A stretch of DNA of 64,000 nt. Source: Negaprion brevirostris (Eukaryota). Where the stretch lies: assembly GCA_030324005.1 (NCBI GenBank), contig JARDVH010000130.1, positions 19,356,262 to 19,420,261 of the forward strand, read 5' to 3'. This document shows, one piece after another, positions 1 to 64,000 of the stretch (position 1 is the first letter of the stretch; each line of letters opens with the position of its first letter). The notes beneath the pieces are model-generated. The model saw nothing but the letters and a program-made list of their open reading frames with translations. It made no database searches and was not told the origin of the DNA. A program made the position numbers and the translations under genes.

Positions 1-490
1 AAGGATATTATTAAACTAGAAAGAGTGCAGAAAAGATTTACTAGGATGCTGCCAGGACTTGATGGATTGAGTTATAATGAGAGGCTGAGTAGACTGGGAT
101 TTTTCTCTTTGGAGTGGAGGAGGCTGAGGGGTGATCTTCTAGAGATGTATAAAATAATGAGGGACATAGACAAGATCGATAGTCAATATCTTTTCCTAAA
201 GATAGGTGGGTCCAAAACTAGAGGGCATAGGTTTAGAGATACAAAAGTGTTCAGAGGGGCAATTTTTTCACACACAGGATAATGAGTGTCTGGAACAAGC
301 TGCCAAAGATAGTAGAGATAGGTACAATTTTGTCTTTTAAAAAGCATTTAGGCAGTTACATGGGTACGATGGGAGAGGGATATGGGCCAAATGCGGGCAA
401 TTGGGATTAGCTTAGGGGTTTTAAAAAAAAAAGGGCGGCATAGACAAGTTGGGCCAACGGGCCTGTTTCAATGCCGTAAACCTCTAAGTG
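1..490 (+). mobile_element. CR1 (HER1-like) LINE 3' end
   Basis: ORF2 C-terminus QKRFTRMLPGL..LSYNERL..LGFFSLE.RRLRGDL..TRGHRF, followed by a 3' UTR with gggcc..gggcctgttt. Confidence 0.9.
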
Positions 491-1384
491 GCTTTGGCTC
501 ATGTTTTGCGGCATTTAGACATTTCTGACATGAGATATTTTTTGAAGTCAGAATAGAAAATGTGTGGTATCTAACAGTGTGGATGATTCCTGCTGTTGCC
601 TGGAGTTTGTAGTGGATACTTCATGAAACTCCCATGAGTAGACTGACCTGAAAACGATGGTTACAACTTGCTCTCACCATAATGAGTTGGATAAAAATTA
701 CGTCCCACCGCTTTTCATAATGCTATTCTCTTAATGCTATAAGCATTAAAAATTAATCTGATCTGGAATTGTCGCAGACAAAAGATGATGGGTTTAATGT
801 TACACACCAATCCTTTGTGATCTGTTTCAAGCTCAAGCGTAGCCGCAGGCAGTGTAAGTACTCTGGCCTTGATTGTTGGTTTAAGACAGCTTTACTTCAA
901 ACTTTTATAATGCTTTGAAGGGAAAAATGGAATGTCATGCAATGCACCCATGTAATTGGGATGGGCATTTATACCACCAAAATTAACAAGGTTGTGGGCT
1001 AGTTACTATTTTTCACAGCAAAACCACAAGTCCCATGTTAGCATAAGAAAATAAGAATAAATATTGTTTGTCACCTATTTGCCAATACAAGTACAAAACG
1101 TATTGTGCGACAGTTTGGTCTGACCAGTTTTTCTTTCCCCCAGAGATATTAAAAGGAAAATGGAAAATGTTATAAAGCTGAAATATAAACAGAAAACGCT
1201 TGACCCTGAGAACCTGGGAAGGTAGAGTAACTGGTTCAACTTTTTTTTCAGATGCTGTGAATTGGCAATACTTTCTTTTTGCCATTTCTGCACTGCATTT
1301 TTTGATAATGCAGAGGTTAATTTTCCAGTGAATGGCACAGCCCACCTGAATTGATAGTGAGTGTGCTACTTTTGAGGAGTACTG

Positions 1385-1960
1385 TGGAAAATAGGAGCAT
1401 GAGTAGCCCATTTGGCCTCTCGAACCTGCCCCATTATTCAATATGATCATGGCTGACCTATTTCAATACTGTACTCCTGCGCCCCATTACCCTTTAACGC
1501 CTTTAGTGTTTACAAATCTATTTCCTCTGTTTGGATTTATTCAGTGACTTGACCTCTACAGTCTTCTGTGATAGAGAATTCACCATGCTGTGAGTGAAGA
1601 AATCCCTCTTTGTCTCAGTCCTTAATGACTGACCCCATATCCCTTGATTGTGACCCTTTTGATTTAGATTCCCCAACTAGGGGGAATGTTATCCCTGCAT
1701 CCAGTCTGTCCAGCCCTGTCAGTATTTTGCATGTTTCAATGCAATCCCCTCCCATTCTTCTAAACTCAAGTAAATACAGGCCTAGTCAACCCAATCTTTC
1801 ATACGACAATCCTGCTCATCCCAGGAATTTGTCTAGTGAGCCTTCACTACCCTCCATAACAAAAATGTCCTGCCTTAGGTAAGGAGACAAAAAGTGCATA
1901 CACGACTCCCGATGTGGTCTCAGCAAGACCCTGGACAGCTGCAATAAGAGCCCTCTAATT
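1385..1960 (-). mobile_element. CR1 LINE 3' fragment
   Basis: Reverse-complement tail aaataggagca..gagtagcccatt..ctcgaacctgcccc, and antisense RGDL/RLG motifs (tcccctcccattcttctaaactc). Confidence 0.85.
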
Positions 1961-4900
1961 TCAATCACCAAAAAAGAAGCGCTATACTTGAATTTGTATA
2001 ATTAATTTGGAGTGTTTGTCAAGAGCACAGATCTTGAATTCCTATTGAAGTAGACAAAGTCTATTTCTATCAAGACAATGTTGGTCAAATTACAAAATGT
2101 ATTTGTGATGCAGTTTAATCCGAGGTAGATGAGATGCATNNNNNNNNNNCTTCCCTCTCACAAACGCATGACATTATGCAAAGAATTTATGTTGAAAAAT
2201 GTGCTGTGAAAGTACTGTACCTTAACAACCTGATAAATTTGTTCAATTGCTCATGTTCTCAGCATTGGATCTACTTCAGGTCTTAATTGTCTTCTCTCCA
2301 AAGTGCTTAATTATAGTATAATTTTCCCTTTACTATAATCAACCTTTGGAATACACTGCTGAGTATTATTATACAAATTTCATTGATACTGGAGGAAAAG
2401 TTTTGATTTGAAAGATGTATTTTGAATAGACACAGCAAAGCATGTCACATTCCAACACCATCCTTGCCATGTTTAATCTTTATCAATGCAGAAATATGAA
2501 GCTAAGAACTCTTTGTAGTTTTACATTTAATTTTTCTTTCTTTCATAAAATGTTGATAAACTTTTATACTCTTCAATAAGTTTACCATGGAGTTTTACCA
2601 AATCTTGTCCAAACAGATCTTCTAGATTTGTCTGCAGTACAGAAACACCAAAGTTGTAGGGGGGGGGGGTGGAAAACAGGGTGTTGTCCCAGANNNNNNN
2701 NNNNNNNNTTGGATATTAAGGGATATTTGAACAAGGAAATTGTTTCATAAGATTCATTTTCACAATGAAGTAGCGATGATGCGAAACTCAAACCGGAGCC
2801 TTGCTACCCTTTTAAGGTCTGGGTCCCACACTGAGTATCAGTGACGCAAAACAACTTTGGATATAATTTCCACTCTAGTCAAAAATCTTTACAAACTCTC
2901 AAACCAATAGTATGAAACTTACACTGGTTGCTTACTAAGACCCACGAGCAAAAGCTTGTTCCCAGGTAGTCATCCACAGAATGAGTTCTCACGTGATTTC
3001 TTGTAACTGCCCAAGTCACGCTTGTTGGCTGCAGCAACAATGTCCTTGAGAGGTGTGGCTTTCTGACCCTGGTTCTTCGGTACAGATAGTGATGTCTTGA
3101 ATCGCATCATCCAATTGGATTTTCAATCCCATCCTGGCCATGCAAAGACCACATGGTAATTTCTGCTCTCTCCAGGAGTTGTGTCCAGGTATCTGGCAGC
3201 AATGGATGAGTTCTGCATCTTAGTAAAGCAGGCAGAAAATTATTCTAAGCAGCAGGGAGGTGAGGGAAAATAAAAACTTGGTACATGTTACGGGAAATTT
3301 TTTAGGGCTTCCCTCTGGGAGTCCTGCATTGAACCAAAGCAATGCAAAATTTGCAAGACACAGTCTACAGTAAAAGACGTTCTTTATTTAACCAATACGC
3401 ATTAGGAGAGATGCCAGATTGATTGAACTTCTCTGTAAAATTATATCACATGAACACTTGATGTACTATTTTTAAAGATTTGTATTCCCTGCCCCCCCCA
3501 ACTGTCATACAAATGGGATGTTCAAAGTAATACACATTAACTACCTTGACCAAAATTATTCTATCCCTGGCATAATTAGGAATTCATTGGCTATTTGGTC
3601 CCAAATGTCTTTCCTTCTTTGCTTAGGGACCTGCTTAAGCACACATTGACAGTTCAAAAGTTTGCTTCTGCCACCTACATACTATGAGAACGAAAAGGAA
3701 ATCATTCTGTCTAACTGGTTGGACCTTATCAAGTCAAGTGAGGAGTGAAGTAGTCCTAGTCATTTCGATTAGCAGTTGAATCCTTCTGTTCCTTCCATTA
3801 TCTTGTACCTCTCAGCTACAAGGTCTTCCAAAGCTTTTTATTGACTATGTTCTCTCCTTCATTGTTCCACTTCAATGTGGCCTGTCTGGTTCTGCTTTTT
3901 CCCATTAAACTGTTGGCCAGTTCTTTGAAACTACATTTCAAAGTTACAGTACTTGTTAAAAATTCATTGCTGTTGGTTATATTTGTGGTTAAGGCAATAC
4001 CTTTGTATAACATATGCAGGAGGCACATTGTGATACCGTTGGTACATCTAAGGAGTATTATGGTCCCTATTTTAGACGAGCCTGTTTTAAAAGCCCCTTA
4101 ATAGCAAGAGTTTAAGCATCCTCTACTACAGTACATTTGAGCAAGATTTGTAATTCTCATGTGTTGAACATAACCTTACACCTCCAGTGGTTAAGAAAAT
4201 AATTCTTTGGCACAAGCATGTTCACAGGTTTTTGCACAAGTTAATTACTTTCTCTGAGTATTCATGACTAAAAATATTTTGGTGCAAGAGTTAGTTAACT
4301 AAAACAAAATGGTCGTACCAAGTTCTGAATGATAATTTCATATTTTTTGTAATTTTTATCATGTTCCCAAGATGTAGAGAAAATGAAAATAATATATTTT
4401 CTCTAAGAGCTCTGAAAGTTAAATGCAAATTTCAGCTCCAAAATGTATCAATTAACAACGTGTTCATTCTGAAGCACACCACGATCCTGATTCAGTTTTT
4501 GGTAAGATTTGGTTAGGGACCTACAAAGCTTGAGATTCAAGACACTTCTTCAGAGAAATAGAAGTTCCATGGGCTTTGAACAAACTAAAATAAATTTTAT
4601 TCTGAAAGGTTAGAAAGATAAAACAAGTTATAATATCTACTTTATACTCAGGGTTAATATGAAATACCTGTGACTTAACTGGCAACCTTTGATCAAACAC
4701 ACCACACCACACAATAAATGGCAGAGGGGACAATGGCAGCTTCCTTTCTCAACAACTCACCCAGATGTCAGTAAATGCTGAGTTAATCAATCTCGTCTAA
4801 ACTCTGTCCCTCTAATGAGGGATTCCAGCCTTCACCTTAAAAGGTCTTGATTTGAAATTTTCTCCAAAAGCAGTTCCAACTCGGATGGCCTCAACAGCAG

Positions 4901-5064
4901 CAGGATTTCAGTCTCTCCTCCCAAAACTCTGTTCCCTTGGGCTCACAAGTATGTCCCTGAGCACAAAGAACTCCTCCAAAGACTTGCCTTCATCCCAGCG
5001 GCCCACAGCCAGCTTCACCAACCTTCCAGTTGCTCAGGCTTCTCCTGTGTTCTCTTCACTTGAA

Positions 5065-5250
5065 TAAAAGCAAAATATTGCAGATGCTGGACATCTGAAA
5101 TAGAAACAGAAAATGCTGGAGAAACTCAGCACATCTGGCAGCATTAGTTCTGTCGAAGGGTAATTTCGATCCGAAACATGAACTCTTTTCCTCTCCACAG
5201 ATGTTGCCAGACTTGCTGAGTTTAACCGGCATTTTCTGTTTCTATTCCTG
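5065..5250. mobile_element. Penelope-like pLTR relic in inverted configuration with a decayed hammerhead core
   Basis: Arm 5098-5144 is the reverse complement of 5201-5247. Between them lies ctgtcgaagggt..gatccgaaac, a CUGANGA..GAAA-like core. Confidence 0.7.
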
Positions 5251-6529
5251 TTCTCATAAAGTCTGCTGACTACAACCTGTTTACTATTTGGAGCAACTTT
5301 CTCTGCCCTTTGGCTTTTAACTTAACTGGGACCTGTCTCTGTCCCTTCTGAGACCTTTCCCTATGCCCTGCATGGGACCATTGTCTATAATGGCACTCTG
5401 CTTTCGGTCATGTGTCATTGTTTTTCGTACCATTTCCCTTTCTGCACAGGTGTGCTGGGTCTGTCCTTGACTCAATGAACTTAAGTTATTGAGTTGTGTC
5501 TCTGCAGACTGTTTCTAATCTGTGCATGCAGGGAAATTTCGAGGCCTGCCAGAAATTCCTGACCCCTGTCCTTGTCGTTTAAAGGTAAGTCTTTCACAAG
5601 TCAAAGGTATGGTTGCATCTTAAGCGAAGTATAGGACAAACATTCACTGTGTTTTCAGCTGAAAAGACTCTTCAGCAATTCTTGGTTGCTAAACGTTCAT
5701 GCAAGTTGAGCAAAATTATTTTTGTCTGTAATAGTGGGCAATATTGTATCTCAAATTCTATAACTGTTTTCTATGCTCAATTAAAGCAGTCTGAAGAGTA
5801 TACTTTATTAGTTCTGTACATGTCTCCCAATCATTTGTGATCAAAGAAAGTATTCCTGATTGAGCTGGCAAGTCTGTTTTGACACAGTAGGCCAATGTAT
5901 GCACTATGTCTTGCAAACTGTGCCAGTCACACTGATCGTTCAGGTTAGATCCATTGCTTTCTAACCAAAAAAATCCAATCATTTAACAGCAGGGCTCAGA
6001 AGTTAAAATTCAAATATATTGACTGTTAAAATGAACATGAAGTGTAAAAGGGTAAATGTGGCTCTTGCAGCAATCAACCCTTGCATGAAAACTACTACTT
6101 TACACATTGTAGAGCAAAGGGTTAACAGAAGCACAAGATGTTGATGCAACCTCACTTGATAGCATAAAAGAGAGTTGGAAGGAGCAGATTTCAATCTTGT
6201 GCAGAGGTTTTAACCTGCATGCAACAGCTGTAAATAAAGAGTTATGGTTTTTAACAAACCATGGTTTCTAGCTTGCTTTGGGAGAATAGACAAACCTCTT
6301 CTAAACCCTGAACACAACACAGGTAATCTATGCTTCATGCTGCAATCTGATTGCCATATTGTATCTTAACTGTAGAGTAGAAACACAGCAACAATACTAG
6401 CCTGTTATCAATAAACCACTTATCATCTTGTACTTAGGTTTGAACTGTTTTCTGACAGAAGCATATTTTACGATAGTGGTTTTATCAATGCAAGTTGACA
6501 AGATGGTTAAATTGATTGTAATGCTGATG

Positions 6530-6750
6530 TATCTGAAGGGTCTGTCTCCCTTGAGAGTTGCAGTTTGCCAAATCTCTCCTCTTAAGACAGCCCTGCCATC
6601 CACAGAACAAGTCTGGTGAACCTTCATTGCTTTCCCTCATTGACAACATTGAGATAAGGGGACCAAAACTGGACACAATACTCCAGATACAGTCTAACCA
6701 AACTTCTATATAACTGAAGCGAGACTTGACTACTCCTGTACTCCCATTCT
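6530..6750 (-). mobile_element. CR1 LINE fragment
   Basis: Antisense RT C-terminal motifs (ggaccaaaactggacacaatactccag = LEYCVQFWSP). Confidence 0.75.
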
Positions 6751-6879
6751 TTTAAATACAGCTTGATAGAGGCTGTATTTGAAAAAACCTCCGAATTCTC
6801 AGGTTCACTCCTCCTGGCATTTTCAGAAGCCTTTTCTTTTAATCTTATGCAATCTTTAACTTCCCTTTTCAGCAGATGG

Positions 6880-7330
6880 CAGAAAGGTCATTTGCATCTC
6901 ATGAATGCTCATTAAAACAGCTGCCCACTGGCATCCCGTCAGGCCTTTCAGTCTTGCATCATGCCAGTGGAAATTTACATTGGCTTCAAACCCAATTGCT
7001 AATGAGTGGCATGCACATTGGATTTCAGTTCACCAGATACTTGAGGTGAGTACAGCAACTTTCTGCCATCGTGCTACACTGCTCCTGATGTGCTGTTCAG
7101 CATTCTGACAGGCAGATTAGTACTTGCCCTCCATCTCCATGCTGAGCTGATTTTCATGGACAGCACCGAGCTGCTGGATCCAGGGACCCTCCTGTCACTG
7201 TGTCCTGGGGTTGGGGAGTTCAGGGGTGCCCTTGCCTCTGGCGCCACAGAGCAGTGTCTATCTGGACCACATGATGTTGCGGGGCTCGTACACCAATGCA
7301 AAAAAGGTCCAAAATGTGACTGGGGTGTTG
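6880..7330. mobile_element. Harbinger-like DNA element fragment, homologous to 43698-44230
   Basis: Shares catttgcat.tcatgaa and cctgatg.gctgttca..caggcaga..tccatctcc.tgctgag.tga blocks with 43860-44120 in the same orientation. The superfamily call is an inference. Confidence 0.55.
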
Positions 7331-7677
7331 TTAGGTGAGGGGGGTGTGGCCTAATGAAGTTAAGGGAGGCACTGTGGAAGGAGGACTGTTCAAGGAGCTG
7401 GGAAAGGGTGAAGGCTCACAATGACAGGCAGAGCAGTAAGGAGGTGGATGAAGAAGGTGAACAATGGAAGGCGGGGAGAAGATTGAGGGGAGGGAACCTT
7501 GATCCCAACAAGGCTGCAAGAAAAGCTCACAAAAAAGTCAAAGGGATACCACATTGTTTACTGGAAGGGGATGAATGAAGTCTCTAGATGCAGTGGGTAG
7601 AGGTCCAAGTGGGGCATGGGTACAGATGGTGAGCTCATGAGGAGGGTTGTTGAATCAAGGAACAGCCTTTTCCCACC

Positions 7678-7810
7678 AAAAGAAAAAATGTTGGAAAATC
7701 TCAGCAGGTCAAGGCTTTGACGAAGAGTCATCTGGACACGAACCATCAGCTCTTTTCTTTCCTTACAGATGCTGCCAGACCTGCTGAGATTTTCCAGCAT
7801 TTTCTCTTTC
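7678..7810. mobile_element. Penelope-like pLTR relic, inverted configuration
   Basis: 7685-7710 pairs with 7778-7803 (25/26), enclosing ttgacgaagagtcatctggacacgaacc, a decayed hammerhead core. Confidence 0.7.
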
Positions 7811-8802
7811 CATAGGAATTTGCTTTTAAACAGCCTTCTCTCTGTGGATTGCTGAAGACAGGTGGGCTGGAGAGTTGTGCTGGGCTGATATTTATATAAA
7901 GCATTGGGACCTTTGGCAAATCAGCTGCTGACCTGCCTAGAGAGTCGGAGGGGAAGTCGCTGGTGTGTAACTGATGAATCTGNNNNNNNNNNNNNNNNNT
8001 GGGACAGGTGCCACGAGAACCATCCATCACCACACTTGGTCTTAAAATGGGAGAATTCTGTCCCAAGACTCTGTATGAGAAATCTTTTGCAAAGCAATTA
8101 ACCACTATGCAGCTCCTATGATGTTAGTCATCATATTTTGTGACCAAAACAATGACAGCTTAGTTTCAAGCTAACAATTACCCTGAAAGCGTACAGTAGA
8201 GGAGTTCAAGGCACCAAATCCAGTTGTCCTATTACTTTCTGTGAAGTGGTAAACCTAAACTAAAAATCAGAGGTACAAGTGTTGTAAAGGAAGAAGAAGC
8301 AAAGCTTTGAATTCCATTTTGTCTTGTGTTTTGTTAATTTTTGGAAGTGAAGTTCTCCTGTACTTCAGTTTTGATTACGGTCAACATTTTTCAAACAAAT
8401 CCGAGGAAAATCTTTGTTTTGAAGTTCACTTTTTCCTCTGTTTACTATTCTGATTTATTTTGAAAGCTGCATGAAGAAATAGAATAAAATACTTGCGTAG
8501 ATGAATGCAGATGAAGTAGTAATCCCCCATTTTGGTCCTTCACAAATCTTTCGGAATGACACAAGAATGTAGATGGGATGTCACATGTCCATGATGTATT
8601 CACACTCATCCTTGACAAAGCTGAGCCCGGTTATTGTTAACCCCCCACCAGGTGTGGAACGTACAATTCTAATTTTAAGTTGCGTGGTTTGATTAAGGTT
8701 TCAGAATGCAGCAAATGATGTGCTGGGACCAGCTGTAAAAATACTTAATCTTTTTTCAAAAAAAAACTGTATCGTGAAGAAGCATAAAATTTTGACTCGC
8801 AT

Positions 8803-8832
8803 TATATATATGTATGTATATATATATATATA
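8803..8832. repeat. (TA)n microsatellite, interrupted
   Basis: tatatatatgtatgtatatatatatatata. Confidence 0.9.
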
Positions 8833-9687
8833 ATCACCAATAAATGTCATGGTTATCATCATTTTGGTGTATTTTGTTGCAATTAAAAATCATCATATAA
8901 CTTATGAAATATTGTTTTCTGTCAGTTACCCAAACAACAGTGCTCAGGAGTTTCAGAATAATCATGCTGAGTAGCAGTGCATTGCCAATGTTCTTTTGTT
9001 GATGCGGTGCACTTAGGTGTCAGCCCGTGCTGTGGTTTTCAGAAATTCATTCATCTTTCTGGAACGATAATGCATTGTCACCAGTGGAATGTTCTAAACT
9101 CCATATTGCTGCACGTTGTACTCCATTTTAAGAACTATAATTTTCTACTCTCAATGCTATTTATAAATGCTGATTACCCCAATAGTGCTTAATTTGCACG
9201 GTTCACTGATTTGCACTCATCTCTTTAATTCCAAGACTCCTGTAAATCTGTGCATCTTTTGTTGCAAGATTGTTCAGGTTTTGAGACTGTTGCAATTTAC
9301 TTTTCTCGAGAAAGTAGATGTTTTTTTTGCCAGATAGCTTCTTTCTGAGTGAATTATTATAATTATGATGGATAATTGTGTAAGTTGAGTTTTGGGAGAT
9401 CATACTTTACAGCAGCACATTAAAACGTTTTATATGGCTGAAGATTTTGCAAATAGAAATCCTCTGAAGTAAAATAAAATATTTTCATTCACCTTGAGAT
9501 TTGTAATACTCTTATTAAATCGATTATAAAGCTTGTTATTAGGCTTATTCTGACATTATTCCGAACATTAAAACACTGTCACATTCTAACTGGGTTTGAC
9601 AAGAATTCAATCTAGTTTTCTGTTCATTCATACTATTTTTGTGTTATCTCATCAAGCTACATAATCAAGAACCAAATACACATCTGG

Positions 9688-9780
9688 AAAGTCACCTGAT
9701 GAAAGGGCAGCGCTCCAAAAGTTCATGATTCCACATAAACCTGTTGGACTTTAACCTGGTGTTGTGAGACTACTTACTAT
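9688..9780 (+). mobile_element. Penelope-like pLTR end, second family, with a hammerhead-like core
   Basis: cacctgatgaaagggcagcgctccaaaag..taaacctgttggactttaacctggtgttgtg: CUGAUGA followed by a stem II hairpin, with GAAA mutated to AAAA. Confidence 0.65.
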
Positions 9781-11079
9781 TGTTACACTTCTTAACTCGG
9801 TGAATATTTTGCTGTTAGACATTGCTGACCTCTCAGATGGAGTGTCTTTTGCAGAATTATCACTGGCCATAACTTGTTAGCAACATCCAATCTGCTAATT
9901 ACAAAGAAAGACAATTGAACCTGTACTTACATTCCCATTTTGACGAGGTAAGTTATCAGAATGCACTCAGAACAGAAAACAGCTTTGGCATTTTATTGTG
10001 CATTCTAGTGCAAACATCTGTCAAGTGTGAATAGTTTAATGCACGATTCGTAAATTATGTTTGTGGCAGAAATCAGATGTGATTTTCAGGAAACCCACAT
10101 GACTGGAAATATAATGCAGGAACTATTTTTATGTTTTTAATAACATTTTAAGTTGGCGCATTTTAATCCAGACTTGCAAAGTGCCAGAAGCTCATTAACA
10201 GTAAGTTTTTAGCAATGTTTTGTTTCGAGTAAATGTTACAATTTGACAGTTTAACAGCCTTCCATGATTCAATCTATATGTTTACAACAATGTTCAGTAA
10301 TTCAGTGTTTGCAAACTGCTGCTGTGACATTTTGGTGCAAGCATTTTAAGGCTTAAAATGACAATTGCAGCAACTTACTTCTGAATCATTATGCACGTAC
10401 CCATCTTTGTTGAGATGGAAAATTCAGATTATAGTCAGCCAGAAATATTGCGAGCCAAATCACTTTTAACAGAGCAGGAGCATCTGTTTGTAATTTTGTC
10501 TGTCGAAGATAATTCATCTTGTCAGCATTTTTCTTCACTGGAAATGGAATTGTGAGGCTCATTCCCCATATCAGAGAATTTATTATCATGTTGTTATCCC
10601 TTTGAAGAAGGGATAAATCAGCTCATTGAATAGAGGAACAGTAAATAATTCTCAACCAAAACCTGAAAAGCACCCCCAATGGATATTTTGTTTTTTTTCA
10701 ATGAGAATTTGAAAAATTAATACAACCTTCTCAAACAACATAGCTTTATCAGATGTGCAAGTCATGTTTTACGCTGAAGAATAGACAATGAAACTGGAAC
10801 ACACGATGCTTACCACGTTTAACAGAATGTTCTAAAAAATTGGATAGTAAATAGAAAATCCACACCAACATCTCCCAAATTCCGGTAATTTTACATAATC
10901 AACAGGATATTTAATTCGATGATCAGCCATGATCAAAACGAGTGGTGGAGCAAGCACGAAGGGCCAAGTGGCTTACCCCTGTTTCTTGTTTCAATGTTTC
11001 TGTTATGGATTGCTTTCTTTTGATTGCAAGTTTGTTTACAAAATTTTTAGTTTCATCCAGGGAGAAGTTCCATCCGTTC

Positions 11080-11510
11080 AGATCATGGTAACATAGTGAT
11101 TAGCACTGCTGCCTCACAGCGCCAGGGACCCGGGTTGAATTCTGGACTTGGGTGCTTGTGTGGAGTTTGCACATTCTCCCCATGCCTGTGTGGGTTTCCT
11201 CCGGGTACTCCGCTTTCTTCCCACAGTTCAAAGATGTGCCGGTTAGATGGATTGGCCATGCTAAATTGTTGCTTGGGGGCAATTAGATGGAATTAAGGGA
11301 AAGGGCCTGGGTGGGATTGTTGATGCAGATGCAATGGGCTGAATAGCCTCCTCCTGCACGTAGTGATTCTATGATTAGCCATGGTTAATGCGCAGGATGA
11401 CAGGAATAGGGCGAGTGAGAGGGCCTGGGTAACATGCTCTATCAGAGAATTGGTGCAGACCTGATGGGCTGAATGACCTCTTCTGCACTGTGGAGATTCT
11501 ATGATTGTAT
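11080..11510 (+). mobile_element. HE1-type V-SINE followed by a second tandem CR1-type tail
   Basis: tRNA-like head (ttagcactgctgcctcacagcgccagggacccgggtt), V domain (tgtggagtttgcacattctcccc..tgggtttcctccggg) and tail gggctgaat.gcctc..ctgcac..attctatga present twice. Confidence 0.9.
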
Positions 11511-11889
11511 GATTTGCTTTGTGTCCTTGTGGGATCTGGTTCTACTTGCCAACTGGATCTGACTGGTTTTTCTCCCACTCCCATTCTTCCTTCCAGCACC
11601 AGGAACAGCAATTGCAACAACTGTTACACAAGCAGTGACAATTGTGCCAAGATTTTCGTAATAACAGTAACAGCAGGGGCAATAAGATTCATGTTTACAG
11701 TGAGTTGCAACGGCAATGCAGTGCATTCTGCATCAGTTGTCAGTGCAAGTGGCAGTTACCAATGTATCAGATGTAGTTGCTGACGAGCTGGTTGGACACA
11801 TTTGTATTGCTGCAAACAATTGGCTTTGGATGATCCTTTGAACATTGCAGCAGGAGCGCAATGTGACTTTCTTGCCTTCTGAAGCGATG

Positions 11890-12130
11890 ATTTGGTCTAA
11901 GCGTTAGACTCTATGGAATGCAGTCACATTCCAAAAATAGTACCAGTCATCCATGCCTTTTTGCTAGCCCTATAGGTTATAAGCGGAGTAACAATATCTC
12001 AGAAAATTGAGGAGGTGGCACCCCAATTACCAGAAGCATGCTTTTTTTTCCTTCCCAGTCAAGGCAGTGCATGCTGAAAGAAGTTTATTCTTTTCCTTGC
12101 AATACCTGTTAACCCTCCAGGTAATGCAGG
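11890..12130 (-). mobile_element. pogo/Tigger (DDE_1, CENP-B-like) transposase fossil
   Basis: With frameshifts, the minus strand reads GG..KRI/LLSACTALTGKEKK/MLLVIG and then YRASKKAWMTGTIF (11974-11933). This matches the pogo consensus K.R.TVL.C.NA.G.EK...LVIG...Y..N.KAWMT..IF. Confidence 0.65.
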
Positions 12131-12949
12131 GACCACAATTGTAAATATTTATTGGGATTTGGAAATCAGAGTAGAATTTCAAAATTTGCAGATTGCTAGA
12201 ATGGTGAATGTGTCGTTCATGCAGTCTGTGACAAGGTACAATGACTATTAGTAATCAAGCAGAATGGGTGTGTAGGGGTTAAAATCATTGAACGTAGTTG
12301 CATTCTCCTGCGAATTCAGTACAGCAGCGTTTCTCTGGGAAGCTGCTATAAGTTGTTTCTGTGAAGTTCCCACAGTTAGGCTGCATAAACAAGATGAACA
12401 AGGGACAAAAGGATAGGAACTTTGATACACCACAAGGAGGGTAGCCATAACAGCATGTTCTGCAGGTGTGAATGTTTGGATGGTGTAGCCATGCAGGTGT
12501 GCTTCATTAGTAATTGAATATTATAATTAGGCAAGCGTTTAGAGGCTGTAACTGGTTCACTGTATGCACCGGATGCGAGGTAATTAGAACTAGTAGCAGT
12601 ATTTAGATATCAGTGACTTCAGAACAGATGTATACTTGTGATTGGTATGTGCAAATTACTTTTGCAATGTATTGTTCAGGAAGCCTGAATGCCTTGTGAA
12701 GATGGGCTTTCCTGCTATAGCTTAAATAAAGGCCGATTTAAAACTGAAAGTTTTGTCTGGTCTTCCCACAGTGTCGTACGTGGTAGCTGAATGGCAGTTT
12801 AGTTCCCTAACAGCATGTGTAAAAGCAAAATACGGTGGATACTGGAGATGTGTCTCTCTCCATAGATGCCACTAGACCTGCTGAGTTTTTTCCAGCACTT
12901 TGCCTGTGACAAATCCATTCTGAAATAAAAACAATGAATGCCACCATCG

Positions 12950-13600
12950 TTAAATTGAGGTGGTATATTTTGGTAGGGAGAATGAGGAGATGATACGCTA
13001 CTTGAAAATTGTCAGAATAGAGTAGGGGAATAGAGGGATTGGGCGTACAGACACATAAATCACAGGAAGCAGCAAGGTAGGAGAGTAAGGCTATTTAAAA
13101 AAAAGACAAATAGAGCACTGAGGTTAATTTCTGAAGGGATAACATTGAAAAACAGAAGCTATAGAGATGCAGAAGTTGTACAGAAGCTTGGTTATAGCGT
13201 ACCTTGTCATATTATAAGCTGAACGTTGAGACAGTGGAGAAGATATATACAGTGATCAAGTGGAATGATATGGGACCTGAGAGGTTGTACCCATCAGGAA
13301 AGATTGGATGGACTGTGGGGCTTATTTTCCTAAAGATAAGATGACTGAGGGTGACCTGATGAAAGTTTTCAAGATTATAAAAGGGTTTGGTAGGGTGGAT
13401 GTACAGAAGATATTTCCACTTGCGGCTGAACTGGGGGCTATAAGGATGACAGTAGTTGATAGCGTAGATAATTTAAAGGGAAGCCAGTGAAGTAAATATG
13501 GGAGAAAGAGGAAGATGCTGTGTTCATGGGATTAGATGAAGAAGAATGGGAGCAGGCTTAAGGTTTTATTGGGCTGAATGGCCTGTTTCTGCTTTGGAAA
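12950..13600 (+). mobile_element. Old CR1 LINE 3' fragment
   Basis: EGDLMKVFKIIKGFGRVD..KIFPL, followed by the tail gggctgaatggcctgtttctg. Confidence 0.8.
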
Positions 13601-14027
13601 CCTGATTTTACTTTTTCAGCCCTTAGTGTCCTCAAATATAATTCTCTTAAATCAAAACCTGATACCCCTCCCCAGATGTTCGTTGTATTCCTGGTTCAGT
13701 GAAAGTCTAATGTTCCCTTGGCAAAGCTGACCTGTTTCTCTGTCTCTTGCCTGACTCATCCCCCAAATTTGCATCTTGGCTGGCTTGCTGGACTACTTTT
13801 ATGCCAACCCAGTGTATGTTCTTAGGAACCCTTACTCCCCAAAACAAAGCTGCTTTACTAATAGCCTGTCATTGTTCATTTGGCTCTTACCTAGTTTGCC
13901 CTTTTGCAGTCTGTGCTGCTTAAGTTCTCTTCATGCCGTCCTTCATTCTGCCCTTTCTGGAGTTGGTCACAAGACGACTTTTGGTAGACTCCCTCACCAT
14001 TCCAATTTTTGCTTTGCTTTTTGATGC

Positions 14028-16402
14028 TGTTGTGGAGTATCTAAAGGCACTCGATAGAGTCAGCTGTAGGTGAGTCAAGCAGTAGTTTATTCAATATAAG
14101 TCTGCATACAGTGGCTTGTGCCCTCAAATTGCTCTTGGAGGCTACTCAAAGTTGTACAGTTTCTTCCATATGTTTGTACACCTTTGCAATACTTCATCGC
14201 TGACTCGCATTGTTCTGATCCCACACATCTGGTTTTGTACATCCGCAGTTGAAGATTAAGACACAAAATGTTGCAGAATGACCTGACCTTGAACACAAAT
14301 AATGGCAGTAGTTTATTCAAAAACATGAACTCGCCTCATCCAACCTGACAATTTACTACTTTCAGCCTGATCCGGAAGTCACTTTCTTTCCTACTCCTAG
14401 TCTAGTATTCTTTCTCAGCAATCACTTTTAAATCGTGTACCAGCAATTTGGTCAAGCCTGAGCGTCCCAGGGTACATCACTTCAGGCTTGCGGGCAGACA
14501 ATATTATTTTCTTTCTCCAAGATCCAGGTTGTGAGAATGCTGTTTTAAAAAAAAAGATCCCCTTTGTATCGCGTATCTGGGTACAGAGTAGTACGAAAGA
14601 ACAGCTTCTTCCCTGCTGCCATCAGACTTTTGAATAGACCTTCCTTGGATTAAGTTGATCTTTCTCGACACCTCAGCTATGAATGTAACACTACATTCTG
14701 CACCCTTTCCTTTCCTCTATGAATGATATGCTTTGTCTGCATACCACACAGGAAACAATACTTTTCACTATATACTAATACATGCAACAGTAATAAATCA
14801 AATCCAATACTTGAGTCAATTGTCACCCCTCATGATTCTGATATTCCTAACTCGTAGGATTTTTAGATTCTTCTTCCTGCGAGTGGTTGATAAGTGTTTG
14901 GCTGTTGGGTATGCTTGTGTTAGTCCTCTCGGTACACAAAGAGCAGATTCTACTTTTGGGCACCTGGGTCTGCAATGTGTTACCTGTGATCCAGATGGCA
15001 TGTCTCTGTTGTGGAACGGGGCAACGTTGTGCTGGACATTTCCCACTAACCACGTGTCATAGGTCCTGCATACCCAGTCCCTGTTTGCGCTAGTGGAGCA
15101 CTGATAGATGGGTGCTGAGATCTGATTTGTAGTGTGGGCATGGTTTTCTAGAATCTGCAAGGATCCGAATAAGGTTGCAGTAGGTCCTCATTTGTCTCTT
15201 GGCCGAGGTAAAAGAGACATACTTTATTGTTGTTTGGCTTCCCCCCCAGGCTTTTGATTGTGCGCAGTGGGGATCATGGTCACTTTCCATTTGTTTCTGT
15301 CTCAGGTGGAGCTGAGGGAGCCACAGCATCATGTTCTGGTGATGAGTCCCAGTCATTATCTGCCATATTTGGCAGCTTCTTTCTCCAGTCAGTGTTTGGG
15401 GATATGCCTCTGTCCTGATGCCTGCATCACACCTGTTTTGTCTCTTTTCAAGCTGATTTTTTTTTAAAGCATTTATTCAGTAGCTACTGATAATTACGAT
15501 TATGCCTTTTTCTTCTTTGTCCTCAATCTGAGCATCCCACCAGCCTTTCTGTTTAACCGGAGGGTCTTCTGGATCCATCCCTTCTTTCTTGTTTTCTTGA
15601 TGAGTTTCTGATTTTTATCTGTTACACGTTGGATGTTGACCGTTCTGGTCTGCACTCATTCTCACCTAGTCCAGACATGGTTATACAGTACCTTGATATG
15701 GCCTGCACGCCAGTGGTTCTAACCTGCTTGTTTCTTGCCATTACTAAGGGATGGTTCTGAGTTTTTTACTGGTTACTCGTGGCTATCTGCGCAGCTCCTG
15801 CTTCTTCATCTTCAGCCAACACCAAGGTTTTGATGTCTGCACACTGTATCACACAATCACCGGATTTACACTATAACTGACACTCTAAGATAAAGGTATT
15901 CACCTGCCTGGTGTGTTCAACCAACCGGTTTCTCAGTTGTTGGTGGAGACCCTGCTCAAGGCACCAATTGTTGTGGAGCATTTGAGAGTCAGCTGTAGAT
16001 GAATCAAGCAGGAATTTATTCAATACAAGTATGTATGTAGAGCCCTCAATTGCCCTCAGAGGCCACTCAAAGTTACACAGCCCCTTCCATATATTTATCA
16101 TGTCTTTGCGAGACTTCATCACAAACTCACGTTGTTTGTACACATTACCGATGAAGTCATAGAAAAACACAGAATGACTTGACCCTGAACACAAATGATA
16201 TAGCAGTTTATTCAAAAATGCAAACTTGCTTCATCTAGCCTGACAATTTGCTACATTGTCCAGATTTCTGCTTATTTTTGCTTGAACTTGATGTAACATC
16301 CCTTACTATATCCACTCCAATGATTCCTTTTACAGTAAACACTTGTAAATCTGATAGCAAAATTTGGTCAAGACTGAATTTCCCAGGATACACCACTTCA
16401 CA
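14028..16402 (-). mobile_element. Short, internally deleted or non-autonomous LTR retroelement with two diverged LTRs and a PBS
   Basis: Direct repeats 14028-14484 and 15969-16400 both run tgttgtggag...cacttca (TG..CA ends). Minus-strand AATAAA lies ~60 nt from the LTR end. Minus-strand tggtgccttgagcagggt (15966-15949) starts 2 nt inside the right LTR. Confidence 0.75.
14585..14808 (+). mobile_element. Rex1/Babar-like LINE 3' end nested in the LTR element
   Basis: aagaacagcttcttccctgctgccatcagacttttgaat = KNSFFPAAIRLLN. The UTR ends aataaatcaaatcc. A second copy lies at 21605-21829. Confidence 0.7.
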
Positions 16403-16997
16403 ATACTGACTATCTTCCATCCGCCATTTGTCACCAGATATTGATTTTTCTTTTTATAATTGTCTCCTCTCCTCTCCTGTAATCAAACTCTTACCTTCAC
16501 TGTGGTCCCATTGGATCCCACCTGCCAATCAACATTTCTTCAGCACACTACAGAAGCAAAGTTGCAGAAGATCAGATAGCGTGAAGGCAAGTATTTGAAG
16601 TATCTTAAGTTTGTGCAATTGTAACAAGCATGACACAGTTAATAGTGGAATATCTTGCTCTCTTACTCAAGACATCACCTTGAACAGTGATAATTGCAGG
16701 GATATATTTCAAGCATGACAGTTTCAGTTCTATTCCCAAAATGACATTATGCCTACATAGTTAAAGCATCTTTTTACCTGTGTGAATACCACTGAAGTAG
16801 TAGTTAAAGCACTAGACCAAACAGCCAAGTCTGATGGTGAAACCATCACCTGTAAAAACACATATTTAGCTGAGTTATGAATGATTACTCCAAGGTTTCT
16901 GTGGGAAGTACATTGTGGCAAATTCTTCCATTACCACAAACATTTCAATTTGTTCTTTTAGCCTTTGTTAGTCATATAAGATGTCATGATGGGTTTA

Positions 16998-17194
16998 GAC
17001 CAGAGTTTTACTGCCTTTCCAGCTGGTGGGATATTGCAGTGCGGAGGAGGCAATCCCCTGTTGCAGGTCCCACAGCTGGCAAGCAATGCAAATGGCCATT
17101 AATTTTGGTAGGACTGGAGATCCTGCCAGTGGCCAATGATGAGCCACGTCCGCTGCTGGAAAACCCACTACAGGGGGCTGGAATATTCTGGCCA
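16998..17194. mobile_element. ~200 bp MITE (Harbinger-like), same family as 40688-40891 in opposite orientation
   Basis: Termini gaccagagttttac / gaatattctggcc. Internal gtggccaatga, ggaaaaccc and ggactggagatc occur as reverse complements at 40720-40780. Confidence 0.6.
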
Positions 17195-17344
17195 CTGTGA
17201 ATTAATTTTCTTCTGAATGGAAAGCAAAGTGGTATTCGTTCATATCGTTCAATTAAGAAACACTTGAGTTGGAAGGAGTGATATATAGAACAATATGCAA
17301 AGTCTTTTCCAAGTTTGGGTAGGTGGAAGCTCACTTTGTTCATT

Positions 17345-17440
17345 TTATTTATTTATTTGTGTCCCAAGTAGGCTTATATTAAACTGCAACAAAGTACCTG
17401 TGAAAATCCACTGGTCGCCACACTCCAGCGCTGCTTCAGA
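17345..17440 (-). mobile_element. Isolated alternative V-SINE tail
   Basis: tttatt..caagtaggcttatattaaactgcaac..ctgtgaaaatcc..gtcgccacactcc, matching 32489 and 42265. Confidence 0.7.
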
Positions 17441-17899
17441 TACACTTTAGCTCTTTAGGTAAAGCATAGTGCTGAACAAAATAGAATATTCTTCGGTTGA
17501 ACTAATAGAGAAATGCTCCATGGCTGCAGAATCTCCATCTGATGTCATAGAGTCATAAAGTTTTACAGCATGGATGTATTTCCTATTTATCTACAGCTTT
17601 GACTTGCATAACATTGGTTGCATTTGCACAAGAAAAATCTTTTTTTTAGTATAGCTCAGATAATTGAAGTTGTCCATTGAAGTGGATTTTGTGTGGCCTC
17701 AATTGCTTTGTACTTCACTGCAACTCTACATCAGCTAGTGGGAGATATTGTGACAGAAAACAAAGATTCTGCATTTCCCGTTGTATTTGGAAGCAACTGT
17801 CAACCAATGGGGGACAAAATGCTACAAAATAAACTGTGTAGCATTCCGAAACCTGCTTCACCAGTGTATGAATTTGATATATAAGCACAGCTACAAACA

Positions 17900-18330
17900 G
17901 AATCATAGAAATGGTATAGTACAGAAGGTTGACATATGACCCATTGTGCCTGTGCTGACACTGTAAAGGAGCAATTGATCCAAAGCTAATTCTTAGCTTT
18001 CCCCATTAGCCCAGCAAAATTTTCTTTTTCAAATTATGATACAGTTGCCTTTTGAAAGCTTCAATTGACTTCGCCAGTGTCATACTCTCAGGCAGTGCAT
18101 TCCAGATCCTAACCACTGACAAGGCGATAATTTTTTTTCCTTATGTTTCCATTGCTTCTTTTGCCAAGTACCTTAAATCTATCCTCTGGCTCTCAATCCA
18201 AAGGGAACAGTTTTCCTCCAGCTACTCTGTCCAGGCCCCTCATGATTTTGAATATCTCTATTAAATCTCTCAGCTGTCTCTTCTGCAAGGAAAGAGCCCC
18301 AAATTCTCTAGTCTTCTGAGGTAACTGAAG
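17900..18330 (-). mobile_element. Old CR1 LINE 3' fragment
   Basis: aatcatagaa..tacagaagg tail, ggcagtgcattccagatcctaaccact and cccctcatgattttgaata. Confidence 0.75.
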
Positions 18331-19789
18331 TTAGTTGCCTGTGCTTTTGTAAGTTCATCATGTCATCCTACAGTAAGTAATTTTTAAGTTTTATAACCAA
18401 AATAGGTCGATGAGTAATTAGTTTCCCCCATGGTTTCTAGTGTAATGACAACAGTCAATGCATTTGAGCCATATAGTCTAAAAAATCCTTTATTTGGTCC
18501 TCATTCTGTGTTGAATGACCTCTTTGTAGTATCTGACTAACTGCTGCAAATTGGGGAGGGAAAAAGTCAATATTAAATGCTGATTGACCAGATGTCATTG
18601 CCTCGGTACACTCACTTTGCACTGTGTCTGTCAGTGCACGTGTGCTTTCTCCCAGTAAAGAAGTCCTTGGTGTGTACCTGTCACCATGTGCCAGTACTGG
18701 TTAGTGCTTGCCTGTTGTGACAGCATTACATACCTGCAGTTGCCAGCTGCTTTCTGGTAGCCCTGCACTGGTCTCTCTGCCTCTCACTGCCTGAATTTCA
18801 GGAATAAGCAACACAATTTAAAGATCACATTGACGTCAGGGAAAACATGCCAAGGAAGATTTTCATGTTTGACGTATGTGAGGATATTATTGTGGAACTG
18901 CGCTATTTGATTTGGTGGAGTTTCATTTCCCCTCACTCAAAGCTAATGCAGAATTGTATCCTGGTTTTATCACAAGGTTTAATTTGAGGGTTCCCAAACT
19001 GTGGGTCATGAATCTTCAGTGGGGTTGTGGGACCAGCATTTGAGGCGTTGAGCTCTGAGGCAGCAAAGACAGCCTCACTTGGAGACTGAGATTTGTCAGC
19101 CCTGGGATTGGATGGCCACTTTTAATTGATCAAATATGTTTGGCTGTAGGCTTGGTGTAATCCAGTGATCGTTGAGGCCCGGCCACTGATACCAACAGAA
19201 CCTGCATTCCATCTCTCTCCTTATTTTTGTTCAATCTGTGCCATCGTTGATACAGGCAGTTGCCGAGAACAACCTTGGCTTTGGTGCCACAGGCAATATA
19301 CCTAACATGTGCAGGAAGTCTTGAACACTACCCAGGGACTCTTAGTGGAAGCTCAGCGTAATATATGTTGCATAAAAAGAAGACAAAAAGCAAGGCTTGT
19401 ACTTAAAGTGCTTTTCTCGACCACCAAACATCTCAAAAGGCTTTACAGCCAAAGAAACATTTTTGAAGTGCAATCACTGTTACAATGTAGGTGAATTTCT
19501 TGCAGAAAACCTGCTGGGAATCAGCCTCACGTCTTAAATTGTTGGTCATTTGGATGTGTTACCCAGTGGGTTATTGCAAACCATTAAATACGACAGCAAG
19601 GGTGAGGAAAGGATGAAAATTGAAGGCACAAAAAAACTAATAAATAAAAGAAAACAAAGTATATCATACTTCTTTATAACACATCTGAAGAAGTAATTTT
19701 GTGTTTAAAATGTGTTTCAGCGTATTATTTAGTAGTTATTTTGAAAAAAGTCTGGTGTGGATCATAAAGTTAACTTTATTCTCTTGCAG

Positions 19790-19917
19790 AACAAGTACAT
19801 AAACACTTACAACAGTCAGAAGTTGAGTACTTACAGTTTGCGTTTCGATGGATGAATAACCTGCTGATGAGGGAACTTCCCCTGCGGTGTACCATCAGGT
19901 TATGGGATACATACCAG
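19790..19917 (+). CDS. TBC1D22A: Internal coding exon of TBC1 domain family member 22 (Rab-GAP, C-terminal TBC subdomain); paralog A favoured, B not excluded
   Basis: Acceptor ttattctcttgcag at 19776-19789 and donor gtgagt at 19918. The 128-bp exon (phase 1 to phase 0) reads (E)QVHKHLQQSEVEYLQFAFRWMNNLLMRELPLRCTIRLWDTYQ, the TBC1D22/Gyp1 signature. Paralog A is inferred only from the very large flanking introns (>19 kb and >44 kb with no other exon seen). Confidence 0.9.
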
Positions 19918-21179
19918 GTGAGTTCATATTGTCCTTCTCACAGCATGAATTACGCAGTCTTCGGAAAGCTTGCTGACGCAGGTGCAAGTCCTTGAAATAC
20001 ATCAACTCCACTAAGTATGACACTTCAGAATATTTGTCTATGATTGACTGTATCGAATTTCTCTTTCCTTTGATACTGATGAAAAGACTGATGTGGAATT
20101 CAGAAGAACATTTTATTGCTATTCACCATGAGCGACATGATGAGAATGTTAGTAATCCTTTTAAGGCTGCTCGAACTAATTTTGCGTCACTACAAAACAT
20201 TTTAATTTGACATCATCAGTTCAATGGTTATATTTGCTCTGGTGTAAAATTGGACAGACTGAGTGAGCAATATCACCTTGAGCTAGTTGCCTTCAGCTTT
20301 GTGCTATCTGTTTTCTGAGACCAACCAGTGCAAGTGGAACTTCAAGAAGCCTCCAATGGGATTGGTTTCATATTCAAACTTTAGACTGGCATCAGAGAAT
20401 TAACTGCCCTGTGAGCTATTTGCTGTCAATAAAATGTAACCAATATTTGAATGCTGATGAGCAGCACTTCAATTTTTCTGGGCAGAGAGTGATGTTAAGC
20501 TGGCAGTATCATTTGCAGCAGCAGCTCATGTCACCCTCCATGCCTCTGCCAAATCTGTACAGGTTGGAATACTTTATTGTTGGCGACCAGTCTTGATGGA
20601 AAATGTATGATAAATGAGCAGGTAGCATTCTATATTGTCATTTTTCTACACTTCCAGTAAACAGGATTGAAGTTTTGCATGCAAGGTGAATGTGTAAGTG
20701 TGTGAGGAACGGCCAAATGAAATTGCACGCTGGGTACTGGTCAAGGGAGGCTGTGTCATGCTTTGAGTATTATTCCAAAGGCTTAATTGAGGAGTGCAAT
20801 GCAGTTTGGTTGAATTGGTCAATTTTTGACAGATTGAAGACGAAGAGACAGGCAAGTTTCTTTGGGATAGCCAAGGAATTATTGAAGACAAATTTGCACA
20901 AAGGTAGCATTATGGCAAAGTCAAATACATAGATGCAAATCTAAGTAAAAAATTAGAAAGAAGAATGGGAGACATAATTAAAGCTGTTGACTTGCTAGAG
21001 AGAAGCTGAAAAGGATTTTGACAGTTAGAAGCGATGACATAAGCAAGTGGAATATTTAGCTGAACAGCAGAAAATTGGGAGTATCAGAATTCCCCAATAA
21101 AATGAGTGAAACAGATCTGTCGGTCAGTTTGCATTTTTGGCTAAATATCTTTGTTTGGACCTTTTTAAAAAAATACTTC

Positions 21180-21930
21180 AATTTATTCATGAAATGTGGG
21201 CACGGCTGGCAATTATTGCCCACACCTAATTGCCTTTCAGACCGTGATGGTGAGTTGCCTTTCTAAACCACAACAGTCCACATAGTGTAGATGCACCAAT
21301 AATGCAGTCAGTTTGATCATTTCAGAGTTTTGTCCCTGCGCTGATGAAAGAATGATGATAAATGTCCAAGTCAGGGTGCTTTGTGACTTGCAGAGGAACT
21401 TGCAGTTCTACTGCCTTTGTCATAGGCAATGGAAGTCATGAGTTTGGAAGGTGCAGTTGAAGAAACCTTTGCTACTTGTGCATCTTGCAGACATTTTAAA
21501 TTACACCCATATTGTGCCAGTGGTGGAGAGTGTAAATGTTGAAGGTAATGGGTGAAGTACTAATCAAGTGGGCTGGATATTGTTGGAGCCACACACGTTC
21601 ATTCGAGACAAAAATCTGAGAACACACCAACTGACCGAAGATCAGCTTCTTCCCTGCTGCCATCAGACTTTTGAATGGACTTATATTAAGTCGATCTTTC
21701 TCTATACCCTAGCTCTCACTGTAGCACTACATTCTACACCCTCTCCTTCTCTATGTATGGTATTGCGCGCAAGAAGCAATACTATTCACTATATACTAAT
21801 ACATGCGACAATAAATCAGATCAAATCAAGTGGGCAGTGGTATGATAATTTGTTGACATACTTTGTAGATGGTGGAAAAAGTTGAGGGAAACAGGAAGCA
21901 AGTTATTTTTCAGAATTCCCAACCTCTGCT
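21180..21930 (-). mobile_element. L2/CR1-group LINE 3' end interrupted by a Rex1/Babar fragment
   Basis: Antisense tail ttattcatgaaatgtgggc..attattgcccacacctaattgcctt, which is shared with the SINE at 48456. The LINE sequence resumes at caagtggg after the 21605-21829 insert. Confidence 0.7.
21605..21829 (+). mobile_element. Rex1/Babar-like LINE 3' end
   Basis: cagcttcttccctgctgccatcagacttttgaat..ttcactatatactaatacatgc..aataaatcagatcaaatcaa; homologous to 14585-14808. Confidence 0.7.
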
Positions 21931-22289
21931 AGCTATTGTTAATCTGTGTGATAAACGTTATAATGGGCACTTGTTTGTGTGTGTTCCGTTCACTAATCAA
22001 AGGATGTTACTAAATATTGACAAACTCTAAAGCAGTGAAAGGGGAAGAATATGAGTGAAATTGCAGTCAAGAAAGATGTAATAAGCTCTGCACACGTTAA
22101 AAACTGAGTGCAGACTATCCTTGTGGTTTTAAACCTTGATTCTATTTACTCTTGTGTTAAAACCAATGAACAGGCATAAATAGAACCTTTAAATGCATTA
22201 ATAGGAATTTTGATGAATTGTGTTAGTTTTGTAGCAACCAATCTATCACCATTTAGATGTTAATGTACCCTGCGTTGTACTTGAACAAA

Positions 22290-22800
22290 TTTTATTTAGC
22301 AGTAAGCAATCTTAATATTTCCCAGCTGTGATCCGAGTATGTGTGTATCTAAGTTTCCAGATTTCATATATTGATAAGAGCACACTTGGAATATGGTGTG
22401 CAGTCCTTGTGTACTGTGAAAAGGAATTGAAAGGAAGCACCTGTTCAGAAAGATTGAACAAGCCAGGGCTCTTTGCCTATGAAGAGAAGAGCAAAAGATT
22501 TTCCAAGTTTGTAAAGGAATTGGATGAGTGTGGAGATACTGTATCCACCTGGATAAATGGAGCATAAATAGAAACCATTAAGAGACCAAATAAAGAATTT
22601 CGGAACAATTTCTTCTTGGTGAAAATAGCGAATGTGTGGAACTAGTTGCCATGTTGTGTGGTTGAAGCATACAAAATTGATGGTTCTAAATGAAGACATG
22701 ATGCATATGTGAGATGGAAGGTGATTGTGGATATGGGAGTAGGGTAGGACGAATACAAACACTGGCATAGATCAACACATTGAGTAAAAGTTTCACTACA
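22290..22800 (+). mobile_element. Highly decayed CR1 fragment
   Basis: agagcacacttggaatatggtgtgcagt (RPHLEY.VQ-like), ERLNKPGLF and aatttcttc..gaatgtgtggaac. Confidence 0.6.
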
Positions 22801-22988
22801 CACCGTCATGATAGCAAAGGACACGTAAAATATTTTTAAAATTGTAGAATGAGCAGAAGATACCACAGAAATTATGTACATCAATGAAATTGCTCCAAGT
22901 ATTTGTTTAATATCTTATCGCCAAAATGAGAACTATAAATTGTGTAGGAGGCTTGTAATATAATCTACAGCATGACAAAAAATGCTCA

Positions 22989-23115
22989 GGGCAGGATTTT
23001 ACAGCCTTGCTCATTGCAAAACTGTGAAATCCTACCTGGGGTCAACAGACCTTTGCATGGAGCGCCCCTTGCCTGCTTAGATTTCCATGGTGGGCGGGTC
23101 GGTAAATTTGCAGCC
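22989..23115. mobile_element. 127 bp MITE with GGGC-type termini and an internal hairpin
   Basis: gggcaggattttac ... gtaaatttgcagcc. The left end also folds on itself (ggcaggattttacag..ctgtgaaatcctacc). Confidence 0.6.
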
Positions 23116-24604
23116 TAAATGTAAAAGCACTGATTAAACATTAAAATGCATTCATGTCAAGTCACTTGTGGATGAGTGAAAATTTCTGAGCTTGCTAAGT
23201 TCCAGGGACAAAAAGCACAGTAGAGCAAAACAAGACCAAGTGCAACCTTAACTTTTTCTTAGGCTTTTTCACAAATATCCTAATTTATTTCTTTGAAAGG
23301 ATTATTTATTTGCTATAGCACTGCCCATCAGGAGTGCAAGGCCAAACAATTTTCTCCTTTTCTTAAACGTAACGTTCAATTTCCTCAATCTTTTGAGCAT
23401 CAGGTTATTTTTTTGATCTTGATTGCAATCATACTTGTGTTCTACCAACGTTATAAACTGAAAAAAGAGAATTTTTACAGGTAGTGCTTTTTTTTTCAAG
23501 AAATTAATTTAAGCAAAGTTTGACCTGCTGTTCTGTAGATACTTTTGAGAACTCTTTCTAAAATGATATGATTTATATAAAGGCTCCAACTGATTCATTC
23601 ATTGTTGCGTTTTGGAGAAATAGGAGATGTGTGCATCAATTGACCATTATTCTAAGGTATATTGAAACTTCAATATCTTCTGTATCTTGAAATTAAATTT
23701 ATTTTGTTTCCCTCAAGATTCTGTTCAGTTTAAAAAGATTCCATGCCATCAAATGCATTTAGCTCCTCTTTCAGATAATTTCTGTCATGAACCAGTAGAA
23801 AAGCACTCTGCTTTGAACTTAACCCTGCGTGGAGCCACCTTGGTTAAGTGTTCTTCCTGTCCCAATTGCACATAGATCGCCCTCACTATGCTCAAGTTCT
23901 TTTCCTCCCCCTCATTCCAGAGGTGCAGAGCAATTTCACTGATTTGTGAAAAAGCTTTTCTTTCTGTAGTGTTGGAAGGATCCTGAAAATAATAGCAATT
24001 ATCAAATATCTATTTTTGCACTGTGTCTCTTGCTAAAATATGTTTACTACATTTTCAGTTTGCGTTGATAGTGAGGAACCTTGGACAGACCCTTGGTCTT
24101 GTTGGCACCTGAACTTAAGGTCAGTGATGACTGTAGTAGATAACTTCCAGGAGCCAACGGCTTCCACAAATGCTTTGTTTATATTGCTAACCTTGCAGGA
24201 TTGGTAGAACAGCACAATCTGCTTCAAGGTACCATTTTCCCCACACGTGACATTTTTCAACTACCAACCAAAGGAGACATTGAACTGTATTCTACCAGAA
24301 AAACAAATTTCCGAGCCTAAAAGAAATGGTCAATTCAAAAGATTGCTGTGGCTTGTCTACATTCCACATCAGTTTAAAAAGTTGGAGAGGTAGTTCAATC
24401 ACAGCATTAACTCAGGAATTGACTCCAGAGCATAAAAATTGTGGTGATTGAAAAACAGTGAAATCAAAATCTACAGAGTTAAAAATATCTTAGTTAAGTA
24501 ATGTTAGTATGTAGTTTACCCTTTGAATGAAAATTTTACTAGTTATAGTTAAATTTGTCTAAAATGGAAATTGGTTGCTTCATTTACAGTAATAATACTG
24601 TAGA

Positions 24605-25588
24605 GAGGTGAGATATGGTGAGAGGGCATGCTATCCAAGGGGCTTTGGCCTTGTGGATCCAGAACTGCCTTGCCTGCAGAAGGCAGAGAGTGGTTGTGGA
24701 TGGGTTTTTTTCTGCATGGAGGCCGGACACCAGTGGAGTGCCCCAGGGATCTGTTCTAGGACCCTTGCTGTTGGTCATTTTCATAAATGACCTGGATGAG
24801 GAAGTGGAGGGGTGGATTAGTAAGTTTGCCGATGACACGAAGGTTGGTGGTGTTGTGGATAGTCTGGAGGGATGTCAGAAGTTTCAGCAAGACATAAATA
24901 GGATGCAAGACTGGGCGGAGAAGTGGCAGATGGACTTCAACGCGGATAAATGTGTAGTGGTCCATTTTGGCAGGTCCAATGGGATGAAGGAGTANNNNNN
25001 NNNNNNNNNNNNNNNNNNNNNNNNNNNNNNNNNNNNNNNNNNNNNNNNNNNNNNNNNNNNNNNNNNNNNNNNNNNNNNNNNNNNNNNNNNNNNNTGTGGA
25101 AGCTATTGAGAGGGTGCAGAGGAGATTTACAAGGATGTTGCCTGGATTGGGAGGCATGCCTTATGAAGATAAGTTGAGGGAGCTAGGTCTCTTCTCCCTG
25201 GAGAGACGAAGGTTGAGAGACAACCTGATAGAGGTTTATAAAATGTTGAGAGGAGTAGATAGGGTGGATTCTCGGAAGCTATTTCCCAGGGCTGAAGTGG
25301 TCGCTACAAGAGGACACAGGTTTAAAGTGCTGGGGAGCAAGTACAGAGGAGATGTTAGGGGTAAGTTTTCCACTAAGAGGGTGGTGAATGAGTGGAATCA
25401 GCTACCGTCGGTGGTGGTAGAGGGGAACTCACTGGGGTCTTTTAAAAGACTTCTGGATGAGTATATGTGATCTAATGGGATTGGGAGTTACAGATAGTTG
25501 TATGGCTCGGTAGGTATAGCTGTGATCGGCCCAACTTATGGGCTGAAGGGCCTGTTTGTGCTGTAGTGTTCTATGTTCTATGTTCTAA
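24605..25588 (+). mobile_element. Relatively young 5'-truncated CR1 LINE (RT C-terminal half plus 3' UTR)
   Basis: SGVPQGSVLGPLL..FINDLD..ISKFADDTKVGG, then ERVQRRFTRMLPGL..TRGHRFK. Tail (ttctatg)n. Contains an N gap. Confidence 0.95.
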
Positions 25589-26029
25589 CCTTGCATTGGT
25601 TACCAAGCCATAGCTACAGGCAAGAGAATACCTCAATGGAGGGAACAATGTTGCAAATCCATCTCGGTTCAGGAAAAGCTTAAAGTACAGAAACATAGTA
25701 GGCATGAGCATGGTGCACTTCTAGGCACACTGACTTTGAATTATCCCGTGATCCTTGCAAATGGGTTTCTTTTTGGGGTTCCTTTGTCTTGTGTGTTTTG
25801 TGCCATCAGATCGGAGATTTATTTTTGCAAGTATCAAGACCCACAATTTATCAAGGCACTTCTGTAGCTTCTCACAGTGACATTGTGGTTTGGGCCCTTC
25901 TCTGTGCTTTGACCTCTGAAGGTGCAGAGAACAGATTTCTACATCGTACCCCGTAGTAAGCTGTCCAGGACATTACACAACTTTGTCATCTGGGGATTTG
26001 AGTACCACAGAATAGGCAATTAAACATTG

Positions 26030-26370
26030 TTCCTTTCCCCCAACTCTTTCCCCCTACTTTACGCCCCTTCCCTTTATCTTTTCTCCCCACTTTGCTTCTC
26101 CTTTTCTGAATCTTACATCTGTCCCATCCATTTTCCTCCCCCCACCTCTTCCAACATCTTCACTTTAGCTTCTCTGCTATTTGGCTATTCACACCNNNNN
26201 NNNNAGCTGGTTTCCTTGGTTTCTGTGCCTATGAGTCATCTTTCATTGCCTCAACCTGCAGTATAAATATCTTCCACTTTCTATGCCTTTTAGCTTTGAC
26301 AAAAGGTTGTCTGGACTCCAAGTTATCTCTTTTCTCTCCTTACAGATGCTGCCAGACCTGCTAAGAAACA
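26030..26370 (+). mobile_element. Penelope-like 3' end / pLTR
   Basis: Pyrimidine-rich tract, then gtataaata, agctttgacaaaaggttgtctggactc and tccttacagatgctgccagacctgct (same family as 7678). Confidence 0.65.
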
Positions 26371-26988
26371 GCAATACCTCCCTCTCCTACTTCTCTAAAC
26401 ACATTCACTTACCTTGTCTTCAGATATCCACTCTCTACAACTAGCACTCATGATCTTGAATGGTCTTAGTTGAAGATGTCCCCTATTTTTAAAATGATCT
26501 GTCCAAAAAGTAGCTATTTACCATGTTTATTGTCTCACACATTACTCCATATGCTTTCCCTGTAACTTCCTCCCGTCTAACTTTTTTGTTTCTCTGTTTT
26601 TGGTGTCTGGACCATTTGATGCTTGGTGTATTTTGGCCCTGTGCTGTTTGCATCGACCTATTTGTGTCTGACCTTGTGTATTGGCCCAACCACCACAATC
26701 TCTCCCCTCTCCCTACTTAAAATATCTTAAGTCATAACACTATTGCTTGAAAACTTTCTGGAAGCTGGTCTATATTGGGATGTGGTGCCATTATTTTCCA
26801 GCTCTCCATCAGCAAATAATTCTTCTTTTTGACTTAGCTTTCTTTGTTCCATTTGTACAATTCTGTTGGCCAATTATTGACTTGACCATCTTGCCTACAT
26901 TGGATATACATGTGTTAACTTATTTTATATCACCTCTGTTGAAATTTATTCACCCGATACACCTGTCTTTAAGGGTTTTTACCACCTT

Positions 26989-27293
26989 GGGCAGCACGGT
27001 GGCACAGCGGTTAGCACTGCTGCCTCACAGCGCCAGGGACCCGAGTTTGATTCCCGGCTTGCCTGTGAGGAGTTTGTATCTTCTCCCTGTGTCTGTGTGG
27101 GTTTCCTTTGGGTGCTCCGGTTTCCCCCCATAGTCCAAAGATGTGCAGGTTAGGTGAATCGGCCATGCTTCGTGCCAGTGGGATTAGCAGGGTAAATACG
27201 CGGGTTTATGGGGATAAGGCCTGGGTGGGATTTGTGGTTGGTGCAGACACAATGAGCCAAATGGCCTTCTCCTGCATTGTACGGATTCTATGA
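26989..27293 (+). mobile_element. HE1-type V-SINE, full length
   Basis: gggcagcacggtggcacagcggttagcactgctgcctcacagcgccagggacccgagtttgattccc (A and B boxes), V domain and CR1-type tail ending attctatga. Confidence 0.92.
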
Positions 27294-28059
27294 AAATGAT
27301 TTACTCCTACTTCCCCACCTGATGTGGCTTTTTCTTCAATGCATTTTGCTTCCAATTATTCAGCATCACTTTATCAGTTACATAGCTGAATCTAATTAGA
27401 ATTTGCTTAATGTCAATTATTTTAAAAATCCAACCAACCCAAGCAGAATGCGCATGGCCTTTGGCAACACTGACAGTCTAGTTCAAACCCATTAAATGAA
27501 GTGCAAAGAAGAAGCTGTCACAGTGTGTTCATGCTGGCAGGGATGCTCCAGCTTGTTTGCTTTTCTTGATGAGCATATTTTGAGGTCATGAAGCCTCATG
27601 TTCTTTTTAGTGTGTCTATTTACTAAGTTGCTGGCTGTTGGAGTTTTACAAATTTGAAACCAGTGTTTGCCATTTTCAATGGATTTCAGCTGAGATGTCT
27701 TATTAATTTCATTGTGTAAATGCTATGATATTTGGGTTGGTGATGTGACTCTTTTCTGCACTCATTTAAGTGCATTTTACAAGTGGACTTCACTTTCGGA
27801 TAGATGTGATTTCAGCCAACATCATCCATAATATTATGAATCCAAATTTTTATATACATGGGAATACACTTTCATTGCGGTGTTGTGTATTTAAGTCAAA
27901 GGGCCTGGCCTGACAATATCTCACACATTCAAAACCAAGTTCTTTGTCTTTTTTATAAATGGAATGTGCTCTGTCCGTCAATCATAACCCAGTTTCTGTT
28001 TGATGAAGCTAATTGTTAAATACAGAGGCTATGCCTATAGTTAGAACTGTACAGAGAGA

Positions 28060-28465
28060 CAAAAGCAAAACGGATGCTGAAAATTTGAAACAAAAACACA
28101 AAATGCCGAAATGGCAGCATCTGTGGAAAGGGCAGTTGGGTTAATATTTCAGCTTCTTAGTTATTAAGTTTTGTTTGCTTTATTTACAATCTATCTTGAA
28201 AACAAATATTGTCAATCTAGCATTCAATGGCCATGTCAGGTCTAATATCACTCATAACAATTAATGAGCTTCTCTATGAGATAACCAGGGCCACCAATTC
28301 TCTTTTTAAAAGAAAAAGAATATATCAAAGCAAACTAATCTGGAGGCTGGAAATCTAAAATAAAAACAGAAAATTCTGAAAAAACTCAGCAGGTCTAGCA
28401 GCATCTGTGGGGAGAGAAAGAGAGTTAATGTTTGATGTCCATGTGACTTTTACTCAGAGCTCATT
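28060..28465 (-). mobile_element. Two Penelope-like pLTR ends
   Basis: aaaagcaaaa..gatgctg..gcagcatctgtgg..gttaat at 28061-28150 and again at 28327-28460. Confidence 0.65.
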
Positions 28466-29159
28466 TCTTTCATTTTCATCATTGAAGACTGAAGGTCTCT
28501 GAGGTTCGTCTACTGCTTTTTCATCTCTGAGATTTGAGTCTGATCAGTTGATGCAAAGCATGTATATTTTTAAAGACTGACAAATTTTTTTTTATGAAAT
28601 GCATTGGGTCATCCCTGAACCTATTGGGTACAAATCCAAAACAACTGTCTCAAATTCAGCAACAAGTCCTAAGTGTGACGAGTATGGAAATGAAACTATC
28701 AGAATGATAGAGTTGAGTGCAGTCTTGTTCGGATGAGGATAATGCAGAACAGAGAAGATGCATTGTTCGGCATAACTTAGGGTGGGGTACGGCAATGATG
28801 GATGTAAAATCTTGCCAAGTGTTAGTTCCCAGCACTAACATCCCTCCTCTGAGCGCCAAAATAGAGGAGTATTAGGCATCGCATCATGCACTTGATATCG
28901 TGAAACATTTAGCTCCATTATTACTTCAGCGAAAAATAATTACGAGTCATAGCGTTGTTTAAACTGGGTCATTTTAATGATGGAAAATGTAAAGCAATCA
29001 TTCTGATGATAATTTGAACTTGAAAAATGTTAATTAAACTAAAACTGAAGTAGATTTTTCTGTTAAAATATTCAAGATTTTCACTGATAAACTTGAGCTT
29101 TCTTAGCTTAACAATCAAATGATCATAATTAATCACTGAATCTTTGTAGGAAATTCTTG

Positions 29160-30235
29160 ATTTGTCAAAGTGCTGTAATTGGCTTGCTAGTAGGAGGCAG
29201 AAGATTGTTTTTCAGACTGGAAGCCTGTGACGAACCATGTGCCACAGGGATCGGTGCTGGGTCCATTGTTGTTTGTCATTTATATGAACCATTTGGATGA
29301 GAATGTAGGAGGCCTGCATAGTAAGATTGCAGATGACACCAGAATTGGTGGTGTAGTGGACAGTGAAGAAGGTTATCTATGACTACAGCGAGATCTTGAT
29401 CAACTGGGCTAGTGGGCCGAGGAACGGCAGGTGAAGTTTATTTCAGATAAATGCGATGTGTTGCATTTTGGTAAGACAAACCAGAGCAAGACTTGAACAG
29501 TAAATGGTAGGGTCCTGGGCATATTGTCGAACAGGGAGACCTCGGAGTGCATGTACAAAGTTTCTTTAAAGTGGTGTCACCGGTAGATAGGATGGTGAAC
29601 AAGGTGTGTGGCACACTTAACTTGTTTGGTCTGTGCATTGAGTACAGGAGTTGGGAAGTTAGGTTACAACTGTACAAGACATTGGTAAGGATCACATTTG
29701 GAATACTGTGTGCAATTCTGGTCATCCTATTAAAGGAAGGATGCTATTAAACTGGAGAGGGTGCAAAAAAGATTTACAAGAATGTTATTGGGACTGGCAA
29801 GTTTGAATTATATGGAGAGGCTGGATAGGCTGGCACTTCTTTCTCTGGAGCATGGGAGGATGAGGGGTTACCCTGTAGAGGTATATGAAATCATGAGGAA
29901 CGTAGCTCAGATGAATAGCCAAGGTTGTTTGCCCAGCATAGGAGAGTCCAAAACTGGAGGGCATAGGTTTAAGGTGAGAGGGAAAAGATTTAAATGGGAC
30001 CTGAGGGGAAATTTTTTCATACAGAGGGTGGCATGTATTTGGAATGAGCTTCCCAAGAAGGTGGTAGAGACGAGTACAATTACAACATTTAAAAGACATT
30101 TGGATAGGTACGTGGATATGCATGGTTTGGGGGAAATGGGCCAAATGCAGGCAAATTGGACCAGTTCAGTTTAGGAAACCTGGTTGACATGGGCAAGTCG
30201 AAGGGCCTGTTTGTGTGCTGTATATCTCTATGCCT
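29160..30235 (+). mobile_element. CR1 LINE 3' ~1.1 kb, frameshifted
   Basis: VPQGSVLGPLLFVIY, ADDT, QKRFTRML and GHRFKVRGKRF..LRGNFF motifs, plus the 3' UTR gaagggcctgtttgtgtgctgta. Confidence 0.93.
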
Positions 30236-32094
30236 CAATGTATGACAAAGTAGAGCTAGTGTAAAATCGGTATGTATAGGCAGCATAAATTCAACATTAT
30301 TGTTAAGCTATTGGGAAGCTTGAGATAACAGTAATAAATGTGAATTTGTTTTTGAACTTCATCTGAGGTTGGTTATATGTTTTATTCAAAGATCTGAAAA
30401 GTTCTTGTCACCCATCAAATATGGGTTTATTTGAGGTGATTGATTTTTGTGAAATGAGTGAAAGGAACTGCAACAAATCTCTATTTGGTGACTTCCCACT
30501 ATTTTATTTTATACTTAATAAATGGTGGTAAACAATTTTTTAAATGACGTTTGGTGAATTTCTAATGAAGTGCTTGAATTGGAGATATGTACGCTTTATC
30601 CGCTTACTAAGTTGTACATTAAAAGGATAATGTAAGCTATCTAGCAACCTGGATACCCTAACAATAGATAATTTTGTAAGCCAAGTACATTGTTTACACT
30701 CAGACTGTGTCCCACAATGGCACGTGGGATAAAAGCATTGCATGGAACTAGTAATCTAAAAACCAGGTAGCTATTAAGTGACAGCATATTCTATGAAATT
30801 GATCTGATCGATATATTCGTATCTTGTTAGAAGTTTTGGTGATGTTTGAAAACCTGCTGCTGCTACCTGCTGCTGTGGGCAAATGTATTTGAATTAGAGG
30901 TCAGGAATGATTGGTGAATCTGAACTCCTATTGTGGGATTGTAGTTGTAACTGATGTTCAAAATTGTTCTTTCCTAATGGGGAACAGACTCAAAGGTGAG
31001 TGCTGCCAAAAGCATTCATGAAAAGATGAAAGCTTTATTCCATTTCCTGACAGGAACAGTAATCTCTCACCACTCTGAGTGAAATGTAGCAGAAGCTGTA
31101 ACGTATTTCGAAATGTTAAAAAAATGTCAGTCACAAAAAAAGACCTCTAATGTTTCCCAGTGGGTGAAGTGCATCAAACGGTGATGGGCATCAATTGTAT
31201 AGAATTCCGAATCCTGGTTTCATTCTGGTACTGGTTTCTTGCACCTCACAGGTTAGGTCATTTTCAGAAGGGTTCCCAAACTGGGGTCCATGGCCCCCAG
31301 GGGCTGGTGAAGCCAAGGGGGGGGGGCGTCACATGACGGGCAAATGCTGGTTTGAATGTGCAAGGTGTAAAAATAATTGGACAAATCAGATTGGCTAATT
31401 AGAGCAAGGCCTCAGTCAGCCCATCAGCAGCCAGTGTTCTGAGAGTGTCCTTGCTCTAAATGGCCTATTTGTTTTATTTTGCTGGGCAGAAAAGCCCATG
31501 GCCAACATCGAAGATTGAAGGTGAGGTGGGGGTTGGCAAGTGACGAGAAGGCCAGAAGTGGAGAAGAGGCGGCCAAAAGTGGAAGAGAGGTGGCAGTGGT
31601 GAGGAGATGCTACGGCGTGGCCTGCAGATAGTGGACCCTCAGGAAAAGAGTGGGAAGGATTTGGGTCTTAGAGGTGTGGGTTGTGTGGGGGCAGGGGCAA
31701 GGGTTAATGTAAGGACATCATGTAGTTGGTGAATGTATTTGTGTCCCTGCACCTCTTCCTACTTCCCAATACATGCTTAGATATATCTATAAAAGATTTG
31801 TTTACATTTGATTTCTGTCTTCATCCGTTTCACGGCAACAAAGGGGTGTCGACAGTGAGAACACTTGAGGTTCTCCAAAGTTTTTGGGAGGTCAAGAGAG
31901 GTTCTGTGGATTAATAAGTTTGGGAAACGCTGACATAGAATATACAACACAGAAACAGGCTATTCCACTCAACCAGTGTGTGCTGAGGTTTCTGTTCCAC
32001 TTAAGCCTTCACCTATCTTTACTCGTCTCGATCTACCATCGTAACCACCTATTCCATTCTCGCTAAAATATTTGTCAAGCTTCCTCTTAAATAC

Positions 32095-32915
32095 AATAAA
32101 AACAGAAAAGGCTGGAAAAATGCAGCATGCCTGGCAACATCTCTGGAGAGTGAAGCAGAGTTAATGTTTCAACCTGCGTGATTCTTCAGGGCTGAAGAGA
32201 GGTAGAAAGCTGATGGATTTCATACTGTGGAAAAGATGGAGCAATGAAAGTCAGGGATAGATGGAAGCTCAGGAAAGATTACACAAATGTAATGGACACA
32301 AGACAAAGGGATTGTGTTTAGGTCTAAGGAAGGTGCTAATTCTGGCCTAAATATCCAATGGCAGAATGTGTTAATATCAGAACAAGGTTCAATCTCTCTG
32401 AAAGCAAAACATAACAGACATAATGCAGATTGGCCTTGTTGGGGAGGGAGGAGTTGGAGAAAAAAGAAATGAAGTTTAAAATTTTAAAGTTTATTCATTA
32501 GGGTCACAAGTAGGCTTACACTGCAATGAAGTGACTGTAAAAGTCCCCCCGTTGCCATGCTCAGTGCCTGTTCGGGTACACTGAGGGAGAATCTAGCATG
32601 GCCAGTGTACCTAACCAGCACGTCCAGGGACTGCAGGAGGAAACTGGAGTACCTGGAGGAAATCAACGCAGTCACAGGGAGAATGGGAGCATGGGAATAC
32701 AAGATCAAAATGGAGGACAGAGTGCATGGTCTGAAATTGTCAAACTCAGTGTTTGGTCCAGATGTCTGTTCAGTGCCTAATGGGAAGTTGAGGTGCTGTT
32801 CCTTCAGTTTCCTTTGGGGTTTACTGGAATATCGCAGCAAGCCAAGGACAGAAGTATGAGTGTGAGAGCAAGATAGTGAATTGAAATGGCAAGTGACAGG
32901 AAGATCAGAATCATG
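32095..32915 (-). mobile_element. Penelope-like element 3' end (GIY-YIG endonuclease C-terminus plus pLTR), interrupted by a V-SINE
   Basis: Minus strand QRKLKEQHLNFPLGTEQTSGPNTEFDNFR resembles the PLE ORF end (RKL.EQ.LIF.LGTL.P.GLN.EF). The downstream pLTR carries ctgaagaatc..gttgaaacattaactctg..agatgttgccag. Confidence 0.75.
32489..32685 (-). mobile_element. V-SINE 3' half with the alternative tail
   Basis: tttattcatta..cacaagtaggcttacactgcaatgaagtgactgt joined to the antisense V domain ggaggaaactggagtacctggaggaaa. Confidence 0.8.
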
Positions 32916-33849
32916 TTGCCTATTTTATACTGATGGCCTGTGGTTATGCTCTTCCCGAGGAAAGGAAATGTTCTCTCTATCAAAAACATTCATAATTTTA
33001 ACCATCTCCAGTTCACCCTTTAGCTATTTTTTGGAGAGAATAGAGCCCCAGCCTGTCAGCCCTTTCCTGAAAGGTTTACCTACCCACCACTTTCTGATAT
33101 TATCCTTGTAAATCTTCTTTGAATCCTTAAATGAAAGGCAGCCTAAGCTAGTGAGTGAGCTGAGTGGCTTCATTCTCAGTGGGTCACAAGATTGAAGTTG
33201 AGCTTGTTGATGAACCATGATCCCATGAATAACATTGAATGCATTTAATACACACTGAATGTTTCATGATGAGTTATCAAAAATGCTTAATCGTTTATAT
33301 ATTAATATAGCTATCAGTTTCAAATGGTAAAAACAGGAAATATTTACACTTTGGAAGCAGAGGGAATGCACGGCTCTAACAGTGAATGTTGAATGCAATT
33401 TGCATGCACCTCATTTGTCTTTGCTTTACATGCATAACGCTTCAGTTGTGCTGAAAGTAAAAGCAATGATGTGGATAAGAATCAGCAGAACGTGGCAGCC
33501 CTGCACACGAGCAACGAACAACAAAATGTGGCCCCTGGGCTGCAGGCTGCCCAACACTGCTCAACATCATTTTTATAAAATGCAGTTTGCGCACCATACT
33601 CAAAAGTATGGTTCAATCAAGCTTCACTCCTGTTTTATCACAACTATTTTACTTTCATTCATGTGTGCTGTGCCTTGATTCTTGGCTGTTATCTGCTGAA
33701 GCTTCATCCTGAGATGTTTCTGTTTGTAGTTTTTTTGTTGGTGGCCATTTGCAATTGTCTTCCTTTGGGTCGGTAGTAGGCCCCAAGTCGGCCTCATCTG
33801 GAAGAGGAAACAAACCTATACTGTTGGTGCATATGTTCGCCAGCTGAGC

Positions 33850-35560
33850 TAACCAGCACCCTCAATTCTATCTCTCTAAAAATATACACCTCGTGTATAA
33901 TTTGCTTTTTTGATGACCTTGCTAATCCACGGTGCAACTTTGAGCAATTGTTGCATTTGTACACTGGTATCCCTTTGTTGTTCTATTCTTGGACTTAAAC
34001 CTTCCAAATAAGTGACTTCTCTAGTCTTCCTAATAAAATATATGACTTCACATTGTAACTGTTGAACTTCATTTGCAAATTTTCCCATTCTGCAAACTGT
34101 TTAATGGCCTTGCCTCTCAAATATTTATTTATCTCAGTTTTGAAAGTTTTAGTTGATTCTTTAGACATTTGGGGATAAAGTTCAAGATTTTCACAACTCT
34201 TCGTGTGAAAATGTACTTTTTAATTTCACTCCTTCGTCTGATTTTAGGGTTATATCCCATTCTTTTAGGTTTCTTCCTCTAAAGGAAATGATCTTCGTCC
34301 TTCCAAACTAAAGAAATGCAAATCAAGACCATACACCCAATTGCATTATCGCGTGGTTAGCAAAGCAGCATTTTAAACAGGTTTTGAGAAAGAATTTTTG
34401 ATATTGAATCAATCCTGATGAGGAAAAAAAGCCTAATTTCTACTAGCCGCCTTTGTATCTTCGCCTTGTCTGTTAGCCATTTTTGTGCAGGGCACACATG
34501 TCCCTGTGTTTCTCCACAGCTCTTAGCCTGTCAGCATTGAAAAAATATTTTGATTTGTCTTTGCTGGACTGAAAACAGTTGATTTCCCTACGTTGAATTC
34601 CTTCTGCTATAGTATTTCTCTAATCAAGCAGTTTGACTGTGTCTCGATCCAGACAACTTACTTTGCCACCTAACTTATTGCAAACATGGATATACAACTC
34701 TGTTCCATCATGGTGAAAAGTTCTGGGCATCTGTCAATCAGAACTTAGCCTTGATTCTGACTCTGTTTCCTACTTCGCTGAGTGAATGGCCAGCCTATGT
34801 CTTAATGTTTCTTCCGATCATATCATTAGAATCCCTGTAGTTCAAAAGAAGACCATTTGGCCCTTCTAGTCTGCATCGACCACAGTCCCACCTAGGCCCT
34901 ATTCCCGTAACCCTTCATATTTGTCTTGCTAATCTCCCTGACACTAAGGAGTAATTTAGCACAGCCAATCATCCTAACATGCACGTTTTTGGACAGTAGG
35001 ACAAAACCGAACACCAGGAGGGAACCCAAGCAGACATAGGGAGAATATGCAAACCCCACACAGACAGTGACCCAAGGCCGCAATTGGACCTGGATCCCTG
35101 GTGCTGTGAGGCAGCTGTTATAACCATGATACCACTGTCCTGCCCAAAGAAGGAGTATAAATATGTGCTTGTATTTTGTGAATAATCTCTTGTGTAGAAC
35201 CTTATTGAGTGCCTTCTGGAAGCCTATGCAGTCTTTGTACATAGATACCTCCCAGTCCACTTTGCTAGTTACCTAGGCACAAAATTCAATTAAATTCGTC
35301 AGACCTGACCTACCCATCCCAAATCCACACACTATTTAATTGGCTTGTGCTTATCCAAGTGCTCAATCACTCCATTTCTGATAGATTTAAATAATATCCC
35401 CACAGCTTATGTTAAACTAACAGGTCTGTAGATACTTCATCTCTCTCTTTCATTCCTCTCTTCTCAAGTAATGGAGTCTATATTTGCAATTTTGTAATCC
35501 AAAAGCGCAATTCCTGATTGCGATCAGCCTTGAAGAAATATGACAAATGTACCTGTGGAC
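33850..35560 (-). mobile_element. Patchwork of old CR1 fragments, with a V-SINE insertion
   Basis: Antisense RT motifs: accttattgagtgccttctggaa (FQKA..KV.HKRL), taactaacaggtctgta (YRPVSLT-like) and GKFANE..CEVIYF. Confidence 0.6.
34823..35145 (-). mobile_element. HE1-type V-SINE, full length
   Basis: Reverse complement of head (gtgctgtgaggcagc..ctgccc), V domain and CR1-type tail. Confidence 0.88.
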
Positions 35561-36059
35561 ATTTTGTGAGTTCTAGCTTTCAGGTTTTGGAAGTTTGTAT
35601 TTTGCGTCGTAACAAAAAGCAGCTCACACTTCTGCACTGAGAAATGGCAAATGTTATTCTGTAAAGTAAGAAGCTTAGCAGCATTTTGCCACAAGTGTAG
35701 AAGCTGTTAGCATAATCATGACATTGTTGAAACATGGGTCATGTTTGCAGCTCAGTACAACAGCAATTTGAATGTGCGAGAAACCATTTTCAAATGAATG
35801 CTATTATTGACATGTTGCAGCAATCTACTACTGGTGGCAGCTACTTTACTATTGCTTCATGATGGTTGATTTGAGAAGATAGTTTCACTAAGTGAGCATT
35901 ACCTCATAGGTGGAATCCATCACTTAATTTAAGTGATGCGTTATCTTCTCTGTTTAATTTAGCTGACATAGAACCAATGATTTAAATTTCCAAACCACGT
36001 ATGCATCCAGGCTCGTACACCTTTGTATGATTATGGCTGTGGAAATTACAACACTTTTT

Positions 36060-37560
36060 TTCATATCTCTTGAGATTTTAGCATTGCTGCTGAGGCTAGC
36101 ATTGCCGAAACCATTTGCCCTTGAACTTGGTGATGAGCTGCCTTCTTGAATCTTTGCATTCCATTTGGAATAGAAAGAGCTGGACTGATGCTCAGAGAGG
36201 AGTTTCAAGTGACAGCAAAAGAATGGCGGTCAAGTTCCAAGTCAAGATGGTGCATTGCCATATGCCAGCTGCCTTGTTCTTCTAGGTAGTGGAGGAGTTT
36301 GGAAGGCATACGTACACTTGGTGCTTTTTTTATGTTGTTTGATATAACTGAATGGTTTGCTACACCATTTCAGAGTGCAGCCAGAAGTCAACCATGTTGC
36401 TGTAGGTCTTGATTTACAAAAGAAAGACTTGTTGCTACCAATGTTATCCAAAGTGGCCTTTCCAATGAACAGTTCCGTTATTTTAAAAACAGTTATTGTA
36501 GCCTCTTGCCGATTTGTGTACATTCCCCTGTTCTCTAGGAAGTTATTTCCTTATAATTTGCAAAAGTATTTGCATCTCAGTCTGATTTATGTTTGCAATT
36601 TAGTCACGCACACATTCATTCACCATTCTATAGCCATACCTGCTTGTCCAAATTTCTATGAATGCTTTCAATCTCTATTATGCTGGTCATTTGACCACAT
36701 CACGGCACCATCAGCAACTTTCCCATTGAGAAATGTGCCTGCTTCTATATGTATTATTAATAGTGTACAGAGTAGGGCACCAAAAACATTGCTCTGCAAA
36801 ATTTGGGTAATTTTGGACAGAAGTTTGTCCCGATCTCCTCAACCTTATTTTCTATTCACAAGCCAATTTTCAATCCAGTCAGGTCATTTCCATGATCTTT
36901 GGTCATTTTTTGAATATCCAAATGAATTGTATTTGCTGGATTACCATAGTCTACTAAATAAAGCTTGCTCTTCATAAAATTCCAAAGGACTTGAGAAGTG
37001 ATCTATTGCTTCTAAATCTCTGCTGACTAGATTCCTTTTGACCTCTTCTCTCTTGAGATGAGTACTGACGGTCTCCAGTAAAATGCTACCAAGTATTTAC
37101 CTCAAGATTAATGACAGACAAACTGGTCTATCACTCCTCGGTCGTGCGTTTTTAAAAAAATATGCAGAAAACATTGACTTCCTTCAATCCTTAGATGCAC
37201 GTAATCCTATATTTATGGAGTTCCAAACAAAAAAGATGCAGACACTTAGCCCCTTGCTCACTCCTTATTTTGAGAATTCCAGCATAAAACTGGCTTGGTT
37301 CAGGTGACCATAAGGCATTTGACTCCTTGAGTTTTGTTTCAGTTTTTTTTTTGATCATCTCTTTATCTTATCAATTCCAAAGCTACTTTGACTGAACCTA
37401 GAACTGGTTCATAGCCTTTGTCAAGTATTTGGGAAGCATCAGTGTAAGCGTATCCCTATTTGCCTGATGCTCATAACATGTCTGTCCAAATCATTTTTTA
37501 ACAACTCATTCAGGTCTACATTTACATTTTAAAAAGTGTTTTAATTCCTTGCAGTTGCTA
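36060..37560 (-). mobile_element. L2/CR1-group tail followed by a decayed CR1 ORF2
   Basis: 36060-36500 matches the 21180 and 48456 tail (gcattgcc..ttgcccttgaacttggtgatgagctgccttcttgaa). 36900-37300 has decayed antisense RT motifs (gacagacaaactggtctat). Confidence 0.55.
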
Positions 37561-38076
37561 NNNNNNNNNNNNNNNNNNNNNNNNNNNNNNNNNNNNNNNN
37601 NNNNNNNNNNNNNNNNNNNNNNNNNNNNNNNNNNNNNNNNNNNNNNNNNNNNNNNNNNNNATGTCAAAATCAAGGATAAATTACGGATATAATTTTGTCT
37701 TGGTATTTGTATCTTGTATCATAATTTTTATCAAACTTTGGGTTATATTAGACATCTCATTCAACTACCAATTAGTCTTGCTGGTTTTCTGAGGCATACA
37801 CTTAAAATAATTTGCTGCTCTTTCTTTTCAGTTTGGATACCTGTGTTCATGTTCCCCAAAGCCTTTCTCACTGCTCCAGAATAGAGTTTTGCATTATTTC
37901 TGGCATATTTTTGTTTAGTTAGATTTAAGGGATATACTACAATCTAAATACCTATCCATTTTTTGGACTGTTGTATTTATGATTTCTCAATGACCACAAT
38001 ATCCTGGTTTAGATGTTATAAACTTCTTTACAACCCTTTCTTTCTGTTCATCTTACCATTTTTATCTCTGGGATAA

Positions 38077-38370
38077 GGGGCGGCACAGTGATTAGCACTA
38101 TGCCTCACAGTGCCAGGGACCTTGGTTCAATTTTGGCCTGGGATGACAGTTTGTGTGGAGTTTGCACATGCTCCCCATGCCTGCGTGTGTTTCCTCTCAC
38201 ACTTCAAAGATGTGCAGGTTAGGTTGATTGGCTATGCTCAATACCCTTTAGTGTTAGGGAGATTAGCAGTGTAAATGTATGGTGTTATGGGGATAGGGCC
38301 TGGATAGGATTGTTGTTGGTGCAGGCTCAATGGGCCGAATGGCTGCTTCTGCACTGCAGGGATTCTATAA
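38077..38370 (+). mobile_element. HE1-type V-SINE, full length
   Basis: ggggcggcacagtgattagcacta.tgcctcacagtgccagggac, V domain and tail gggccgaatggctgcttctgcactgcagggattctat. Confidence 0.9.
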
Positions 38371-38480
38371 TGGACAGCAGAGCTAAGTCTTTTGTCTCCC
38401 TTGATCTTTTCACAGCATTCAGTACAGTCCACCACTTGACTCTGCTCCATTCCTTTTCCTCTGTGGTGCACCTGTTGCCA
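38371..38480 (+). mobile_element. L2 RT fragment
   Basis: SLDLFTAFSTVHHLTLL resembles L2 LLDLSAAFDTVDH..LL. Confidence 0.55.
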
Positions 38481-38754
38481 AACCTCCTCCGCCTCATTTT
38501 GCTACCTCACCCAGTGGACTCTGCACTTCTGCAACAGTTGATTTTCTTGGGTGACCATCTTTGGAGTAACATGGGACTTTACCATCCTGGTTAGCTTATT
38601 CACCTGATCAACTTGCTGCTCTTCGAAACAGGCATGGGTCCAGTTTTGTTTGTAAAATGCTGGGATGTCTCAGCTGATGTGAATCTTTATCATGATCACC
38701 AGCCTCCTCTTTCAAAGTAGTATCTGGGGTTTAACACCCAGTCTAAAAGGAGTT

Positions 38755-39125
38755 ATATCCTGCCTTTTATAACCTCAGGAAGTCTCAAAGTGTTTTATCA
38801 CTGACAAAGGACTTTAAGTATAGATACTTTTGAGTGTGTGAAACACTGCAGCTGTTTTGCATGTACCAAGCTTCTATCAACAATCATGCGATCATGATCA
38901 GATAATTTGTTTTGACCATATTGATTAAAGGATAAGAATTGGTTAGGGCACTGGGGAAAATTCCACAGCTCTTGTTTAAAATGAGTATCGTGTAATCTTT
39001 GCGTCCACTTGAGCGAGTTTAATGTCGTGACCAAAAGACAGCACCTTTGTGTTACATTCACACTAGAAAGTCAGCCCAGATTTTTTGCTCTGGAGTGGGA
39101 CTTGTACCAATAAGTTGGAGCCACC
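38755..39125 (-). mobile_element. DeuSINE (SacSINE1/AmnSINE1-like)
   Basis: Antisense Deu domain gtttaatgtc..aaagacagcacct, head gtcagcccagatt..gctctggagtgggacttg and L2-type tail ctcaggaagtctcaaagtgtttt. A tail-only copy lies at 19395-19495. Confidence 0.7.
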
Positions 39126-39769
39126 TGAGTTCATCATGCCTCAGCTTGGCTCATCAAACTATCCAACAATTTATTTTTTATTAACATTTACGCACTCGCT
39201 ACATATCAAGAGCCACAAAAGCTGTTGACTCTTCAAAACCACTCACAAATCTTGATTAACCTTAAGTACAGGAAATATTGTTTAAATACCGGCATTGAGT
39301 TGCAAATAATTAACAGACTGAGTTAGTCGACAAAATACCTACGTTCAGTTATATTGCTATAATTCAGTATTTGATACTTGCTAATTGTGCATTTACAGTT
39401 GAGATCGGGATTTGAAATTGATGGAAATTAGTGATAGTTACTGTAAGATTGCAATCCTTAGATGTTTTGTAAGTTAGCAGTATTAGTCTGCTGAATAAAT
39501 TATAGACTTGTAGTTGTTTTCAGGGCTTTGACTTGATTGTTCTGAACTGACATAGTTGCACTAATTGTCTCATCTTTCTCTATTAACAAAAAGATGTCAG
39601 CCTTCTGAGATGTCAGAAGTTATGATTCCCTGGCAGTAACTGTGCAATCCATTCCTCTTGAATTCTTTATTTCTGCACAAATGCATCCTCCATGCTAGAT
39701 TAATGTATCTGGACTGACTGAGTTAAATCTCATCTACCTTGATCTGTGGGAAATTTGATCACCGTTAAC

Positions 39770-39850
39770 CATGAAATATTAACTCCGTTACTCTCTACAG
39801 ACGCTGCCTGATTTGCTGAGTATTTCCAGCATTTTCTGTTTTCATTTCAG
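39770..39850 (+). mobile_element. Penelope-like pLTR end
   Basis: gaaatattaactccgttactctctacagacgctgcctgatttgctgagtatttccagcattttctgttttcatttcag. Similar stubs occur at 1170-1290, 12820-12900, 55795-55870 and 56185-56240. Confidence 0.65.
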
Positions 39851-40059
39851 GGAAACGTGTATGTCTAATGATGTTGCTACATCTGCTGATAAGTGGTTGG
39901 TATATCTAAGTGTACCATCCTAGCTTCCGTAAACTTTTCTTCTCCAGGGCAGTACTGAATTTTCCAATTTATTATCTTATCTTGTTTTTTTTAAGATTAT
40001 CAGTTAAGCCAGCAATGTGGTTCACTTACACATGCTGAAAGCTACACATGTTCACACAT

Positions 40060-40352
40060 GGATGACATGGTGGCACATTGGTTAGCACTGCTGTCTCACA
40101 ATGCTAGACATCCAGGTTTGATTCCTGGCTTGGGTCACTCTGCAGAGTCTACACATTCTCCCTGTGTCTGTGTGGGTTTCCCCCAGGTGCTCCGGTTTCT
40201 TCCCACAGTCTGAAAGATGTGCTGGTTAGGTGCTATAGCCATCCTAAATTCTCTGTGTGCCCAAATAGGTGCCAGAATGTGGTGACTACGGGATTTTCAT
40301 AAAGCTTTATTGCAATATAAATGTAAGCCCACTTGCAACACTTTAAAATAAG
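40060..40352 (+). mobile_element. V-SINE, full length, alternative tail
   Basis: HE1-like head and V domain, then ..gtggtgactacgggattttcataaagctttattgcaatataaatgtaagcccacttg..aataa. Confidence 0.85.
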
Positions 40353-40364
40353 CTTTAAAAACGT

Positions 40365-40680
40365 GCGACCCTTTGCTGACAGAAGGAGCATATCCATGCA
40401 TTGTGTCTTTTTCAACCAAAAAAAGTTTGGATTGCCATTCCCGTGGCAATGCCTTGCCAATTCTGAGTTGATCTGCCTGGTTACACTTTGAACTTGGTAG
40501 TTAACTGTTCCCCGGTGCATTCTCTGTGGCAATGCCTCCACCAATCAGAGTCTATTTGCAACTGAGCAGCACTCTCTTCTCCTGCCATATAAGTTGTTGT
40601 TCTCTTCACTATTGGTATTCTCGCAAACTGTCCTGATGAGTGCAAAATGAAAAACTTCAACAGCATATTTTTCTTTTCAG
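40365..40680 (+). mobile_element. Penelope-like pLTR, third family, with internal direct repeat and minimal hammerhead
   Basis: gtggcaatgcct..ccaat..gagt occurs at ~40443 and ~40525. TATA-like catataag. ctgtc-CTGATGA-gtgcaaaat-GAAA-aacttc-aacag at 40628-40663. Confidence 0.6.
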
Positions 40681-40687
40681 TAGTATA

Positions 40688-40891
40688 AGCTGGGATTTTA
40701 TGGCTCCGTCCTCACCTCTGCTGCGGGTTTTCCCATGTTGAATGTGGTGAGTCATTGGCCACAGGCAGATCTTCTGGTCCCATCACTGTCCACAGGCTTT
40801 TGCATGCTTGCCCGCCTTGCTGCCAGGGAACCTGCTGCAGGGGTTAAATTTGGAGGTCCAGAGGATGGGAAGGGCCAGAAAATCCTATCCG
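40688..40891. mobile_element. ~200 bp MITE
   Basis: gctgggattttatggc ... gccagaaaatcctatcc terminal inverted repeats; homologous to 16998-17194. Confidence 0.6.
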
Positions 40892-40959
40892 TCATCTTTG
40901 TGAGATTGCATATGCCTCCGAACTTGCGGCTTCCTCACTCAGAGCCACAGGCAATGTGA

Positions 40960-41215
40960 TTTGAATTTATCAGCGGCCAAGTAAATGAAATTTGACAGCT
41001 GTTGACTGCTGTCCATAACTTAACTCACAAAGCCCATTCACCTTTGTGCTCGTTGACCTAAATTGCCTCTTAATCTGGCAAAGCCTCAGTTTTAAAATCC
41101 TTATGCTCTTTATTCAGATTCCTCTGTGGCCTAGCCCCTCCCTATCTCTGTAATCTTACCAGGTCTCTGCACTCCTCCAATTCAGTCCTCGTGTACATTC
41201 CTGATTTAATTGGTG
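40960..41215 (+). mobile_element. L2 LINE ORF2 C-terminal fragment
   Basis: cacctttgtgctcgttgacctaaattg..ttttaaaatcctt..ggcctagcccctccctatctc (TPVL.DLHW..FKIL..GLAPPYL-like). Confidence 0.65.
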
Positions 41216-41216
41216 C

Positions 41217-41447
41217 ATGGAATCACAGAATCCTTGCAGTGCAAAAGAATGCCATTCAGCCCATTGAGTCTGCACTGACTCTCTGACGGAGCATTTTACT
41301 CTGGCCCACCCCCTGCCCTGGTCCCATAACTTTACACATTTATCTCACTAATCCACCTAACCTATATATCTTTGGAGAGTGGGAGGAAATTGGAGCACCT
41401 GAACGAAACCCACGCAGACACTGGGCGAACGTGCAAACTTCTCACAC
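41217..41447 (-). mobile_element. HE1-type V-SINE, 5'-truncated
   Basis: Antisense CR1-type tail and V domain (ggaggaaattggagcacctg..gaaacccacgcagacac). Confidence 0.85.
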
Positions 41448-42264
41448 TTCACCAGTGGCAGCCACACTTTCTGTCCTGGCCCAAAACTTTTCAGTGTTTA
41501 TTAACCTGTAAACATGGTGCATATTCAACCATTCATTTTTTTAAAAGGTCCCTTAATTGTTTATTGGGTACACTAGATCTGAGTTCTCATCACCTTTTAC
41601 CAGAGCAGCTATTATTATTCCTCTATATACCTCATAGCTCACAGCTCATTACAGTATATTCTTAGTTTGCCTCATTGCACACGATGAGGGAAGAGATAAT
41701 AAAAATAGGAAGATTGCGCCTCTGAATTTCCTGCCAAGGATGTTTGCTCTTGTGCAATGGCATCCATTCATTCAGGACAATGATATCATTGTTTTCAGTG
41801 AATGAACTGATGCAGAGATGATTGGGGGCTCAAAAGGGAGACATGATACTGCATACAGAGCATTATTTGAAAATAATGAAACTTAGATGTAATCTTGCAA
41901 TGTTTTTGGATGATGTGCTTAACTGTGATTTATCTTCTTTCCTTTGTTTGTTTTTAACAGTAAATAAAATGACCACTTTAATGAGGGAAACGAATCCAAA
42001 GTCTTGTTCAATTGTGTGAAACTGCAGATAATTACTGCTTTTAAAATTGTATCATTCTCTTATTCACCTGGGTAACGAGGAGCATCTGTGATTTATTGTC
42101 GTTTATAAGTTTCTAATCCAATAATTATGGACTCATCAAATATCTTTTAAATCAGTCAAAATATTTGGGCAACAGTTTTTTATTTTAGTTTGCACTGTGT
42201 AAAATATATTATAAAGCAGATGAGTTTTAGAAACTGTGACCACTAGATCTGAGGTAAAGAAAAG

Positions 42265-42523
42265 TTTATATATTAGTCACAAGTAAGGCTTACGTTAACA
42301 CTGCAATGAAGTTACTGTGAAATTCCTCTGGTTGCCACGTTCTGCTGCCTGTTTGGGTCAATGCATCCAGTCAGCGTGTCTTTCAGACTGTGGGAGGAAA
42401 CTGGAGGACTTGGAGGAAACCCACACAGATATGGGAAGAAGGTGCAGACTCACAGACAGTGACCCAAGCTGGGAATCAAACCCAGGTCCTTGACGCTGTG
42501 AGGCTAACCGTTGTACCACTGTG
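42265..42523 (-). mobile_element. V-SINE, full length, alternative tail
   Basis: tattagtcacaagtaaggcttacgttaacactgcaatgaagttactgtgaaa, V domain and antisense head (gacccaagctgggaatcaaacccaggtcc..gctgtgagg). Confidence 0.85.
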
Positions 42524-43697
42524 TAAATGCCTGTGTTGGCTGTTAGTTTGCTGAATCAGAACCAAATCCATTTCAGCTTCAAAATAATTTGAATAATTCA
42601 TGCAGCACATTAGATAAGACATAACCTTGTGCATCATTAATCAGATCAGTACTGTACTAAATAAGGCAAAGTTTCATGATTTCAAAATCATTTTCGTTCA
42701 GACAGAGTATTCTGCCAATTTAAGGTGTTAGATTTGTGCCTCAATCACCAGACTTATTCCTAATATTGGAGTGCCTTTCCACTGAGTTTTATTTTAGCCA
42801 CATTAACATCACCTCCCAGTTTAAATTTTTCTTGGTTTTCATCTTGTGTTTCCTGGTCACCATTCCTATCCCAGTTCTGCAGGAATGAGTCTCAGAGCTA
42901 CCACACATCAAATCAGCAGATTTTCTTCAAGCTTTCCTTTGCGTAGCCAGTGTTGATTACCCAACAAGTTGAGCTAAAACTCGTTGCTCTTCCATGAGTG
43001 TGACTCCATATCTTAACAAGACTATTAAATCCATGCTGTCCAAATGCAGACTGATGTAATAAATCATAAAATGACTACTGATTGAAATCAATCAGGGCTA
43101 AGACAAACAAGAAGATCACTGAATGCTTGGAGCTTAATAGTGAGATTGGATATTATTCTTCCTTGAGGGAGAAAACAAGCCAAAGCCTGGCTTGTTTTGC
43201 CAGTCACCAATTAGTGTAAAATGCTTGGATCGTATGCCTCAGAATTGTGTTAGCTGGAGCATAAAATCATCAATCGATCTAATTTTGTGGGATTTGTTGC
43301 TTTATTGTTAAATGATTCATATCTCTTCAATTGTTGACTAAGATGTTTAACAATCTTCCTTGCTGTGTATTGGTGTATTTGCTTTATTATTAATGATCAA
43401 GTTTGCTATACAACAAACTGGGAGTTAACATGCGCTTCATTCTGACAGACAAGTGCTAAATAGCCTCTAAAGATAAATGCTGAGACTTGTCTTATCAGTG
43501 CTGAAAGATCCAACCTCATCTCTGCAGCCAGTTAAGCAAATAGATTCTATTGAACAGAAAGAAGTGGATTGGACACTGATTCCTGCATTGTGTTCTGTTG
43601 GCATCCAAGTATTGTCAGAAAACTAACAGCTCACTGAATGGATTAATGCTCTGATGATCTAATAAGGTTCAATAACAACTTAAAGAGCAAAACTGAA

Positions 43698-44230
43698 GGG
43701 TGGAATTCTCCCAACCTGCCGTAGCAGCTTTGGTGCTGAGCGGGCATGGTGACTCTGGTGAGAATTAAAAATTCGGAAACCCAACATTGTAAAATCCCAG
43801 TGCAACCCTCCCAATAGGTTAATGGTGGGTTGCTCTTCCCGCTGGTATGTGATGCAAATCCATTTGCATTTCATGAAAATGCATTAGAACAGCTTCCAGT
43901 CCACCATCCCATCAGACCTTCCAATCTTGATTCACACTGGTGGGAACTTAGGTTGGCATTGAACCCGTGATGTGCAAAAGGCGATGCTTAATTCATCTGA
44001 GACTTCGGAGGGGGGAGTGCAACAACTTTTTGCCAAAGCGCTGTGCTGTTCCTGATGCGCTCGCTGTTCACCACGCTGCCAGGCAGACCGGTTGCTGCTT
44101 CCATCTCCGTGCTGAGTTGAGCTTGAACCAAGGAACAGACTTTTACTTGAGACTGGTAGTCTTCTTTTCTCTGGATTGCTGACATTTTGCACAGCCTGGC
44201 CAAGACATTTGGGCTGGAGAGCATGTTACA
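43698..44230. mobile_element. Harbinger-like DNA element end
   Basis: Starts gggtggaattctccca (same terminal type as 53027-53969); internally homologous to 6880-7150. Confidence 0.6.
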
Positions 44231-45602
44231 GGTGTGCTGGACTGCTGTTTAGATATGGCATCGGGACTTTTGAACCCATCAGCTGAGGGAGGTGGAAAAA
44301 TAAGCTACCAGCCTGCTGGCAGAGTTAGAGGGGAACTTGTTTGTGTATAAGAAATGAGATTCAAACTGCAGTATCTGGCGTGGGTTCCTACTATTCTGAT
44401 CAGTGGGACAGTGCCACCAGAACTATCCACCACTTAACCTCAAAATGGGAGAGCCCTGCCCAAAGCTTTCCCACCCTCAGTGACAATTCTGTATCTTTTC
44501 ACAAGGTTTCTGATAAAAATTATTCCATTTCAATGGAGAGAAACTCTGTTCAGTTAGACAGACAAAGCTCTTGGATCTAATGCTCAGTCCGTATACTGAT
44601 CCCCAAGACACTTCACAGGACATCATTTCTTTTTTGAAATTGCTCATAGTTTTCTGGGAGAGTTGATCATTTTTCCTGTAATGTCTTGCTGGCCAAATTT
44701 TAAAAAGTGAAATGAAAGACGTGGAAATTGCCTTTTTTTTTTTAAAGATAAAATTACTATATATTGTGGTGAACTTCACTTCAGGGATCCTCAATTCAGA
44801 TTGCTTTGATTCAATCCAATGATTCCATGAAGTGGAACGATCCCTTGACAATAGAACTAATTCCCTGGCAATCAGATGACTGCCCAGTGGTTAGCAATCT
44901 GCTGAGATGGTGCACATTATGGAAAAGCCTAAACAGCTTGGAGTCAGTGAATTTCAGTAAAGCAATGTTTCAATTGCTTCATTGACTCCCCATTGCGGAG
45001 CAGAAAGGGAGATATTTGTGCACAGTGCCGTAGATGGAAGCAATTGCCATAAGGCGATTAGACATCTTGGACCACTGTTGGGGTGAAAACAGGACATTTT
45101 TAAAGAGCAAGCTGTGCTGTGACCCATAAAATCCAGTCCCCTGTCTAATAATTCACTGCAGATTATAAAGTGGCACAAGTATAATTGATCAGAAAGAAGC
45201 ACATGCAAAACTAATCAGTTGCTACAAAAGAAAGCAAAGAAACTTGGAAATTATTGTAAATTAACTTCTGTTCATAGCCTCTAGATCATGTAGTGTAGCA
45301 TTGCTGCCTGTTCTCAAGGATAGAGGTTAGTCATTGGTAAAGAAATGGAATTCCATGGTTGTTATAAGGGGAATCAAGTTTCAATAGAATATATATTGAG
45401 TGAAGTACCCAGTGAGCTCATCCCCTTCCTGGTAGAGATCTGGAATTGTACTCTCAGTGCAAGGTGAGTTTAGTGTTGATGTTTCTCAGGACTAATAGGA
45501 GAGCTGGCCATCCATTTGGGCATGACCTAGCAACAATATTGTCACTTAGGTTGGCCAGTGGACCAATGGTTTGCAATTGTAATTGGAGACTGAGGAATGT
45601 GC

Positions 45603-45935
45603 AACAACATAGGAATTGGGAGAAGTTGTAGTCCATTTGACCCCTGGAGCCTGCTCCTCCATACGATAGGATTGTGGCTGATGATTTTGGTCTTGGCTCC
45701 AATTTCTCAAATACCCCAAATAAGCTTTGACTCCCTTGTTAATCAAAAATCTACCCAACTTGGTTTCAAATACATCCAGTCCCCACTGCGCCCTGGGGAG
45801 AATTCCACTGACTAATGACCCACTGAGAGATAGAAATTCTTCTCATTTGTCTTAAATGAGAGACCCCTAATTTTTAAACAGCAACCCTTAGTCCGAGATA
45901 CCCCCATAAGTGGAAATATCCGCTCAGCGTTCAAA
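45603..45935 (-). mobile_element. CR1 LINE 3' end
   Basis: aacataggaattgggag..gagcctgctcctccat tail; antisense EMRNF-like attctctcatttg. Confidence 0.75.
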
Positions 45936-46185
45936 ACTGATGAAATTGCCCGATGGTGTGGTTATAGTTTCTAGTGGAATGTAGTTCTGCTGGTGCTCAG
46001 TTTTAATGTGCAAAATCTCTGCTAAGTCAGAGCAATTTGGCACAGCAGTCATGCCACATAACATGAGAGAGAGTATCCCTCATATGAAGTTGGCATTTTG
46101 TCTCCACAAGGGACATCTCCTACATGTACTGTCGTAGTTGGTTGCATCTGTGCCAAGTGAATGCAACCCTATTCATTTGCTTGGT

Positions 46186-46990
46186 GGGGGGAGATGGTGG
46201 CATTGTGACATTGTCACTGGACTAGTAATCCGGTGACCTGGCCCGAGAATCTGGGTTTGGATCTCCCCAGAGCAGATGGACAATGTTGAATTGAATTTCA
46301 AAAAAAATACGTAGCATAGATTTAAGTTAACAAGCAAGGGATTTAGAGGGGATTGGAGGAAAAACTTTTTCACCCAGAATATAATGGGAATTAGGAATTC
46401 TCTGTCTCAAAGGGTGGTAGAGGCGTCAACTCTCACAACATTTAAGAAGCATTTAGGTAAGCACTTGAAATGCCATAGCAGACAAGGCTATGGAGTATTC
46501 TGGAAAATGGAATTGGAATAGATAGCTACTCAATGGAGTTTGGAAGGATGAGGGGGGATCTCTTTGAAACTTCTATATTACTGAAAGGCCTAGATCGAGT
46601 GGACGTTGAGAAGATGTTTCCATTAGTTGGAGAGATGAGAATCCGAGGGTGCAGCCTCAGAGGAAAGCACTCTTTTAGAATTGAGAAGAGGAGGATTTTC
46701 TTCAGCTTGCGAATAGTGAATCTCTGTAATTCATAGCCACAGAAGGCTTTGGAGGCCAAGTCATTGAGTATATTTAAGACAGAAATAGGTTCTTGATAAG
46801 GATATCAAAGGTTGCGGGGAAAAGATGAGAGAATGAGGTTGAGAAACATGTCAGTCATGATTGAATGGCAGAGCAGACTTGATGGGCCTAATGACCTAAT
46901 TCTGCTCAATATCTTGTCTTATTTCAAATGATGGCTGTCACAGACTTGATGGGCCAGAGGGCTTCTTTCTGAGCTGTGAAAACTCTTATG
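46186..46990 (+). mobile_element. SINE head followed by two nested CR1 3' ends
   Basis: 46186-46310 matches the 48456 SINE head. One CR1 (46315-46525) is split by a second CR1 (46526-46922, MRGDLFET..KGLDRVD) and its tail resumes at ~46926-46990. Confidence 0.75.
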
Positions 46991-48455
46991 AATGGATTAA
47001 CAATGTGGTCATGGAGGTTTTGTCGTCTTGGTCCTGTTCCTGCCTGCTGCTGGCCCAGTGTGGCAGCTATGTCCTTTGGGATTCTGCCATCTCACTTGAG
47101 TGCTGTTGCAGTACNNNNNNNNNNNNNNNNNNNNNNNNNNNNNNNNNNNNNNNNNNNNNNNNNNNNNNNNNNNNNNNNNNNNNNNNNNNNNNNNNNNNNN
47201 NNNNNNNNNNNNNNNNATTAGCAGGGCTATTGATCATGGATTCGAGAATCAATGGTAAGCATCCCGGATACCACTATTTAATGCTGTGCTTCTATCTCTG
47301 GTGTGTCTGCTCTCCCAGTGAGCACACCAGGAATGAGAGTTAGAGTCCTTGGGTCTGAAGTATGATTTTGATCATGGCTAGGCTGGATTTTATGGGGTAC
47401 AGTGCCACCCCCTGCCAAGCTGAAGAATGGCTTGCTGCTGCTTTTTAACACCCTATTGGCTATTAATAGTTTGGAGGTGGGATTTTTGACAGGAAGTCTG
47501 CCTCAGAACTGCTGGCCAATCAGATGTTGACAACTCTCCAACTTCAACAGCACCACCAGGAGTGGTGGTCACTACTTGTACTACCGTCCAGCATTAAGAA
47601 AGCATCTGGGAAGTGCTGGGAGTCTTGGTGGTAGGCCCAGCAAGGGGTGTAGAGGGCAAGTGGTGTCATCCTGGACATTTGTGCTCAAGTCTTAATGTGG
47701 TACTTGGATTTTCCAATTCAACGTACATGTGCTATCAACTAAACCATGGCTTATGCCTCTCATATCTACCACAGTCCCCAACATGTACAAATGTTTCACA
47801 TGTGTGGCTGAAAACTGTAGCTTTGGTCATCTTAATGTTGACTTCGAGAGAATTCCATCTCAGCTACAACGTAATATTAACAAGAAAAGTGACAGCGCAG
47901 AGGTAACCGTATGGTTCGAGATGAGACTGAATGCCGTTAATGCGTCAACATCTCCTGAAAGTTTTTTTCATTAGTTAAAGTAACAGACATGAGCTACAGG
48001 ATCACCGAGTCTGCTGCTTCGCTGGAATACAAAGGAATCATTTGTTGACTCAGATGGGATGCACGTAAAACCAATGTGCAACCCTGTCACATCTTCCTTT
48101 CAAAAATTGAAAAACATGCAGTTTAACTAGTTGAATAAAACAAACACAGACAGGAAATCTGAAACTGAACCAAAACCAAACAGAGAATCACAAATGGGCC
48201 TTGTGAAAACAAATAGTCCTTTAATTGAGATGGGGGTTGGCACTATCATCCTGAACTGTAATAGGCAATTTCTGTCTGACTGTTGTAGCAATTCCTACTT
48301 GCTTTGAAGAGGAGAGTGTGGACTGTGTACAGGACCTCTGAGAGAAGTGTTTCTGAAAAATCCTCAATCTTAAGTCTTGCTTACAGATGTAATCAGTTTA
48401 AATCAACTGATGGCAATTCCTACAGCCTTTGAGTTGCATGGAATAACTTCCTGTG

Positions 48456-48830
48456 GAGGAGGTAATGGGCTAGTGGTTTAATCACTAGATTATTAATCCA
48501 GAAACTCAGCTAATGTTCTGGGGACCTGGGTTTGAATCCCACCACAGCAGATGGTTGAATTTGAATTCAATTAAAAAGAAAATCTGGAATAAAGAATCTA
48601 CTGATGACCATGAAACTATTGTCAATTGTCGGAAAAACCCATGTGAATGTCCTTTAGGGAAGGAAATCTGCCATCCTTACCGGATCTGGTCTGAATCTGA
48701 CTCCAGAGCCTCAGCAATGTGGTTGACTTATCAACTGCTCTCTGAAATGGCCACTCAGTTCAAAGGCAGTTTGGGATGGGCAACAAATGAACTGGCCGGT
48801 GACGCCCATGTCCCACAATTGAATAAAAAA
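48456..48830 (+). mobile_element. tRNA-derived SINE, distinct from HE1, with an L2/CR1-group tail
   Basis: A box tgggctagtggt and B box ggtttgaatccc. Tail gggatgggcaacaaatg..gacgcccatgtccca..tgaataaaaaa, shared with the LINE end at 21180. Confidence 0.8.
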
Positions 48831-50249
48831 GCATATTCCAGTCAGGCTTTCATCCACTATGTATTTATTAATGTGACTTTACATTTTGTGTCTTGGTAAT
48901 ATTGCTGATATTGATGCATGCGTGTCTTCCTCAATCAAGTATTTATGCTCCAGGAGTGTTCACACTATTTGAATCCATGACTTAAATCTCTGTGCAGCAT
49001 GTATTCTTGCACCTTCACTTGCTGTGTTGCATTAATCTGATAGAACTGGAAACTCTGAACTGTGTCTACTTTGTGAAGAGCTGTTCTGGGGTTAGTGAAG
49101 TGATCAGGTTACATGTTAAAATCCCCCATCTTGGCAAACGGCATCAATTCTGCGGTTATCAATTATGGACCATTATCTGTAACTAGAACATCCGGTATCT
49201 GAAATCTTGCAACCATTATATGTCGTAACTGAAGTGTGATGCCAGCTGCTTTGACAAAGTGACTGTAATAGTTTCACACCAGGGGCAGGGTACAGCCAGT
49301 AACTCAAGTGATTCAACCAAGGATTTTGCTCCAATTTTATGCTGTAATAGTGGTTCATTACTTGAAGAACTCCTGAGAACTGAACAACTATCAAAGTTTG
49401 CAACTTTTTATTTGCTTTACTGGGCAAGAAAAGGCTGTTGTAGATGTCTTGGATATAAACTTCAATGCCACTAGTTCAGTGAATGAGCTACTCGCATGAA
49501 TTCCTTTCTCAAAATATCAGGTTTGATTGCAGGAAATGCCACTTGTTCCAATTTTTTCCCCCTATTTTGCAGAATTGCAATAACTTTGCTCACGAGCTTC
49601 ACAGAAACTGAAGACAGGAGGAAATGACAAATGGAGTGGTGGATTCATGAGTTATTGTTCCTTGAAACTGAAATCCAAGTTAGTGTTTGAATAGTTGGTT
49701 CAAGTGGAGGCATTTTGGGTTTTCTGACCTAATTCCAGGCCACCTTTGTGGAATGATGATCTGTGATTGCTTCTGAACCATGTACTGTGGCACAGTTATT
49801 GCTAATGTCAATCTCCAACAGGAAGTGATTAATGTTTAGCTCGTGTAAAATCACAGGCATCAACTTTTGCTGGGTGCATCTGCTNNNNNNNNNNNNNNNN
49901 NTAAAACTTTTGGACGTTTTTTCAAAGCCTTAACAGCAAGGTTATTTGAAATTTCTTAGCCATGTTGGTTATAGGCTTGATTCTCATTGGCTCTGATCGA
50001 TTTGAATGCTTTCCACCTTCTGTCCATAGCACACATGTTCAGCAAATGTGTATCACAGATCATGTGTCCCAACTATCATAAAAGGCAGTATGTTGATGAG
50101 CAAGAGAAGTCCAAAGATAGCCTTAGGGAACCATGAAGGTGATTGTGCAGAAGAAAGAAGCAAAGCTGTTGGCTCTCTCTGGCAGAATGTTAATGAAATA
50201 CCAGCCAACTCGCTACAACTGTTCTTACAATGGAAGGGAGTTGATGGAG

Positions 50250-50530
50250 GAGGATAATGGTTTGTTGGGATAATGTAGTCATCACAAAAGAGGTCATTCC
50301 TGACTTTAGCCCGGGTTGAAGCTGGACTGGTCAAACAGGGAGTTTTAATGGACATGAGTGCTGAATGATGATGATGTATTTGAAGCATTAGTGATATATT
50401 ACAGGTGATAGAGATGAGATGGATGGTAGTGGGGAATGATGCACAGGTGGAGACTTTTTCACAGTAGAGTAATTTGATTTTGGCAAGGTGGCAGACCAGA
50501 GTCAAAGGTTATTGCATCACACGGCTGAAG
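50250..50530 (-). mobile_element. L2 ORF2 fragment, decayed
   Basis: Minus strand AKIKLLY..KVSTC..FPTTIHL resembles the L2 AK..YY...I.....K.LF.T...L region. Confidence 0.4.
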
Positions 50531-52349
50531 GAGTTAGAATGGATTTCTGGAAAGTTGATTTGATGCTGAAATGGTGGATTCATATACGGAGCATGTAGGT
50601 ATTGTAATGGGAATAAGTTAAACTTGATACTCTGGAGGAATAGGATTAGATGGATTGGGGTTCCAATGAGACAAACTTATCACATTATCTTGAGGGCAGT
50701 GCTACAAACAAGGTTGTTCTAAATGTTTCACAATCCACCACTCATTACGTCATTATCAGTTTCTGAGAGCCCTTTGAATAAAATTTTTCATGTCTGTAAA
50801 ACAAAGAAAGAAATCAAAGTGCCAGTTTTTGGACCAAATGTGTTTTCAATTTAAATAACCAGAATTAATTTCAGAGATACTGAACCAGTCATTTAAACTG
50901 ATCTTCTGTGTTGATGTACTTTGCCACTGTATCCGGTGCTACCATCATTCTTGTTCACTGACTAGGTAAATGCTTTGTGGGTAGGATATATCTATCTATT
51001 TTTGCTCATGCCTTCCTCCAATTAAAAGTTGAATGTATCACCCCATAGGTGGCTCATAGGTAGCATTTAGATCTATAGCCTATGAACAGGAGTCTCGTTC
51101 TCTGAAAAATCACTGGAAATAGGGGATTGTCTCTTTATTTGAGAAATTACTGTATGATGAACTTACAATGCATAACTAATTTCCATGATTTGTGAACAGT
51201 TCGAAAGAGTACCTGATGTATAATGTGTACAATAGTAAAACTAATACAATTTTATCTTTGCATGATAAATAATTAAAGCTGTTTACACTGATTAGACTCT
51301 AACATGTATATGTCAGTTAAATATATTAGCCTTTTCAGCAATAAAATAGCTGAAGGTCAGAAAACTTAACTAAAATTTATCTTTTAGTTATATGCAGAAC
51401 AGATTTTTACATAATCGATTCAGGAGCTGTTTGGATTAATGCTTACAACTTTTTTTGGCATGGATTTTTGCTTGAGACGTCAAAATGGGTTCAGTGGCTC
51501 CAAATGAACTGTTGTCCTGTAGCTCAGCTCATTGGAAAATGGCTGGCTTCATTACCACTGGAGTCAGCAACAAACAGGCTGTTCATCAGTTTAATGTAAT
51601 GCAGTTAGTATTCATCTTCATGTGGACATTAATGTGACATGTTCACCATCATCTCCTTTACTGCTTTGAGAATGACCCGCAGTAAGTTACAGACTGCTAA
51701 AAATAGTGTTGAATCAAGCAATATTCGAATGCAGTCTGACCATGATTGCAGCTTTTCCTACCTGTGCAAAGTGTTGAGTTGTGTAATAAGCAACGGTTTC
51801 AAAGTCTCATCAGTCCGTGGTGAGATGCCCACCTTGGCACTCAACATAAATTGGGCTCTTTGTGAATCCCAAAATCATCATGGTCAATCTTCTCTTATAT
51901 TTGCTCACATCGCAGTTTTATCTCTTCTTGGAAGTGTGCTTGCGTTTGTTGCCATGACTGTTTGCAACTGGTTCAATCCAGATTTTGTACTGCAATAGTT
52001 CTTATTTGAAAATAGGTTTTTGTTTAGCTTTGTGAATTGACAGAATAATTTATATATGAAATTAGAAGTGTTGCCCAGTTTTATTGCAATTGACTTCAAA
52101 TGAGTTCATTTTAAATGTGCACATTCAGTAATTCTAAAAAGTTATTTCACATCTTTGTTTTCATTATTTCTCAAATGAAGTCGCATTAAATTTTTCTGGC
52201 GAATTTCTTCACACTTTGCGACAGTCTTCTCAATGCCTGTCAAAGGGCAATGTTGTTAAACATTAAAGGAAAATATTTACCTGAGCCAATTGGGTACAGT
52301 AACTAAGAATAGAAAATATAATTTAGATTGCTGCTTAATAATATTATCT

Positions 52350-52705
52350 TAGAACATAAGAACATAAGAAATAGGAGCAGGAGTAGGCCATGTAGCCCTT
52401 CGAGCCTGCCCCGCCATTCACTAAGATCATGGCTGATCTGTCGTGGCTCAGTTCCACATTCCCACCCTCTCCCCATAACCCTTAATCCCCTCGCCTGTNN
52501 NNNNNNNNNNNNNNNNNNNNNNNNNNNNNNNNNNNNNNNNNNNNNNNNNNNNNNNNNNNNNNNNNNNNNNNNNNNNNNNNNNNNNNNNNNNNNNNNNNGA
52601 ATTCCAGAGATTCACCACCCTTTGAGTGAAGAAGTTCCTCCTCAACTCCGTTCTAAACCGCCCCCCCTTTATCTTAAGGCTGTGCCCCCTAGTCCTACTG
52701 TCCTT
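52350..52705 (-). mobile_element. Young CR1 LINE 3' end
   Basis: (agaacata)2 tail repeat and MRRNFFTQRVVNLWN on the minus strand; N gap inside. Confidence 0.9.
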
Positions 52706-53026
52706 TCTGAGCGGGACTGATCTTAAGACTGATCATTGGTTAAATGTCCTTGGTGGTTATATTTTCATTGTTATATAAATATTAGAGCAGAATGTTAAAC
52801 TAACAAATTGAACTAATTCAAATGTAGCTTAACATCATTGCCTCAGTGGAATCTATTTACTGTTGGGTTCAGCCATGTAATTCAATTACTACCATGTGTT
52901 TAATAACTCAAAATAATTTATGAATGCTTCTTTGCCACTTTTCCCAATATGTTTCTGGCTTGAAAGTTAAGTGCTCTTGTACGACAGCATGGATATGTCC
53001 AGCAACAGTGCTTCATGAGTAATATA

Positions 53027-53969
53027 GGTCAGAATTCTTCCAGAAAAATTCTAAGTATCGAAATTGCTTGAAAACTGGAGTAACTCGCGCTTTTTTTTCA
53101 GTGGAAGTTCAGAGAAGAATCTCGCACATTCTGAACATTGCAGAGGCCACCAACAGGATTCACTCCGGAAATCAGGGAGTGGGGCCTATCCCTGCTGGAG
53201 AGGCTGAAATCAGTGCGCTGAGCGAGGCTACGATGCATGTGCTGAGATCGGCGCGTGCACGGTGACCCCACAGTGACGGCCTCCCAATTGCTGGCCAGCT
53301 CGAGTGCTGGCCAGCCCTCCCATCCCCAACCCTGGCCTGTCCTGCTCTCCAGCCACCCCCGCCCACCCCTTCACAATGCCGACAGTTCCCCCCACCCCCA
53401 CCGATCGCCCCTGGGCCTCGTTTCTCCCCAAAATGCCCCACTCTCTTGGCACTGCCCACTGGGCATGAGACAGTGTCAAGCATGTGGTTCATATGGGGGA
53501 GGAGAGGCAATCAGGGCATGGAGCAGTGCCAAGGTACCCCCTGGACATTGGCATTTGCCCCTTGGGCAGTGCCATGGGCACAGGCAGGCACTGCTGGGTG
53601 CAGCTAATGCCCTGGTGTAACCCCTTGGTGCCTGACCCATGTCAAGTGGTGGGGGGGGGGGTTGTTGGTGGGAGCTACTGTAATCTCTGTTGGAGTGAAC
53701 CGCTTTGGCAAGGGGGGAGAGGCTAGCGGACACAGACAGCATTCCTGAGCCCGCTAGTTGCATTTCAATCACATGCAAAATAAGGTTAAAATTATTTGCG
53801 TGCCTCCCCACCTATTTCCAGCACGGAGTAGAGGCTGCCAGAAATTTGGTGCTGGGAAATGCTTTTGCGGCAGGAACATATGAGTGAATCCCATACATCA
53901 CCCACCATGGGATAATCATGGCCTGCTGCACTAATTTTTTAGCGCAGTGGGATGGGAGAATCGCGGCCC
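53027..53969. mobile_element. ~940 bp GC-rich non-autonomous DNA transposon (PIF/Harbinger-like)
   Basis: Sharp GC and CpG shift. Termini ggtcagaattcttcc / gggagaatcgcggccc are imperfect inverted repeats. Its ORFs are not transposase-like. Confidence 0.7.
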
Positions 53970-56900
53970 AAGTTTTTAAACTTGTCCTATTTTTGAATAT
54001 TCCGAACATGCAAGGTCAAGAGGCGTTGGATGGGCAAATGCTGTCCTTCCACTCCAGGAAAACACTAAGCACTCAAATAATTAAAATTAGAACAGATAAA
54101 ACACATCCACATGCTTTTTGGAGGCTCAGTTCTGCTGTATGTGAAGTCAGCATGGTCAGTGTTCAATATTTTATTAATAACCCATTGATTTTTGTACCAT
54201 TTCCTCTGTTCCTCTGAATGACCCTGTTTACAAAATAATGCTCAATCAATATATTATCATCAAAGATGTGAATGTGGGCAGTGTTGTCATCTGCTTGTAA
54301 TCAGTTGAACGTTGAACACTGGTATGAAGAGATGTGCCTCAGGATGTAATTTATTCAAAGGTCCTTCAATACATAAGCACTTTCCAGCGCTCTCAGGATG
54401 AAAAAGGGTACTAATATACTGGGCCCCAGGGAGAATGGTAGAAATTATGTGGTAGGGATAATTGCATAAGGAGTATGTTAGCAATTGTGCAGCTTCTGCT
54501 GTTTTGGAGCATAGAAATGCAAATGAGATCTTTCTGCTTGAGTTATCTTGGTGAAGCTGGGAAAATAGCTTCGGGTTATGGATCAGACTGCCTGCTGCCT
54601 CTGCACAAAAATAACACAATGGGGTACGTGAAAGTTTATAATGTTTACCTTTGCATCTCAGCTCCTCGGCAGCTCGATTCCCTATTGAGATTTTCAGAAA
54701 CAAGTTATCCAAAGCATCGCTTCAAAATCTGGAGGCAATTAAAATCTTGGGCAATATTATATTGGCCGACGATTCTACATTACCCTCAATTTTGAATGGA
54801 AAGAAAGATTGGGCACAGTATGTAATGATGTGGCCACTTGAGACAAATCTTCGGATCAACAGTGATCTTAGGCTTTGAACATTTTACTGATAAATACCAA
54901 GTTACATTTAATTTTAAAATATTTAGTTAAAAGCCAGCCTTTCAAATCAAGTGTGTGGTGTTCTGAATAACTCTTGAGATTTGGAGGCTGACAACTTAAG
55001 CAAGTGCTTTGGTTTATAACAATTTTTGTCATTTTTTTCTTTCAATAGTGTACCAAGGTTGGTGGCACAGTTGGAGCGTCATGTTTGTGCGCTTTACCTC
55101 AAAACAATAGACAATGATGGCCCTCATCAGAGTAGGAAACATTTCCATCACGATTTGTAAATGTTTTAAAATGAATAAATCTTGAGGTGTTTTGCAGTTG
55201 AAGGCTGGTAAAACCTTTGGAGTTACAGTTATGTTTGAGTATTCTGTTGAAAGCCAGAGTGGTGTTTGTGTCATTTCTAACCAGATTAGAATCATTAGTT
55301 TGCAACTGATTCCACAATAATTTGACATACATCCTCAGTGCATTTTTCTGTATGCTGTAAGAATATTGCTGCACTTGACTTGAATGCTATTAGTATTTGC
55401 ATATGACTCACAATATTGACTTTTTAATTTCTTAGGTATGCAAATTGCTTCCTTGTGTTATTGTTGAATAATAAACTGTCGATAGATTTTTAAAGAAAAC
55501 GTTATTTGAAAATAATGTAACATTTGTTGGGATGGAAGAAATGAAGATGTGACTTGATTTGAAAAACAATTCCTTGTCCACACACCCAGACTCCAAAGTC
55601 ACACCTTTTATGACTGGTTTTGAAAGAATGAACACCAAATGGAGAATAAGACCCAGTAGTTGAATGGCATTGATTTCAGATGACACCAGAAACTATAAAG
55701 GCCAAGCTCTTAATTCATCGTGCTTGTGACAATTATTTGTTATGCTCGTGAGGGATGTGTTTCAATAATGGATATGGCAAAGCTAGTGGAAATAAAGAGA
55801 AGGCAAAATGCTGCATACTTTGGAAATATGAAAAAGAAGTGCTCAGCAGGGCAAGCAGCATCAAATAGAAATGGAGATGGGGCAGAATTTTCCCAGTTAA
55901 TTGTCATCAGAGTCTCTGACTGAAAACCAGCCTGTATCTCTCCAGATGCACATTGGAGCTTCCAGACCAGATCTTTGGCCAATCTGATTAAAAAAAAGTC
56001 TGATGGTTTACTTTGGTGGGGCAGGGCCTGATAGAGGCAAAATGTGATCCACAGAGATCAGAACACCATCTTTAATGGGTATTCCGATTCACACTGAAGT
56101 TAAACTCTCCATCCCACCATGGACATGAGAACTCCTGTGTGCAACTTAGCAAGAGGATTGTCAATGATCTTCTATTAAAAACTCATTTCTCTGTCTACAA
56201 ATGCTCCCTGAGTATTTCCAGCACATTCTGTTTTTGTTTCTGGTGGAAATAAGTCCATTTGGTTTCAGTTCAAATGCTTAGGGAGAGATTTTTCACTTGG
56301 ATGTGGGAATTATGAGTTGGGAGATTTCTTGATGCTTTGATCCTGCCTGACAGTGCCCTCTTGCACTTTATTTTCTTGGTGAGCTGGCAGGGACAGGCTG
56401 GATTTGGGGCCACTTTCTCTTACAGGAAGCCTGAGGTAGTTGATGCTGAGTTTGGCCTACTTCCCTTCACTGGCCCACCCGTACATAATTGTCAGGACCG
56501 CTCATCCCCCTTCCTTCCCCCTTTCTTACCAACTATTTCCCATGCCCCCATGCCCACCTGCCCAGTATCTATTATGGACTGAACTTGTGAAACCCCATCA
56601 TAGAATTGGGAAGTCTTTGAGATGGTCATGAAACTGTCAAAATTAACAAATGACCATTCAAAAACCTGTTGATAAAAATATTCTGGTAGAAGCTCAAAAT
56701 TGTTGTACAAAACAAAGATTACAGTCTCCTTGATAGCTGTGTCAAGAAAGCCTGCTGAGCTGAATCCATTAGTGAGCTTTGGAGCTCAGCCATGTTTTAT
56801 CACTACTGTCTGTTACACTACTTCAGAAACTGAAGTGATGCATTCAATCAAAGAGTTAAGTGCACGGTACAAATGGCACGTTAAAATTTGAATCTCACTA

Positions 56901-57616
56901 TCTTTGAGTCCAATGTATCTGAATGTCTTTGCAATGCTGGTCAGTTTAATGATGACTTACCTTTTAAAAGCAAAATCCTATCTATAATTATGATTAATAN
57001 NNNNNNNNNNNNNNNNNNNNNNNNNNNNNNNNNNNNNNNNNNNNNNNNNNNNNNNNNNNNNNNNNNNNNNNNNNNACAAGTCTTTTTGTACCTCAGGTCA
57101 TGGCATTTCCCATGCCAGACAAAATGGCAGCAAAATGGGGTCTCAATTTTAGAATTCTGCCGCTGGCCCACCCCACCCCTTCTCTCCCCTATTCTCCCCA
57201 CCTGAAGCCTGTTTGCTCCATATCACGATTGCAAATCCAGCCCCTGGATTATTATTTTTAACAACTATGATGAACAATGTGGTTTCTGCATTACATTGAC
57301 TACTGAGGGATGAAAGTTGGTTTTATAATTTTTGCACATTGACTTAAAAATCTGTTATCGTAACACACCATAAAATTGGGATGGGGTAACTACTTTGGAT
57401 TTTTTTTTGTTGCTTTTGATCTGTATGTAGTTACTTGGAAATAAAAGCCTGACAGATCCCTCTCAGCTGAAGCCTCTGTGGTTTGTTAATGTCATCAGAA
57501 CCCTCTGAAATGTTATTCTTGGAAACCAACTTGTGGTGCTCTGTGTAATGGCCCAAACTTTTAAATTGGCAGCGTTCACCATCATCATTTCTTTGAAACT
57601 TGTAGCACCAACTGAA

Positions 57617-57898
57617 GTCTGGACCTGCCCAGTTAACTGTGAAATCTAGAGGTTGCTGTTGACACTTCCTCATCAGGTGCATTGTTGAAATCCCCCAATA
57701 GTGCAGTGAATTAGAAATAATTGAACTGATAACTTGCCCTTTTATGCTGATAATTTACCCTACTACACTATTAATTAGCATAAAAGGGCAAGTTATCAGT
57801 TCAATTATTACTAATTCACTGCACTATTGGGGGATTTCATGATGAGGAATTGTAGACAGCAATCTCTGGATTTCAAGTTTAACTGGGCATATCCAGGC
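57617..57898. repeat. Long palindrome (inverted repeat)
   Basis: Core arms 57686-57748 and 57777-57839 match at 62/63 around a 28-nt spacer. Outer arms 57617-57675 and 57840-57898 match at 48/59 ungapped. Confidence 0.97.
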
Positions 57899-58296
57899 TC
57901 CAGGGCAAGTAGACTGCTGAAAGATCAGGTATTGCAAATGTGCAATGTCAAATTTCTCAATAATTTTACACTTTCAGTTATTTTAAAAGTTTGTGTTGTA
58001 TTCCACTTCTATGCTAATCCCATGTCTATGCCCCAATTGTTTAATTTGCCCTGTGAAATTTAATTAAAATTGAAGGAGGATCACAGTGTTTTACTACCTG
58101 ATTTGCTGCCTGTGATAATTCAATGTGACTAACTGCTTCTCCTGTTTGATGGCAGCACTATTGTTGGATGTCTGGTGCTCCCTTTGATATGGCACAAATG
58201 CAAACCAACATCAGGAGAGAGGAAAACACCCTGTGGCAAAACTTCATAGATCAGCGGCCAGTGCTGCCACCATATCGTAGACAGAAAGCTGGGCTA

Positions 58297-58910
58297 ACAT
58301 AGACCATAAGATGTAAGAGCAGCATTAGGCCATTTGGCCCATCAAGTCTGTTCCACCATTCAATCATGCTGATAAGTTTCTCAGCCAAATTCTCCCAGTC
58401 TTTCCCTGTAACCTTTTGATCCTTTGACCAATCAAAAACCTGTCAATCTCTGTTTCAAATCTACTTCTGTGGCAATGAATTTCATAGATTCACCACCTTC
58501 TGGCTGAAGAGTTTCCTCCTTATCTCAGTTCTAAAGGGTCAACCCTTTATTCTGAGACTGTGCCATCAGATCATAGTCTCTCGCACTAACAAACATTTTC
58601 CCTACACCCACACTATCGAGACCTTTCAGTATTCTGTTTCAATGAGGTCCCCCCTCATCCTTCTAAATTCCATCAAGCACACATCTAGAATCCTCAAACA
58701 CTCCTCATACATCAAGCTTTTCATTCCAAGGATCATTCTTGTGAACCTCCTGTGGACCCTCTCCAGAACTAGCACGTCCTTCCTTAGACACGGGGCCGAA
58801 AATTACTCTCAGCACTCCAAATGTGGCCTGACTCGAGCCTTATTGAGCCTCAGTAGAACATCCCTGCTTTTGTATTCGAGTCCTCATAAAATGAATGCTA
58901 ACATTTGACT
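58297..58910 (-). mobile_element. CR1 LINE 3' ~600 bp
   Basis: accataaga..ggccatttggcccatcaagtctg tail; antisense RPHLEC.E.FSAP and MRGDLIET. Confidence 0.9.
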
Positions 58911-61609
58911 TCCAAACGACCATGTGGAATTAATGGCATACTTTTAATTTTGCTTTTGCTTTTAGAAAATTGCCTGGAACGCTTGTTAAACTAGATGCTG
59001 GATTTCAAATTCCCATTGGTTGATTACATAAATGGCTTGAACTGCTGTTTTAATAAGTGACTTGACCTTCAGTGATGCGTTTATTTTACTGAACCATCAC
59101 GATAAATTGAGAAAAGTTTATCTGTCAGCACTGATATCCTCACGATTCAGTGGCATGGTGCATCATCACCTTCTGCTATGGTACCCACAACTGAAAAATA
59201 ACAACCCAAAATGGAACCAAAAGTTGTTCACAAGTACTGGGCCACTGGCTATTTTCCCTTGCCTAAAACACTTGGAATTTTTTTTTACAAAAAAAGAAAA
59301 TCCTCTGTTTATAGTAGTTGATTTTTCCTTGTGGGGGGGAAAAAAAAATTAGCCAGTGCTGGAACTGCCACTGAATATAAATGTATTGCCGATTGCAGTG
59401 GGCAATAAATTTTGCAACAAATGTTATGCCATTATAATTCACATCTTGCTTTGCTGTGTCCAATGGAACCCCTGCGCTGCAGATGTCAGACATTCAATAT
59501 CGACAGACTGCTGTTGTTTATTTTAAACTGTCGTGTAACAAAAATAGCCTTAAGAAATTTGGCGCTTCTTAAGAAATAAATATTTCTCTTGTGGAAAAAC
59601 TCTACATAAATTGTGAGTCTCTTATGGTTGGTCTGAAATTGAGTTAACTCATTGCGGCAACTGGTTTGAAAACTATTGATACAAAACAGCATATTTGGTT
59701 ATTTATAGCTGTACCGATCTGTTCGGTTGAATGAATGTACTTGTAACCAGTTTCCGATGTGATGTTCCCTTGTTCTTTTTTTTATTGGCTTCCATCGGAT
59801 TTGCACAGCTTCTAAACTGGTTGGACGGATGAATGATACAGTATTCCTGTCTCAAATGAATTGTAGATTTGAGTTATGTTGAAAGTAATTACATGTCACC
59901 CTGGCTGCAGAATGGTTTGGCACTGTACCTCATATAACAGATACTTTAGAACAAGCTAAATCAACCCAGAGGAATGAGCGATCATTCTAAACGAGTCAGA
60001 ATGTTTCAGCATTCCAGGTTTAGTGATCTCTCTGTTGTGGATTTCACCTTTGCTGACAAAAAAATTGCTTCTGGTGCCAAGCTATGCAGGATCTCCAAAA
60101 TCCAGCAACAGTGATGGCATCAAGCAGACATAGCCAATTGTGTTAAAAAAAATTCTCATGGACAGCAAGCCAATTAAAATGTACTACTCATCCTTCACTT
60201 TTTAAGCGTTAGAGAGGGCACAAAATGAAGCTGTCTCTGACAGTTTTACCACAGTTCTGTGCTCAAACTGCAGGCCAATTTTTCACAAATTGAAAATTCC
60301 TTTATTTTTAACATTGAAGAGTTGCACCTTTCGTAGGTTTAGCATCTTAACTCCAAATGTTTTCATTCAAAACAGTGAGGTGTTTGTCACAACTTGAAGG
60401 ATAATGTGCTTTTTTTGTTTCATTCGTAATATTTCACAATTTGATGTGTCACGTGGCATACTCAACAGAAGGGAGGTGAAGCAAAATAGAAGGTCAGGAA
60501 AAGGTGGGAGCTCAGAAGAGATTGACAAGGATGCCATGGGCACAAGACAAATCAGAAAGTATTGATTAAGTGATGCTAAGTTTGGCTTTCAAAAGTATGA
60601 AGGTTATAGGGAAGAAAAGATCAGTGCCATGTTATTTTCAGAAATTCTGAGAGAAAGAAGTCATATTCTGAACACACTGGAGAGCAATGTGATTTGAGCT
60701 TAGACGCGTTGTTGAGAGCTATGTTAATGAAATAGCAAATTGAAGAATTGATATAATGGAGAGAACTTGGTGACCGAGAAATAGATTGCTGATTGGTGAG
60801 CTTTTTTACAACCTTCTCAAAAGTGGCATTGATAAAATAGCCTCCTTGGATCTGCATTTGGGCTTTTTGGAGATTTCCAAGTAGTTGAGAGAGAAAAAGA
60901 TTTTTGATATGAAAGGGGAAACCAAGCTTTAGCAATAATGAACATGTACGAGTTCCACCTGAAATTAGAGGATATAAAAAGATCAGTAATGTTAATGGTG
61001 AGCAGAAAACATTGCAGGGGTAATGTTCTTTCAGAATAGAGCAAGATTATCAAGATTTGAGTCAGAGAAATGTTAGCTAAAAAGTTCAGCATTGTGTTCA
61101 AAAGAGTTGTCAGTTTGACCACCATCAGTGAGTGCAGGAGCAACATGATGACATGTGAGCTTACTTTAAGGTTATATTTAGCAGCCTTAATAATGGGTAT
61201 CCAGAAGTTATGAGCGTAAAGATTGTTGACTCCAGACATTTCAAATATCCTTTAAACCCTTGATAACCACTTGTTTCTACTCTGAATTGTTATTTCTCTT
61301 TTTTACTATTAAGCAAACTATGGCTGTCAGTGGCTGGGCAAATTCCGTAGTTCATTTGTCAGTGCGCATTTAGTCATATGTGTTTTTCGTTCTAAGTGTT
61401 TAGAAAGACTTGCAATGCTTGCACTTGTCTTGAAGAGACAGCAGTTAGAACCACATCTGTAACTAAAAAACTCATTGAGAGAATCTTTGTTATTTTGATC
61501 AGCAAACACTTACATAGAAGTGAAAATGATTTACGCATGCTGTGTTCCATTTTCAGTGCAGAGAATAGTTAATGGGTGAAGAGGCAACTTAAATGTTGAC
61601 CTTTAATTT

Positions 61610-61960
61610 TGATGTCCAAAGATGTGCGGTTTAGGTTGATTGACCATGCTCAATTGTCCCTTTGTGTCAGAGGACTGGCAGGGTAAACATATGGGGTTTA
61701 GGGGATAGGGCTTTGTCTGTACAGCATGCAAGAAACATTACTTGTATGCTAATACATGTGATAATAAATTAATAACTTAGTCCCATTCCCCTGCATTTCC
61801 CCCATGCCCTTGTACATTGTTCCTATTCAAGTAATCATCTAAAGCCCCCTTGAATGCCTCAAATGAACCAGCCTCCGCCATACCTCCAGGTAGTGAATCC
61901 AGATGGCTGAAGCTCCTCATCCCTGGAACCATTCTTGTAAAGCTTGTCTGCACTCTCCAG
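61610..61960. mobile_element. Junction of V-SINE (+), Rex1/Babar tail (+) and CR1 (-) fragments
   Basis: gtccaaagatgtgcggtttaggttgattg; then gcaagaaac..ctaatacatgtgataataaat; then tcccattcccctgcatttcccccatgccct..atcctggaaccattcttgtaaa. Confidence 0.6.
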
Positions 61961-61964
61961 TGAA

Positions 61965-62960
61965 GTGTACACCATTATTCCCATTGAAACTGAATTTTCC
62001 GTAGGATGGGCTCCATGCTGTTGAACCCTGTATGAATGGGGATCACATTGCTTATGATTTTGCCCTGTGAGCATAGTCTCATGATGGATGTCAAGCACCT
62101 TTTGCTGAAACTTTTCCAAAGCTTTAATGTGGCGCCTGTAGTAAACCCAGGATTGTATGCCATACGGCAGGCAGTATGGGCAGTGGCTTGTAGACTTTGA
62201 TTTTATTCTCTAACTTAGTGCCATGCTGCTCTTTGATCATGAGGTCAGCTATGGGCTGAAGTTGCTTTTTTGCATGCAGGAATATCTTCTTCAATAATGG
62301 CTTGCCAAGAGAGAGCATGCTAGCAAGATTTCTTTCTACAACCCTGTGATTAGTGTCAACTATGGTTGTGTCTAGTAGTGGACAGTATATGTCCAGTACT
62401 GGCTGAAACATCACCTCAGTCTTATGCACGCTGATTTGGAGACAAACGTTTTTGGCAACGTTCAGATTTGTTTGCCATATCTGGATGGCTTCCTTGTTGT
62501 CGACATTGAGGGTGTAATCATCTGCTTATAGAAGCTTTCTTCCTGCTTTTGTGACTTTGGTGGACGCACACATTCTGGACAAATTAAAAAATTTCTCTAA
62601 ATGGAACCTAATGTTGCTGCCCACTGGTACAATTCTGCTGTTGTCCTTAAACATTACAGCAAAGTTGGAAGCATTGGGGAATTACAGTGTATCTTTGCTT
62701 TATTTTTAGAATGTCAGAGATTGGTGCCATGCACCAGGTTGACTCTCGTTGTCTCAAGTTGGGTCCAGGAGTAGCATACACAGATCAGAGGTGCTTTATT
62801 GAATTGCCTTTCAGATATGTAAAATTATTCAATATTAATTCTTGAAGCCAGGCAGATCTGATGATTTCAAGTACGTAGGGACAATTTGGTGTATTTCACC
62901 AGTGCCCATATATGTGAAGTAGCCATAATTTGCCTTGTGGCATTGGATCTGGTAACCTCT
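61965..62960 (-). mobile_element. RTE-clade (BovB-like) LINE RT fragment, decayed
   Basis: Minus strand gives KFFNLSRM.A.TKV.., an LL(Y)ADD-like motif (agcttctataagcagatgat, ~62515-62535) and KIKVYK..ILP, typical of RTE-BovB ORFs. Confidence 0.65.
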
Positions 62961-63027
62961 CCAAAAGAGGTATTGATGAATGACTGTTGTGCCACTCGAA
63001 GTATCCTGTGAGATGCATGCACGCACC

Positions 63028-63105
63028 CTCTCTCTCTCACTCATTCTCTCTCTCTCACACACACACTCATGCTCACTCTCACTTGTGCTTTCTCGCACTC
63101 TCTCG
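63028..63105. repeat. (CT)n/(CA)n compound microsatellite
   Basis: ctctctctctctcactcattctctctctctcacacacacactc. Confidence 0.85.
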
Positions 63106-63663
63106 ATCCCTTGCCCCATTCCCAACCACCAGCCAAATGTCGCAATAATATTTGTTGAAGATTTGATTTTTTTTTAGATTTACACTTGATGATCTTCGCA
63201 CCCTGTGGAAATGATTGGGATCGTAATTTTGTCCATGAAGCACTGCCCAGTTTCTTTGTCTATTGGGACTTTTGTGGGAGTTTTGGTTGTGAAGATTAAG
63301 GTTCTTTATTTCAACTATATTTTTAAAAATGCATGAAATACCTTCTGCCTTTTTGTTGTTTGCCCCTCTCTGTTCTAATTGTCACCTTAGTCATAAGAGC
63401 ATTTTTCATGTGCAATCAGTCATTTAGTGGAAGCTTTGAATGCCATCTGTTCTGTGACAGCATGAGTTCTCAACTGTTTCAGGCTGAGAACAAAGTGCCT
63501 GACGTAAATGCAAACTGCGGTGTGCTGAAGCTTTTCAGTCATTATGGTAGTCACTGTAAAATAACACAAAGTTAAATGCTTCTCTGTCATAATTAGCTGA
63601 GACTAAAGTGTTTTTGCCTCTTTTTGATTAATGAAGATGTAAGCTAATTTCTTTCAAAGTTGT

Positions 63664-64000
63664 AAGAACATAAGAAATAGGAGCAGGAGTAGGCCATCTA
63701 GCCCTTCGAGCCTGCCCCGCCATTCAATAAGATCATNNNNNNNNNNNNNNNNNNNNNNNNNNNNNNNNNNNNNNNNNNNNNNNNNNNNNNNNNNNNNNNN
63801 NNNNNNNNNNNNNNNNNNNNNNNNNNNNNNNNNNNNTCTCCACCTCTATCCTATCCGTCCCATTCATCATCTTATACGTCTCAATGAGATCTCCCCTCAT
63901 TCTTCTAAACTCTGATGAGTACAAGCCTAGTTTAGTCAGCCTCTCCTCATAGCTCAACCCCCTCAACATCCGGTTCATTATCCCCATCCTGTTCATTATT
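63664..64000 (-). mobile_element. Young CR1 LINE 3' part, runs off the window
   Basis: Tail nearly identical to 52358-52430; minus strand LSYEERLTKLGLYS.EFRRMRGDLIETYK. Confidence 0.92.

Follow-up and report, generated by a model that had tools for sequence, protein, structure and literature searches.

A quasi-palindromic fold-back element of about 292 bp (57612-57903) stands out in the window, that is, the whole stretch of 64,000 nucleotides that was analysed, by combining a nearly perfect centre with more diverged outer arms. We tentatively interpret this element as an old, MITE-like relic, the central 150-185 nt of which were re-homogenised by template switching or arm-to-arm conversion. 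Nothing found so far indicates a function for the palindrome and, as the evidence stands, we regard it as one repeat relic, as yet unclassified. Its parts are the following.

57612-57675: outer arm on the left, mismatched at 12 of 64 pairs (81% identity), the innermost 10 pairs (57666-57675) perfect
57676-57685: bulge of 10 nt, unpartnered in the right arm
57686-57748: left arm of the core, 63 nt, with perfect runs of 29 and 33 pairs flanking an A-A mismatch at 57715
57749-57776: spacer or loop of 28 nt, A+T-rich (A or T at 21 of 28 positions)
57777-57839: right arm of the core
57840-57903: outer right arm

The anatomy given in a preliminary description of this DNA was reproduced exactly: the core arms (57686-57748 and 57777-57839) differ at 1 of 63 positions, A opposite A at 57715/57810, around the 28-nt loop; the adjoining outer arms (57617-57675 and 57840-57898) differ at 11 of 59; and the left arm carries the 10-nt bulge. 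According to a repeat finder, the outer arms reach slightly farther, to 57612 and 57903. The bulge could be an insertion in the left arm, a deletion from the right arm or the loop of an older hairpin. In the RNA fold of the + strand, weak additional pairing narrows the spacer to 15 nt. The segment 57613-57902 contains no CpG, against about 11 expected (the window as a whole has about 27% of the expected number), which is consistent with an old methylated repeat.

In a scan of all centres, the palindrome is the strongest hairpin of the window, with a score of 187 against 72 for the runner-up, and all 14 inverted pairs of 25-mers in the window lie inside it. The RNA folds at -194.6 kcal/mol on the + strand and -184.3 kcal/mol on the - strand, and none of 100 shuffled sequences did as well on either strand; the DNA fold (-115.6) was likewise equalled by none of 200 shuffles (z of about -24 against shuffles). 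The earlier observation that the palindrome matches no other repeat in the window holds, in that BLAST found no second copy there. The best other match in the window is 29 nt long (E 0.07), a likeness to a CR1 reverse-transcriptase stretch that we took to be due to chance. Plasmid and phage collections yielded no match at E up to 1. We found no paper on this locus in the literature within our view; subscription papers, Repbase reports and most supplements, which lie outside it, possibly bear on the family. The 81% identity of the outer arms is close to that of two other clear inverted repeats in the window (80% and 80%), and from this agreement with other old inverted repeats, together with the size and the fold-back shape, we infer that the palindrome originated from a transposon.

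The preliminary description emphasised an abrupt step in identity between the core and the outer arms. The core is indeed more symmetric than uniform decay predicts, but the step is modest and is best placed at 57666 rather than at the edge of the bulge. This freely fitted changepoint lies 10 bp outside the bulge and delimits a near-perfect zone of 73 pairs with the bulge included; under this split, 12 of the 53 outer pairs are mismatched, compared with 1 of the 73 inner pairs. With the breakpoint left free, permutation gives p = 0.00045 by site and p = 0.02 by mutation event, adjacent mismatches being merged (n = 9 events). Depending on the method of counting, the outer rate exceeds the inner one 5.5- to 16.5-fold (lower 95% bounds, 1.1-2.4). 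A genuine step is probable, but it rests on few events, and the locus had been selected for this very pattern. That the whole palindrome is of one age, with uniform decay of about 10% and a step produced by chance clustering of a few mutations, appears improbable. The total of only 9 substitution events, the event-level p value, the rate-ratio bound of 1.1 and the way the locus was picked all leave room for such an explanation, but the site-level p value obtained with a free breakpoint and the contrast between 72 of 73 matched inner pairs and 41 of 53 matched outer pairs argue against it.

If the rate that PMC10587355 gives for sharks, 7e-10 mutations per base per generation, is applied, the difference within the core would correspond to about 1e7 generations (95% range 2e5-6e7) and those between the outer arms to 1.6-1.9e8 generations. 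The latter figure looks too large for a literal reading; perhaps the arms were never identical, or the long-term rate may be higher.

We consider it very unlikely that a fold-back artefact of the assembly or of the sequencing library created or homogenised the core. The assembly is gappy, with 11 runs of N in the window, the nearest of which ends 537 nt upstream of the palindrome, and library-made palindromes have been documented (PMC3946424). The palindromes documented there are, however, read-terminal rather than central, and the core carries a mismatch in its middle, with the diverged outer arms remaining in register to its left and right. Moreover, the two arms have only one 33-mer, and not a single 34-mer, in common, so that there is little for graph collapse to act on.

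A protein-coding exon that bears on the orientation of the palindrome lies 37.7 kb upstream of it.

19790-19917, + strand: coding exon of TBC1D22 (A or B), with AG/GT ends, matching PDB 6d0s (E 7e-21) and 2qfz (E 2e-20) and the Pfam family RabGAP-TBC

The exon codes for 41 residues, which match TBC1D22B about as well as TBC1D22A. Given its orientation, the + strand is likely the strand of the pre-mRNA. Motif scans found no further TBC1D22 exons in the window, and 7 of the 11 runs of N fall between the exon and the palindrome. The palindrome, which had been called intronic, is likely to be so, but with one exon found and seven gaps before the palindrome, this placement is unproven.

The 12 outer mismatches (57613-57675) consist of 7 transitions and 5 transversions. 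The preliminary description counted at least three that would be G-U pairs on the + strand; we find five, together with two that would be G-U pairs on the - strand and five that are unpaired on both. The resulting strand bias (5 of 7) is not significant (p 0.23), nor does it become so when a cluster of three mismatched bases is read as two indels (4 of 6, p 0.34). With this ratio of transitions to transversions and no significant strand preference, the outer mismatches resemble neutral decay. With G and T making up 52.1% of the + strand of the window, a slight excess of G-U pairs on that strand is what transcription-linked mutation bias would lead one to expect.

The inner part of the stem differs in this respect. 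No G-U pairs occur among its 63 pairs (or 73, with the best-fit boundary), compared with 5 of 63 (5 of 53) in the outer part; at the outer rate, the probability of finding none is 0.005 for 63 pairs and 0.0007 for 73. The lone inner mismatch, A-A, is unpairable on either strand. A stem under selection as RNA can keep G-U pairs (PMC8794818), whereas copying at the DNA level removes them, so that the lack of G-U in the inner 73 pairs favours DNA-level copying over RNA-stem selection. The same lack is also consistent with the insertion of a young element and with selection acting on a hairpin at the DNA level. Accordingly, where the symmetry had been ascribed to either selection or arm-to-arm gene conversion, arm-to-arm copying is the part of that proposal that fits best, whereas RNA-stem selection lacks support in the absence of a significant G-U asymmetry, the absence of inner G-U pairs and the geometry of the stem.

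Under the interpretation that we favour, the starting point would have been an old fold-back element some 292 bp in length, most likely what is left of a non-autonomous DNA transposon, and its arms would have decayed to about 80% identity. The centre could then have formed a hairpin in single-stranded DNA at a replication fork or during repair, with one arm serving as the template for the other, by a template switch or arm-to-arm conversion, before synthesis resumed on the normal template. The distal arms, being outside the copied tract, would have retained their old differences, and one transversion would have arisen since the copying event. Selection would be unnecessary, and a long dsRNA stem in the host pre-mRNA would be a by-product. 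The suggestion that the core is being kept symmetric is therefore more than the data require, because a single copying event suffices.

Several properties of the palindrome agree with such an event. It contains a central tract with Watson-Crick pairs only and an abrupt edge, within an imperfect repeat, as template switching would leave. A single template switch has been reported to be enough to create a perfect stem or to repair one (PMC8794818; PMC10710096); the tracts given as examples include one of 28 bases and, in primates, one of 83 bases (PMC10710096). For the lagging strand in eukaryotes, the single-stranded zone is put at 100-200 bp (PMC7999016), which might accommodate the centre of 154-184 nt and not the whole 292 nt. 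Two observations weigh against copying: the tract of 63-73 nt is long beside the examples of 28-83 bases described so far in these sources, and the bulge lies inside the best-fit near-perfect zone, so that a separate indel or a misaligned return would be needed. No microhomology is visible flanking the bulge. A single sequence fixes neither the direction nor the date of the copying.

The closest parallels are the quasi-palindromes corrected by template switching (PMC8794818; PMC10710096), as described there, which have in common with the present case a prior imperfect inverted repeat, a central near-perfect stem with Watson-Crick pairs only and a location on the sense strand of a (here probable) intron. 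The palindrome differs from the known cases in that its tract of 63-73 nt exceeds a miRNA stem and its old outer arms are still visible. A quasi-palindrome of 180 bp at human Xq27.1 (PMC8990796) is of similar size, hairpin-forming and non-coding, and provides a precedent for a rearrangement hotspot rather than for an RNA gene; that locus is intergenic and known from disease insertions, whereas the shark palindrome has no sign of rearrangement beyond the bulge. Long inverted repeats as such are abundant in vertebrates, with 4.59 million that have arms longer than 400 nt reported for 208 genomes (PMC8728187). By analogy, the palindrome would appear to work like a template-switch-corrected quasi-palindrome and to look like a hairpin MITE. 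If neutral, it would be a clean illustration from nature, in a vertebrate that evolves slowly, of arm homogenisation confined to the centre, and comparison of shark genomes could measure the length and the rate of template-switch tracts. It would also imply that perfect pairing, or apparent covariation, in long intronic hairpins need not point to RNA function.

A different, possible but rather doubtful, account of the step is that a younger element of 154 bp, with terminal inverted repeats of 63 bp and TG...CA ends, inserted into the loop of an older hairpin of about 138 bp; a variant that we consider less likely is that the pattern belongs to the consensus of a multicopy MITE. Once 57686-57839 is taken out, the remainder folds into a clean hairpin (-89.8 kcal/mol) with a loop of 8 nt; the bulge, which would represent the loop of the older hairpin, directly adjoins the 63-bp core; and the first 7-mer of the core (TGAAATC) recurs in both outer arms (57640 and 57875; shuffle p 0.02, post hoc). 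Nevertheless, there is no direct repeat of at least 3 nt within 2 nt of the core ends, although a young DDE insertion should retain its target site duplication (TSD). In the hairpin of the reconstructed empty site, the bulge performs no better than random 10-mers (31% of which are as good), and sequence similarity between the inner and outer parts is not significant (p 0.20-0.95). We also rejected a nested, 'Russian-doll' interpretation of the repeated TGAAATC, given that its p value of 0.02 is post hoc and 46% of shuffled arms yield some 7-mer repeat. As for a multicopy family, a single window of 64 kb is compatible with thousands of copies elsewhere, but the outermost 14 pairs hold 4 mismatches, contrary to what a young MITE would show.

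Returning to the old relic with a recopied centre, the resemblance to MITEs is partial. The element is short (292 nt), folds back and is non-coding, with no Pfam family at the cut-off in any of the six frames. Neither a TSD nor an intact terminal repeat was found, which counts against a transposon origin. The earlier remark that there is no clear TSD stands: a scan of 6 candidate pairs of ends that allowed shifts of up to 2 nt yielded nothing beyond a single offset 3-mer; the TSD of an old element could have been erased by decay. Many copies, the remaining hallmark of MITEs, were not seen within the 64-kb window. Hairpin MITEs and other non-autonomous DNA transposons such as Made1, as described in PMC3495686, share with the palindrome a size of 80-500 nt, fold-back of the whole element and lack of coding capacity; in contrast, the identity of the palindrome peaks at the centre and is lowest at the ends, and it has no TSD and one copy in the window.

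Families of the Eulor, UCON, MER12x and X_DNA type are presumably palindromic. By description, which is the level at which we compared them, they resemble the palindrome in being short and non-coding, with old outer arms and no TSD. The Repbase review ties Eulor5 and Eulor6 to Crypton (PMC5753468); the words 'palindrom' and 'hairpin' occur nowhere in the main text of that review, nor in that of the paper on conserved repeat families (PMC3500645). Cryptons, in the 2011 description with which we compared the palindrome, have terminal direct repeats of 4-6 bp in fungi and oomycetes and no terminal repeats in animals (PMC3212892). Direct repeats of 4-6 bp were not seen at the tested ends of the palindrome, and its long inverted arms are unlike the Cryptons described there. 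A reading of the sequence through the bulge as a relic of a LINE endonuclease (LLGDFN) was discarded, with 0 of 3 Pfam searches positive and a score of -1.3 bits against a CR1 APE profile (12th of 84 scored tiles), the profile comparison covering CR1.

An exapted core under selection, of the kind put forward for ancient repeats of vertebrates, whether as a long intronic dsRNA (a source of hairpin-siRNAs, an ADAR substrate or a non-canonical miRNA) or at the DNA level, through a hairpin, a cruciform or an enhancer, seems unlikely to us, despite the very stable stem on the likely transcribed strand. Its plausibility stems from known cases: sense introns are enriched in young miRNAs (PMC10710096), endo-siRNAs from long hairpins have been reported in mouse tissues (PMC3597668), and a copy of Eulor5A is annotated as mmu-mir-763, a mouse miRNA locus reportedly made up of Eulor5A sequence only (PMC3495686). 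The age of the core, possibly about 1e7 generations at the shark rate (95% range 2e5-6e7; PMC10587355), would also allow for selection. On the other side are the lack of G-U pairs in the core, the absence of an Rfam family at the gathering score and the dimensions of the stem, which runs to 63-73 bp and lacks a basal junction at about 35 bp, a geometry wrong for Drosha.

The core had been put forward as a candidate pre-miRNA, and here the geometry does not agree. Canonical pri-miRNAs have a stem of about 35 bp (the optimum according to PMC10710096), an apical loop of at least 10 nt and single-stranded basal flanks. The loop of 15-28 nt fits, but the 63-bp stem, in a total of more than 120 bp, is about twice the optimum of about 35 bp, has a 1x1 mismatch 33 bp from the loop as its sole interruption and lacks a single-stranded basal junction. 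Nor does the core match a known miRNA family: Rfam gave no matches at the gathering score across the 64-kb window, and the 24 sub-threshold matches in 57400-58100 are mostly generic hairpin matches, led by MIR859 (58.8 against 130 bits). By eye, the miRNA chr17_33821 in a Tbc1d22b intron of the mouse shows no relationship to the palindrome, and it is listed as non-conserved (PMC3597668). In the left arm, the minus strand suggested a hammerhead core, which was also dismissed: by eye, CTGATGA is there, but without a GAAA after it. At 57839-57920 (+), ATGATGA at the junction of the core and the outer arm and CTGA about 80 nt downstream have a C/D box-like spacing, with no Rfam snoRNA match there; this is probably chance.

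A more speculative possibility, which we regard as quite unlikely, is that the palindrome renews itself: an ancient hairpin of jawed vertebrates, the centre of which was repeatedly recopied from arm to arm, or held by selection, for a very long time in sharks, would provide the TBC1D22 pre-mRNA with 63-73 bp of perfect dsRNA and give rise to hairpin-siRNAs or heavy A-to-I editing. In that case, the size of the DNA hairpin that forms in the germ line could be read from the gradation of ages along the stem. Should orthologues and small RNAs show selection, the palindrome would be a rare long endogenous hairpin RNA of a vertebrate.

The window contains various other repeats. One family with 11 profile matches is found at 5090-5255 and 7661-7827, with single arms near 12867, 26348, 28358, 32094, 39803 and 56192. 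Two of its occurrences are inverted pairs about 80% alike, the spacers of which contain degenerate CTGAYGA...GAAA-like words; presumably, these are akin to the ends of Penelope-type retroelements with minimal hammerheads, and Rfam found no hammerhead in 5000-8000. Short words, GGGC...ATTT / AAAT...GCCC, occur at 57233-57243, 55880-55890 and 22989-22999 and resemble the termini of Harbinger-like MITEs in sharks; for the copy at 57233, the opposite end may have been lost in the gap at 57000-57075. Degenerate ORFs at 62124-62525 (-) and 38376-38594 (+) resemble, as we assume, RTE and L2 reverse transcriptases; no Pfam family was found for the ORF at 62124-62525 (-).

Fragments of the 3' part of CR1-type LINEs lie at 24612-25470, 29734-30174, 46479-46907, 52357-52732, 58317-58908 and 63663-63736. 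Several runs of N are within or adjoin these fragments, and 52357-52430 and 63663-63736 are 97% alike. Among the 120 matches listed for the CR1-type reverse-transcriptase fragment 24612-24992, the named proteins of sharks (3 records) match at 66-73%, those of birds, turtles and frogs at 46-60%; this comparison disregards 4 further records, unnamed or assigned to bacteria, with identities of 65-71% or more, and unnamed records reach 87%. These figures give good support to a shark origin of the DNA. Vertebrate-type CR1 proteins in 5 match records carry bacterial names and come from short contigs, probably through host contamination in those records. A SINE-like family of about 300 nt is represented at 11084-11375, 26995-27293, 34827-35147, 38084-38371, 40066-40253 and 42356-42523, with copies that are 69-78% alike over the longer matches.
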